From Kondoa subrosea (Eukaryota), in NCBI GenBank assembly GCA_039545335.1, contig BCIN01000007.1, positions 1,170,530 to 1,234,529 on the forward strand: a stretch of DNA of 64,000 nucleotides. Reading direction: 5' to 3'. This document shows, piece by piece, positions 1 to 64,000 of the stretch (its first letter is position 1; every line of letters starts with the position of its first letter). Under the pieces are notes generated by a model. The model did no database searches. It had not been told where the DNA came from and was given only the letters and a program-made list of their open reading frames with translations. The position numbers were made by a program, and so were the translations under genes.

Positions 1-132
1 TAATGATAAAGGACAAGGCAAATTAATGTTGGAAATTAAGCGGCGAGGAGAGCACTGTGCAAATGTTTGGGTATAGCTAAATGAGATTGTACAATGCTAG
101 ATAACAGAACTGAAGCAGAAAATGCCCATCAA

Positions 133-1809
133 TCACCCATTTCCCGGTGCGGTAAGAATCCAATCCTCATACATCACGGCGTCTCCCACTGTTGGCTTGA
201 AAGTCAATACAGATGCCTGAGGGGCGCGTAAGTGAGATCAATACAGTTCACGCTAAAGGACGGACATATTCTCTTATGGCTCTTCGCCAATAGCACGCTA
301 TTGCTGCTGGCGAGAGATATCTGCAACATAGCGCTCAGCGAAGCACAGTATGCGCTGTACAGCAACTCACTGCCTTGCAAACAAGCGATGCACATTGTTC
401 GCTATTAGTTGCGCTCGAGCATCGTTCGTCCTCTGTTCAACCCGTCAGATAATCTGAAAATCCATAGTAAGATCAACTCACAAAGTATTGCATCTTCTCC
501 TCTAGACCTGACCATCCAGGTCCTTTCACATATACAATATTCTGGTTTGGTGATTCATCATCGTGATTCAAAAGATGATGAAAATGCTGCCACCATCTTC
601 GCTCATGTGAGATGACTACGGATCGACAGTTCAGTAGATACTTCAGTCGACTATTTGCAGTATCAGCATACCGTCTGCCAAACAAGCGATCGACTTACCC
701 GCTATACGAATTCCCTTCCGTGCCAGCAAGGAAGCGGTTCTTGCAGTGATCGGGAAGTGAGACTATCGAGTAGTTGCTTTCGCCCCCTGAATGCATCTGT
801 TATCAGATCTTACTCCTAGAACAGGCCCAAATTATTGCTTACACCAATCGATCTCGCCCATATTAGCCCAAGGCTGATCTTGATATGTGAGCAGCTCTTT
901 CCTGCTGTCTGTCATAGCTACTCCTCGCCAGAACTGGAAGTTGCATTCAAAAGCTGACTGAGCTACCCGAGAAGCCAATACATACGAGCTTTGGCGATTT
1001 GTGAGCCCAGGATATCTCTTGATTCACCTGTTGCGCTTTCTGCCTGAAAGAAGACCAAGGTCCTGATCTCGCTTCCGGCCAATTCCACATGCCGAAGTCT
1101 ATCGTCTAGTATGAGATCACTTTATTCATATATGTGCGCAACTGAAATTGAATGACCTGCTAAGAGCCAAGTTTTCTCGTTCTCTTCTTCGGTGGATGTA
1201 AGTTGCCATCTCGCCGGTAATATAGGACCAGTATCATCTACACCCATAGAGAAATCGACGTCTGGCAGTGGTTCAGGAGAAGTAACAATCTGTTCTTTGA
1301 CAGCTCAAACGGTGTCTCGGAATCTTGGGAAGATTCGACTAGCTTACAGCAGAATAGAGGAGTTGTATCACTGCCATAGCTCTAGACTGATAACCAGGTC
1401 TATATTTCGCAATGTGTAATTTCCCGTTCGACAAGATGAATCGAGCGTTTGGGTTATCTGCTGCTTCTTCTGCATCTTGAAAGCTCACACCACCTTTCTT
1501 CCGATGATATGCAGAGATCCGTAGTAGAGTATCATAGTTTCTAGGGAAAGCAGCTTGGCATTGACTTTCAGTCATGTTCAACCTGTTGAGTGTCGCATCA
1601 TCCAGTACGATTGCGGCCCCATTTTCTTGCTCTATGTGTACATTGTATCTCGGATCTGTTCTGCCACGAACTGGGGACCAATTGCCAACCAGGAGGAAGA
1701 CCAGAGATATGGCTGCCAATGCACCGATTGCATAGGTTCGCGTTGCATTGCGCTTGAAAGGTATCCTGTCACTCAGTCCTGACTCGAGCTGTTGATATGA
1801 GATGGCCAT
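133..1809 (-). CDS. Glycosyltransferase family 90 (CAP10/Rumi-like), type II membrane protein, multi-exon
   Basis: N-terminal TM (YAIGALAAISLVFLLVG). Spliced motifs CQAAFP, PLPDVDF, PDFGMWNWP, FWRG, EGNSYSGRLKYLLNCRSVVISH and YLSPAAIACYWRRAIREY are typical of GT90. Stop TGA at 133-135. Confidence 0.85.
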
Positions 1810-2144
1810 TCAGGGTATCATGCATCCGGCTCGGTTCGCTGCCAAGACCAACAGTCAAAAAAAAGATCTCGAGACAATACGACGGACGAGAGTGCATCTA
1901 TACTGTTACAGATCACCAGGCATTGCAGAGTGACGCTCATCGAACAGAAGAGCGATTCGGCAAGCTTCCTACATTCTCGCTCGTCAGAAAGGAACATCAT
2001 TTGATCCTGCCAGCATGTCAGCAATGTGCTTCTGGCCTATCGTCGCATCTTGAGCCCCGAAGCAGGCAGCTCACCTTACCTTGACTGAATCTGCTGTCGT
2101 TTCCCCAAACTATCATACATACCTTATATAATCGTCTCTCCGCA

Positions 2145-4207
2145 ATGGCACTTGATCTACAAGCGTATCAAATCGCAATAGCGGCAGTCTTAGTTCTCAG
2201 TTCTATCTTGTTCCGCTATCTTACTCGTAAACCATCGAATCTGCCAATCGAGATTCCAGGAGCGTCTTTTTTCAGCGGTCATAGATCCTTGCTTGCCAAA
2301 CGAAAAAAGGTTTGGCTCACATTCGAACAATGGGCTAAGGAATATGGACCTATTTACACAATCTGGACTTCTTCCAAACCTACTATTGTCATTTCTTCTG
2401 CAAGAATAGCAACGGATTTGCTTGATAAACGAAGTGCCATTTATTCTTCTCGACCAAGATTCGTAGTTGTTGGCGAATTGAGTGAGTCAATCATCTTGTT
2501 CGTCGTACAGCGAATTGAGAGCTGAGATGACCATAGTGACCGGTGGCGACGCGATACTCTTTCAACCTTATGGACCTCGATGGAGAAATCAAAGAAAACA
2601 TTATCACTCGGTGTTGATGAACAAGGCAGCGGAAGATTACCTGCCAGTGCAAGAGCTTGAAGCGAAACGATTAGCGTGCGATCTGCTCCAGAGTCCAGAG
2701 AATTTCGAGAAGCATATCGAGCGCTTTGCAGCAAGGTTAGTTCTCACAAGCTCAATACGACCAACCGCTAACGAAAAGAGCAGCATTGTTACTATTGTCT
2801 CGTATGGAAGAAGAGTTGATTCATTCGACGAGGGTTTCGTGAGAAGCGTCATTGAGCGAATGCAAGCCGTTGGACTAGTCAATTTACCCGGGAAGCAGAT
2901 TCTCGACAGTTGGCCAATTCTTCAGAGTTTGCCTGAGTTCTTAACGCCTTACAAGAAGGTACGACATTGAATTCAGTCAGTGAATATCGCTAATCTCTGT
3001 TGCAGACCTGGCGGAAAGCGCGCGAAGAAGGTCAGAACTTTTGGTACAGCTTGTCAGACGAAGTGAAGAAACGTATGGCCAATGGAACTGCTCAGAATAG
3101 CTTCACAAAGCGTTTGCTCGAAATGGATGACCACGGTCTGACGAGAGGAGAATTTGCTTTGCTGACGGGGTAGGCCACTGCCAATAGAAGATGCCAATAG
3201 CTAAATTATAACGTACAGAGGAATCTTTGGAGCTGGAGTCGAAACGACAGCCGGTACCACTTTGGCCTTTATGCTGGCTATGACTTGTTTTCCCGAAGTA
3301 CAAGCAAAAGCTCAGCAAGAACTGGATAGAGTGGTTGGACAGCGCTCGCCTACATTTGACGACGAGCCAAATGTACGCTATTCTGTTGTCCAGAGGCCAC
3401 TCGATGACTGTTGATCTCGTGCAGCTGCCATACTGTCGAGCAATTGTCAAAGAAACGCTAAGATGGCGACCAGGTAAGTCTGTGCTGGCGGCTCTGGCTG
3501 GGCTTGAGCAAATTTTCTCTGTTAGTGGCTGTGCTTGGCGGACAACCTCATGCTACTCTGGAGGATGATGTCTATGAAGGTTACTTTATTCCGAAAGGCT
3601 CTTCCATACTCGTCAATCTATGGTCGGTCAATCGAGATCCCGAGTATTTTCCAGAACCCGATCGCTTCAATCCAGAGTAAGTTATTTAAAGTGTTTACAT
3701 GAATTAGTAATCATCGTTATCAAGCCGCTACCTGGATTCGCAAGCACCTCAATACCCTCAGAAGATAGGTCACTCAGGCTTTGGATTTGGCAGAAGGTCC
3801 GTCGCTGATCTGATCTTCCGGCCATGCTGATAGATGCGAGTAGAATTTGTCCGGGTATGCAAATTCGCTCAAGACACCTGCTCGCTGACCACTCATTCAG
3901 GAATGCATGTTGCTGAACACACGGTTTTCATAGCAATAGTGACGATATTGGCAAATTTCAAGATCTCCAAAGCAAAAGATCCTGCAACAGGTCTTGAGAT
4001 AACTCCAGATAGTCAGCCTGATTCTTGCCTCTCGCTATTCCGCGCATTCTGATGGAGATATGTCCAGTCTTTGCCTTTACAGATGGCTTCAATTCGAGAG
4101 CGGAACCTTTTCCGTGTCAGATCGCTCCTAGAAGCAATCAACACGCCGAGCGAATGCGCACGGAACGAGTCGATGCTTTGGAGCAGCTCCAAGTTTACGA
4201 TCCGTAA
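2145..4207 (+). CDS. Cytochrome P450 monooxygenase, ~9 introns
   Basis: N-terminal anchor, DLLDKRSAIYSSRPR, I-helix AGVETT, K-helix ETLRWRP, PDRFNPDRY, and heme motif FGFGRRICPG assembled across GT-AG introns. Confidence 0.95.
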
Positions 4208-4411
4208 TTCGTCCCGAAGCGAGACACATTGTACGGAAACTCGCCTTTTTAACTTGTATGCATTTGAATATCTTAACCCTTTATAACATTACAATTGTTT
4301 TTGTGTTTCTTCGATGGTGAAAATCTCTTACAAGTGCTAATACACGTGCCAATAATACATCTACCCTCGAAAAGATATACTCGCTATACACAGAACTGAA
4401 TAAATAAAATA

Positions 4412-7400
4412 TTACGCGCGCGATTTTCCTTTGCGCTTAGAAGTAACTGATGCGGGCGAAGGCTTGACAGCTTTACTCTGCTTCACTTCCTGTGCATCTC
4501 CACTGGCCTTGGAAGCCTCTTTCTGCTTGATAGGCGAAGCTGTTTGCGGTTTAGGTGAAGCGAAAACATCTTGAAGTGGTTCGAGCGAAAACTCTTGCGT
4601 ATCCAGGACGAAAGGCTCCACCATCTGATCATCTGGAGCTTGATTGGCCACAACAGGAGATGCGATCGGAGAAAGATTCCAACCATCTTCTTCCTCCGGA
4701 GAAGTTCCCGAACAGCTATCCAGTGAGGGTATATCATCTTCAGCTGGAATAATTGTTTCTTCTTCGAAAGAGATTGATGGTACATCCCGACGATAATTTG
4801 CAGCGACACGACCTATCTCATTCTTGACTTGGCCGAAAGATCTGTTCATCAAGTTGATCGGGACGCTAGTAGAAATGGACTTGATAGGTAAAGGCCAGCG
4901 GCTATTGCCTTGCTTGGCTGAAGAACCTTGAGACCAAGAAGGGGAACAAGGTGACGTTCCAGCTGAAGAGACGTCGAGAGAAGAGCTAAGAGCTTGTCTG
5001 ATATGATTGGCCGGAGGAGAAGCTGCGCTGAGCTCGATGCCCTTACGTACTATGAATGGTCGATCTGGAGGCGCGAGATCACCAACTTGAAAGCCGGCGA
5101 ACGAAGCTGGATAGGTAGTAAACGAGAACTGAGAGCTAAGATAGATCGATCGAGGTGTGGTGAATTGATTAAATGTTTGAATCTCAGCTTGAGCGGTAGA
5201 TCTATGCAAATAATCGTATGAGCCAACAGGTCGGAGATTTGGCACTTCTTTACCTAAGTGATGTCTGAGGTGCTGCGTTCGCCTCAACAGACAATTGTTG
5301 CTTGTATTCCTTCGCATCTACCGGGCACCCAATATACCAAAAGCATTTCCGCACAAGCATGATTCGACCGTCCTCTTTCCCTGTCGGACCAGTTTGGCCA
5401 TGTTGCCTCAACATCCTAGTAATCCCGCTGACCACTTCTGTTGACAAAGTCGAAGAGGTCTTCGGATCCGAACTTGAGTGTTGGAGATTAGTCAAGACCA
5501 GTCTTGCGGAAGAAGGATAGTAGACAAGAACTTCTTTACTAATTGCATCTACGGTAGGTCCGAACGATAAGAGGGTCGGCAGGACAGAGTCATTGAAACC
5601 AGAAGGTTTTCTGATTCGAAGTAATGCGTTGAGCGAAACGGAAAGTGGAGCCAAAGTCTTTTGATTGCTTAGTTTCGCTTGTAAGAGACTACTAGCTGGA
5701 ACTGAGCCGCCATCGGGATTCAGGCCATAGATATGAGCTGTCCCTTGTTCTGTACTGATGCTGACGAGACGTCCATCTGGAGACCAATCGACAGCATTGA
5801 CTTTTGCTGGAGTTAACCCTCGATTCAGTCGATATCTATGCCAAACTTTCCCAACTTTGGGAGTGAGTTGCTTTAGTCCATGTTTATTGATAAATAATAT
5901 TGGTTCAGCGTGAGGTTGGGGTCGGAGATCAAAGATGTGGAAGGAGTGCGCTTCTGTCGAAGCTGTGAGAATCTGATCGCCTGCTGGATTGAAAGAGATA
6001 GCGTTTATCGGATTCTGAGAAGGTCGGAAATGGGCCAATACCGCAGGTTTCTGAGTCTTTGGATCGAGCTGGCCTAAATCCACAACGAGGACACAACCTT
6101 GAGAATCGGGTTTCACAGTCTTGGTGAAAGAGGTGCCGTTCTCAGACGTAGTTCTAGATCCTGGTAGCTTGATCAGCGAAGAGAGAGCTGAGGTAGCTGG
6201 AGCGGATCTGGAATAGCTTGATGTCGGCTGTGCTGAAGATGACGACCAATAGTTGTATCCATAAGTCCCTATAGCTTTAGCGCCAGAAATAACGCTTTCC
6301 CCAACTTTGCGAGCTATTTCAGTTGATTGCACGGGTTGAGATTTTGGGGATTCAGGATCTGCATCACTGATCCACCCATGAGCTGCGATAATCCCAGTGT
6401 CATTTAATGAAGGAAGAGGTATATTTGTTGCAAAGGCGAGCATTCGCGTCGAGCCCAGACAGAAGACAGGGTGGTTTTGACTAGGGAGATCCATTATAGG
6501 TGAGAAATTGCAAGGTCGGAAGTTTGTATTGTCCAGTACATGGAGGGCCGAATCACAGCTGACGACGATGAAGCGTTGGCTGCAGGAGAGCGATCGCGGC
6601 CAACCGGTGAATGACAGCTTGTGTACGAAGGTTTGCGAAGACAGTGAGTAGAAGTTTATGGTTGCCTGGCCACGAAGCGACAGCCTAAGAGCTGAATAAG
6701 TACACATCCCGATTCTCATCAGAGAGCTCACAAGACAGCTAGCATAGGGGCCTTCTTCCAGACGGCATCACTTGTCTTTCGAGGTGTGACTAAAATGCGT
6801 GCGCAAACAACCTCGCCCATTGAAGCTGGTACTCGCACATTGAGTATCTCTTGTACACGATCCAAGTTGCTGTGGTCCCATAGCTGAACTCGAGCGGAAT
6901 AAACGTTGATCAGGATCCGCCTGCACTGGACCTTTAGTCATCGAATACAGGAGCAAGCCTTTAACCAACCGTCCATCGTGTGAGTTAGACCAAGCTGACC
7001 ATACTGTACTATCGCTAGCACTTGATTTCCCATTCGGCGCGACCTTCTCTTCCACAGGCCAATCATCATCGGACTCAAACACGTTCTCTTCTATTGCATC
7101 CTCCTTGCCAGCTTGCACTTGAGATCGGGCTATCAAGCCTATCCCTGCTGATAACCTGCGAGCTTTCTGTAATAGCACGTTCCCTTGTCATTGATTGTTA
7201 TTCTCCTGTGGACCAAGCGGAGGCTCACCTTCGTCAAGGCGGAGGCAGCGGCCGTATATTGGACAACAGTATCGAGAGCGCTTGTATGCCTATCGAAGCA
7301 AGAAACGGAAGTCAACAATCGATAACAGGCTCATTAAGGCAATCTTCTCGCGACAAAGATAACGGCACCGAAAGCGCAGTTCCAAGCGAGGCATAGAGTA

Positions 7401-7521
7401 TGTGAGGAGAGTAGACTGGAACCGAGCCTCACCTGATATCCTGTGACCGCGCAATGCGAGGTAATTCTGACTCAACCGGTCCGCTTGATGAAGTGTTCGC
7501 GTTGTTTGAGCCATGGTGCAT
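4412..7521 (-). CDS. BCAS3-like WD40/PROPPIN-related protein
   Basis: Motifs AHFRPSQNPINAISFNPAGDQILTAS, YRLNRGLTPAKV, WSPDGRLVSISTEQGTAHIY and AQAEIQT match the BCAS3 family. ORFs join through GT-AG introns. Start ATG 7521 is tentative. Confidence 0.75.
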
Positions 7522-7673
7522 ATAAGTTGAGAGTAGGTGTAGCCTGTGTAGACGCTGCGAGGACTTAGATAGGTCCTGTAATAGAGTGCCTCGTCGAGCA
7601 GGACGGAGAGCAGAGAAGAGGTGGTCGGACAGCCGCTTACGTAAGTTCCCCTTTGTTGTGCTCAAACTACCGA

Positions 7674-10406
7674 ATGGATCAAGATGCTACCAGTCCTGTC
7701 GAGCTGCCTCCGCCGAACAAGTTGCAAGCACCAGAGACTGTTCCTGCAACGAGCGAGTCATTCGAGCACTGCTGAAGGTCGAAGCTCATCTTCTTTCGCA
7801 CAGTCTCATACAAAGGCCGCTCTGTCAAAGCAAGAATCGACTCTGATGTTCCTGTAGCTGAAATAGTGAAGCAACTGGTCTCAAGCGCTCAATTGGGCAT
7901 AGAAGCGAAACCTTCTGAAGCAAATCTCTTTGTCTTGCGAGATGGAGCTACGCATGAGCTGGTCACGGCTGAAAATCTGCATCGGAAGCTGCGACAAGGT
8001 GTTACTTTCCTCTTAACTTTAGCTCCAGTGATAGTAGGCATACGACTGATTCCCCTTGCACTGCCATATTGATGCTTCGATGTAGGAAGCAGCCGAGATG
8101 GTGGAAAGATTAGCTTCTCGGGATGACCGTGTAATCAAGCTCGCAACTTTCGAACTCAAGCGACTCATAACGGATTCAATCTTCAAGAGCGAATTCATCA
8201 GTCGAGGCGGACTAGTCGAGTTGACTGGTGTGATGGAAAGTGCTACTGGTAATACTCTGGCTTACGGTCTTGAAGCTATGGCTCTGTTGATGGAATGCTC
8301 TGATTCTGGTTATGATGGTCTGGACGTCATGTTCATCAGCAGGGTGCGCTACTTGTCATTCGTTCGACTGTCTGCTAACCAGATACAAGATCGTCGATAT
8401 CTTCGTTACTCAACCACTAGTTAACATTAACAGACCGGCAATCCAAATACTTACTCGCCTAGTCCTGTCCGATCCCCATTTTGCGCCTATATCAGCTCAA
8501 AAGCAGAAAGCGCAGTACTCCGTCTGGATGTATGGACTACCTGTACTCTGGCCTCTAATACGAAACGAGATAAGGTTCTTTCCTTCTTTGCGCGAACGGA
8601 TTTCAGCTGGCGACCAATCCCTTATACAAGCTGCGTTGCAACTTACGAATGCCTTGATGCGATGTGCGGTAGAAATGAATCATTTCCCTGTTTTGGAAGC
8701 TTTGGAAACGAATGAAATTATCAAAGCTGTAGTTGTGAGTAAACTTCCCTGCCTTTTCGATCCAGCTTATTCGCCTGTAGCATCTTTCCGAAGGCGAATT
8801 GTCAGATCGACTGATGCCTCTGGTCTTGCAATATCAATCTAATACGGCTGCGACGATTGCTCTTTACATGCGAACTCAGCCAGATTTCGGTATACCTTAT
8901 CATCGAGAACGACTAGATGCTGTACTCTCTGCAGCTAGTCTTCTTGCCAACGATGGATCTTGGCAAGCTGATAAGATCGAAATGCTTGGTCTATCCGGTC
9001 AAGACCCCGAAAACAGCTTCAGGGAAACTGGGCTTTACGGCTTGGCTATGATGCAAAGCTATGCTAAATTGAATAAGGGCACTTTTGCGAAGGTCGGTCA
9101 GGACAAACCATTAAACAATGTTCGACTGACTTTTTCAGTGACAGACTTTACTCGATCAGCAAAATCGACCAATAGACCGTCGTTGTCACTTCGCAGCAGC
9201 ATCAAACTCCGTCGCTCTCATCTTGGCACAAGTTTACAACTTCACTTCGCCGGAAGAAACAAGCAATGAGCTCTTGCCTTTTGCTTTGTCTTATCCTCAA
9301 CTGCATTCTTTGGGCGTGAAGCTCTTTTATCGTCTTTGGGCAGAAAGCAATGCTGTTTCTGCTGATTTTGATCGAATCTCGGGCTTGGTAACGAATCAAG
9401 TTCAGGCTTCTTTGCGGGATGCAAACAGCAAGACTTTGTATGATCTTGAAAGGTTGGTTTTGCTTAGCGTCTTTCTTTTTCGGTGCGGTGCTCATGTTTC
9501 AAATAGAGAGTTCCAGAATGCCGAATACAGGCATATTAGGGACCGACAGATGCAAGAGATTGCGCTAGAAGATGATTTGCTGAATAAAGGACCGGTCAGG
9601 TGAGTCTGATTTATACTACAAAACACCATTGATGCATATTGACTATCTTCTAGGAGCTTACGCGCACGGCTCTACAAAGAATCTTTCGAGTTCATCAGAC
9701 AGCAGCGCAAGAATTGCTTGCAAAATGGTGCTTGGTTCCTTGCTTCGCCTATAAAAGACCAGCGGCGGCATATGCCCTCAGCTCAGAAAGTTTGGCGCTT
9801 CTATCGTCTTGCCGGCAACCCGAAATAGTGCGTCGGGTTTTGTCTAGCACTGTTTCGTGCTGATGAAAATGAAGTTTGCATTATATTGAAGCCTCTGAGC
9901 CTCATAATGTCAGATCAGGAGTAGAAGATCTGCCATACCGAAGTTAGTCTAGCTTGCGCTCTGTTCCATCAGAGCTGAATCCTATCTTGCCGTTAGTCGA
10001 TCTGTCCCTGGTGACTGAAATCGTTCCCAACTCTGCGGATTCAGCAAACAAGCGGCTTTCTACGGCACCCAATGGTAGAAGGGGATCAACTACTCAATCT
10101 ATGCCGCAATCTTCATCTGCTCTGCCTTTTTCTTTCCGTTTGCAAAGTGCCGATGGTCTTCTAGCCGACTTCTTCACAAGCGATGTTAATCTCTATGCTG
10201 AGTTTATTGATGGCATCTCATTACTCCGACCCGATGGCTATATCTTTACTAAACAGACCGGCGATCTAGTACAGACTCTGACCGACATTGGAATAAAAGT
10301 TAAATTGCTCGATCTGTCTGGCGACAGGGTGGAAATACCTCAAGATGTGCCGCCTGTCACTCGAGTTCCGCCCAGTACTTTTTACTACGCTGACGTAGCA
10401 GGGTAG
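7674..10406 (+). CDS. ELMO/CED-12 family protein (ARM, ELMO and PH domains)
   Basis: EFISRGGL, GNTLAYGL, QPLVNINRPA, FRETGLYGL, LWAESNAVSADF, IRQQRKNCLQNGAWF, KVKLLDL. First intron is GC-AG at 7753. Confidence 0.9.
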
Positions 10407-10508
10407 TACCCAAGTAGCATTACATATCTATTAAATGCATTGATATACCGATTCTTACAGACTTGCACGAAAAATACCACAATACACCTGCGAGGCTAGC
10501 TTTACTTT

Positions 10509-11719
10509 TTACTTTGCTGCCGCCGCATTAGTCACAGGCTGCTATTGGGATTCTCTACATGAGCTCAATTCCTTGGCAAAATCATCCGACAAACATACAG
10601 CTACTGAAAGGGGTAGACCGTTCCCTTTGCTGATCTTTTGCTGACAGCATTGCAAGATCTATACATCGTCCGATATTAGTTAGGCTTTGATGGTTGAAGA
10701 CCGACACTGCGAGCGACATCCGGCAAGTACTTCACAGGCGGTATGAACTCTTCATCGCATTCTCTGTTGACCACTTCTACGCGTCCTTGATGAAGGAGGC
10801 GCTTCCCCTCAATAAAAGAATGATCTGTATTCCGCCCCTGGAGGTCATTGATGTAATTTGTGTGATCGGTTTGCAACCTCTGCATCTTCAGCTTCTTCTC
10901 GCGTGCCGGAACGTACATTGCGCTTTCGTCAGAATTCAGAAATCGTCCGAATAGCTGCGTCCGCACTCACAGCCAAACAATTTCGACGAATGCTCTTGGA
11001 TAGTCTTCATCCGACAAGCTGGCAAATGGCGGCTTTCCCTTGAGGTGGCCGATCCAGTGCAGAGGATATCTCTCTGGGCTGAAATAATTCAAGGTCCAAA
11101 GTAGATTTGGCCCTTGTAATAAGCGCTCCCTTGTTGGCAAATATTTTTTTAGTGCTTTCTCTTGCGCCTTGCCATCCAGATGAGGTGCCTTATGAAGTGC
11201 CTTAATCCTCTCCTCTTCAGCTTTCCTCACCACTGTCGCCTGTTCCAGAGCGTGAGCAGCCTCCATATACAGCCACTGCGCCAATTTCGCATTTTCAGGA
11301 CTCGCTCGACCCAGTCGAGGATCTGTATTGCCTTGAAGGAACATTCTTGCAACGTGAGCCTTCTTCTCAGCCCAAATTTGGTCAAACTGGGCTATCAAAG
11401 GGGGAGAAGGCTTTGTTGAAGAGGGAAGACCGAGTACAGTCGAGATTTGCTTGTCGAGCTCAATTGGTACTCGTTGATCTGGAGCAATTATTCCCGCCGC
11501 AATGAGCACCATAGAGCTCGGGAGAGGGTTGATAGGCGGATTTTCGGCTTTTGGAACATCTTTCTTCTGCTTGGACAAGAATCGCTTCGGCAGGATATTC
11601 ATCAGCACCTTTATGATAGAAAGAGTAATATGTCCTTTGACTGATGAGAGAAGAGATAGCAAAAGAAGAGATAGCATAACAGAAGACGGCAAAACGCCAG
11701 AAGGACGACTTCGAAACAC
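10509..11719 (-). CDS. Hypothetical protein; start and 3' end uncertain
   Basis: 250-aa ORF splices (gtgagt...gacgaaag) in frame into the 10676-10966 ORF. No recognised domain. Confidence 0.55.
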
Positions 11720-11969
11720 AAAGGGAGATCATTTAGAGATGACAAGGGCGAGAAATTGCACCTAGAACAAGGAATGTGTATTAAAATTAGGTCTGACCGA
11801 CTCGTGCAGCAGTGTCCCTCCTTTGACGGAGGTAGAAAACAATACATTTCACGCATAACTACCGTATATTTGTCAGCAAGCGTACAGCAATCATTATGGC
11901 ACATACCTGCACTCAAATCTTAGCAAAAACCAATCAACCTTGCAACTAGTGCCAAAGCATTGCTCAAAG

Positions 11970-13929
11970 TCAACAATCCACCTTCTTCTCTTTCGCAGTT
12001 TCTATGAGTTGGACACTGTGCCGTTGCACCCGCACGAAGCTCTCCATAGGTGTGGTCTCTTCAAGATCGATGACGCGGTACTCGATAGGAAAAGCGTTGC
12101 TATCTTCTTTATCTGAATCTTCGCAATCAATTTCTCTCGCGACTTCGGTCTATAGCAAAGAAAGCATTGGTAGCTGAAGCGAATGAAAGACGCAAGTGAG
12201 CATACATGTACTTGAATACCCGCGATGCCTTGTCCTAGTATATGCGATTTTCGTAAAAGAGGTCGAGCAGCTCGCCATGCTAGCAGGCAATTGAGAGGAC
12301 AGCAGAGACATCCGAAGCTGGATCAATGACACTCTTTCAGTACAGCTATGTGCTTGAATCTGCTCAACGGCTCACAAATACTATTGCTAAAATCAGCCTT
12401 GAATTGATATTGGGTCTGCCAGACTCACGAAGCCACAAGTCACATTCGAGACAATCTTCTTTCCATCCGAGAACGATCTTCTATCCGAAGACATGGTAAA
12501 AGCCAAAGCGACTGTCGATCTACTTTCAGCTTCTGGCTGAAATCGGCCAGATTCAGCTTACTATAGACACAAGCGATGGCAAGGACAGCAAAAGATTGAA
12601 TGCGAAGCATCAGACTGATTGTCATCAGAAGAAAGCTAAGCTGAGGATGAAATAAACTCACTACGATCGTTTCAGAGGAGCAGCCCGGCGTTGATCAAAG
12701 CTTGCACTCTTGAGAAATTGTAGTTGTTTGCCCAGCATCTGATGGTACAGAATAGCAGAAGGCAAAAAGACCAATGCAGTTTGACAAAGTAGAATTATTG
12801 CAAATGCCCTTAGTGCGACCCTATTCATCAAAATGAGTAAGACTTAGTACATACATAGAATTCTTAATACTTACACTGCTCGATCCAGAAAGGTGACCGA
12901 GAACTTCTTCTCGAACTGATTGTAGTACAGCAAGAAAGCTTGCGAAAGCTGAAAATGTTCACCAGATTGCCAACTTTCGCTCGATTGTTCAAGGACTCGT
13001 CGAAGGCTCGTCATGGCTTTGCTTCCATCTATGTAGGCTTTAGCCATAGTACCAAAGAGCGATAATAAGCTATGATTGTTGTTAGCATCTGATCTGTGGT
13101 GCTTCAATGCTATGACACTGACAGAACAGCTTGCGCCAGATAGCCAAGCAAGAAGAAGGTGTTGATAGCCCATGCAGGTGGCAAATAGCGGCTCGACGGT
13201 GTTTGAACTGTTACACCAAACTGGCTCATTCGCTTTGGGTTATTGCTTGCACGTCGTTGACTGAATAGCAGAGCAGCGACGAAAGCTCCTTATGTTAGCG
13301 CTCAGATGTTGTCCATGGAAACAGAATCTCAGAGCTTACATGGGATTCACTCCAGACCACTGACAGACAGATCATCAGGCAAGCGACGGTTACCTATCTG
13401 AAGCACATACCCCAGACTATTGGCAGCCACATGATACCCATAAGAGTGACTTGTGCATCAGAGCTCTGCCTCAAATCAAAGATCTTGAGGTAGTGATAGC
13501 CAACAACGATCGAAACTAGCATCCCAATCAGAAGAAATTAGGTAATAATATATGATAAGATTCACAAGTGAAGAAGATAGAGCTAGCAAGTGTGAGTATG
13601 AGAGAGGTATTAGGCGTATATAGGGTTCCGGAATTGGTTGTTCTCTTGCGAAGCAGCCAAAGTCCTTTCGAGCATGCTTTGACGATAATGGTCGCCAGAG
13701 CAGCGATCAAACCAAGTCCAGCCAGTGCATAGTTCGCTTTGAGCAGTCGAATGAACGCCGCTGACACTTGGGGGCTGTCAAGATAAACTTAGGCCAGATC
13801 AACTAAAGACTTCCTGACTTACACTGTATATACTTCCAGCTGATTCAACGCGTATCTATATGGATCCTCCACATCGGGATCCAATTGAAGAAGGGATGCA
13901 ATGAAAGCGCTTGATTGATCCGACGACAT
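11970..13929 (-). CDS. Multi-pass membrane protein of unknown function, multi-exon
   Basis: Start MSSDQSSAFIASLLQLDP. Several hydrophobic exons (NYALAGLGLIAALATII, SLILTLASSIFFT, SFLLMTISLML) are separated by canonical short introns. Confidence 0.6.
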
Positions 13930-14366
13930 GATTGTGCTTGCGAAAGAGGGATCTAATAAAAGCAAGAAAGACCATATACATACAGGCTTGGCTTGGATGA
14001 TCTCGTCTAAAGCTTGATTCAAGCAACGGGGTAGAAAGCCACAGAACAGGCGGACAAGAGTTGCAAGAAGAGCTAGGAATACACGACAAGACGGAAAGAT
14101 GACCACCTCCCGAGGAAGTTATACGAAGGAGAAATACTGCAAAGGAGAGCTGGTACTGTACTAGCCATTGGCTGCGCAAGCGACACAGAGCATCATTTCG
14201 GGAGTTGCATCTCATTAGGCTGCTTCGGGCCAGGATGTTTCGCGTTTGCTCTGAATGATGTGCAGGCTACTCGTGCACAGCAATTGGATTATATAAGGCA
14301 GCAGATATCGCGGTCTTGGGACAAGCATAGATTTCTTGACGCGAGCGCTCTTCCCTCAACGAGCAA

Positions 14367-16227
14367 ATGGAGGATATCGACCCTTTCAAGACAGATGACG
14401 CTGAGGAGAGGCCTAGACATGTACCTGAAGTGTTGAAGGAAGCTCAAGAAGGGCAAGATGCTCCAAAGCTGGTTCCCAGTGGATCAAGTCGAGGTGGTCA
14501 AGACCCAGCAAATCACACACTGCCGCCTGCTCTAGGCGCATCGCAGCCTCCTCTAAGATTACGTGATGACCAGAGCAAGAAGGATAGCATACAAGTGCGA
14601 TCACACTTACGGAAGTTAGGCTTTAGTCTGATCAGCATGTTGGACAGATTATAGACGCCCAGAAGACGAACGAGGGAGCTACGAGTAGCTACATAGCTTA
14701 TATAATACGATCAGAAGTACGCTCATCTGTCCATTGGCTTGTAGTCAAGCTAATCAGATACGTATAGCACGGAGACTGCAAACGTCGCTATTCCGAATTC
14801 GAACAGCTGCGCTCTGTGCTGGGCAAGCTTTACCCAGTCTTGATAATTCCTCCTATTCCGCCACATCATTCAATCAGCGACTATGCAGTCAAGCAATCTA
14901 AAGCCAAAGAAGATGCTTCAGTTATCGCTCGCAGGCGACGCATGCTTGCCCTCTTCCTCAACCGACTCGCTCGTCATCCTATTCTTGGCTATGATCGAGT
15001 TTTTCAACGTTTCCTCTCACCTCATGTCACTTGGCCTGAAATTCTGCATTCCGAACCTGTCAATCAATTACCAAAGAATATCTTACGAGCACCAGCTAGA
15101 GATCCAACTGATCCAGAAAGCATTGCCTTATACTCGAACCTACCTATCCCTTCTTCCGCCGCCATGCTACAAGAACCAGATCAACGTTTCCTTGATTCGG
15201 AAGCATTCACCGCTAAATTTTCAAACCATCTTTCCGCTTCCTTAGAACGTATTAATAGGAGATTGATGAAACGGTGGATGGATTTAGGGTCAGACGAAGC
15301 GGATTTAGGTGGTTTATTGAATGGATTCGGTTTGCTAGAAGGCAATACGCATCCTGATTTGGCTGGAGCGATAGAGAAGACTGGTCAAGCTATTGATTCT
15401 ACTTATCTACATACCAGCGTCATGCTGCAAGATTGGGAAAGACAATTCACCGAACCACTTTCTGAATATAGCCAATTCAGCGATATCATCAAGAACTTGC
15501 TCAAGTATAGGAAGAATAAACATATACAGTATGAGATGACCAGAGATGGTTAGTTGAGTATGATATGTAGGCACATAGAGCTTACATTGATATCCAATTC
15601 ACAGTCCTTGATGGCAAGCGAGCACAATTGGACGAACTAGAACGATCAGAAACAGAAGCTCGACGACTTGATACAGCACTCGATCGAGCTCTAAACAGAG
15701 TGAAACCGATTGACAGCGATGGCGAAATCTCTTCAACAGAAACACCTCCTCCTTCTCAACCTGAACCTCCTTCAGATCTTTCAGCTTCAACCCGCTCTTC
15801 AACTTCTTCAGCACCGATGACCAAATCATCTTCTTTAGGCTTCTTAGGTGCCTTATCACATTCTTTCCAATCCGTAATCGATGTCGACCCCGAATCTTCT
15901 CGGCGAAGTAACATCACCAAAACAAGGGAACTCATTTCTCAGCTTGAACAGGGTGTCAAAGCGACGCAAACGGATCTGAGGTATGCAAGTCAAACCATTC
16001 AAGCGGATTTGGACCGGTTTCAAAGGCAGAAAGTAACGGATCTGAGGGAGATGACTTTAGGTCTGGCCGGATTCCATCTCGAATGGTGTAAGAAGGTTTG
16101 TTTCTATCATACATTAGAATGGATGTGATACTAAAGTTTGAGACAGAATCTCGAGCAATGGGAAGCAGCTAAGAGAGATATCGAGCGAATCGAAGTAGGA
16201 GAAGATGATATGGATTCGGGCATATGA
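14367..16227 (+). CDS. PX-BAR sorting nexin (Snx41/Atg20-like)
   Basis: PX motifs KRRYSEF, LYPVLIIPPIP and RRRRMLALFLNRLARHP. BAR end IQADLDRFQRQKVTDLREM. Confidence 0.9.
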
Positions 16228-16293
16228 TATGCCTATGATTGTACAAGTATCATGAATAACGACCCTATAATGACATATCAACAATTTATTATA

Positions 16294-17211
16294 TTACGAA
16301 TCTGCTTTCCGTTTTTTCGAAGCACTATCCTTTTGATTTGATTTGGCAGGACTACTGAACATTGCATCCAGAGTCTTCTGCTTGCTATCTGTTTTGACGG
16401 ATTTGATCTTTTGCGATTCACTGAGGAAACGTATAAGCTAGACCTGGAGGGGGCTCCGTTGACTTACTGGACCGGAGGCAGACCTTTGAGCTTCGCTATT
16501 GCATCTTCGAGGAGTTCGATCTCCCGTTCTCGCTGCGCCTTCAGCTTCGGTATAGCCCAACTCTCTGAGTTGATGTTCTTGTGGTTCAGCTTGTATTTAT
16601 GCCCTTTTACTGTAAGCCAATTAGCAAACATCCTCCTGGTATGAGACACGCTCACAGTGTGTCGTATACGTGCTGTTGCAAGACTTGTCAGTCGATCTGG
16701 CCAACTGAATTAACACTTACTTCGCATCTATCTTCTCAACCGATTGGTGAGCAACTGGAAGACTGTGAGCATACCTCGAGATATCAGACAGAATGAATGC
16801 TGACCTATCAACCACTCGTACTTGGTCCCAACAGGCGCTCCGCTTCCGTTTGGTGCTTTATGATTGCGATTCTTATTGACGTTGTAATCAATCTTCCAGA
16901 GATCAGGTTCAACTTTCGTTTCTTTCCAAACACCGGGCTCATAATCCCAAGTATGTGATCCACCAATAGCCATTCCTACTTTGATATTTCAATCAGGGTG
17001 ATTCTTCAAGCTTTGAGCACAGACCAGTATAATATTGTCCGTTGAAGGTCTTCATATCTGAGAACTGGCCTCCATAAGCTTTGGTCTGACCAGGAGTATC
17101 CTGTTCATCGTCCAACATCGCTTCATCTATATCTGGATCATCTGGTATATCCTTGCTTTCTTGCTGATCGGACTTGTCCTCCAGCTTCTGCTTCTTGTTA
17201 GGTGTCTCCAT
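16294..17211 (-). CDS. Uncharacterised protein with a prokaryote-like core, NLS-like motifs and a PIP-box-like motif (6 exons)
   Basis: Spliced product: METPNKKQKL...MKTFNGQYYTGMAIGGSHTWDYEPGVWKETKVEPDLWKIDYNVNKNRNHKAPNGSGAPVGTKYEWLIVAHQSVEKIDANTYTTHLKGHKYKLNHK...KQKTLDAMF...SKKRKADS*. All five introns are GT-AG and keep the frame. Confidence 0.85.
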
Positions 17212-17753
17212 TGCACAGGTGAAAGCGTTGAACGCAATGGTTGTTGGCAAATCAAAGGAAAAGGGAAAATCCGGGGAAATGATGCATTTTCGAGGGTCAA
17301 GTATAATGGCTCTAAGACCGGTACGGTCAGACCGAGACGTGGCTACGAGTTGCTGGACTGATAATGTACAATTTCGACCCTTTGCAATCCAATCTCAACG
17401 GCATTTTGCAAGTTTCCAAACAACTGATAGCTTGTGCTAGAAACTGTTTAAACACTAGCAATTGATGTCGCTGCGGCTCAGGTTCGTTGACTTCAGCGAG
17501 CGCCACTGAATCAAACAGACACAAGCACTAGCACGAAGTTTGACGAGAAACATTCGCCTTGACTGGTTTCAAGCCGAGCGAATTCCTTCCGCGTGAAGGA
17601 CTAATTGACTAGCGGTCGTATTGGCCTTGAACACTAGTGAATTAAGCAGATGAAAGATTGGTCATCGACAACTTTGGCTGGGGCCTTGATCAACAAATTC
17701 CGACATAAAAAAGGAAGATCTAAACTTACATTGCCTGTCAGAACTCTCGGTTA

Positions 17754-18669
17754 TCACTGATTGATCTCCACAGCATAATCATCGGTATAGCCATCCTCAG
17801 GTGTATCTTCGTCTGTATCGTAGTGTCGAAGCTCGTCCATTTCTATAGCAGTGACATGAAGTGCTTCCCAGCAGCCTGTGCCTTTCTTATGCATAACAGA
17901 CCATTGTAGACTAATTTGGCCGTCAGGGTAGTCGATCCATTGATCCTGTATACTATACATGAGTCACCAAGCAGCGTTTAGATGAGGATAACTGACCTTT
18001 GGAATCTCCTTGTAAAGGCTAGGTCCTTTAGCTCTCTTAGACCTCGTTTCACCTTCAATGGGCTCGACAAAGAGCGATAAGAATAGCTTCGCCTTAGCTG
18101 TTAATTTCTTTCGCCTTCCCGTGGGTGTATATCGACATGATCTGATAAACATCTAATCCGCCGGTTCGTTATTCGTATGATCTCCCATAGTATTCCAACC
18201 AGGCTCATCTTCCGATCTCCAGTGCACGAGGAATTGACATAGATCTGCAAGGGATTGCGTTCCGCCTGGTATTGATCTCAATTCTCGAAAGTCTGTAATC
18301 TTGTCGGCAGCCCATTCTTGCAGAGTCGTTGGCACTTCTGCACAGTGAGATTGTGATCAGCTTGTGGTATGAGTTGAATGCCCTCATAAACTTACGCGTT
18401 GAAGTCAAGAACATGGGTGTAATGAGATTGCCTTCTTCCCAGTTTCCTTTGGCAACGCTGGCGGTCAGCTCTGATGCTTTCGAAGGATAGTCTAGAGGCG
18501 GTTTGAATTCTTGAGTCAAGTACTGAGCCATTGTAGCATCGTAAAGAGCATGATGTACGAAACCAGGTGCTGGTAATTCCTCTGATTTTGGTTCATGCTT
18601 TGTCTCGCGTTTGACAGGTCTCTCGTAGACTTCAGTCTTCACGCGTCTCTCTGTAGCAGCTTTAGGCAT
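17754..18669 (-). CDS. Hypothetical protein, possibly interrupted by an in-frame TAG at 18153-18155
   Basis: ATG 18669. Introns with gtaagt and gtcagt donors join the ORFs. ORFs 18153-18335 and 17964-18152 are in one frame, separated by a single stop. Confidence 0.5.
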
Positions 18670-18871
18670 CTCAAATGCGATCTGTGTGGTTTCAAATTAA
18701 GAAGTCTTTCTGAATTCAATGATGAAAATGGTCAATCACGATGCAATGAAAGCAGACGAATATTAATCACAATGTACGAGGCTCTTGATAGAAGACGACA
18801 AATCGTGCATGCAATGACTTTTGTGCAAGATACAGATACAACACATTCTACTCTTAGCCCAAAAACGTGAT

Positions 18872-21800
18872 CTATACTTCTACTGGTGTATGCTCGCCAG
18901 CCCCTTCGTACCAATCCAGCCCCTTGTTCGTTTGTTTTACCCAGCTGCGAGATAGTGAAGAGAGATAAGCAAATGCAGAGCTCAAAGGAAAATCGACATA
19001 CCCTGCGCGAATTGAGTAATCTCCGAAAGGTTCTCCTTCCAGCCTGTTCTTAGCCCAAGACTTGATCATGGGTGTAACAATTTGGACAATTTCCTCTTCG
19101 GACACCGCTTCTTTATAGATCTTGTTAAGTCTGTCTCCTTTGTAGCCACCGCCTAAAAGCATGAGATACGAGTCTGTATAGGCAATCATTAGCACAGTAC
19201 AACAACAGCAAATGTGAAAGCGCACCGGGTGCTTTGCCTACGAAGCCGATTTCCGCAGCGTAAGGGCGAGCACATCCATTTGGACAGCCTAAGAAAAGTA
19301 ACATAAATAAAGTTAACAGCCATTTGATGAGACAGATTGCAGCAAGGCTTACCCGTCACTCTCATGACAATGGAGTCATGCCTCAAGCCTTCGGTTTCCA
19401 TGATTTTTTCCACTCGATCAATCAATCCAGGTAAGAAACGTTCCGATTCGGCCATAGCTAGACCACAAGTCGGAAAAGCGACGCACTTTTGGGGGTTCAG
19501 TCAGAACAGTAAGTAGCTATGAGTTTCTGGACTGACAGCGCTCGATGATAGACGAAGACCAGAGAAATCAAACTTGTCTAGCTTGTGTTCTTTCATGAGT
19601 CTTTCGATCTCCGGCTTATCTTCTGTTGCGACGTCCGAGATGATCAAGTGCTGGTTGCCTGTCAACCGGAAGACACCCTTGTGGATCTGTGCAATCTTTT
19701 CGAGACCTGTCTTTTGAGGCTTTCCTGGTGCGTCTTCAACCCTTCCGTTTTCGATGAAGCTATGCAAGGACCTTTGTCAGCAAAAACGATATGATACAGC
19801 GTGGAAACGTACACAGTGCAATGATGACGGCCATCAGAGCCAGTTGTCCAGCCAAACTCATCGATATTCGAATCAAACTTGTATTCTCTCGCTGGTTGGA
19901 GTTTGTAACCAAGCCTGGACTCCATGTCCGCGACGAAGTTGTCGAGACCCATGCGATCGATCGTGTACTATGTCCCCACGACTTAACGAGAAACAATATA
20001 CCAAACGCAAGCAGAACTTACCTTGAGACGGGCGTTCTTTCGGTTTGCTCGGTTTCCGTTATCTCTTTGGACAAGCATAATCTTCTCTGCTACGTCGACA
20101 CCTTGTTCAGGTGTGCAGAAGCCGATAACATCACCAAGACGAGGATAGGTTGTTTTCATAGCATGAGTGACTATTAGCATATCAGCATCTTGTGAATTTA
20201 ATCGAGGCTAGGATGCTCACCACCCATACCACCTCCAATGCTGACGTTGAAGCCTTGAAGGTTGCCAGTCGAAGGATCAACAATAGCAATGAAACCAACA
20301 TCGCTGCAGAATACCAGAATTTAGTAAACACCCTGACCCGCAAGATACACAATGACTTACTTGCAGAAGACGTCCACATCATTATGCGGTGGTACAGCAA
20401 CAGCGATCTTGAACTTTCGAGGCAAGTAGTACTGGCCATAAAGAGGTTCAGAGAAAGCCTTGAGCGCATCTCCAGCGACAAGCTTCTGGTCGAGCCAGAT
20501 CTCAGAGTAAGCAGTTGTTTGAGGCATGAGGTGCTCGGAGATATGAGTTGCAAAGTCGTGCACTTGCTTGTGAAGAGGGCCGATGCTTGGATTGGCTCCG
20601 CACATGACGTTTCTGTTCACATCACCGCAAGCAGCGACGGTATCGAGAGTAGCTCTGTTGATCTCCTGGATAGCAGGCTTGAGATTCGACTTGATGATTC
20701 CGTGAAATTGGAAAGTTTGACGAGTAGTGAGCTTAAAAGTATGGTTACCGCGTCGGTCAGAAATCTCATTGATGGCGAGCCACTGCTTCGGCTGGCAGAC
20801 ACCAGCTGGCATACGGACTCGGACCATGAAAGAGTAAGCTGGTTCAAGACCTTGTTCTTTGCGCTGTTCTCGAATATCTCGGTCGTCTTGCTGGTAGATA
20901 CCTGTACCATGATAAAGACAAGGCATTAGATCATACTAATGACCGCGCTCTAATCACATACCATGAAACTTGGTCAATTGTCCATCTGATTCAGCCAAAG
21001 CGCCAGTAGAAGTGTCCTTCAACCCTTCAGCAATAGTACCACGCAAGTAATTGGAAGCGATCTTGATATGTTCATTGGTAACTGGTTCTGGTTCAGCTTC
21101 AATGATTTTGACATCGTCAACACCGAACGACTTCCAAACAGCTTGCTCCCAAATCTTGTAACCGGTTTGGTAACCATCTGCATCTTGATCATCTCCCAGA
21201 CCAAGATCGGTAAATCGCTGAGCACCAAGAGTAGCAAGTTTGGCATCCAGATCTTTGCTAGATTTGTTGTAGTAGTGCGCATCTTCAGGTCTTGGCCAGT
21301 AGTGCGAGTCACCCATACCGAAGACAGAGAATTTGACTTGATCCAAGTTCTTGCCTTCACCTCCTGATGGTCCTAAAGCAGTGTTGGCGGCCTGCAAAGC
21401 TTTCCAGAAGGTTCGACCATTGTTTGGGAATTCTCCTTGCCCAGCAGTGGAAGTGAACAGGGCGACATTAGGTTCAATGGAAAGATCTTCGAAGGAGAAT
21501 TCATCCATGACCACGATACGAGCCCCAAGACCGCGAGCGCGAGCTCTTGCGGTGAATCGTTTGGCAACCTTTTCGGCATTTCCACCATCAGAAGCATAGA
21601 GAACAAGAAGAGAAGGTCCATCAATAGCACCTGAGAGCTTCTCGAAGGCAGCGCGAGCTTTCTGGTCAACTGCATCTTGAATCTTCTTGCCGAATGATCC
21701 AACAATGCTGTCAGCCAAATTTGGTTCATTCAAAGAAAGCTGGGTGAGGATATTCTGTCGATCCAAGAAAGCCCGAAGATCAGTCTTGATCCGTTCGCTA

Positions 21801-23800
21801 TCGAGTTGGAAAGCATCTTCATCATCTGTAGCTTGCCACCCTCTTCCGCCGACCATTGGTGCACCATCACCACCTTCAATAGGAGCACGCTTGACTTCTT
21901 TGTGAGGGTTCCAGCGATACAAAGGCCAGAAACCGGAATCGATAGCCAATTTAGTTTCCTTGAGTACTTCCAAAGCTTTTGATGCATCATTGTCACCCTT
22001 TGGCAAGTAAGCAAGAATGATAGAAGGTCCATCAAATTTGTCGGCTTCGACAAAAGCGCGGACAGTCTGACTGTAGTCGCCATAAACAGCGACTGAAGCA
22101 ACATAGGCGTTTCCATAATTCATAGCATAAAGACCAACATCTTTCTTGGCCCTTCTTTCTGCATCTTGTACTGATTCTGGTCCATCGTAGGGCTGAGAAT
22201 CGATGATAAGAAGATTGACATTGGCGTTGCTTGACAAAGCGTGATGGACACCTGATGTGCCGAGATCGTAAGACCAAGCATCAGATCCGATGATCCATTG
22301 AGATGACTTGTTGAATGCTGAAGCCTGTGACTTGAGCTGAGAAAGAGCTGGACTTTCATCCAGAAGAGGTGTAATCTTGGACGCCAATGATGCATCACTT
22401 GGGTTTGCTAGCCAATCGGCAAGAAGCTTCTTAAGCTCTGAGGACACTTCTGAGCTAGGGTTAGAAAGCAGAGATCGAACAGTGCTGGTCAATTCAGTTT
22501 TTGATGACTGTGCAGCCAAAACTTTGCCAAGGGCATAGTCTGGAAGAGTGGAAGGAATGCTTGTTGAAGCTTGAGCATCCAGATCAGAATCCGCCTTGTT
22601 CACTAGTTCGAAACGAGGACCAAACGTGTTTTCAAGAATCTTGGTATATGCGGTTTCGTGCTTTGGCACTTTGAGTTCGGTGGAATAAGCAGGAGTTGGT
22701 ACTATAGCACCGACAGCGACCGCACATGATGCAACAGCTGATTCGGAAAGTGCGTCCAAGAAGTCAGTAATAGCGTTTTTGGCATTGACTGTGCCGATTT
22801 TGCCCAAAGATCTGGAAATGATTTTCGGGATTTCTGCTCGATCTTCAACATCGTTGAAGGTGGAGAGGACGTCGAGGAAAAGAGGACCACCAATCTTGGT
22901 CGTGCGAGTGTAGGCTTGCTCAAGAACAAGTATCGATTTAACAGATTCTGGTACAAGAGAGAGAAGTCTTGGTGAGGAAAGAGGCGAAACAAGAGATAGA
23001 GAGAGAAGGGCTGCTTCAGCTGGTAGTTTGTTGGCTAGTGCTTCGATAGATGAGGATCCACCAAGAGCAATGACCATTTTGGTGGGAGAAGATGATCCAT
23101 AACGTTTGACAGCTTCACCGCCTCCGATTGATCTCGGTATCGAAGAGTAACTTGAGCCGACTAAAGCCTCAACAGTTGCTGCCGTGTAATCAACCGATTC
23201 CTCTGCCTCCTTGCTGATTCCATTGGAATGACCATTCACACCATTTGAAGCTTTTACATCAGCGTTGATGAATTTCTTTGCTGCAGTGACTTGAGTCTTG
23301 TTCAGGAGCTTGACTTCAGCTTTATCTTCCAATTCAAAGAAATGTAAAACAGCTCGACCAGTTTGTCTTGCGATTTTAGTCGCGATAAGTGCGTTTACTT
23401 GAGCTTGTGTGGCGTCGCCAGAATGCAGTAGAGTAATGCCTGGGTAGTTCAATGATGCTGTGACTGGTGTATGATCTGAAGTTGTGGCAATGTGGAGCAC
23501 AACAGAAGATTGAGCCAAGGCAGGAAGATGAGGAATCAAACGAGACACAAAGACAGGGTCGCTAGGCGCAAGTAAGACTGTCGAGCCTGATCCATTATTG
23601 CTCTTAGCCAAACGAAGCAGAAAACGTCCTGGATCAGACGATCGAGCGGGTTGAGTCGATAAGTTGGCCTTGCAATCGGAAGGAATTTCGAATGCAGAGG
23701 GTGTCAAGTGCAGGATATGAGCTGCAGTTAACGTTGCTGCTTGCGCGACAGCTGCTCCAAAGCTGCAGGATGAGCCACTTGCACTCGATGTGAATCCCAT
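18872..23800 (-). CDS. MET5: Sulfite reductase (NADPH) beta/hemoprotein subunit
   Basis: PFOR-like region ([11 protein letters not shown]), flavodoxin ([21 protein letters not shown]), [39 protein letters not shown], and siroheme/Fe-S motifs [11 protein letters not shown] and [10 protein letters not shown]. Confidence 0.96.
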
Positions 23801-24064
23801 TTCGTTTGATTGGTTGACTGATGGTCGGGTAAATCAGCTGAGCTCTGCAATGTAGCACGACATGTGCTTACAGCTTCAATAGATTAGGTGCCTAAACCAG
23901 GGTGTGGCAGGCGAGGGTAGTGAGAAGAGGATCGAAAACAAAATCTTTGTCAAACTCATGGCGTGCTCAGGCAAAGTAAAGAAATCGTTAAATCCGTTTA
24001 TGCAATTAAAGGCGATGAGGCTCTAGTCTACTTACAGCAATGTCCTTGTAACTCTACCTATCCA

Positions 24065-26190
24065 TCAAGCTTTGACCGGAGTCGTTGCGATTGAGGGTTC
24101 TTTCCCTCTCTTGGCTTTTGGTTTGCTCTTCTTGGTTTGCGCTTGAGCCATAAGCCTTTCAAGTTCTCTTCTCTCGCTCAGTTCCTCCTCTGGATCTGGC
24201 TCTACGGATTTCAGAATAGCGCCAATTAGCATAATCGCTTTTGCCCGATTCATGAGTTGTTCTTCTGAGACTGAATGCGTTCCATCCTTCGACAGGGCTC
24301 GGAGGGAATGAGCGGATACATATGCGCATAGAGTCGTTCTGAGCCTACCTAGATCCACGACATTTCGAATGATTCCAGCTGTCCGTCAAAGTAAACATCT
24401 GAAATCGGAAAGCGCGCGTATAACTTACCTAACTCGAAGCGCGTTCCTTTCCAGGAGACAAGCAGCATCTATTGTCCGACATTAGACAAGGTAGAGAAAG
24501 AAGTTGGTCGTCGACTCGCCTTGCCCATCATATCTATGTCGATGCATTTAGTTACGTTCTAGTCCAGCCGATTAGAACAGATCTAACCTTGTTCTAGCTC
24601 CTTCATCTCGTCCTCGGCAGGCATCTCATCCTTCATCTTCTCCATCTCTTGCATCGAACTTTGTGCTACGCCAATCAAGGATACAAACATGAGCGATCAG
24701 GAGATCGCTACGCTGCTCTGGCCAACGTACCATCTAATGTGCTACTCAGGAATGACCATCTGGACTACTCATCAGTACGTCCACATCACAAATACTTATA
24801 ACGAACCCTTCTTTGACTGTGTCTTTCTTATCTTTCAATTTTGCCATGAAACCGGGTATGCCCAGAATATTGCTGAAGGCTCCCTTCTTATGCAGTCGAA
24901 TATATGTACTGGCTTTGGCGAAATAGATGTTACCGATCAAATGACAGAGTTCGATACCGAAAGATTCTAGTTTGAGATCACTAGCTTCCGTTTTGATTCT
25001 TTGTTCGAAAGCTTTCGTTTCTGGGTCTGTCGGCAGACATGCCACAGCATGAGATCAATCTCAAGGTTGTATGATACCCACTGACCAGTAATATCTCCTG
25101 GTCTTGTAGCAGTTTCGAAAGGACGACATCGATCCACTAACTTCTTCGCTAGCACGCGAATTCTTTCTTCCCTTTCTTTATGCCTCTGTTCATCCAAAGC
25201 GGCTAATTGAGCTCTTTGTTCCGGAGTCAACTTATCCTTGTTCTTCTCCTTTTCTTTCTCTTTGACTGCTGTAGTAGGTGAAGCTGGTTTATGGATCTCA
25301 GAACCAGAAGCAGACGTAGGACGTGACTTCTCTGATGTGGACGCAAGAGGCGGAGAGGTAGGTAAGGAGGTAGGTTGAGCTGCAGACATCTTTTCTCCTT
25401 CGTGCGTTATATGAGCTGGTCCTGTTGAAGTAGTCGTAGTTTCGCCTTTTTCTGCTCGAGCAACTTCCGCTTGCAGTTCTTCCTTTTCTTCCGCAGTCAT
25501 AGAAATGTCCATAGCTGTGCGTTCACCGACACAATATGAATATCACGACAGATATTCACTAGGCTGCATACGCACCTTGCTGGAATTGTTTGCCCAATGC
25601 AATCTCACCAACCCAATCTCTGAAACTCTCGCCTCCGAACAGTTGGCTGAACATAGCCCCAGCATCAGCCATATCCATTCCACCTTCAGCCATATCACTC
25701 TTTTTCCCTCGTTTATCGTAAACCGCTCGCATATTCGGGTCAGATAAGACTTGATAAGCTTCTCCTACTCTCTTGAACATGATTTCAGCTTCTGCATTGC
25801 CTTGATTCTTGTCACTATAAAATACGACTTCAGCGTGTTGTAGTACAATTGAGCGAGAATTTGACAGACGGATGATACTTGATAGCGAGTTTTCGATAGG
25901 CCTGAAAGAGCATCATATTAGCCTCACTTTAAGCGCACCTGAGGAGTCCTCGCCTTTTTCAAATCTAGGGAAATTGAAATCAGCACAGGTCGCATTCTAC
26001 TAAATGAGGTATAGCTAGCTCACCAGCGTCCGAAGCGTTTCCTGCCACGCCCAAAAGATCATAATATTCCCACTTTGGAGCGAAACTTGTATTAGTTTAT
26101 CTCCTGCACCATTTCGTTACATTACATTACATCAGTGATCTTCAGGCCATCCACGCTCAAGGTTCTCTCTGGTTCTGTTTCAGCCCCCAT
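24065..26190 (-). CDS. DnaJ/Hsp40 with DnaJ-X domain (Djp1/Caj1-like)
   Basis: EYYDLLGV...DLKKAYRKLAIKYHPDKN, EAYQVLSDP, FSQLFGG.SFRDWVGE, LKLESFGIELCHLIG. Contains two GC-AG introns. Confidence 0.9.
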
Positions 26191-26377
26191 GGTGTCTTTG
26201 GTATAGATCTACGCAGGTATTGCGGTCAAGTTGTTGGCCGCGAGTGGAAAAGCAGATTCGAACTTCGAAGTGTCAACAAAAATCACTAAAGGCGAAGTAT
26301 GCGTGTCGCTCTTGTAACCCGATTCTCTATCGCCCTACTAACCCAAATAGTTCCCTCCTCGGTACGGAGTAAAACGA

Positions 26378-28046
26378 TTAGTGATGCGCTGATTTAGGAT
26401 CCATGGAATAACCAGCTTTAGCACGAGCGCTTCCCCATTTCTTGAGTCGAATAGCTTGAACAGCAATGAAGCCAGTAGTGTCATCTGGTTTGAATCCACC
26501 TAGAGCATCCATGCTTGATTCTTCCGCATCATAAAGGTAGGTCTATCGTTCATTAATCAGTATACAAAGACTCTCTTCCATTGGGAAAAAAAGCAAACAA
26601 CTCACAGTGTTAGAGCTTCTTCCTTCAACAATCACATTGCCTTTCAATAAAGCCAACCTCACTGTTCCAGTAACAGTTTTCTGACTTGCTTCCAAACAAC
26701 TCATGACGAATTCCCTTTCAGGAGAAAACCAAAGTCCATTGTATAAGATCTTGGATAATTCCGCAGTCACAAATCCATCCCTTAGAGCACGAACGTCTCG
26801 ATCCAAAGTCAAACCTTCCAAATCCATATGAGCTTTCCTCAAAATCGTTCCTCCAGGAGTTTCATAACATCCTCTGGATTTAACACCAATGAATCGGTTC
26901 TCTACTATATCTAATCGACCAACACCATGTTTTCGAGCTAGTTTGTTGAGTTCAAGGAAAACTTCAACAGGGTCCGTGATTTCTTTCTTGCTTTCAACAA
27001 GAGTGAGTTTGCTTGGTCGACCTTGAGTGAAATCGATAGCAATGTGTTCAGGTTTTGAAGGTGCGGCTTCAATAGATGCAGTCAATTTCCACATATCTGA
27101 AGGTGGTGTTGTATCTGGATCTTCTAAAATTCCAGCTTCGTAAGAGATGTGGAAAAGGTTCTCATCTGTCGACCAAGGTTTGGCAGCTGTTTGAACTACT
27201 GGAATTCCTTTAGATGCGGCGTATTCGAGTAAAGCGGATCGTCCAGCGAAACGGTTGTAAAATTCTGGGTTGCGCCATGGTGCAATGACTTTGATGTCTG
27301 GCTTGAGACCGTAGAAGGCTAATTCGAATCGGACTTGATCGTTGCCTTTTCCAGTGCAGCCATGCGAGACGAATCTTCGAAAACAGTGAGTTACAGTCCA
27401 ATGTTCTATCAGTTGACCTACCCGCATCCTTCCTGTTCGCAGATGGCCATCATCCCTCGAGCAATGACTGGGCGGGCTAGCGAAGTTCCAAGTAGGTAGA
27501 CGCCCTTATCATAAGCTTATCAGTTTCCCTGAGCGGAAAGCCTTGAACTTGAAGCATACTTCATAGATTGCGTTGGCTTGTACTGCAGGATAGATAAGTT
27601 CTGTAATGAATTCAGATTTAAGATCCTGTCAAATCAGATCAGCGCGCCAATCTTCTGCTTATTGACAAGAAATGACTCACATCTAAGATGAACTTTTTTG
27701 CACCAACTTTGAGCGCTTTAGCTCGAGCTGCTTCAAAGTCTTCTTCTTGACCGACATCGGCCACTAAGAGTGCATGCAGTGAGCTCCCGATGATTTTTAA
27801 CTTGCTTCACTTGGAACTCACTGTATGCGACTACATCGTACCCAACTTCGATGAGGTAGGCAAGGATACAGCTAGTATCTGTGTAGCTATGAGAGATCGT
27901 TGGACAGTACAGCGACTTGACTGACCAAGACTAGATCACCCAACATTGACAGAAAATAAGCCAAAGGGAAGAGCGAGGGAAAGGAATCAGGCTGACCCTC
28001 CAGAATAAGCGAGCAAGCAGCGTCCAGCAGATCCAGCAGCGACCAT
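26378..28046 (-). CDS. ARG1: Argininosuccinate synthase
   Basis: LAYSGGLDTS (through a 5-nt exon), YLLGTSLARP, SHGCTGKGNDQVRFEL, DIVENRFIGVKSRGCYETPGG. Confidence 0.97.
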
Positions 28047-28477
28047 TTTGAGATATAAGGGAGATGGAAGTTTGATGTTGAGTGAGTCTTGGCCGAAAAA
28101 TTTATGCACAGGTTGTTCTCAATAGCCATGTGTTGAGCTCTTGTATGTCAGACATGATATCACCTCCATGCCCTGGGCTTTCCTTGTCCACGCGTCCAGT
28201 GGTCCGATGGCCCCTTCGCATCAAGCATTCGTCAATATGCTTGCAATCATTGTGTCGCTTTTCTAGTGTCTCAGAGTCTCTATCATTATTATATCATGAG
28301 CTGCATGTATAGAGCTATTTTTAAGAGGAATGTATCCCCGCTTCCATCTTGAATGTTTCAAGTGTGCTCCATCTGTTCTGCGGTTGCTATGGCGCAACTT
28401 GGGCACGTACGACGTTCTCTACCTACCGTCTTGCGTCACGTCTCCCTTCAGCATAAACTACCTCAGGCCATCTCCAG

Positions 28478-29866
28478 ATGCTGGTCATCTCTGCTCTCCT
28501 TCTCACCAGCTGTGCAGTCCTGATCGAATGCTCGTCTATTCTCTTACCCCGTAAGCTCTATCTTCTTCTGCTAAGATTCATCTTTATCTTCAACCATTCC
28601 AGACTATATCTATCCATCCGAAACGAGCTGGCAACCTCTTTACGACGCTTTATCAAATGCTACCAATACTCAATTTATAGTCATTATTAATCCACAATCT
28701 GGTCCAGGTTCAGCCAAAGACGATATCTATGCTTCATGCATTACTAAATTAGCTAGCTATCCGAATACATTACCTATCGGTTATGTCAGAACTGGTTATG
28801 GAGATATAGATCCATCAACGGCAGCTCAAGAGATGAAAGACTATGCCGATTGGTATCCCGGTCAGTCCCGTCAGCTGCGCATTGAGATGTCACTCTGATC
28901 TCGTACTGAGCAGAAGTGAAAGGAATCTTCTTCGATGAGACAGACCAAAACAAGACTGAGTATATGAATGGACTAGCTGAAACAGCTCGAAGCACTATCA
29001 AGGGAGCTTATGTCACCTACAACCCTGGAACGGAAGCTGCGCAAGAATACTTCGATCAGGCTGATCTGGTTTGTCTAGCATTCCCATTATGCTATTCATG
29101 GACTGATTCAAATCTCTGAATACAGGTAGTCACTGCTGAGCATGGTGAGCCTGTTTTGAGCATTTCGCAGCGCTTGCCGAACAAACATATATATAGGCAT
29201 TTCTACCTTCGATGCAGCGCAAAGCAACGTTAAAGCAGCTGCTATCATCTACGATGTCTCTCCCATCGAGTAGGGTTGCAGCTCACTGGCCCTGTTGACC
29301 ACACTGATTTTGGTTCAACAGGATGCAGACCCTCATTACCGAAACAAAATCATGGGGTGCAGTCTGTTAGTCTTCCATCGCTAGGGTCTCTGTATTGATT
29401 GATGTACCTTCCAGATTACACTGACAATGGTAATAGCTACTCTTCGTTCGGAGATGATTGGTCAACGGTAATACACCCGCTTGTCCGCGCAAAAGCTTAG
29501 TTGACACAGAATCAGTTCGTCAGTATGGTATCAGCTTCTCAAGATGGCAGCAAGCCCACTTCAAGCAAATCATCGGCGACTGCTTCTCCCTCCTCCTCAC
29601 ATCGACATGAAGCTGCTCAGAGCACTGTTAGCGCTGAAGAGACGTTACCTTCAGCAAAGCCGTCAAGTCAAGGTCAAGAGAACGCGAATGAGAAGACTAA
29701 CCCTGTGGCTACTCGTGAGTTGGGTTTCTAGTGAGCTGAAAAACGCTGATCGGCTTTTGTAGCACAACCAACGATAGACGTGTCGTCTGGCGGTTGGTCA
29801 ATTCGATATCCTTGGCGTTCTGACCGATATCAAGCTCTTCGTCTATTCTCTGACAAGCACTCGTAA
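28478..29866 (+). CDS. Secreted spherulin-4 / GH135 (Sph3-like) glycoside hydrolase with Ser/Thr-rich tail
   Basis: Signal peptide, then LLPLYIYP, FIVIINPQSGPG, IGYVRTGYG, KGIFFDE and YNPGT, which are spherulin-4 signatures. Confidence 0.88.
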
Positions 29867-29903
29867 AGAAATGTAAAATCATCGAATGTATTACACAAGA
29901 TGG

Positions 29904-30674
29904 CTATTCTACAGTATCAGAGATGAATCTAGAGAAAACTTGCAGCGTCATTCCGTCCGTTGTATGACCCAGTCCAGGAATGGGAAGGAAAATCACATCG
30001 AAGTCCATCTTTTCTAATACCGCTACACTCTTTTCTGCTGTCGAGAGCCTCACAAGCTGATCAGAAGCTCCATTGACGACGATTAGGTTATTCGTTCTCT
30101 TGTCTTTTTCTTGTCCCATCGTTTCTATCTTTGCTCGCATTGGCAAATATCCCATGAAAGCTGCAATGCCTCCCAGCTTGATTTCCTTGGTGATGGCGAA
30201 GAGTAAGCTGATAGCTGCTCCTTGCGAGAATCCTCCAAGTATGATCTTGTCCATTGAGATCCCTGCTTTCACTTCTCCTTCTATGATGTCTTGGACAGTT
30301 GTTAACGCAGCTTCGTATGCCTGCAAATCTTCCAATTCTCCTTCGCTAGTCGGTGAGACTGGAGTATACCAAGCTCTGCACATCGTATCCCGGTCATATG
30401 GAGCTGTAAGTAAGATGAACTTCGTGTGCTTCAGAATGTTGGCTTTGCGATATTGCTCTACCATATTCTTGTAGCCTAATCCAACGCTTAATTTAAGCTC
30501 TGCAAGACCACTGTCCAGCTTACTGGCTCCTTCATCACCCAATCCGCTGGTAAGACCGATCAGATCTGGGAATGCGGGGTTGCCTGAAAATGCATACTGT
30601 AAGAAGATCACGCTGCTTTGATGTACTTCTGGAGCATCCAGGACGATTGGATCAATAGGTACTCTTTCAGACAT
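29904..30674 (-). CDS. Acyl-protein thioesterase / phospholipase-carboxylesterase (alpha/beta hydrolase)
   Basis: SVIFLHGLGD (spliced), IILGGFSQGAA nucleophile motif, Asp in SDQLV and His in GLGHT. Confidence 0.9.
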   Translation of the reverse strand: MSERVPIDPIVLDAPEVHQSSVIFLQYAFSGNPAFPDLIGLTSGLGDEGASKLDSGLAELKLSVGLGYKNMVEQYRKANILKHTKFILLTAPYDRDTMCRAWYTPVSPTSEGELEDLQAYEAALTTVQDIIEGEVKAGISMDKIILGGFSQGAAISLLFAITKEIKLGGIAAFMGYLPMRAKIETMGQEKDKRTNNLIVVNGASDQLVRLSTAEKSVAVLEKMDFDVIFLPIPGLGHTTDGMTLQVFSRFISDTVE

Positions 30675-30775
30675 TACTGTTGCACTCCAAAACCCAAAAG
30701 TAGCTCGAGCTCCTTGTTCCAGGACAGCCAGACTTGACGTGCTACAAGTACACCAAAGGTGCTCGATCAGCGACA

Positions 30776-32128
30776 ATGCTGCTATCTCTGCCTAATGAGC
30801 TTCTGCTGCAAGTGTTTCAACACATTCAAGCGACATCAATGGAAAAGTATCGAATACGGTGTTCCGTCGCATGAGCCTGGTTTGCAGTCAGTCTAGTCTA
30901 CGAGTGTGAGATCTGACTGAAGATCAACGTAGAAAGGCTTCGTGTTCTGGCCATTCCTTTTCTCTTGTCTCGACTATACAGTCGTCACCTACTTCACGAT
31001 TCCCTGTTGCAAATGCTGTGCACCTATCCTCACCGCGCTCAAAATGTTGAACAAGTGACCTGGAAGATCAGCATTGTTCCACAACACGTTAGTGAAGACG
31101 AGCATCTGGATTGCGTGCAGTTATCGAGGGGCATATCGATAGCTGCGGCTTCTGCCGACCTGCATAAAGTCCTAGCTTCTCTGCAATTTTTCCGCCAGAT
31201 CCAGTATTTGTTGGTTGAGCTTGGAGCGCAAGAGTCGCATTTGATAGCAACAGATGAACGGGAACTCTGGAATAATATCGTTCCCACGCCATCATCAGAC
31301 GAAGTCCAAGCCTTACCACTGTTTGGGACCATCACTCATCTGATCTTGCAAAATATCAGTCCACACACTATATCGCTCGAAGAATGGACCGAGTCTCTCA
31401 TCACTGCACCCAACTTACTGTCCATCTACATCGGTAATTTCGACACTCATCTGTATCATTTCGATTGCTTGGACGTTCAGCCGCGTGCTCTTCGAAAATT
31501 GACATGGGACGATCGAGAATCTGCCCAAGAAGAGACTCCGCTAGATCATACAAGCGATTATATGGACCACTTAGTAACCTTGTTGCTACCCACTAGCAAG
31601 ACTCTGCAGGATCTTTCTGTTCGGCATCATTCAGTGCGAGACATGCCTTCATATTGGAGGAATCTGCAGAAGTTACAAGACTCACGCGTACAAACTCTGT
31701 TCCTGTCTGTCCCTTACATGTACGACCTCGAAGCCGGAAGAACAACATGGGGAAGAATAGCTGACGCATTTCGCAATTGCGTACAGCTCTTCCTGAACAT
31801 AGATAATTCGGATGAAGACACTGTGGAATTCTTTGGAACTTACCTCGGCGGCCGCAATTTCAGCTCCGTCACATCCTTATATTTGACTTTGGGCTGCATT
31901 GATCCGCTCACGTTCAAGTGCGTTGATCATTTCAATCCCATATTATGTCGCCGTTCTTTGCCTGCTTTATGCGAATTCCAAATTCATCATTGGTTGAACA
32001 CTGGCTCAGATCAACAAGAAGCAGCTCTGCTGAGAGCATGGATTCCCACCTGCAAATATTCGCTCGACGTGGAAATTTACTCGTACTGGAACGATGATGA
32101 AGAGTACACAGCGACATCCGGTGTCTAG
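30776..32128 (+). pseudogene. F-box/LRR-like protein with an apparent 1-nt frameshift inside the F-box (pseudogene or sequence error)
   Basis: MLLSLPNELLLQVFQHI is in one frame. SDINGKVSNTVFRRMSLVC|KRLRVLAIPFL is in another frame and splices into the 387-aa ORF. Confidence 0.6.
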
Positions 32129-32797
32129 TCGTAGGCTCGAAGGGATTGATGTCGTACCGCAAGAGTCCTAGGGAGTGTATAGATGGCGAAGTTGAGGCTA
32201 TTATCAGAGCTGGGCTGGTCCAAGAGATTATTATAGATGGAGATGTGAAGCCATACATTGAACCGAAGTTTTTGGCTTGAATATAGTCTTCTTCAAGAAT
32301 CACTCCGCTTTCGTTAAGTGAGCAATGTTGTCATTTACTTGTGAAGCCTGCTGAAGTTGAGCGCAGAGATATTAGCAATTCTGGTCATTTTTAAGTCATG
32401 CGTTGTCACACCGTGGATATACAGTCGGCTTACTCATCATCTCGCTTCACTTGTCTGGGTTGCGATACTCACGCGAATGCTACACCACTGTTTCCAAAAC
32501 GCAGTCTCTTTCTAAGGTCTAAGCTGTGTTTCGCTCGGAATTTCTTCCCTATTTTCTCGTTCAGTTGTCTTCAACGTGCCAATTCTGCGTCGCCTTACTA
32601 TCATAGCCGGGTAGAGCTGAGTGTTGAAGCCAAATCGACATTCGCCGGAATTGGATATTTTGACCGACAAACCGTGGACGGCCCGCCATTGCCGCCAATC
32701 GGCATGGGCGGAAACCGACTGTTTTGGATTTGGCAAGCAAGCTGTTCGGCTTTCCTTTAGCACTACTACTGTATCGTGCATTCTCAAGGCGCTCATC

Positions 32798-34032
32798 ATG
32801 ACCAGCGCTTCATTGGTCCGACGAATAATTTTCGTTGTTTGCACGGTGTTCGCTTTTTTCCTCTTCGCTTACACATCGCATCCGCTTCTGGGAGAAGTCT
32901 CTGGACAAAAGACTGGCTTCTTATCACCAGTATCAAAGAATACAACGCAAACACTCGTCCTTGCGCCAAACTCTACCTCAGAGCAAACTACTTTCTTTAC
33001 TTGGTCTGCTCTCACTGTCCAGCTACAGCAGGAATGTAAACCTCTTCCATGGTGGTCAAATTTTCTCCGCATCAACAGCGTTTCTGTCCCATCTGTTGTT
33101 CCAGCATATCTTCTTGCAGCACATAATGAAGAAACCATCAATGGCCTGGCTGAACTCTTAGGACAGCTGTATCACCGCGACGACGTATTTGTAATTCATA
33201 TCGATGCAAAAATCTCGGACGCTGTACATGAAAAGTTGATCGCGTCTATCCCTTCTGAGTGTAGCAATATCCGATTTGTACAAAACCGAGTAAACTCTGG
33301 TTGGGCTACTTTTCAGCTTGTGGAGATGACACGTCAGATGTTGCGAGAAGCAATAGAGATGGAAACACATTGGGACACAGCCATGGTGCTCGATGGTTCA
33401 GCTTGGCCTTTATCAAATCGCAACAAGCGAATGAAATGGCTCTCATCTTTGCCAACTGGCTCAAATGGCGTAAGAAGTCAACCATACGGTCCCGTAAAAT
33501 CCATTTGTCAACAACCTTGTGATCCGGCACAATGCAGTCGCACTCCTGCTAGATGTTTGGATGACGAAACTCAATGCACTCGAATGTCCCATACTCCCAA
33601 TGGTATTATATATCTGCTTTCTTGTATTTCACAAGCTAATACATAATATTAGAGAACATCGTGTTAAAAGGTCAACAGTGGATTCGAGTTTCCCGAGCTT
33701 TCACAGAGTACCTCTTTTCCGATCCAGTGGTAGAAGAATGGAACGACTTCTTCAAAAACACCTGGTTTAGCGACGAGCTGTACTTTGCCTCTATTCTCTA
33801 CTCTTCTCCTTTCAACTCGACAGCCGATACCAACGCTCACATTTGGGCAGATTGGAACAGTTATTCTTGCAAGAGTCACTTCAATCATAGACCGGGTGGA
33901 AGTCCTTGCTATCTGGGGGAAAAGGATATTGAGAATCTGCTCGCACGACCGGAACCTTTTGCGAGGAAATTCTATGCGGGAGATGTTGCAAAGTCAAAGA
34001 TCTTGGCTTTGTCAAATAGTATGGCTCGTTAA
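32798..34032 (+). CDS. Glycosyltransferase family 14 (Core-2/I-branching, xylosyltransferase-like), type II membrane protein, one intron
   Basis: TM anchor; AYLLAAH, LYHRDDVFVIHIDAK, RVNSGWATFQLV, WDTAMVLDGSAWPL, KGQQW, DELYFASIL, FARKF. Confidence 0.85.
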
Positions 34033-34328
34033 AGAGTCTTGGGAGTTTGTTGAGGGCTTCGGTGGTTTCAAGGGTTTTTTTTGGGTTATTGGCAATCGGG
34101 TATTCAAGTGAGGTGTTGTTGTTGACCATATGTCACAACCGCCATCGGGTGAGTAGTATTGTAATTTGATTGCGAAGCGTGCTGACATTGCGTCGCAGCA
34201 TATTAGCAATCAAACTTCAACCCAGCATATACGGTGTTTCTAGTGGTGTTCAAGAGACGTTTACAGTCAAACAATTTGTCAATGCACGCATAGACAGTAT
34301 TGGAACTCATATGATATCCTTTGTGAAA

Positions 34329-35851
34329 TTATGCATGGCCAGAGACTGGTTTGGGAACATAAGGCTTAAGACATTTTCAATAAGCATCTCGAGTCTTATC
34401 AGAAAGAATAAACTCACCTCTTCTAGAAATTTATTCTCCTCATCCGTCAATTTAGTGCCCTTGTTAATAACATCGACAAATTCTTGTAAGCGTTCGACTT
34501 TGGAGATCCCAATCAATGGAGCAGTAACTTTGGCTGAAGCCCAAAGGAAAGCGACTTGAGCCATACTGAGCTGCTTGTCCTTAGCTACTTTTTCTACTCT
34601 TCGAATGATTTCTTTGTCCGCTTCAGATAGTTCTACTTGTCATATTAGCTTTTGGTTATGAAGTGGAAGCCGAGTTGAGGGACTTACCTTGATGGAATGG
34701 ACCTTTGGACTGAACGTCTGCACGAGTAGTCTCCATTTGCTTCTCGAGAGTGCGAGCGAGTTTTCCAGAATGAAGAGGGAACCTGTGCATTAAAGTCAGT
34801 TCCGCAATCCTCATATATCTGTATACAGCAGCTGACCAGGGAATGAGAGCGACGCCAGTTTCTTTGCAGTAAGGGTGCATTTCTCGTTCCTCTACATCTT
34901 TTGCATCAGCTGCCGATCTAGTCACAGATCTAAGTAAATCTTACCTTCTCTGTACATTAACGAGTATTGATCTTGCATTGAGACAAACTTGGCCCAACCG
35001 TTCTTCTCGGCAATGTGCTGATAAGTAGCGAATTCCCAAGCTCGCATAGAAGAAGCACCAATATAACGGACCTGAAAAACACTCTTTAGCGATTCGGTGA
35101 TATGAGCGGAAGGATGACTAACTTTGCCTGAAACAACAAGATCATTGAGTGCTTTCATTGTCTCTTCTTTAGGCACAGAACGATCGCATCTGTGAATTTG
35201 CAAGAGATCGATATAATCGGTATCGAGTCGTTTCAAACTAGCATTGACAGCGTTGAAGATTGAAGCACGACTTAAGCCATTGTTGTTCTGGAAGTATTTG
35301 TCTTGGGACAAGTCTTTTCCCATCTTTGTTTTCATTTCCAGGAATGAGTATCGTTTGATAAATACAAAGAAGCGATTTTTGAAGCTCACGTTCATGAATC
35401 CTGGTTCGGGCCCAACAGGATTGAAGCATTTGGTAAGAATGACTACACGTTCTCTTGGGATGTTGAATTGCTTGAGTGCTTTTCCACAAATGATCTCGGA
35501 CTCCCCATTGGAATACATGCTAGAGAAATCCGGGAATTAAATCCAGGTCAGAAGAAGCGTCCGAAGTCACTGACTCAGCAGTATCCCAGCTGGTTTAGAT
35601 TACGTAAGCCAGTGTCAAGAAAGGAAACAGTATTTGCCATACGTTGTAATGCCAGCCTCGTAAGCTGCTTTGAGAATAGGTAGAGATTCCTTTTCACCAA
35701 GCACCCAACCTTGCCAGTCTGGAGATCCAAAGCTCTGCCAGTTTCTCAGGTCAGCCGCAATCTGTAGCTTGTCAATGCCACTCACCATGCAGCCAAGGAT
35801 CATTTTAGATACGCGGAGACCGCTGTCGCCTAGTTTAGTATACATAGACAT
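34329..35851 (-). CDS. Aldo-keto reductase (aryl-alcohol dehydrogenase-like)
   Basis: LGDSGLRVSKMILGCMSFG, YSNGESE, SLKRLDTDYIDLLQIHR, RYIGASSM, FVSMQDQYSLMYREEERE. Confidence 0.93.
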
Positions 35852-35962
35852 ATCTGTGGATGGTTGTACAAAGAAGAAGAATGGAGCTCCAAAATCAGCA
35901 TCGCTTCCACACTTTAACCCAATACAGCCGACTTGCTTACATACAGTCCCTGTGCACGCGCA

Positions 35963-36643
35963 ATGGGCTATTACACTCTGTCAGCGACAGGCATAGTCCT
36001 GATCACTGTTTGCCTTGGTTGATTCGCTTGAAACTTTCACTTGGAAACGGACTTCTCATTGCTGTGCTATACTGTGGACAGTACTGTTTCGATTTAGGGA
36101 ACCTCTCTTACCTTATCTACCTCGAATTATACAAGCTAGACTGCAGCATTATGCTCCTTTAGCAACTTGGTCAGAAGTAGATTAACTCTTGGCTTGCCTT
36201 TCCATGTCGTTACAACTCACCTTACTTGTCTATCTAGGCTCTGGAGAATGGGTTTTCGACTGGAAACTTTGATCTAAGGCAGAATGACGGAGAGTGAGTT
36301 GTTATATCATCCTCAAATCCCTCTACGTACGGACTAATATGGTATTCTTAGTTCAAGGGAAGGTTTAGACGCTGCTAGTCTGACGGAAGTCAGGAGGATC
36401 ATGACACGTTATGGAATAAGCTTTGATGAAGCGAGATTGAGGCGGCAGCAAGAGTAAGTTTCAACTTATCGTCTTGCATTTGCTTCCTGAAGCATGATTT
36501 TCCGGTCTTCAGCATATTCAGAAAGAACGGTATCGATCCGAATACTGGTTTGCCGCTGGACAGCAAAGCTGTACGCTCTTCCCATCTCCTCAAGGGAGGC
36601 GTCTCTGATCTTTGACCATATACAGATCACTTCTTTGGGTTGA
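35963..36643 (+). CDS. DUF2015 / UPF0357 (YCL012C-like) small fungal protein, 6 exons, not in ORF track
   Basis: Spliced product: MGYYTLSATGIVLITVCLVLFRFREPLL...ALENGFSTGNFDLRQNDGDSREGLDAASLTEVRRIMTRYGISFDEARLRRQQDIFRKNGIDPNTGLPLDSKAITSLG*. Confidence 0.88.
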
Positions 36644-36786
36644 TATGCCTGCATCACTTTTGTATTGCTAATACCATATAAGAATGGACTACTATTGTAA
36701 AAACTTTATGCACGGTATAATACACACACAGACCAACATGATTTCGTTGAAAATGCTTTAAATCAACCCCCTTTGCAAAAGTCCGT

Positions 36787-39700
36787 TCATGCAGTACTAC
36801 TGTTCCCTTCTTCTTTCTCTTCTACCTTCTCGTCATAATTCAGGAGTTTCCTCGATAACAAGAACTCCGCATCCCTGACGTTCGACATCCAAGCTCGATA
36901 CCTCTTGAGCAATAATTCCTTAATTGGTGCACGAGCAGCAACAAGCATGCACAACAGGCATACAAGATCCAATCGGACCCAATAGATTGTTGAATGAGGC
37001 GTGAAGATAGCAGCGCCCGATAGCAATGCTTTTGTGATTGCTACAGGACAGATCAAAGCGATGATGAGTTGTAGGCATAGTTTGCGTAGGATAGATGATT
37101 CTGCATCCCGAATGAATTGAAGTGTCGTCCTTGAAGGTGGTACAGCTCCTTCTTCGCCTTCGAACTGTTAAAAAAACATTGCGGACTTAGATCGAGCGCG
37201 AATGCTACAGAGAGAGGGGAAACGAACGATATCGACTAAATCAGCAAAGATACCTCTTGCATGATTTGGTCCAGGATTGATCATCAGAGCAGCATAAATG
37301 ATGGACAATTCGACTACTCCATAAGCCCAAACCATTGGTAGCCAGATTGCGTCGGCTTGCTCGGTCGCTCCAAAGATCGGTTGCCAGATTGCTGTAGTGT
37401 ACAGGCCTGTCTGTCTATTAGCCATAACCTATATATTGACAGTGACGAATCTCACGAGCGGTGAGACCAAACAACAGTGGAAGCACAATACATCCTTCAA
37501 CAAACACCTTGAATAACAGCAACGTCCATGTCGACGCCCGCTTGAGTTGATAGCGCAGAAGTTGATACTTTGTGATCCCGAGCACTCGATAGGCCTTTCC
37601 TCTTTTGCGCAATCGACCTGCCCGTGTTTGCGATTTCTTGAACGATTTTGAGTATAGTTGATGACACAGCCAAAGTAACGGATAGAAAGTATATGCGCCA
37701 ATCAGGAACGCATAGCCATCGTGTAGTGGATAATCAAGCAAGTTCCCAGCCAACAAGCGGCCGATAGCGACTGGCATACGGGTTAGTAGAAGACACACGC
37801 TGAGTACGAGAACTCACGAGGTATTGCGCATGCAGCAATAGCTGAGACCACAATGGATACCCAAAGAGAATAGAGACAAGCCATCAAGCGGATCTGTAAA
37901 CAGCATGAGCCAGCGCAAGGCTGTAGAAGACGACGAGACGCTTACCCGAAAGCGCGGCGGAAGGTAAACGAATTGATAATCACCTGATCCCCCTCCTAGT
38001 TCATTCTGGAGTTTGATCACCTCTTGTCCCTCTTCTGAGGTTGGTACATGATCGGCATTGACTAGAACAGTCGAAGGTTTGCCTTGCGGTAATTTGACAC
38101 CGTCGATAGCTGGTACACGTGCCAAAGAACCTGAAGGTTGCCATACTACCTCGGGCGAGGTTTCAGCGGGTTCCGCGGTGACAGGGCTTCCGGATTGAGC
38201 GCAATGGAGTCGTCTTGGCAAAGTCTTTTTAAGACGCAGTAGAGCTGTCCAAGTTTGCCGGCTATAAGTCCCTTCCTCTGCTGGATTGCGAACACCCAGA
38301 AGATACGAGGAGAGCCGGAATTGGTGTGCAGAGAAAGTAATCAGGCTGGTAAAGAGTTTCCTTGCTTGTCTGGAGGATGCCTTGACGAAAGATCGACACG
38401 ACCAAGGCACAATGATGTAGGCCACAATAAGGTCAACAGGAATAGGCGAAAGCGCAGCTCTATGACATTGATATCAGCAAAATTCAAAATGCGTGCATAA
38501 GCTAGAACATACGATAGATCCCACCTCAGAGGCAAGATATTGAGGTTCAATAAGGCGATGCCATAGAAAGAGAAGAAGAAAACCATGACTAATGCCCCAT
38601 AAAGCAGGAAGCTCTTGCTGAGTTTAGCAAATTGCTTGAAAATTGGAGTAGAGACCATGTCACTGATCGGATGTGCATCGGGATCTCGAGGGTCGCCTGC
38701 TCAGTAAACCGTTATACTCTATACAGCGCCTACGGAGGACAACGTACGTATAAAGAAGAGACCGCCTTTGCGAATGTAAGTCCGCACGTGACTGATGCCT
38801 TGGGCCACAACGAACACTACACAACGATGCACGGACATTAGTGAACCATCTTTTTGTGGGCAAAAGCGACTTGCTGAAGACTGTACCAAGAGTCCAAGTG
38901 AGGAACATTGCCGAATAAGGTGCTCTTTGATGGTAAGCCAAGCGAGATTGGAATGTTGCGCCCGGAAATAGTGGCAAAGTAGCAAGGTTGATAGCGATGC
39001 CACACATGACAGGAAACAGTAAGAGCTCGATCATGATGAAGAGCGCGACCTACTCGTTGGAGCGTCAGTTGAGTCAAGTATTCAAAAAAAGTAGAGTCTA
39101 CCTTAGTGAGGATACCCTGCTGTCGCAAGACTCTTCTGAATGTCCTACTGAACGGCTTATCGGAGTTCTTCTCCCTTGAGTACCATGCCAGAGCTACGAT
39201 CAGAGCCACGAGATATCCCACTGCTACGCAACCAATCTTGTCCATTGATGTCGCCGCGCCGCCGATTCTGATCCAATCTGCTTTGGCTTGTTTGATGAAG
39301 TCTTCCATTTTGCTTGCAATCTGATCAACCAAAACCCGATGTAGCCAGTGCGCCATATCGTCAGGCGATGTAGTGCCCACGCTCTCAACAACTTCCGTCG
39401 GCAAGGGTAGGGTTTTTGAAGGTGACGACTTGAGCAGGCGCGAAAAGAGATATGAGCAGAAGTCCACGAAAGCTGCTCTGTATCAGTAGAGTTCGAAGTA
39501 GGATGAGCCGGCTTACGATCTGTAATGAAACGAGCAAGTTTCACAGGTCCCGTTAAGAGGTGGTAAGGGAGATTTGCCTACTCCAGATCAGCCTAGCTCA
39601 GCCGTGATATCATCGTAACGCACAATTATGGTGATACGGCCCAGCATCAGAGGAATCCATACGAGAACCGCAAGAGAGAAAGCAATGAGTAAATCCATCA

Positions 39701-41950
39701 AAGCTACAGTTTGTATGAGGACCATGAGACTATGACAGAAGAGTCGAGTTCGTCAGGAGTATACGCTGCATGGAAAAGAAATAGCTCACCTTCCTCGCAA
39801 ACCGACAGCTTCCAAAACTCCTTCCAGATCATCAAACCCAACTTCTTCAGCTTCCGCTAATTCTGGGACAGCTGGATTTTCATTTGCTGCAGCCATGACA
39901 ACAATATCATCGTCAATTTGGTTTAGCTGCACTTCGTCTTCGCCAATTACATCGTCGATATCGGTCTCGTCTACTCCATCATGCTGTTCATCTTCAACCG
40001 CATCTAGCGGATCTGCTTCTTCAGTTTCAAGGCTAGCTATAGATGGAGACTGCTGAATGAAAGGAATTAAAGGTATGGATGCGGACGATGATTGTGGAAA
40101 AGAAGAGACTGAGGGATTAGGCGAGCTCGGCAAAGGTATGAGAAGAGGAAGAAGAGAATTCTCGGTGTTTCCTGGAATCGGCAGCTGTTCTTCTGCTTCT
40201 TCTTCTTCTTCTTCTTGAGGATGTGAAATGGGATCCATTCTACCGACCTGCGATTCGAACAACTGGTCGTAACGCTCATACCTTGCTTTGGTACGAGCTC
40301 TCAATTGTGCCTTGAGCGAATCTTCATCTTCCGACTCTGGCAACTCGACTTGTTCCGGCTCGATCTCAGGATCATCAAGCGTCACATTGCTTCCACTAGC
40401 AATGGGTAAATCGGTATAACGATCTGACGGACTCCAATTCCAGGCCCTTTCTTTGCCCTTCGAACTGATCTTGCGAGACTTATAAGATCGTTTCGGGCTT
40501 TCGCTTTTGAATTCTAAAGGAACAGGTGGAAGTTTTTGTCCTTTCGCGCGTTTAGGTAAAGGTTTCACTTCCCGATCCTCTACAGATACAGCTTTTTTCT
40601 CTTCCTCTTTGACTCTTTCCGCATGTTGCAAGAAATCAGTTGTTCCAGCAGCAGTAGTATTCTCCGCTGTCGAAGGTGAAGTAGCCTGAACCCAGCGATC
40701 GAAGAGTTCGTCATATCGAGCTCTCGTCATACGTGTTTCGGCACGCTGCACTTCGAGCCAGACCTGTTCTTTTAGTTCTGCTATAGGCATACCAAGAGTT
40801 GCTGGATCGGCTCGAAGATCTGGAAGTGGGAGTAAACCTCCTGCTTGTGCTGCTGCAGGAGGTCGAGCAAGTCTTCCAGCAGGTGCTGCGGCTACCGGTG
40901 GACGATCTTCTTCGGCTCCTTGTTGACCAATCCATTCTCGCAGAAGAAAGATGCTGATGAAAGCCACAACGACGAGACTGCTCGAACATATGAGCTGAAG
41001 CACTCTAGTACCTTCGTATAGTATTATCGCGCACCATGTAATGATCTGACCAGTGAAGCAATCCTTTCCCATAGCAATCATGATTGCCTTCATTCTAACC
41101 AAACGATTGTACCTTGATTTGTAATAGATTCGCTCCACCAACTGTTCTACAGTCATGGGTGGTCGAATGTTCCATTTTGCGACGACAGCAGCGTTGAAGA
41201 TCACATTGCCGCTTATGTTCTGCAATGCATCGGCTAGGTATTTCCATTCTGCTGACCCGTTTGCAGGTGGTGAGACTGCAGCATTGAAGATCGCACGTTT
41301 CCAAGGATCTTCTACAGCCAAAGCAGTTGTATTCGCTAATACTACTGAAGTTGTTTTTGCAGTCAAATTGGCCAACTGCGGTTCTCGAACAAAGGCTGTT
41401 AGACCATCAGATATGCTGAGTCCACTAAAGATGAGGAACTTGAATGTCCAGACTACATTTTCTGTCAAGGAAGTTCAATGATCATCAGGCGAAATCACGC
41501 ACAAGTGATAAAAGGTAATAAAGCTATCCAGCAGAAGATGACTAGCAGGATTCGAGCAATGAGAAGGACAAGCCACGTAACGGACAAGGTAATTCGTTTG
41601 ATGAGGAGCCATGGCGGTAAATGTTGAGGAACATCTTCAGCATAGCGCTTCAAGAATCGATAGTTGGTATGACACAGCTCGCACTGCTCCTTGCCCTTCC
41701 TGGATTGAAGCCATTCTTGCAGACATTGCTCATGAACAAAGCGAATGCTTCCTTTGCACTTGCATGGACTGTACAGATCACCCTCGTCCTTTCCTCCTCG
41801 ACAGACTTTACATATCGGCTCTTCATCGCTTTCGGCTGCTGCTGCAATTCCTGGCGGTAGGGCTAGATCTGATAAAGCTCTGGTTCTGGTAGGACTCGCC
41901 AAAGGACTTGTAGGGTTGCTATGAGGTAGCGCGATAGTTAAAGGATCCAT
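36787..41950 (-). CDS. DOA10: ERAD RING-CH E3 ubiquitin ligase Doa10/Ssm4
   Basis: RING-CH CKVCR...PCKCKGSIRFVHEQCLQEWL...CELC; FLLREWI; LEAVGLRG; IELLLFPVMCG; many TM segments; C-terminal VRDAEFLLSRKLLN. Confidence 0.92.
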
Positions 41951-42299
41951 CAATGCTGACTTGCTGGGCAGACTATAGGTATCTTCAGACAGTGTATCTA
42001 TGGTAGTTGCTGCAGGGATATCATCCAGACTCCTCTCAGCAATGGCCGTCCAACTACGAAAGTGTTCTTTGTTCTGAGGCAGCCGACTTAAGCTCTTCCA
42101 TGCAATGCTGTTAAAGCTACAATCATCTGCGCGGCTCTCTGCTTCTGTTCCAACTTGGCCTGCTCATTCAGAGCTTGTTTCTTCCCTTTGAGCGCAAACC
42201 TGTGGCAATGATTCTCTTGCCCAATCTGTTCTCATCGCATACGAGCTAGTCTCAATACAAGCGCTGGTCGCTCTCTAATACTTCTTCTTTCCTTTTCAT

Positions 42300-43056
42300 A
42301 TGTCTCTTCCTGGTTTAGGAAGCAGCAAGGGGAATGGAACGACAACTGCTTCAACTGTTGTTTCTGAAGCTTCCCAGCCTTCTGCTAATAATTTGACCTT
42401 TGCTTCGCTGCGCGACAAGTGGCCGATCATTGCTGGCTGCGTCGGAGGCGTATGTCGTGAAGTCACAGAGTCGATTGATGCTCATTCATTCTTTGCAGTT
42501 TGTACTTCTTTGCCTTCTTATCTTCATTTGCATCTGCAATCGACGAAGGAAAGAACGGAGACTAGAAGCTGAAGCTGAAGCCAATGCTTTCACTCAAAGG
42601 CCTGCCAACACTCAATACGTCGATCAGAGTGCGGCTGTACCAGTAGCAGGACAATCTTCCTATAACCCTGGTGGTTTTGTCAATCCTCTAGCTACACCTC
42701 AAAGACAGCAAGCTGTACCCCAAGATCTTGTTGTACCTCCATTCCGATCTCAAACTCAGCGGCAACCTACGTATGCTCAACAGCAACAAAGGCAATCAGC
42801 TTACATGGTCTCCGATGTGGATTCCGATTATTCAGCAACACCTTATCAAGCCTCACCTATGCTATCTCATCCCAGAACGCCTCAGCAAGCTTATTCTAGG
42901 CAATCTGGTTTCGTACAGCCACAACGGAAGACTTTGCAAGTACCTACTGGGCAACGTTATTCAACTTACACGCAATCTCCAAGGCAACAAACATATCAAT
43001 CCTATGCTACCAGCCCAATGAGAGCACAAGCAAGCGTTCTGCGGCCATATAGATAG
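42300..43056 (+). CDS. Single-pass membrane protein with Q/S/P-rich cytoplasmic tail
   Basis: Ser/Thr-rich N-terminus, TM (WPIIAGCVGG|LVLLCLLIFICIC) followed by RRRKERR. One intron. Confidence 0.7.
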
Positions 43057-43255
43057 ATGCATTCCTTGTACACGACAGCTCCATATATGCTGGTAGCTTG
43101 CCTACAATTCCTAACAGTCCTTCCATTGCTTCTTTTTGCCCTACCTAGCATCTTGACAGACCTTCCCTTTGTCACACTTCAAATGCTCGATCGAGGCAAT
43201 ACCTTCTATCTGACTTGTTCAGGTCGAACAGAGACAACCAGTCTTCTGGGCGAAG

Positions 43256-44138
43256 ATGAGCTTCAACCTACCCAGCGATGCCATACCCTCGGCGACACCC
43301 AACTCAACCTTTGCTGTTGTTCAGATCAATCCTTGGGGCGATACAGCTCTTGGACCCATTTCTAGCGCAGGGTGAATTTCTATCGCTCAAATGTAGCGTA
43401 GGAAAGACTGATTTGGAGCAGAATCATGATGCGAATCTTTGCACCTATGCTAATATCGCCAGTATTGATTTATCTGGCTGTGGGCTATGTAAGTCTTCTT
43501 CGCCCCGTCTTACTTGTTTGACATTGATGAGTGAGCAGAACCAATACGAAAGAAGGGCTGGTCAATCAGCATCAGCTTTTGGGTATTTGAAATTCCTCGC
43601 AACAGGCTACGACAAATGGGCGAGAAATCCATTACCGGACGTAGCTGCTCAACCGAACGAGAGTCGGTTTAGAGTAGAGAGGAAATCTCATCTTCCTATA
43701 CACGTCGCCAATGTTCCTGAATATCGACCGCTTCGAATGATAGAAAGAGAAAAAGTAGAAGAAGGGATCCAAACTGAAGACTATGATATAGAAGCTCAGG
43801 CGCGAAGAGGGAGGAGGAACCAAAGTAGAAGCGTGCGAGCGATTCAACAACCAGATCCAGATGAAATTCCACCGATGCCAACTATCGCTAGAGCAGAAGG
43901 ATTGCCTGCGTATCAGACCGAATCGATAGCAGAAGTGACTTCAAGATCATCCAGTCCAAATCCACCCATTCAGCGAGCCGCGTCTATGATGTCTCAAGAT
44001 GGTTTCAAGCCGACTTTTTCAGATAGACATGTAAGGCCCAAACCGGTACCCAGCACCGCACAGCCAAGACCGCCTAGGAGAGCGAAACCTGTCATGGTAG
44101 ACACAGGAGTAGGTGATTCGATAGTAGAGCAGAAGTAG
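43256..44138 (+). CDS. Single-pass membrane hypothetical protein
   Basis: Spliced product MSFNLPSDAIPSATPNSTF...ISSAG|IMMRIFAPMLISPVLIYLAVGY|NQYERRAGQ continues into the 43278-44138 frame. Confidence 0.6.
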
Positions 44139-44271
44139 CAAGTTCAGTCCTTGTACAAAATGGGGTGTATGCAGAGTATCAATACATTTGATGCGATATA
44201 TACTGAAGTCTGTATGCAACGCAAGAGACGGAATCAGCGCAAGATTGATCCGATGTCACTAATTCATACCT

Positions 44272-45625
44272 CTACTGGAAAGCGACCTCGAATCGCTTTG
44301 CTTCCGCCTGTCCTCCGCTAGCAAATCCAGTGCCTATATATACACATGAGTCAATACTCAAGGGAAGGCACAATTCAGCTTACCCTCTCTCTTGATCTCG
44401 ATGAACCCGCTTCCCTTTGGTTGACCTTTGAGATCCTTGACCGGTTTATCACAAGTAGCGCATTTTCCTTCCTTCTTGCATAGTGAATCGACACAGGTAC
44501 CGCTGTCCGTTGAAAGCCAGCCAATTAGTGAATAGTCTGAAAGCTTGCCCGTTCTAACGAACCAAAGCACATGGCCACAAAGACTGAGCACAAAAGTCTT
44601 TCCGTTGTTAGTGAGCGGTTTCCGACATGTCCAGCAGATATAAGGCGCATCTGTTTTGATATTCGTATCATCTGAAGCGAACCGAACTTCAATGAGTGAT
44701 TTCAGCCTGTGTGGTTTCAGAAACTCTCATCAGCTTCTACAGAAAAGACCTTGAAACAACACACGTTACTGGATGAGGTGGATCTGAAGCTTTACATAAA
44801 GTCGATAATTTGGGCTCTTCCATCAACTTGCTCGGTCCACTATCTGGCGTCAGAGAAGGTAGCCAAAAGGATGGTAGCTTGTTCTTTCTCGCTTCGGCCT
44901 GTGGCATTACCCCAAGGAAACAAATGAGCACAGCCTCAAGAGCTTCCTTGCAACCCACCTGCTCTACTTCTAGCTGCTTCAATGCTCTTTCTTCTGATTC
45001 CGCAACCAGTTTCTCAACCTGATCACCGTCCATCTCAAATTTCCTCTTGACACCTCTTTCATTTCCATCTCCAGCAGTATTTTTGGAGCTTGAAGCAGCA
45101 GAACTGATAATATTCCTTCCAACCGATTGCGTCTTTTCGAAATCTTGCAAGACTCGATCTCGAGCTGCTTCCCTCGCTATGGCTCTTTCAGCTTCTTCTT
45201 GCTGTTTCATTTTCTCTATCAGAACTTGATGACGCTTGATATCATTCTTTTGTGAAAGTAGGGAAGACAGCACGCATTCCTTTGCGCCGTGTCACAATAA
45301 GCCAGTGAAGCAGTGCATTTCAGGATGGACCCACATGACAGTAGAGATGACCTTTCTCGCATACACGAGGTTCACGAGCTCGAGACAGACACAGAACACA
45401 TGAGTCGACATTGAGAAAGCTTTCACCATTCAAACGTTGCTTCTTTGAGCCATCTGAGCAGAGATAAGCTAGGCCATTGGTTTAAGATACTGCACGCACA
45501 TCCCAGAGCTGTTCGTTCGGCGCTGGACACCACAGGCGACGAGGTTCGATTCTGCACATCAATGCAACTTCAGCCTTTCTCGAGGGACAGATTTGGCAGT
45601 GAATTACTTTGCTGTGTCTGGGCAT
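44272..45625 (-). CDS. NOSIP-like RING/U-box protein
   Basis: MPRHSK start, CVLCLSRAREPRVCEKGHLYC, LPSFWLPSL, C-terminal RING CGHV...C, GTGFASGG. Confidence 0.85.
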
Positions 45626-45687
45626 GATGTAGATCTATTGTGATGGTATCTTTCTTGCGTATCAGATCCTATCAGATCACTTCAAGG

Positions 45688-46552
45688 ATGCTTGTCAACC
45701 TTATGGAAAATTCGAAAATACAGCTTGAGCTGCTACGTCGTCTTGAGCTGCCTTTTTGATCTCCAATGAGCCTTGGGACTTCTCTAATCTTGTACTTCAA
45801 TGCCTCTCTGAGCGTATTCGCACCGAGTGTTTCTTCTGTCTTTTCTCTCTCTTAATGCGCATAGCACTGGCAGCATGACACACAGATTATGCATATCTTG
45901 CACATCTTCTGTCCTTCGCTGGCGTACTATCTCATTGCCTGTGGCTTTCGCTTGCTAGTTTGCAAATTAGCTCGAGGACTTTATTTCGAATCAATGCGTC
46001 TTCTTCTCCCTTCTTCATCACACATCAGTCAGCGTCAACCTCTTTCAAGTTGAGCTGAGCTGGAGAATCACGTCTTCATCGGCATCTGATCTTTGATCGA
46101 GTGTGGCTTTCGATGTGTACATCACCAATGGGCCGCTGGCTATATCACCCGATCGCCTGATCATCCTGTCATACTGCAACATCATCAACTCGTGGAGGCA
46201 TCAATTGCCTAGCTTCTCTCTAATCTCGTCACCCGTCAATCGGAATCACTTTGTATATGTTTCTATTCAACGGAAAACGCATAGCAGGGCGGCATTCGTC
46301 AAGACAGGAAGGACTCCAGTTGTTTTGCAAGCTACATTTAATGTCTGCAGCATATACAACAGGCGCTTTTTGGTACTCTTCCTTGCTCTATCGTCGTCTT
46401 CAGGCCCAAGAGCGAATGCGTATATCACGCTTACCTAGGAGCCAATGTTTACCGCTGCATGCGCTGATCACAGACTCGCAATAGACTATGTGGCTCAGAA
46501 GAGGCTGGATACTAGTGATCGATGTGCTCTCCGTCTTTGGTTCAAGATCTAG
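45688..46552 (+). pseudogene. Possible decayed membrane-protein gene
   Basis: Hydrophobic coding-like segments with plausible intron signals, but in-frame TGA stops at 45757 and 46087. No intact ORF. Confidence 0.25.
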
Positions 46553-47112
46553 AAAATATGGATCCACTTAGAGAGACTTGTCGTGGAAGTCAGGCCATTT
46601 GTCAGGCTCGGTCCGCCGCAAGTGTGGAATGCGAGGAGGACGGCACCAGTATAACCATAAGGCACTTTTCGGTCAGCAATGGCTCTGAATGCAAAGGTCT
46701 ATGCTTGTCCTGACACCCTGACCTAGCGCCCGAACTCTTGGCCTACATTCTCTGCAAGCATTTACAAATGTTAGTCAGCGTACCACGTTGCCATGCATTC
46801 CACCGCAAAGTCCGAATCATGTATCGTTTCGCGTCAATTTCGATTCTCTCGCTGTAGCTGCCTGCTCTATCAGCTGCTGTGCTTTGATACCGTTCCTGAT
46901 GGCGCCCCAAGAGAGCTGGGCCCCGGAGAATACGGCGCAACGCGTTCCACGCGTTCATTCGTCTCCGCAAAATGTAACAAGTGTTTACGCCAGCTCCACT
47001 TAGTTGCTTAAATCCAGACCCGCCGCATGCGTACTTCTTATTTCTGGGAGTTCTACTCTTGATCCTGCATCTCATTCTTGCCTATTTCCATCCACCTCAA
47101 ACACTTTAAAAT

Positions 47113-49098
47113 ATGTCTGGCCAAATGAAAGCACTCGTCTACAAAGGGTCAGTCGAGCTGATTCAATGCTGCTGTAGCTTCGTGCTGACTGTATATTCTT
47201 AGCCCCAACAAGGTCGCTGTTGAACAAGTCGAACGACCAAAGATCTTGCACTCGTTCGTTTCTCTACCTGTATTATGTAAGCTTGGCTGACATTGCATTG
47301 TACAGCGACGATGTTATCGTCAAGGTCACCACTTCTGCCATCTGTGGTTCAGACTTGGTGAGGACTGTCGCCAACGAGCTGTAGCAAGACACTGACTAGA
47401 ATACTTTCAGCACATGTACGAAGGTATGCCGTCACGTTCGGACTTTACGGCAGGAGTATGCTGATATTGGAATATCAGGTCGAACTGCAGCTGAAGCTGG
47501 TATCGTCTTCGGTCATGAGAACATGGGAATCATTGAAGAAGTTGGCCCCGGTGTGACTCTTTTGAAGAAAGGCGACAGAGTCGTCATGCCCTTCAACGTC
47601 GCATGCGGTCGTTGTGCCAACTGTAAGTCGACAAGACTCCTTCTCATATGTCGCTCATGTGTTCTTCAGGCGAAAAGCAATACACTGCTTTCTGCACCCA
47701 AGTGAACCCTGGCTTCGCAGGAGGAGCTTACGGTTACGTAGCTATGGGTCCTTACCCGGGAGGTCAAGCTCAGTGCGTTTAATATTGACGTCGATGAAAG
47801 TAGTGTGCTGACGGCTGTATGTCAGAATGATTCGTATTCCTTTCGCCGATTTCAACGCATTGAAGTTACCTCCTGGAACTGAACACGAAGAAGATTTCAT
47901 TCTCCTTGCAGACATTTTCCCAACCGGTTGGCACGGAGGTTCGTTTTCATGCCCTTCAGCGTGACAATTTGCTAACTAGAAGATTTGAACACAGTTGTCA
48001 TTAGTGGCTTCCAAGCTGGTGACTCTATTGTCATCTACGGAGCGGGTCAGTCTTCTGCGACCACTTCCTACATGCGCTGATGGTTGGGACCAGGTCCTGT
48101 TGGTCTCATGGCTGCCTACTCTGCCAAGCTTCTCGGAGCATCTGTCGTCTACGTAGTCGACAGAGTACCAGAACGTCTTGCCAAGGCAAAGTCAATCGGC
48201 TGTGTCGTGAGTTCACCTGAATGTCTTAGCGAATCTGTTGCTGATTTGCATCTCAGCCAATTGATTTCAGCAAAGGAGCTGCTGTAAGTACATTTGCACA
48301 TGTCACATAGTTTTGCTGATGTCCGGACAGGATGAGCAAATCATCAAGCAACACGGCGGTATGGTTGACCGAGCTGTCGATGCTGTCGGATACCAAGCTG
48401 TCAACACAAGCGGAAACAAAGAAGAGCCAAACGTGAGTGCAGGTGTTCTGAATGCCAAAAAAAGTATGTCTCACCTCCGTCATAGGCTGTCTTGCAATCT
48501 ATGGTTAAGGTTGTCCGAGCTTGCGGTGGTCTTGGGTATACTGCGCTTTGATCCGTATCCGGTCGTTTCTAACATCCACCACAGTATTCCAGGTCTCTAG
48601 TATGTCTCCGCTGGTTGCACTTATCTGCGATCTGACTCTTCCTTCGCAGCGTTCCTTCCGACCCTGGAGCGCCAGACTCTGCTTCTGCCCTTGGTAACCT
48701 TGTTGTGCCATTCGGCAAACTCGTAAGTCATTTTGAGGTGGTATCTAATTCACTGCTGACTATTAATCCGACAGTTCGAGAAGGGTCTTACATTGGCTAC
48801 TGGTCAATGCAATGTAAAGAAGTACAACCGAATCTTGAGAGATCTCATCATCTCGTAAGGTGTTCAACCTCCCTATTAGCTTGTTGCTGACCTTTCGCTC
48901 TCCCCAGTGGTGTTGCTAAGCCTTCATTCGTCGTTTCTCACAACTGCTCTATCGACGATGCAGTCACCGCTTACGACAAGTTCGACAGACGTTTGTCTCA
49001 TTCTTTACTCATCAATGTACTTTTCTGACGTGTTTTGTTTTCCAACAGGTGTTGAGGGTTACACCAAGGTCTTGCTTCACCCTAACGGAGATATCTAA
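47113..49098 (+). CDS. Zinc-dependent MDR dehydrogenase, glutathione-independent formaldehyde dehydrogenase type, ~16 introns
   Basis: [75 protein letters not shown]. Confidence 0.92.
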
Positions 49099-49201
49099 AG
49101 GGCTGTATCGTAAAATGTACTTGTAAAAAAGGGTCAAAATTGAAATTGATGGGGGGTTCATTGCTGTATAAAAGGCCTCTCGAATACCCGCAAACTTCGC
49201 T

Positions 49202-52154
49202 CTAGCCTTCAAGTTCGACGTAATTTGAGGGAAACAAGCCTCTAGATCCGTCTTTGGTCGTTGCAGTCCACCATGCTTCATCCTGTTTGGGAATCGATGT
49301 CAGGATCAGAATAGCCAATTCTAAAATCGCGTACCGTGAATTCAACATCGCTGAGACGATCGCCTTCGTTGAAGCTAATCTCGTTGCCTTCATCGGCGAC
49401 GTAGCTATCGAAAGCCGCACATGAGTCAGATCTATGCTGGAGAAATTATAGCTTACTCATATAAAGCGACACAGAAAGGTGGATTTCCCTCGGTCGCAGC
49501 TGCAGGACGAGAAGCCATTGGAGGTGGTGCTGTAACATTACTTAGCTTAGATGCTGCGCCGAGCGTCGAACTCACGAGGTGCAGCAGGAGCCACCACTGC
49601 TTCTTGCTCATGCTCTTCTTCAGCTTCCAGAATCTCACAGTAATTTGCTGGGAACATCCCGCTTCTCATTCCATCTTGACTGACACCTGAAGCCCAGCCT
49701 TCGTCGATCTGCACTACTTGCTCGATGACTTCACCTTCGATCAAACTCATTTCGTTATCTTCCGCTGCTTCGTACTCATACATGACCAGAGCTTTCAGTC
49801 CAGATGCTTTGTTGTTGGATGATAGGCCTGCTGCTGCTGCTTCTGTAGCTTGATCACTGAGTACGATTTCAGCTTCTCGTCCGGGCTACATTCGAAAGCT
49901 TGATTTACCTAGCAAGAGCAAGCTGATCCAAATGTTTCGTCTGCTGCTGAATTTCCTGAAGGACGCGTCAGCTTTGTTAGTACAAATTGTCTACAAGAAC
50001 AACTTACCTGTTCATCTTGCTCTTTCTGCGACTCAGCTTCCTGATCAGCTAGGCTAGCACCTAGAGCTGCACCAGATAGAGCGCCCGCTGCTCCTGCCGC
50101 TGCCATACCAGGCATAGGTGGTGCTGAAAGGAAAAGTCAGGTCGAACTTAGATCAAATGAGTGAGAAACAAGACGTACGTGGTGCTGTCATAGAAGCCTG
50201 CCAAGTGAGTCAGAGTCAACACAACGTAGAATTTACTTACGAGGTGGTGGTGCTGAATCAAAGGGGAGCGTCAATTACGCGTCCGAAGAGAGATACAAGT
50301 ATGCTTACGAGGAGGTGCAGCTACTGAAGGTTCTGCTTGTGCCGCGGGCATTGGAGGTGCTTTAGTTTGAAGTCAGCTTTGTCATACAAACGCCGTGCAG
50401 AAAGCTTACGTGGTGGTGCTGTAGACAAGGAATTGACGTATCGATGAGCTCAAGAATCTCTCAGATTACTACAAACTTACGAGGTGGAGGAGGAGCTACA
50501 CAGGACGATCAGACTCGAAGTAAAACGATAGTAGAGACTTACGAGCAGCTGTTTCCGGTTCGGGCGCCTTCGCAATTGGCATAGCTGGTGCTGGCACGGT
50601 ACTGTAAGCTTTTGCATCTTAAGAGATGTCTCCAACTTACGTGGAGGTGGTGGTGCTATATCTTTCTGGGTCAATTTATCTCTCTCAAACGAATTGCAAA
50701 ACATACGTGGAGCTGTAAGTCCAAGTTCGGAATAAATCAGTGGGATTCTGATATGCCTCGCTCGACTCACGTGCAGCAGCTTCCTCCTCCTCTTCCTGTT
50801 CCGGCTCATCTGTCGGTCCCAAAGGCATAATCACACTAGATTTCTTTGGTGCAGGAGCAGAACTCAATTCTCTTGATTTCTTATCTTCTTCTTCTGCTAA
50901 TCGTTTCGCCTCCGCTTGTCTCTCACTCCAAGTCATCTTATTTCCAGAAGAGCTGACATTTCTAGAAGGAGCAGTAGAGGCTTCTTCCGCTGCCGAGTTA
51001 CCAGCTGGGTTCCATCGATTACCAAGTTTACCTGGTTTGCCCAATGAAACTGGAGTGTAAGAAGTACCAACAGCTTCCGGTCTCTCTCTTTCGCTTGCTT
51101 TGTTTGCAATAGTAGGAGCAGGAGGTTGAACAGGTGTAGCAGAACGTGAAGAGAAAGCTTTAGGTTCCAAAGCATCATGAGGTTTTACAGTTTCAACTGG
51201 TGCTGAAACGACGTTGGTCGATTGACTTGGAGCAGTAACAGCAGAAGGTCGGGTTAAAGAACTAAAAGGAGCTGAAGGAGTTGTCGTGGGAGCTGGAGGT
51301 GTTGGAATAGGACGATTTTGAGCTGCTCGAATTGAAGCTAATTCATTCTTTACTGGTACGTAAGCTGTACCAACAGGTTCTATAGGTTCTTCTTTCTTTG
51401 CTTTAGCTGTTAAAGAAGCTATATCTGGTCGACCAATAGGTACATAAGCTGATCCAACAGGTGCAGGGGCTGAGGTCTTTTTGGTAGGCGCTTCTTTATG
51501 AATCGAGTACCTTGAACCACCTGACTCTTCTAATCGTTTTCGAATAAGATCAGGAGCTACATCGTCTTCCGTTCGTGCTTGAATAGTAACATGAGCTCCA
51601 GTAAAGGTTTTGGCTACTGTAGCTGCATGAGAAGAGAACAATCCTTTCCTAGCATCTGCTACTCCTTCTCCCATCTAATCCAATACCCTCTTATATCAGT
51701 CTTTGTCATTCAACTGGCTCAAAGTGACTTGGACTGACCCAATTAATGAGGACGAACTTGTTCAGGTTGGAACTTGGATCCGTCACTCGAACATAACCAA
51801 ACTGAATCCGAGAGTCTTCAAACTGATCCTCCAATTCATCCAGACCTCCATTACCGGAACTTGACACTTTCAACTCATTTGATGGTGGAAGTGTGAATAT
51901 AGCCCTTTATTGCGCGTGTTAGCTACTAACAACCCCATTCTGATTGGATAGCACACCATGAGATAGTAGGATCTCCAGATACTACAGTAGCAGATCGAGT
52001 GAGTTAGGTTGGCGTTGCGGAAGTCTGAATTCGAGGAATTACGCACCAATAGCTTGATACTTGTCAGCACAAGCTGTACTTATTCGGACAGTGTTCTATT
52101 TGATCTCCTATGAGCTGCTTTATTCAAGTCCTGCAAAGTTTGACTTCGTACCAT
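49202..52154 (-). CDS. ABP1: Actin-binding protein Abp1/drebrin-like: ADF-H domain, Pro-rich linker, two SH3 domains
   Basis: ADF-H (GGLDELEDQFEDSRIQFGYVRVTDP..KFVLINW.GEGV), SH3 YEYEAAEDNE...GMFPANY and SH3 ALY..DEGNEISF...GLFPSNYVEL. Confidence 0.9.
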
Positions 52155-52236
52155 GATGACGGTCGGTGGTCAACACGAGTTTCACGTAAACTCATGCAAA
52201 TGCAAAGACTATAGTACAAAACAGCAGAGATAGAGA

Positions 52237-53828
52237 TCACCATTCTTCCATCTCTTGATCAACCATTTCTCCCCTCGCAACAGAATTCACTAATTCCCTC
52301 CGAATTTCAGGTGTGATAGCAGGGTGTGATTTACTCCTCATCACATCTAGCAAAGCTTCTTTCTGTTCAGGTGTCAGATCACTCTTATACCTGTGCACAT
52401 TCGCAACAATTCTTCTATTAGCAATTATGCTGAAGAGAAGCAGGTCGAAATCGCACCTTTGTGCGAAAACTAAGAAAGCTTGATGCCATAAAACAGGTAA
52501 TTCCCTTGGATCCCTCTTGAATCGAATGAAATGGAAGACCAAAGCATCGACGACTTTGAAAGGTAGAGCGTATTTCTTATCCAGTAACACTCGGATGAAG
52601 AGAGAATTCGGTCCTGCTCAAACTTCTTAGTCTAGATCAAACTTAATGCAGGATGGAAAGCGTACCGGTATAATCCATCTCGGCTAATTTGAGAAGAGCA
52701 GCACCGGAATGTAGTACTGGTATACTAACTTTCGACACAACACTTCCAATTATAGCTGCTTCTCTCAAAGTGCAAGTTCCACTCTAATTCTCAAAGTCTC
52801 AATTTTCCATTCATGCATAAGATAAAATAAAGAAGCTTACTTCACAAAGAGGGAATAAGATACCCTTGAAGAAAGCGCTTGGTTTGTACATTGATTTCTT
52901 CAAAGCCATATAAAGTTGTACGCTCAATTTCTTAGTATCGGCAATCTCTTCCCTAACTCGTTCCAATAAGATTTCTCTATAGAATTTCTGCGATTGTTTA
53001 GGGTCTAGATTGGAAGCAAAGATTTTGGTCGCTGCGTAAGTTGCGTGAGGTGTCCAGTTTTCTGGAGCAGTGAGATCGAGAATATTGAGCCAGGAAGGCA
53101 TAGTAGGGAGTATCTTGAACGCTTTGGGTAGAGGACCAGACTTGTAACGGGATAGCAGTTGACCAACTCTGTCAGAAAATACTGGAGGTTAAGGCATATA
53201 AACGCCTAACATCTCAAGCTGTACTGACTTGGTATATACTTCAACGACTTTGTCATTCAGTGGAGGACCATCCTTCTTTGCTGTTTTCTTTGCTTGTACT
53301 TCTTCGTGCTGAGCGATTTTGCCCATGATCATATCTGCCAGATTAACAGGTTGGTCTGCGCTGTTGGGCATGAAAGCATCCAGAGCCGCTTGATCAGCTT
53401 CATCGATGTCCTATCCTATCATCAGCTTGATTGAAACGACCAGCAGAAGACCAATTCACTAGATCATCAAAGTATTCCACATCCTCAATCTCGTCCTCTT
53501 CACTACCATAATCATCCTCTTCTTCCTCCTCATCCTCATCCATACCAGGTCTGGCAGTAGAAGTAGAAGCCTGCCCTTCTTCAACCATAGGTGGTTGATC
53601 CAATTCTTCCCTTTGCTGATCCCTAGCCATTTTCATGATTCTCGCACTAAGGATAGCATCCGCTTGTGCGTTAGATTGCTCAACATGATTTCTTTTAGTT
53701 GCCCTTTTCCCAGATTTACTACTTGAAGTGGATGGGCCAGATAAAACTGAGTCTTCTTTCAATTGAGAAGCTAGAGGTCCATGAGTTCTAGCTCTCTGAT
53801 GCTTGATCGGTTCTGGTGCTCGTCCCAT
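52237..53828 (-). CDS. ENP1: Bystin, 40S biogenesis factor
   Basis: [66 protein letters not shown]. Confidence 0.95.
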
Positions 53829-53958
53829 CTTGTATCACTAGGGTCTAAATTTTAAGGCGATAGGATATAGTTTCAGGACAAGGAGCAAGATTGAAGAAAA
53901 ATGCAAATGTTGTTCAACAGCTACCAAGATGCCTAATCAGTGAAGGCAATAGTCAGGT

Positions 53959-55207
53959 ATGAGTGTGATTGTGTTGGGCTTGTGGGGCATTGCTTTCCTC
54001 TTCCTCTGTTTCGTACATTTCCACCTAATCTCTTCCGTCATATCTCACTTTGAATCTGAAGCCCCTCTCTGTGCCCTAGATTGCATTCCTTTTATTCTAC
54101 TCTCCTTCACCTAGACAACCTTTCCCAAGCGAAAATCAATACCGTTCAGCTGCTTCTCCTGAACTCTTGCAGGATGTGCATAACCCTCCAGAGGGTGTGT
54201 CTGTTCCTTTTACACTATCTGTCATCTGTTTCTATGCTGATAGTTGAAATATTGAATTGGACAGCATCATGTTCGCTATCTCTCATCATCCCAGCTTGGA
54301 ACGAATCTCTTCGATTACCAAAAATGATGGAAGAAGCTCTTTCGCACCTTGAAGCGAGAAAAGCAACGGGAAAAGGAGAGTATGAAGTATTGGTTATAGA
54401 TGATGGTAGTACGGATAAGACTGCTAGAGTTGCTTTAGCTTTGGCAGAAGCATTGGATGGATCTGGTGGAGAGAATGTTAGAGTTGTTAAATTGGAAGAA
54501 AATAGAGGTAAAGGTGGTGCTGTGACTCATGTGAGTCTATTCTTCTAGGTTACCTGATTCAGCTTACATTTGGGATAGGGAATGAGCTTGGCTCGAGGTG
54601 AAAGAAGTCAGTTTGCGCCTGTCTCGGATGAGATAGAGGCCGACTGCTGCGAATAGTCCTTTTTGCCGATGCAGATGGCGCATCAAAGTTCTCAGATTTG
54701 GATAAGCTGGAAGAAGCTCTAGACAAGATTGTTACTCCATCTGGTTATGGTTTAGCTTTGGGTAGTCGAGCACATCTGGTCTCTACTGCTGCAGTAGTAC
54801 AAGTGTGCTTTCCACCCTCTATTGGTTTTGATTTACTTAGGTTCCGGTTGTAGCGCTCGGCGATACGCAATCTACTCATGAGAAGTTTTCACCTATACCT
54901 TCATATCTTAGTTGGCGATCTTCTCAAAGACACTCAATGTGGATTCAAACTGTTTACTCGCCAATCAGCTCAACTCATCTTCCCACTCATGCATGTCGAA
55001 CGATGGGCATTCGATATCGAAGTCTTGCTTTTAGCGAAATTCGCACGCATACCAATGGTTGAAGTACCGATTTCTTGGATGGAGATAGAAGGGAGTAAGA
55101 TGAGCTTGGTGAGCGATAGTATTGAGATGGCAGCGGATTTGCTGGTTATTAGAGGGAATCATGCTCTCAAAAGATGGAAAACTCCTAAGGTGATCAAGAG
55201 TGCGTAG
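53959..55207 (+). CDS. ALG5: Dolichyl-phosphate beta-glucosyltransferase (GT2)
   Basis: SLIIPAWNE, VIDDGSTDKT, NRGKGGAV, FADADGAS, GSRAHL, DTQCGFKLFTR, WAFDIE. Confidence 0.93.
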
Positions 55208-55515
55208 AAGCACAAGATGTATGTAAGATCTTTCCTGCGCTTCTACTTTTGAAATGAACCTCTATAGACTATTGAGCTGTTAAACGGTGATTGAGCTTGT
55301 GCGGTGTACTTACGGGCAAAGCGATTACACCGCTTCTTGTGTATTGGCTTCAACGCAATCCTTGTATATGCCCTGCTGTCCGGTATCGCGTATATGAGAA
55401 TTTTGCTCGCGTCGGATTGTTGCACGAAGTAATTTGCCCTTGCTTTTGATTACCACATTGCTCTACTTTGCTGCAGCCATGTCGAACGCACAAAAGCAGC
55501 GCAATTCAGAAGAGC

Positions 55516-56664
55516 ATGCCACAGAGTCTGTCCCTTGCTCTGCCGCCCTTCACTTCTCTGTTGACGAATCCCGCGCACAGTTTCATTCTGGAACAGATAG
55601 CAGGTCATGATCGTCTAACCCGACCTCTCTTCTGTGCTATTCAAGGTCCTCAGGGTATTGGCAAATCTTACCTTACCAACGCTCTTCACAAACGTCTGAC
55701 TTCTGAACCGCACAACCTCAAAGTTGCTTTCCTATCTCTGGATGACTTGTATCTACCTCACGAGCAATTGACTGCACTAAAGGAAGCTCACCCTAACAAT
55801 GCTTTGCTTCATGGAAGAGGTCTACCTGGAACGCATGATCTACCTTTAGGTGCTCAAGTTATGAATGCACTCAGACACATTAACAACAAGAAAACGGAAG
55901 GCAAAGTCAAGTTGCCTATCTATGACAAGAGTCAATACTCTGGATTAGGTGACAGAGCGAAAGAAACCAATGATGTGACTGGACCGTTGGATGTAGTCAT
56001 TTTCGAAGGTTAGCCTTTCCCTTCCATAGTTAGTGATGAGGACTTCAGCTAGAGAGGGAACGTAAAGGCTGGATGACTGGATTCTATCCGATACCAGAAG
56101 AAACGCTCAAACAAGCTTACGCTGATCAAAAACCACCTCACACCAGTTCGAAACCTCTTGAACCACCTTTAGGCAAACAATCTTTGCAAGGACCTTTCTT
56201 CACTCAACATTCTCTTGAAGCTTGTTTGCAAGTGAATCAGCTTTTGCAAGGTTATGTAGATCAAATATGGCCTTTTTTGGATTGTTTCGTTCAAATTGGA
56301 CCGGTGGATCAAGGATTCACTTGGGAGTGGAGATTACAGGTTTGTGATCTGTTTCTTTTTACTACTTCAGCTGAAATGAAATGGGGTACGAACAGCAAGA
56401 ACATGCTATGAAAGCCAAGAATGGTGGAATCGGCATGTCGGATGATCAAGTTGAAGCTTTCGTATCAAGGTAGGCCAAGTCTCTGCTATCGCATACTATA
56501 TGCTGAGTATCAGAGCTTCGGTCTACAGGTATATGCCCGCCTATGAAATGTTTGGTGCGGGAGTACAATCAGGTAGTCAAGGCAAACTTCCACCTTGGTC
56601 CTCTGTCGGGCTTCGTATACTTGTAGACAAACAACGAGCTGTAGCAGAAGTATCTAGATTCTGA
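55516..56664 (+). CDS. P-loop kinase, Tda10/D-glycerate 3-kinase-like
   Basis: Walker A GPQGIGKS, SLDDLYL, GRGLPGTHD, PIYDKS..G.GDR, FEGW, WRLQQEH, RYMPAY. Confidence 0.88.
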
Positions 56665-56746
56665 ACAATAGATTTGTTACATCCATGTATTCCGATATTA
56701 TCCCCCTTGTTTCTCTCTCTTTAGCGACCGCTTCAACATTTTCAAA

Positions 56747-57089
56747 ATGCAGTACGCCGAATATTGCTGTGCATGAGAGATGCCTATGCTGAGATGTATG
56801 CTACTAGACCTATCGTCGGTCGGATAAGAAAGAGGTTTCTCGTTAATGTGACTGGATCTTTGGGTCTTGGAACAGCAATGGCTTATGGATGGTGGTCAGT
56901 CTCTCTCGTGTACTTGCTGTCGTAGCATGATCGCTTAGCAGAGGTGACAGGTACGGCTGGCACATGCAGACTAGTAAGGAAACCTCGAGAAAAGCAATAT
57001 TGAACTAACAATCCCTTGCTGCAACAGTCAAACGACAAGACGAGTACTACCTCAAAGCTCATGCTCAACAAGGTGCTGCCGCCCAATAG
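56747..57089 (+). CDS. COX9: Cytochrome c oxidase subunit VIIa (Cox9), 4 exons, not in ORF track
   Basis: Spliced product MQPIVGRIRKRFLVNVTGSLGLGTAMAYGWWYGWHMQTIKRQDEYYLKAHAQQGAAAQ* fits the fungal Cox9 pattern (PI.G..++, TM, WW.G.H, +++.FY). Confidence 0.9.
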
Positions 57090-57243
57090 GTCAATTGATT
57101 GAGGGAAATGATCTTTGTATGCATGTACTTTGGAGGATGGGATTTTGGCAAGGCATCAAATCATTTGGCTATAATGCAATTGCTTTCAGCGCATGTCAAG
57201 CGTCATTGAAAGGGTCAGCTAGAAAGAGCGAGCAAGAGCATGG

Positions 57244-58958
57244 CTATAATGCAATTCCTTCAGCAGATGAAAGTCTGAATGTCCGCGCCCATTCTCCTGA
57301 TGCCAAATACTTGCCATCTGTTTACAACGGATCAGCTCGAGACAACAGATTATTGAGAAATCTCTCACCTTTCGACAGATCCACGGACATGACTTTTCCT
57401 CCTGCTTCACTACTCAAACCTCTCACTAATTGCCAATCGTCTGCACTCCAGAATTTGACCATTCCATCATAACCGGATGTAGCCAAATACATTCCGTTGA
57501 GCGGCGGAACCACCTTTTCTATCTCCTCTTGTCCCTTTTCTTCTTCTTTTCTTGTTCCATCACTCATCTCTACATCTCCATTCACAACGACGGGCACAGG
57601 TTTCTTCTTTTGTTCCAAAGTATAAGGAAACTTGCCATCTTGACTTCTGAAGAAAGTAAGATCCGATACTGTAGCTTTATGTGCGGCGATTGTGTAAATG
57701 CTCTTCAAAGATCTCATATCCCATATCCGAACGGTATCATCGTTCGAAGCAGTAGCGATTTGGTGACCATTAGGAGAGAAATCGACAGCCAACAAATCTT
57801 TCATATGACCATCCAAAACCATTGCTGTTTTCCCACTTCTTAAATCCCAAACTCTACCTATTGCATCTAATCCACCAGAACATAACAAAGCTCCATCGGA
57901 TTGGAAAGCCAAGCAATAAACTTCTTTCGAATGACCTTCTTGCATCAATAGTTCTGAACCGGTTTCTACATCCCATAAACGCCATGTTTCATCAAAAGAA
58001 GCTGATGCTAACGTTCGACCTGAGGGATGGAAAGCTACCCTGCATACTCGGAGGGAATGACCATTGAGAGTTTGAAGAGGATTGATATTGGCTTCTGGTT
58101 CGCCGGAAGAAGGTAATGATGAAGGATCCGAAAGTGAATCCAAAGACCAAAGATTGACACGATTATCTGCTCCACCAGTTGCGAAATTAACGCTGGATTT
58201 AGATTGACTTAGAGTAGCTTCTGGATGCCAAGCTAATCCACCAATACGTTCAACTCCATGACCTTTGAATGCTCCTAAGCATCGACATCCAGGTACATCC
58301 CATATCTTTGCTGTTCCAGACCAAGAACCAGTTGCTAAGTATTGAGAATTCGGTGAAAAGCGAACATTGGAAACCGGTCTTTCGTCTGCTAATTGAGTAC
58401 CAAGAGTGGTGTAGGTCTTGAGTTCCGCAAAGACTGCTTTTCTCGCATCCATGATGCCTCCTAGTGGTATTGTAGCTTCTTTACGTTGTTGCGCTATCCG
58501 TTGTCTTGCTCTACAGATCTGCATAAGAATGGTGTATGAAGCCAGACAGGAGAGAACAGGACTAACCTCTTGAGCGAGTAATCTGCTATCCATTGACGTT
58601 CTTCCAGCAAAGCAGAACCTCCCTCAGTATAGAACTCTTCTTCCTTTTCAGCATCACTTGAGCCCGCTTCTGAATCGCTATCCATACTCTCGTCACTCCC
58701 AGCATCTTTGGATTTCAACCTCGAAATCAAGTCTCTCAAACGATCTCTTCTATCCGCTTGCCGTTCACCAAACAGAGTGATCGGTTGACCCATTTCACGC
58801 AATTTAGACTTGACATCCAAATCCTTTGTAGGCACGACAAGTTTGCGAGCTTTTGTTCTGCGCTCCAATTCATCTAGAAGAGCGGCCGTCTCTGGATGCG
58901 GCTCAGAAGCTCCATTTGCTTCTTCTGCCAATAAATCTTCAAAGTCTACGTCTGACAT
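57244..58958 (-). CDS. PRP4: U4/U6 snRNP WD40 protein Prp4
   Basis: Prp4 domain VPTKDLDVKSKLREMGQPITLFGERQADRRDRL, EEEFYTEG, and WD40 repeats (SASFDETWRLWD, QEGHSKEVY). Confidence 0.95.
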
Positions 58959-59121
58959 GATGAGGCAGACACAAGGGAATAGTCCAGAGAGTCTAAGGTA
59001 GGTATCAGGCAACTACCAGAGCAGGCTACTTCAGGGAAAGGGATGACCGCGAGAGAAAGTGGTTGCTGTTTCTTGAGCAAGCAATTTCTACATTTCGAAC
59101 GGTCACTCGAGGGATCAAAGC

Positions 59122-60751
59122 ATGACTACGCTTGCGGATTGGCCTCCTGTGGATGATGACAGAGAAGAAGAGAGACTGGAAGCTGCTTGCTGTTGGGCTC
59201 TAGGACATGGACTCGCTTTCAAGCCAACTGATTTGTCATTCACTTCTACTATCCATGGTCCCTTCTCACTCTATCCTACTCCTTTCCCAAGAGACTGCTT
59301 TCAACAAGCTCAAGCGATCCAAACGGTCTACAACGAGCTCTACGCGAAGTTAGCCTGTGATGACCAATTCCTGGAACGGGTCGTTGGTGGTGCCGTAGCT
59401 AAAGTGGATGCGTTTCAAGGAGGACTATGGAAAATCTATCAGCAAATCAGAGCAGAAGGTGTAAAACAAGAATTAGCACTCGGACTCTTCAGATCAGATT
59501 ACCTCTTACACGATGTACCTGATCAAGAAGCTCTGTCTATAAAGCAAGTAGAGTTCAATACAATTTCTTCTTCCTTCGGTCCTTTAGCTACAAAAGTTAC
59601 CGACCTGCATCGTTTCCTTACGCGATCTCAACTTTATCCCTCGACGATTTCGGTGGATCAGCAGCCGCCTAATCCAGCTCTGGTCGATTTGACTGCTGGA
59701 ATAGCTGCAGCGCATACAGCTTATGGATCGAAAGAGTAAGTTCTTTTCTCGAAGCCAAAACAGAGGGCTGACAGGTTGGACAGAGCTGTCGTGCTGATGG
59801 TAGTTCAAGAAAATGAGCGCAACATCTTTGATCAGCGTGCAATAGAATGGGAACTTCTGTCTTCGTACGTTTCTCTCTTTCTTCTTTTCGCTTCATCTTG
59901 ACTTGATATCTCTTCCAGCCATAATATCCGCATGATTCGTCGTACTTTCCCTCAACTCTCCTCATCCGCTACTCTTTCCACCTCATCTACCCTCCTAGTT
60001 GATTCCCAAAAAATCTCAGTCGTCTACTATCGAGCAGGCTACACGCCCAATGATTACCCAAGCCAATCAGCCTGGTCCACTCGTCTGCTGATAGAACAAA
60101 GCAAAGCTATCAAATGTCCTTCTGTTGCATTACAGCTTGCGGGGGCAAAGAAAGTTCAACAAGTACTAGCTTCCGAACCTGGTTTACTAGAACAATATGT
60201 AACTACTCAACAAGCGGAAGAATTGAAAAAGACTTTTGTACAAATGTGGCCTATGGATGATTCGGAATTAGGTCAAGAAGCTGAGATTTTAGCTAGAAAG
60301 GAAAGTGAACGATTTGTTTTGAAACCTCAAAGAGAAGGAGGTGGGAATAATTGTTATCGGAAAGATATTCCAATCTTATTGGATGAGATGCTGAAAAGGG
60401 ATGCGCAAAGGAAAGATGGGTCTAAAGAAAAAGAAGGATATATCCTTATGGAATTGATTCGACCGCCTGAAGATGCTCAAAATGTTTTGGTTAAAGCTGG
60501 AACTGGTCAAGGGTTGAAAGGGAAAACGATTAGCGAATTGGGTATTTATGGTGTGGCTTTGTTTAGGAAAGGGAGTGAAGAGGTGGAAATGCTTGAAAAC
60601 AGGCAGACGGGTCATCTGCTTCGGACAAAAGGCAGCGAATCAAGCGAAGGAGGCATCATAGTTGGCATGTCTGGGTGAGCTCTTTCAAATCCATCTGAAA
60701 GTTTAGGTGCTCACCTTCGATAATAGGCTTGATTCAGTTCTGCTTGTATGA
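59122..60751 (+). CDS. GSH2: Glutathione synthetase
   Basis: LGLFRSDY, KQVEFNTISSSFG, ERNIFDQR, VVYYRAGY.P.DY, AIKCP..QLAGAKKVQQ, LKPQREGGGNN, SELGIYG, GHLLRTK. Confidence 0.96.
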
Positions 60752-60915
60752 AGAAATTTATTGTATTCACAAAAGCCTTGCTATACACTCTAATCGCAAT
60801 GCAACACGAGTATCACTACGAGCAAGATTGTGCTGCAGATGTATGGCAAAAAACCCGATGCCCTTGTTCAGGTATACGCGCATCTTGCATTGTATATTAC
60901 ATATACAAGCATCCC

Positions 60916-62101
60916 CTATCTCCAATAAGCACTTCCGCCAAATACATCTTTCACAGAAGTCAAAGCCGAAAATGCATAAGTGAAACCAGCTATCCCCGAA
61001 GCGTATGCCGCATAAATCGCTGAAAATGTCTTCTCAGTATATATATAGGACAGATGAGATGAAAAGAAGTACTGACTGTACTTCCTCTTTGGATGATTGT
61101 GCAAAGCTTGAGGTAATTGAGGGAAACCCATCAAATTGCAAAACACATGGGCGACCAAAGGTGGTAGAATACTACCCGATCTTAAGAATAAGAATGAGGC
61201 GTACCAGCCGAATATTGTTGTATAGAGGAATTGGAAAGCTATACATGAAACTATCAGCTCACAACTAGAAAGGCAGAAAGTGAAGAAGGGGAAAGTACAA
61301 GAAGAAATCAAACCGGTTATCAAAGCATTTCTTGTTCCACCTTGATTATGATAGAGTTCCCAAGCATGATGAACATGAGCGATCCCAAAGTATAGAGGTG
61401 AGAGGAAAGTAAGTTGGTTAAGCGTTTCTTTGCCTGAAAGTGCTGAAGTCGCTATCACTGCTGATCGGAAAACGACTTCTTCGCTCAATGGTCCCTACAT
61501 GCTCCTCTATCATCAAACAGATCTGATGACAGAGAAAGAGACAACGAACGACTATATAATTCCTTATCCCTCCCCATGAAGTAAGTTTCTCCTTTACATC
61601 CCTCTCGAAACTGAAATCGCTTTGTCCGGGTAAAGCTTCATCTAGGTATGTTGTATAAAGTGGTCCGGCGAAAAGAATAGCTGTCAACCCGAGAGGATAG
61701 AGAAGGCCTTTGATGACATTGACAGGTAAAGCGAATCCCAGAATTTTAGCAGTGAAGCGTAATTGCGTTTCCAGCGATGTCTGAGTTGGACTATCAGCTT
61801 GACGACACGGATCATCAAAGCAGATGCTAACCTGTTTGGACAAAGTCGCTTTTCGCACAAGCAGCCAAACACCAATGACCGAAACCAAGCTACTAGCTAA
61901 AACGCCAGTGATTCTAGTCTTGATTACTTGCGGATGATCTCTGGTAAGTCTTTCTCCATGTTCATCAACCTTATTCTTGCCTAGTCGAGTTGCGCGAAAG
62001 ACGTAAAGTGACCCAACATAGCTTGATGTGAAAGCCGCACAAGATGCGATCGCTAGTGGACGAGAAAGAGATTGTGTAATTGGTAGCAGCTCAATATTCA
62101 T
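60916..62101 (-). CDS. RCE1: CAAX prenyl protease 2
   Basis: RNYIV|GPLSEEVVFRS, FGIAHVHH, FQFLYTTIFGWY, HVFCNLMGFP. Confidence 0.93.
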
Positions 62102-62526
62102 GCTGCAATGCTGACAAGGTGCACGGACACAGTGACACAGGATGGGTTTGACAAAAGAGTCAAGCGGACACAAAAGAAAGCAGGGCTCGTCGCGTCCCAG
62201 ATAGACACAGCAGGTACTAGCAAGGTCACTTGAACAAGGCGATCTATGTAGATTGGGTATCGATTGTCGGACACTTGTAAAGATTCATGTTTTCCGAAAT
62301 TTGCATTCTCGACCCTGCACCCTCAACCAAACACTCTACTGCTCTTCTGACAGCTCGATTACGTGTCTAATAAGTCTCCTGTGGCATTAGACTATCGCCG
62401 CATCATTAGAAGCAGCTCGAGCCCATTCTACGTTTCTCAATCTGTAACGACCTTTGAACGTTTTCTCTTGGAATTGCTTGTATACCTGTTAGAATAAGCT
62501 GGCCTTACTCTGCAAATTGAAAGCAA

Positions 62527-64000
62527 ATGAGTGGACATCGCCAAAGAAGAAGCTACCCGTCCCAGGATGGCTTGGATGAAATATCTGGTCAGGCACCTTT
62601 AGTAGGCAACAAGGCCAAGGCAGCAACGGGCGGTAGAGCAGGGGACAACTCCTACAGCGCGATCTTTGATTCCTACTCTGCGACTGGCCCAAATAAAGCA
62701 ACAGCAGGGGCTAACTCTTCAGCGCTTCCACCTCGAACTACTTCAAATGCTCCGAAACCCTACGGCGGTTCACCTCAACTAGGTTCTCCAACACCTTATG
62801 CTGAATCTGGTTTGTTATCACCTAAACTCAATTCATCACCTCGAATGGGAATAGGTGCATCAAATACTTCAAACCCTTATTGGGCTTCCCCAAATTCACC
62901 ACAGCAAAGACAAGCCAATGCTTCGGGAGTAGGATTCTTGGAAACAATGCCGTCAAACGATTCTTTTGATGATCTAACAAACGAACATTCTTATGGTCAA
63001 ACCAAGAAACCTCATCCTTGGCAACATCAATCTAGACAATCTTTGACACCTTCAATGTCTGCTTCAAATGTTGGTCAGACTGATGCGAATGGAGAGAAAG
63101 ATTGGAAAACCCTGCAAGCTGCGAACGAGAAGTTGCTTTCGTCGAAGGAAAGATATGATGGACAGTTGCATCCTAGTATTCTGAAGAATCTAGGTCCGGA
63201 AGAGGATGATGACATGCAGTCAGTAGAGACCATACATCGTGATCACTATAAGTCTTGATACGCTTGATCTGTTGACAGCGATCCTGGACCATCTTTACCT
63301 AGAAAAGGCGCCGATCGATTGATTGTGGATACTAAGAAGATAGCTCAAGCATCCGGTTTCTCTACTCGAGGGTTTTGGAACGTCCTTGGTGTCGCTTTTC
63401 TCGCTTTGACTCTACTTTTCCTTTTCGCTGGTTTACCTTTATTGGATTGGGCAACAACCCATTCTTTAGGAATCACTTCCAACAAACAATTTGGATCTAC
63501 TTCAACTAACTCTACTGGTCAAAGAGGTGTGATTGATGGATCTAGCGGAATGATCGACAGCGATACTCCTAAAGGCGCTTATTCCAATAAAGATATTGAT
63601 GGGAATGATATGGTCTTGGTGTTCAGTGACGAGTTCAACTTAGATGGGCGATCATTCTAGTACGTCGCCAGTCTCGTTCTCGACTGAAGAAAGCTGACGA
63701 ATAGCAATAGTCCGGGAGATGATCCATTTTGGGAAGCTATGGATTTCTACTATCATGTCACTAACGATCTGGAAAGTGAGCGACATGCCACACTTGCTTT
63801 GTTACCGTGCTAATTGCCTCGAAAGTGTACAACCCTGATCAAGCCACAACGCAAGGCGGAAATCTCGTGCTGCAGATGAATAGAACCGATCCAGATCTGA
63901 ATGGTAATTTGAACTTCCGTTCGGGCATGCTTCAAAGTTGGAACAAGTTTTGCTTCACTGGCGGAAAGAGTGCGCTTTCTGACGTCCCCAGCGAATCGGG
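62527..64000 (+). CDS. Beta-1,6-glucan synthesis-associated Kre6/Skn1 (GH16), runs off the window
   Basis: Long cytosolic N-terminus, [56 protein letters not shown]. Confidence 0.92.

Follow-up and report, generated by a model that had tools for sequence, protein, structure and literature searches.

Short phase-1 exons dividing the polyproline tracts of an Abp1/drebrin-like gene in Kondoa subrosea, with a possible origin in repeat expansion

Introns carried by repeats and runs of very small exons

The closest described counterpart of the locus reported here is CNN00420 of Cryptococcus neoformans, where, according to the accessible text of the report, repeat expansion copied an intron together with the exon ends in a unit of ~107 nt (Sharpton et al. 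2008, PMC2395259). The extra introns of that gene are absent from orthologs, and slippage or unequal crossing over was proposed as their source. Same-gene intron duplications are known in fungi, half of them including flanking exon in the part of the study available to us (Collemare et al. 2013, PMC3609843). The exon-intron array of the Abp1/drebrin-like gene examined here resembles CNN00420 in belonging to a basidiomycete gene and in having exon ends plus a whole short intron as its repeat unit, and its introns stand in register within repeated exonic units (3/3, at an ATG offset of 8), as in repeat-expansion gain. However, CNN00420 is described as having exonic repeats of ~39 nt and identical intron copies, whereas in Abp1 the Pro codon is the repeat and the introns have diverged. 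Abp1 also differs from the published account of CNN00420 in having exons down to 6 nt and in that its pattern recurs in unrelated genes.

Very small exons have been described in several other settings. The accessible text of a Coprinopsis cinerea survey reports exons of ≤15 nt in 1,165 gene models (~9%), down to 1 nt (PMC12230235); as in our case, such internal exons are common in an intron-rich basidiomycete, but their omission leads to a premature stop in 835 genes, they are enriched in P450s, and the same text does not mention runs of symmetric microexons in polyproline. Human symmetric exons likewise form same-phase runs in disordered regions, ascribed in the excerpted study to internal tandem duplication (Schad et al. 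2013, PMC3632108). The exons described there correspond to whole functional modules, whereas three introns interrupt a single homopolymer in Abp1. Schistosome micro-exon genes (MEGs) share with Abp1 the runs of very small symmetric exons that are skippable in frame, but the available description has them encode secreted or membrane proteins, consist mostly of microexons, and undergo demonstrated alternative splicing (PMC4350168). Unlike in MEGs, the array accounts for 162 of the 1977 coding nt of a conserved actin-binding protein, in which skipping would be hypothetical, and a secreted or membrane-bound product is unlikely because the N-terminus is an ADF-H domain. Proline goes unmentioned in the accessible text of a plant microexon survey (PMC8831610), and we found no description of symmetric microexon arrays in polyproline among the search results from the open-access literature. 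The likely process is a known one, whereas its form here, with single homopolymers repeatedly cut in two actin regulators, did not turn up in those searches.

The Abp1/drebrin-like gene and its exon-intron array

The window analyzed is a stretch of 64,000 nt from K. subrosea (GCA_039545335.1, contig BCIN01000007.1, forward-strand positions 1,170,530 to 1,234,529), and coordinates refer to it unless another sequence is named. The predicted gene model (49202..52154, minus strand) comprises 19 exons and 18 introns and encodes 658 aa in the domain order ADF-H, long disordered exon, proline-rich region, and two SH3 domains. Pfam searches placed Cofilin_ADF above the cut-off in two exons (E 5.8e-9 and 1.5e-6) and both SH3_9 (E 2.6e-9) and SH3_1 above it in SH3 domain 1; the motifs in the translation of the C-terminal exons presumably represent SH3 domain 2. 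A homolog search returned 30 matches, with ADF-H in 30/30 and SH3 in 28/30. The named homologs are basidiomycete, with rusts ranking highest (the 301-aa exon is 44% identical to its best rust match), and a placement in Pucciniomycotina seems probable. Most homologs also carry Pro tracts at the same position. Abp1/drebrin-like proteins of Puccinia, Austropuccinia, Mixia, Rhodotorula, Rhizoctonia, Mrakia, Wallemia, and Naganishia combine ADF-H, a central Pro-rich region, and two SH3 domains. With the N-terminal ADF-H, the Pro-rich region, and the C-terminal SH3 all present, the predicted protein qualifies by sequence as Abp1/drebrin-like. The gene is single copy, with one match in its own 18.9-Mb genome (G000). 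Yeast Abp1 contains acidic Arp2/3-binding motifs.

In the predicted model, the first coding exon consists of nothing but the start codon (3 nt; 52152-52154, minus) and is followed by a 56-nt intron. Fewer than 100 nt separate it from the upstream neighbor (52240-53500, minus), which we take to resemble bystin/Enp1. Public rust Abp1 models conflict precisely in the Pro-rich region, which is either absent or out of frame (P0002 versus P0005; P0016, P0031, and P0033 versus P0001), hinting at annotation trouble there.

Nine phase-1 introns of 47-62 nt are packed into the Pro-rich region. Half of the 18 introns thus surround 162 coding nt, and the remaining nine are spread across ~1,800 nt. The protein contains Pro runs of 9, 11, and 11 residues (P9, P11, and P11) at residues 383, 406, and 429 and an additional P5. 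In the direction of transcription, the features are as follows.

50771..51674, minus: 904-nt intron-free exon, end of ADF-H and disordered middle; its last base opens the first Pro codon of tract 1
50713..50770, minus: intron 1, 58 nt, phase 1
50707..50712, minus: microexon of tract 1, 6 nt, pure Pro
50656..50706, minus: intron 2, 51 nt, phase 1
50641..50655, minus: microexon of tract 1, 15 nt, pure Pro
50591..50640, minus: intron 3, 50 nt, phase 1
50543..50590, minus: 48-nt exon, end of tract 1, spacer 1, and start of tract 2; ATG 8 nt past the acceptor
50496..50542, minus: intron 4, 47 nt, phase 1
50481..50495, minus: microexon of tract 2, 15 nt, pure Pro
50419..50480, minus: intron 5, 62 nt, phase 1
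50410..50418, minus: microexon of tract 2, 9 nt, pure Pro
50360..50409, minus: intron 6, 50 nt, phase 1, AAG acceptor
50309..50359, minus: 51-nt exon, end of tract 2, spacer 2, and start of tract 3; ATG 8 nt past the acceptor
50253..50308, minus: intron 7, 56 nt, phase 1
50241..50252, minus: microexon of tract 3, 12 nt, pure Pro
50185..50240, minus: intron 8, 56 nt, phase 1
50179..50184, minus: microexon of tract 3, 6 nt, pure Pro
50124..50178, minus: intron 9, 55 nt, phase 1
50008..50123, minus: 116-nt exon, end of tract 3 (ATG 8 nt past the acceptor) and Ala/Gly-rich segment
49576..49856, minus: exon encoding SH3 domain 1 and the first part of a short fourth Pro tract
49530..49575, minus: tenth phase-1 intron to split a Pro codon, 46 nt, inside the P5 tract that lies between the two SH3 domains
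49202..49529, minus: three exons with SH3 domain 2 and the stop, from the translation

An earlier note on this DNA had placed eight exons in the array on the minus strand, all multiples of three and all with junctions splitting a Pro codon as C|CA or C|CT. Each of them lies where it had been placed, preceded by AG and followed by GT, and both the lengths and the junctions were borne out, with phase 1 throughout; the claimed runs of 9, 11, and 11 Pro are read in one 658-aa open frame. The description of the exons as microexons of 6-15 nt fits six of the eight, which also correspond to the Coprinopsis type (internal exons of ≤15 nt between short canonical introns), but not the 48- and 51-nt spacer exons. 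Skipping of any microexon would preserve the frame, as the note had proposed, all eight exons being multiples of three. Intron 2 is the only one of the nine introns with a length divisible by three and lacks stops, so its retention would also be in frame, and intron 3 has a second in-frame acceptor 6 nt downstream (exon start at 50584 instead of 50590). The tenth intron, with an ATG 11 nt past its acceptor, was absent from the original list; together with the P5 tract it looks like a one-intron form of the repeat unit of the array. By eye, the Ala/Gly-rich segment of the 116-nt exon is similar to Mixia and Austropuccinia Abp1.

A blind parser whose score depends only on intronic letters and on the length of the intron, with no credit for proline, recovered all nine introns at three out of three penalties, with a single acceptor moved by 6 nt in frame (to 50584). 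Its weights are generic fungal values set by us rather than trained on RNA. The array scored 33.3; across 300 dinucleotide shuffles (261 parsable), the mean was -26.7 and the highest score 0.1. The intron lengths agree with the genome median of 53 nt, and the donors score 7.4-9.0 on our own scale. As background, we sampled 59 evenly spaced 10-kb genome regions, omitting one region (L166) that had been chosen on purpose. Their densest 700-nt window holds 8 candidate introns, reached by 1 of 834 peaks, versus 9 introns in Abp1. Tandem Repeats Finder did not detect the Abp1 array. As far as the sequence itself can confirm it, the array structure is real and extreme.

Other arrays and uninterrupted tracts in the same genome

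Dense microexon arrays recur in other Pro-rich tracts of this genome, whereas phase-1 symmetry is gene specific. The loci compared are listed below.

L030:3514-6263 = G000 C5:533013-535762, minus: WASP/Las17-like gene, its array at C5:533380-534620
L048:941-2262 = G000 C1:2.7014-2.7027 Mb, plus: C1 array, Pro/Ala tract with ~20 tiny exons
L031:2280-3114 = G000 C3:0.6593-0.6601 Mb, plus: C3 array, Met/Pro tract with 11 introns of mixed phases
L066:4270-4910, plus (C3:1.414 Mb): Pro-rich segment with several short exons, provisional
L067:4420-5120, plus (C5:1.399 Mb): Pro-rich segment with several short exons, provisional
L069:4250-5050, minus (C11:0.008 Mb): Pro-rich segment with several short exons, provisional
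L243 = G000 C5:170495-170583: formin FH1 region, P8-P9 unbroken
L245 = G000 C6:413371-413393: formin FH1 region, P8-P9 unbroken

The WASP/Las17-like gene owes its name to its layout, with a PBD (E 4.6e-9), a WH2 below the cut-off (E 0.0023), and an acidic tail ending in Trp; its N-terminal exon has no Pfam match. Its Pro-rich region contains 16 consecutive introns, 16/16 in phase 1, delimiting exons of 54, 54, 9, 24, 9, 30, 6, 33, 6, 33, 12, 24, 18, 33, and 30 nt. All 15 are multiples of three in the range of 6-54 nt, and the array exceeds that of Abp1 in size. The adjacent 54-nt exons are identical at 35/54 positions, including 18 of the first 19, and the array has two in-frame second acceptors, compared with one in Abp1. 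Its introns showed no excess similarity over the background (score 13.1, p = 0.12). Directly downstream lies what we take to be a calmodulin-like gene with several short exons (L030:2500-3100, minus).

The C1 and C3 arrays were found through phase-0 and phase-2 Pro patterns. In the hand-curated model of the C1 array, 19 introns are mostly in phase 0 yet mixed, and the exons include some of 1, 4, 5, 7, and 11 nt; the probable 1-nt exon (L048:1667) was also chosen by the blind detector. The C1 introns have a mild excess of similarity (14.0, p = 5e-5 on non-independent pairs), and one adjacent pair has 12 nt of core in common; a 5' stretch is also shared by two adjacent introns. Exons of the C3 array measure 18, 18, 9, 26, 8, 15, 7, 19, 19, and 44 nt; four of its introns, all phase 1, fall within a short Pro-Gln-Met repeat, after which the phases are mixed. 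Between them, the two arrays have exons of 1, 4, 5, 7, 8, 11, 13, or 19 nt, which are not singly skippable in frame.

The genome scan for introns in polyproline did not demonstrate a general phase-1 excess; the signal resides in clustering. The phase-1 Pro-splitting pattern had 28 matches versus 15 in the reversed control, and 13 of the 28 fall within two clusters, Abp1 and the WASP-like gene on C5. One phase-0 Pro pattern yielded 22 matches versus 10 in the control, and the phase-2 pattern yielded 12 versus 17. The corresponding phase-1 patterns for Ala (79 matches versus 19) and Ser (110 versus 73) both lie above the 28 for Pro, and by-eye inspection of the 79 Ala matches and 100 of the 110 Ser matches revealed no three distinct donors within 1.5 kb.

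Both formins encode their FH1 tracts in intron-free open frames (607 and 377 aa), with no candidate introns within 450 nt of either tract, and a verprolin-like gene has P10 inside one exon. Runs of eight consecutive CCN codons occur at only 14 sites in the whole genome, which include three formin tracts and the verprolin-like P10, whereas the longest uninterrupted run in the Abp1 array region is 4 codons. The earlier suggestion that the introns interrupt an unstable (CCN)n repeat does not amount to a need: P8-P10 runs are unbroken in both formins and the verprolin-like gene, and runs of 8-20 CCN codons are uninterrupted at 26 of 31 ortholog loci. Interruption of CCN repeats is therefore not required.

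Short exons are common in this genome regardless of what they encode. In the 59 background regions, gaps of ≤24 nt between candidate introns numbered 102, compared with 12 in the reversed sequence, and 43 of the 102 are multiples of three. Polyproline was ruled out as the main source of microexons, with 0/39 high-scoring background microexons reaching ≥55% C.

Repeat units, orthologs, and the origin of the array

The Abp1 array consists of three units of the same makeup: three introns, two microexons of pure Pro, and one spacer. In 3/3 units, the last intron of the tract lies 8 nt upstream of an ATG. Spacers 1 and 2 are homologous (8 identities in 13 columns, permutation p = 5e-5), and exons divisible by three number 8/8 in the array versus 43/102 among background short exons (p ~0.001 if independent). 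The tandem exon-intron duplication that the earlier note had proposed thus finds support at the level of exons, in the three three-intron units, the ATG register, and the spacers, but not at the level of introns. Measured as the mean local score over pairs, the nine Abp1 introns are no more alike than background neighbors (12.5, n = 36 pairs, maximum 20, versus 12.8, n = 349; p = 0.78). These values ruled out near-identical intron copies of the kind known from same-gene duplication, so that the array behaves like such a duplication without being classed as one in the sense of Collemare et al.; intron similarity scores likewise ruled out recent intron copying or an introner family for Abp1 and the WASP-like gene. 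Cross-gene scores were 12.9-13.5 against 12.7 for random pairs, with a median length of 53 nt in both sets, unlike introner-like elements, which are longer and recur in many near-identical copies across unrelated genes. The sequence pattern points to an old duplication of intron-bearing repeats; with copies beyond recognition, the duplication events would have to be old.

Orthologs were drawn from 80 metagenome Abp1 loci, 31 of which were parsed from a conserved motif to the first SH3; we discarded 11 duplicates, 14 loci lacking the start motif, and 24 lacking the end motif. The array occurs in 0/31 parsed loci, a set mostly from distant lineages, with few from the nearest one, and including near-duplicates. 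Six of the loci are close to each other, one is apparently transcript derived, and some five parses are visibly wrong (L075, L116, L130, L143, and L149). Unlike in the Abp1 gene studied here, the tracts of the metagenome orthologs lie in ordinary exons, and 4/31 loci have one intron inside the Pro run, in phase 0 where junctions were examined. Two rust-like loci were unusable for gene structure (L130, apparently intron-free, and L100, which ends before the tracts), and a Naganishia Abp1 isoform pair differing by 5 aa was rejected as tract variation, the difference lying outside the Pro tracts.

We consider it probable that splicing of the array is constitutive and that the array itself is a relic of a repeat expansion that took an intron along. 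The starting point would have been an ancestral phase-1 intron within a short Pro tract. Flanked on both sides by the same period-3 CCN repeat, this intron could have been copied along with a few codons by slippage or unequal exchange, and copying at period 3 would yield exons divisible by three and of a single phase by construction. Triplication of the three-intron unit (spacer and two microexons) may then have followed. Introns of ~53 nt are presumably recognized singly, by intron definition, so that small exons would cost little, and the resulting protein would be an ordinary Abp1 whose P9, P11, and P11 tracts serve as docking sites for probable SH3-type partners. The pattern is all-or-little per gene, as the formin FH1 regions without candidate introns illustrate, and is more readily explained by a local process running away than by a general need. 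Three observations count against duplication. Its direct signature, similar introns, is missing, and great age has to be assumed. The mixed phases and the exons not divisible by three in two sister arrays go beyond what period-3 copying alone produces and need further insertions or sliding. Finally, Ala and Ser contexts are free of clusters, and a Pro-specific factor or mere tract length may be at play.

The missing similarity among introns is what would be expected if they had been inserted independently and had accumulated, or escaped loss, in a permissive disordered C-rich segment, no intron having been copied. The mixed phases of the two sister arrays and the single introns in the Pro runs of four orthologs are also in line with such a history. 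Nevertheless, we regard it as unlikely: identical phases in 9/9 and 16/16 introns would rarely arise in this way (p ~0.001 and 2e-6), intron positions are in register across the repeat units, and the 904-nt disordered exon immediately upstream is intron-free. That selection retained the introns as interruptions of unstable (CCN)n DNA or of a G-rich template strand would explain why the longest unbroken run in the array is 4 codons and why so few genome sites hold eight, but it is very unlikely given the intact tracts in both formins, the verprolin-like gene, and most ortholog loci, and with codons here that are already a mixture of CCA and CCT. There is also a slight chance that the gene model is partly wrong, with fewer, longer introns or some retention and a protein devoid of most tracts. 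The frame survives any fusion of neighboring introns, the 51-nt intron is free of stops, and a published rust gene model omits the Pro-rich region altogether, although a second model from that species has it (P0002 versus P0005). The blind parse, far outside the range of the shuffles, the ordinary intron lengths, and the conserved position of the Pro tracts in most homologs all speak for the model as it stands.

Regulated or stochastic skipping, or the use of in-frame tandem acceptors, could generate Abp1 and WASP isoforms with different lengths and numbers of Pro tracts, a possibility that we find unlikely. Doubtful to the same degree is its functional extension, with binding of SH3, EVH1, or profilin tuned at endocytic sites and exon symmetry being a selected trait. 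The symmetric phase 1-1 exons of both actin regulators (8/8 and 15/15) and their second acceptors are compatible with it; the accessible text on human symmetric exons reports enrichment for disorder and for SH3 and EVH1 motifs (PMC3632108), and schistosome micro-exon genes operate in this manner according to the available description (PMC4350168). Symmetry, however, is also an automatic product of duplication. In addition, the sister arrays contain exons that cannot be skipped singly, the donor scores are high, and the array is missing from all the parsed orthologs. In fungi and protists, retained introns are 37 times as numerous as cassette exons, which make up ~3% of the two kinds of variants combined in the accessible part of the survey (PMC2397502). 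It thus seems hardly probable that the Pro-rich regions of Abp1 and the WASP/Las17-like protein have turned into MEG-like splicing cassettes of 8 and 15 symmetric phase-1 exons, or, with similarly poor prospects, that skipping and tandem acceptors form a combinatorial valency dial for the length and number of SH3, EVH1, and profilin docking sites, in a fungus for which intron definition is the expected mode of splicing. Were skipping real, it would amount to a cassette-exon system of a kind rare in fungi, with the valency of endocytic actin regulators as its target.

Should duplication be the true source, it would provide a self-amplifying route to microexons, whereby an intron in a codon repeat acquires direct-repeat flanks and gets copied. 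Symmetric exons would then arise without selection for skipping, and symmetry would be no proof of regulation. Duplication further predicts that, among close relatives, the count of introns follows that of the repeats. Arrays of this type will defeat gene finders, silently removing Pro-rich regions from protein models.

Some minor features of the background regions and the genome may be added. Microexon runs also occur in non-Pro genes (L163:7759, plus; L167:262, minus-strand index), for example with exons of 12, 18, 33, 11, 6, and 23 nt or, in a transporter-like gene, of 12, 3, 24, 18, and 30 nt. A run of ~100 C with few T is located at G000 C4:1271341-1271448 (L229) and may be an assembly or sequencing artefact.
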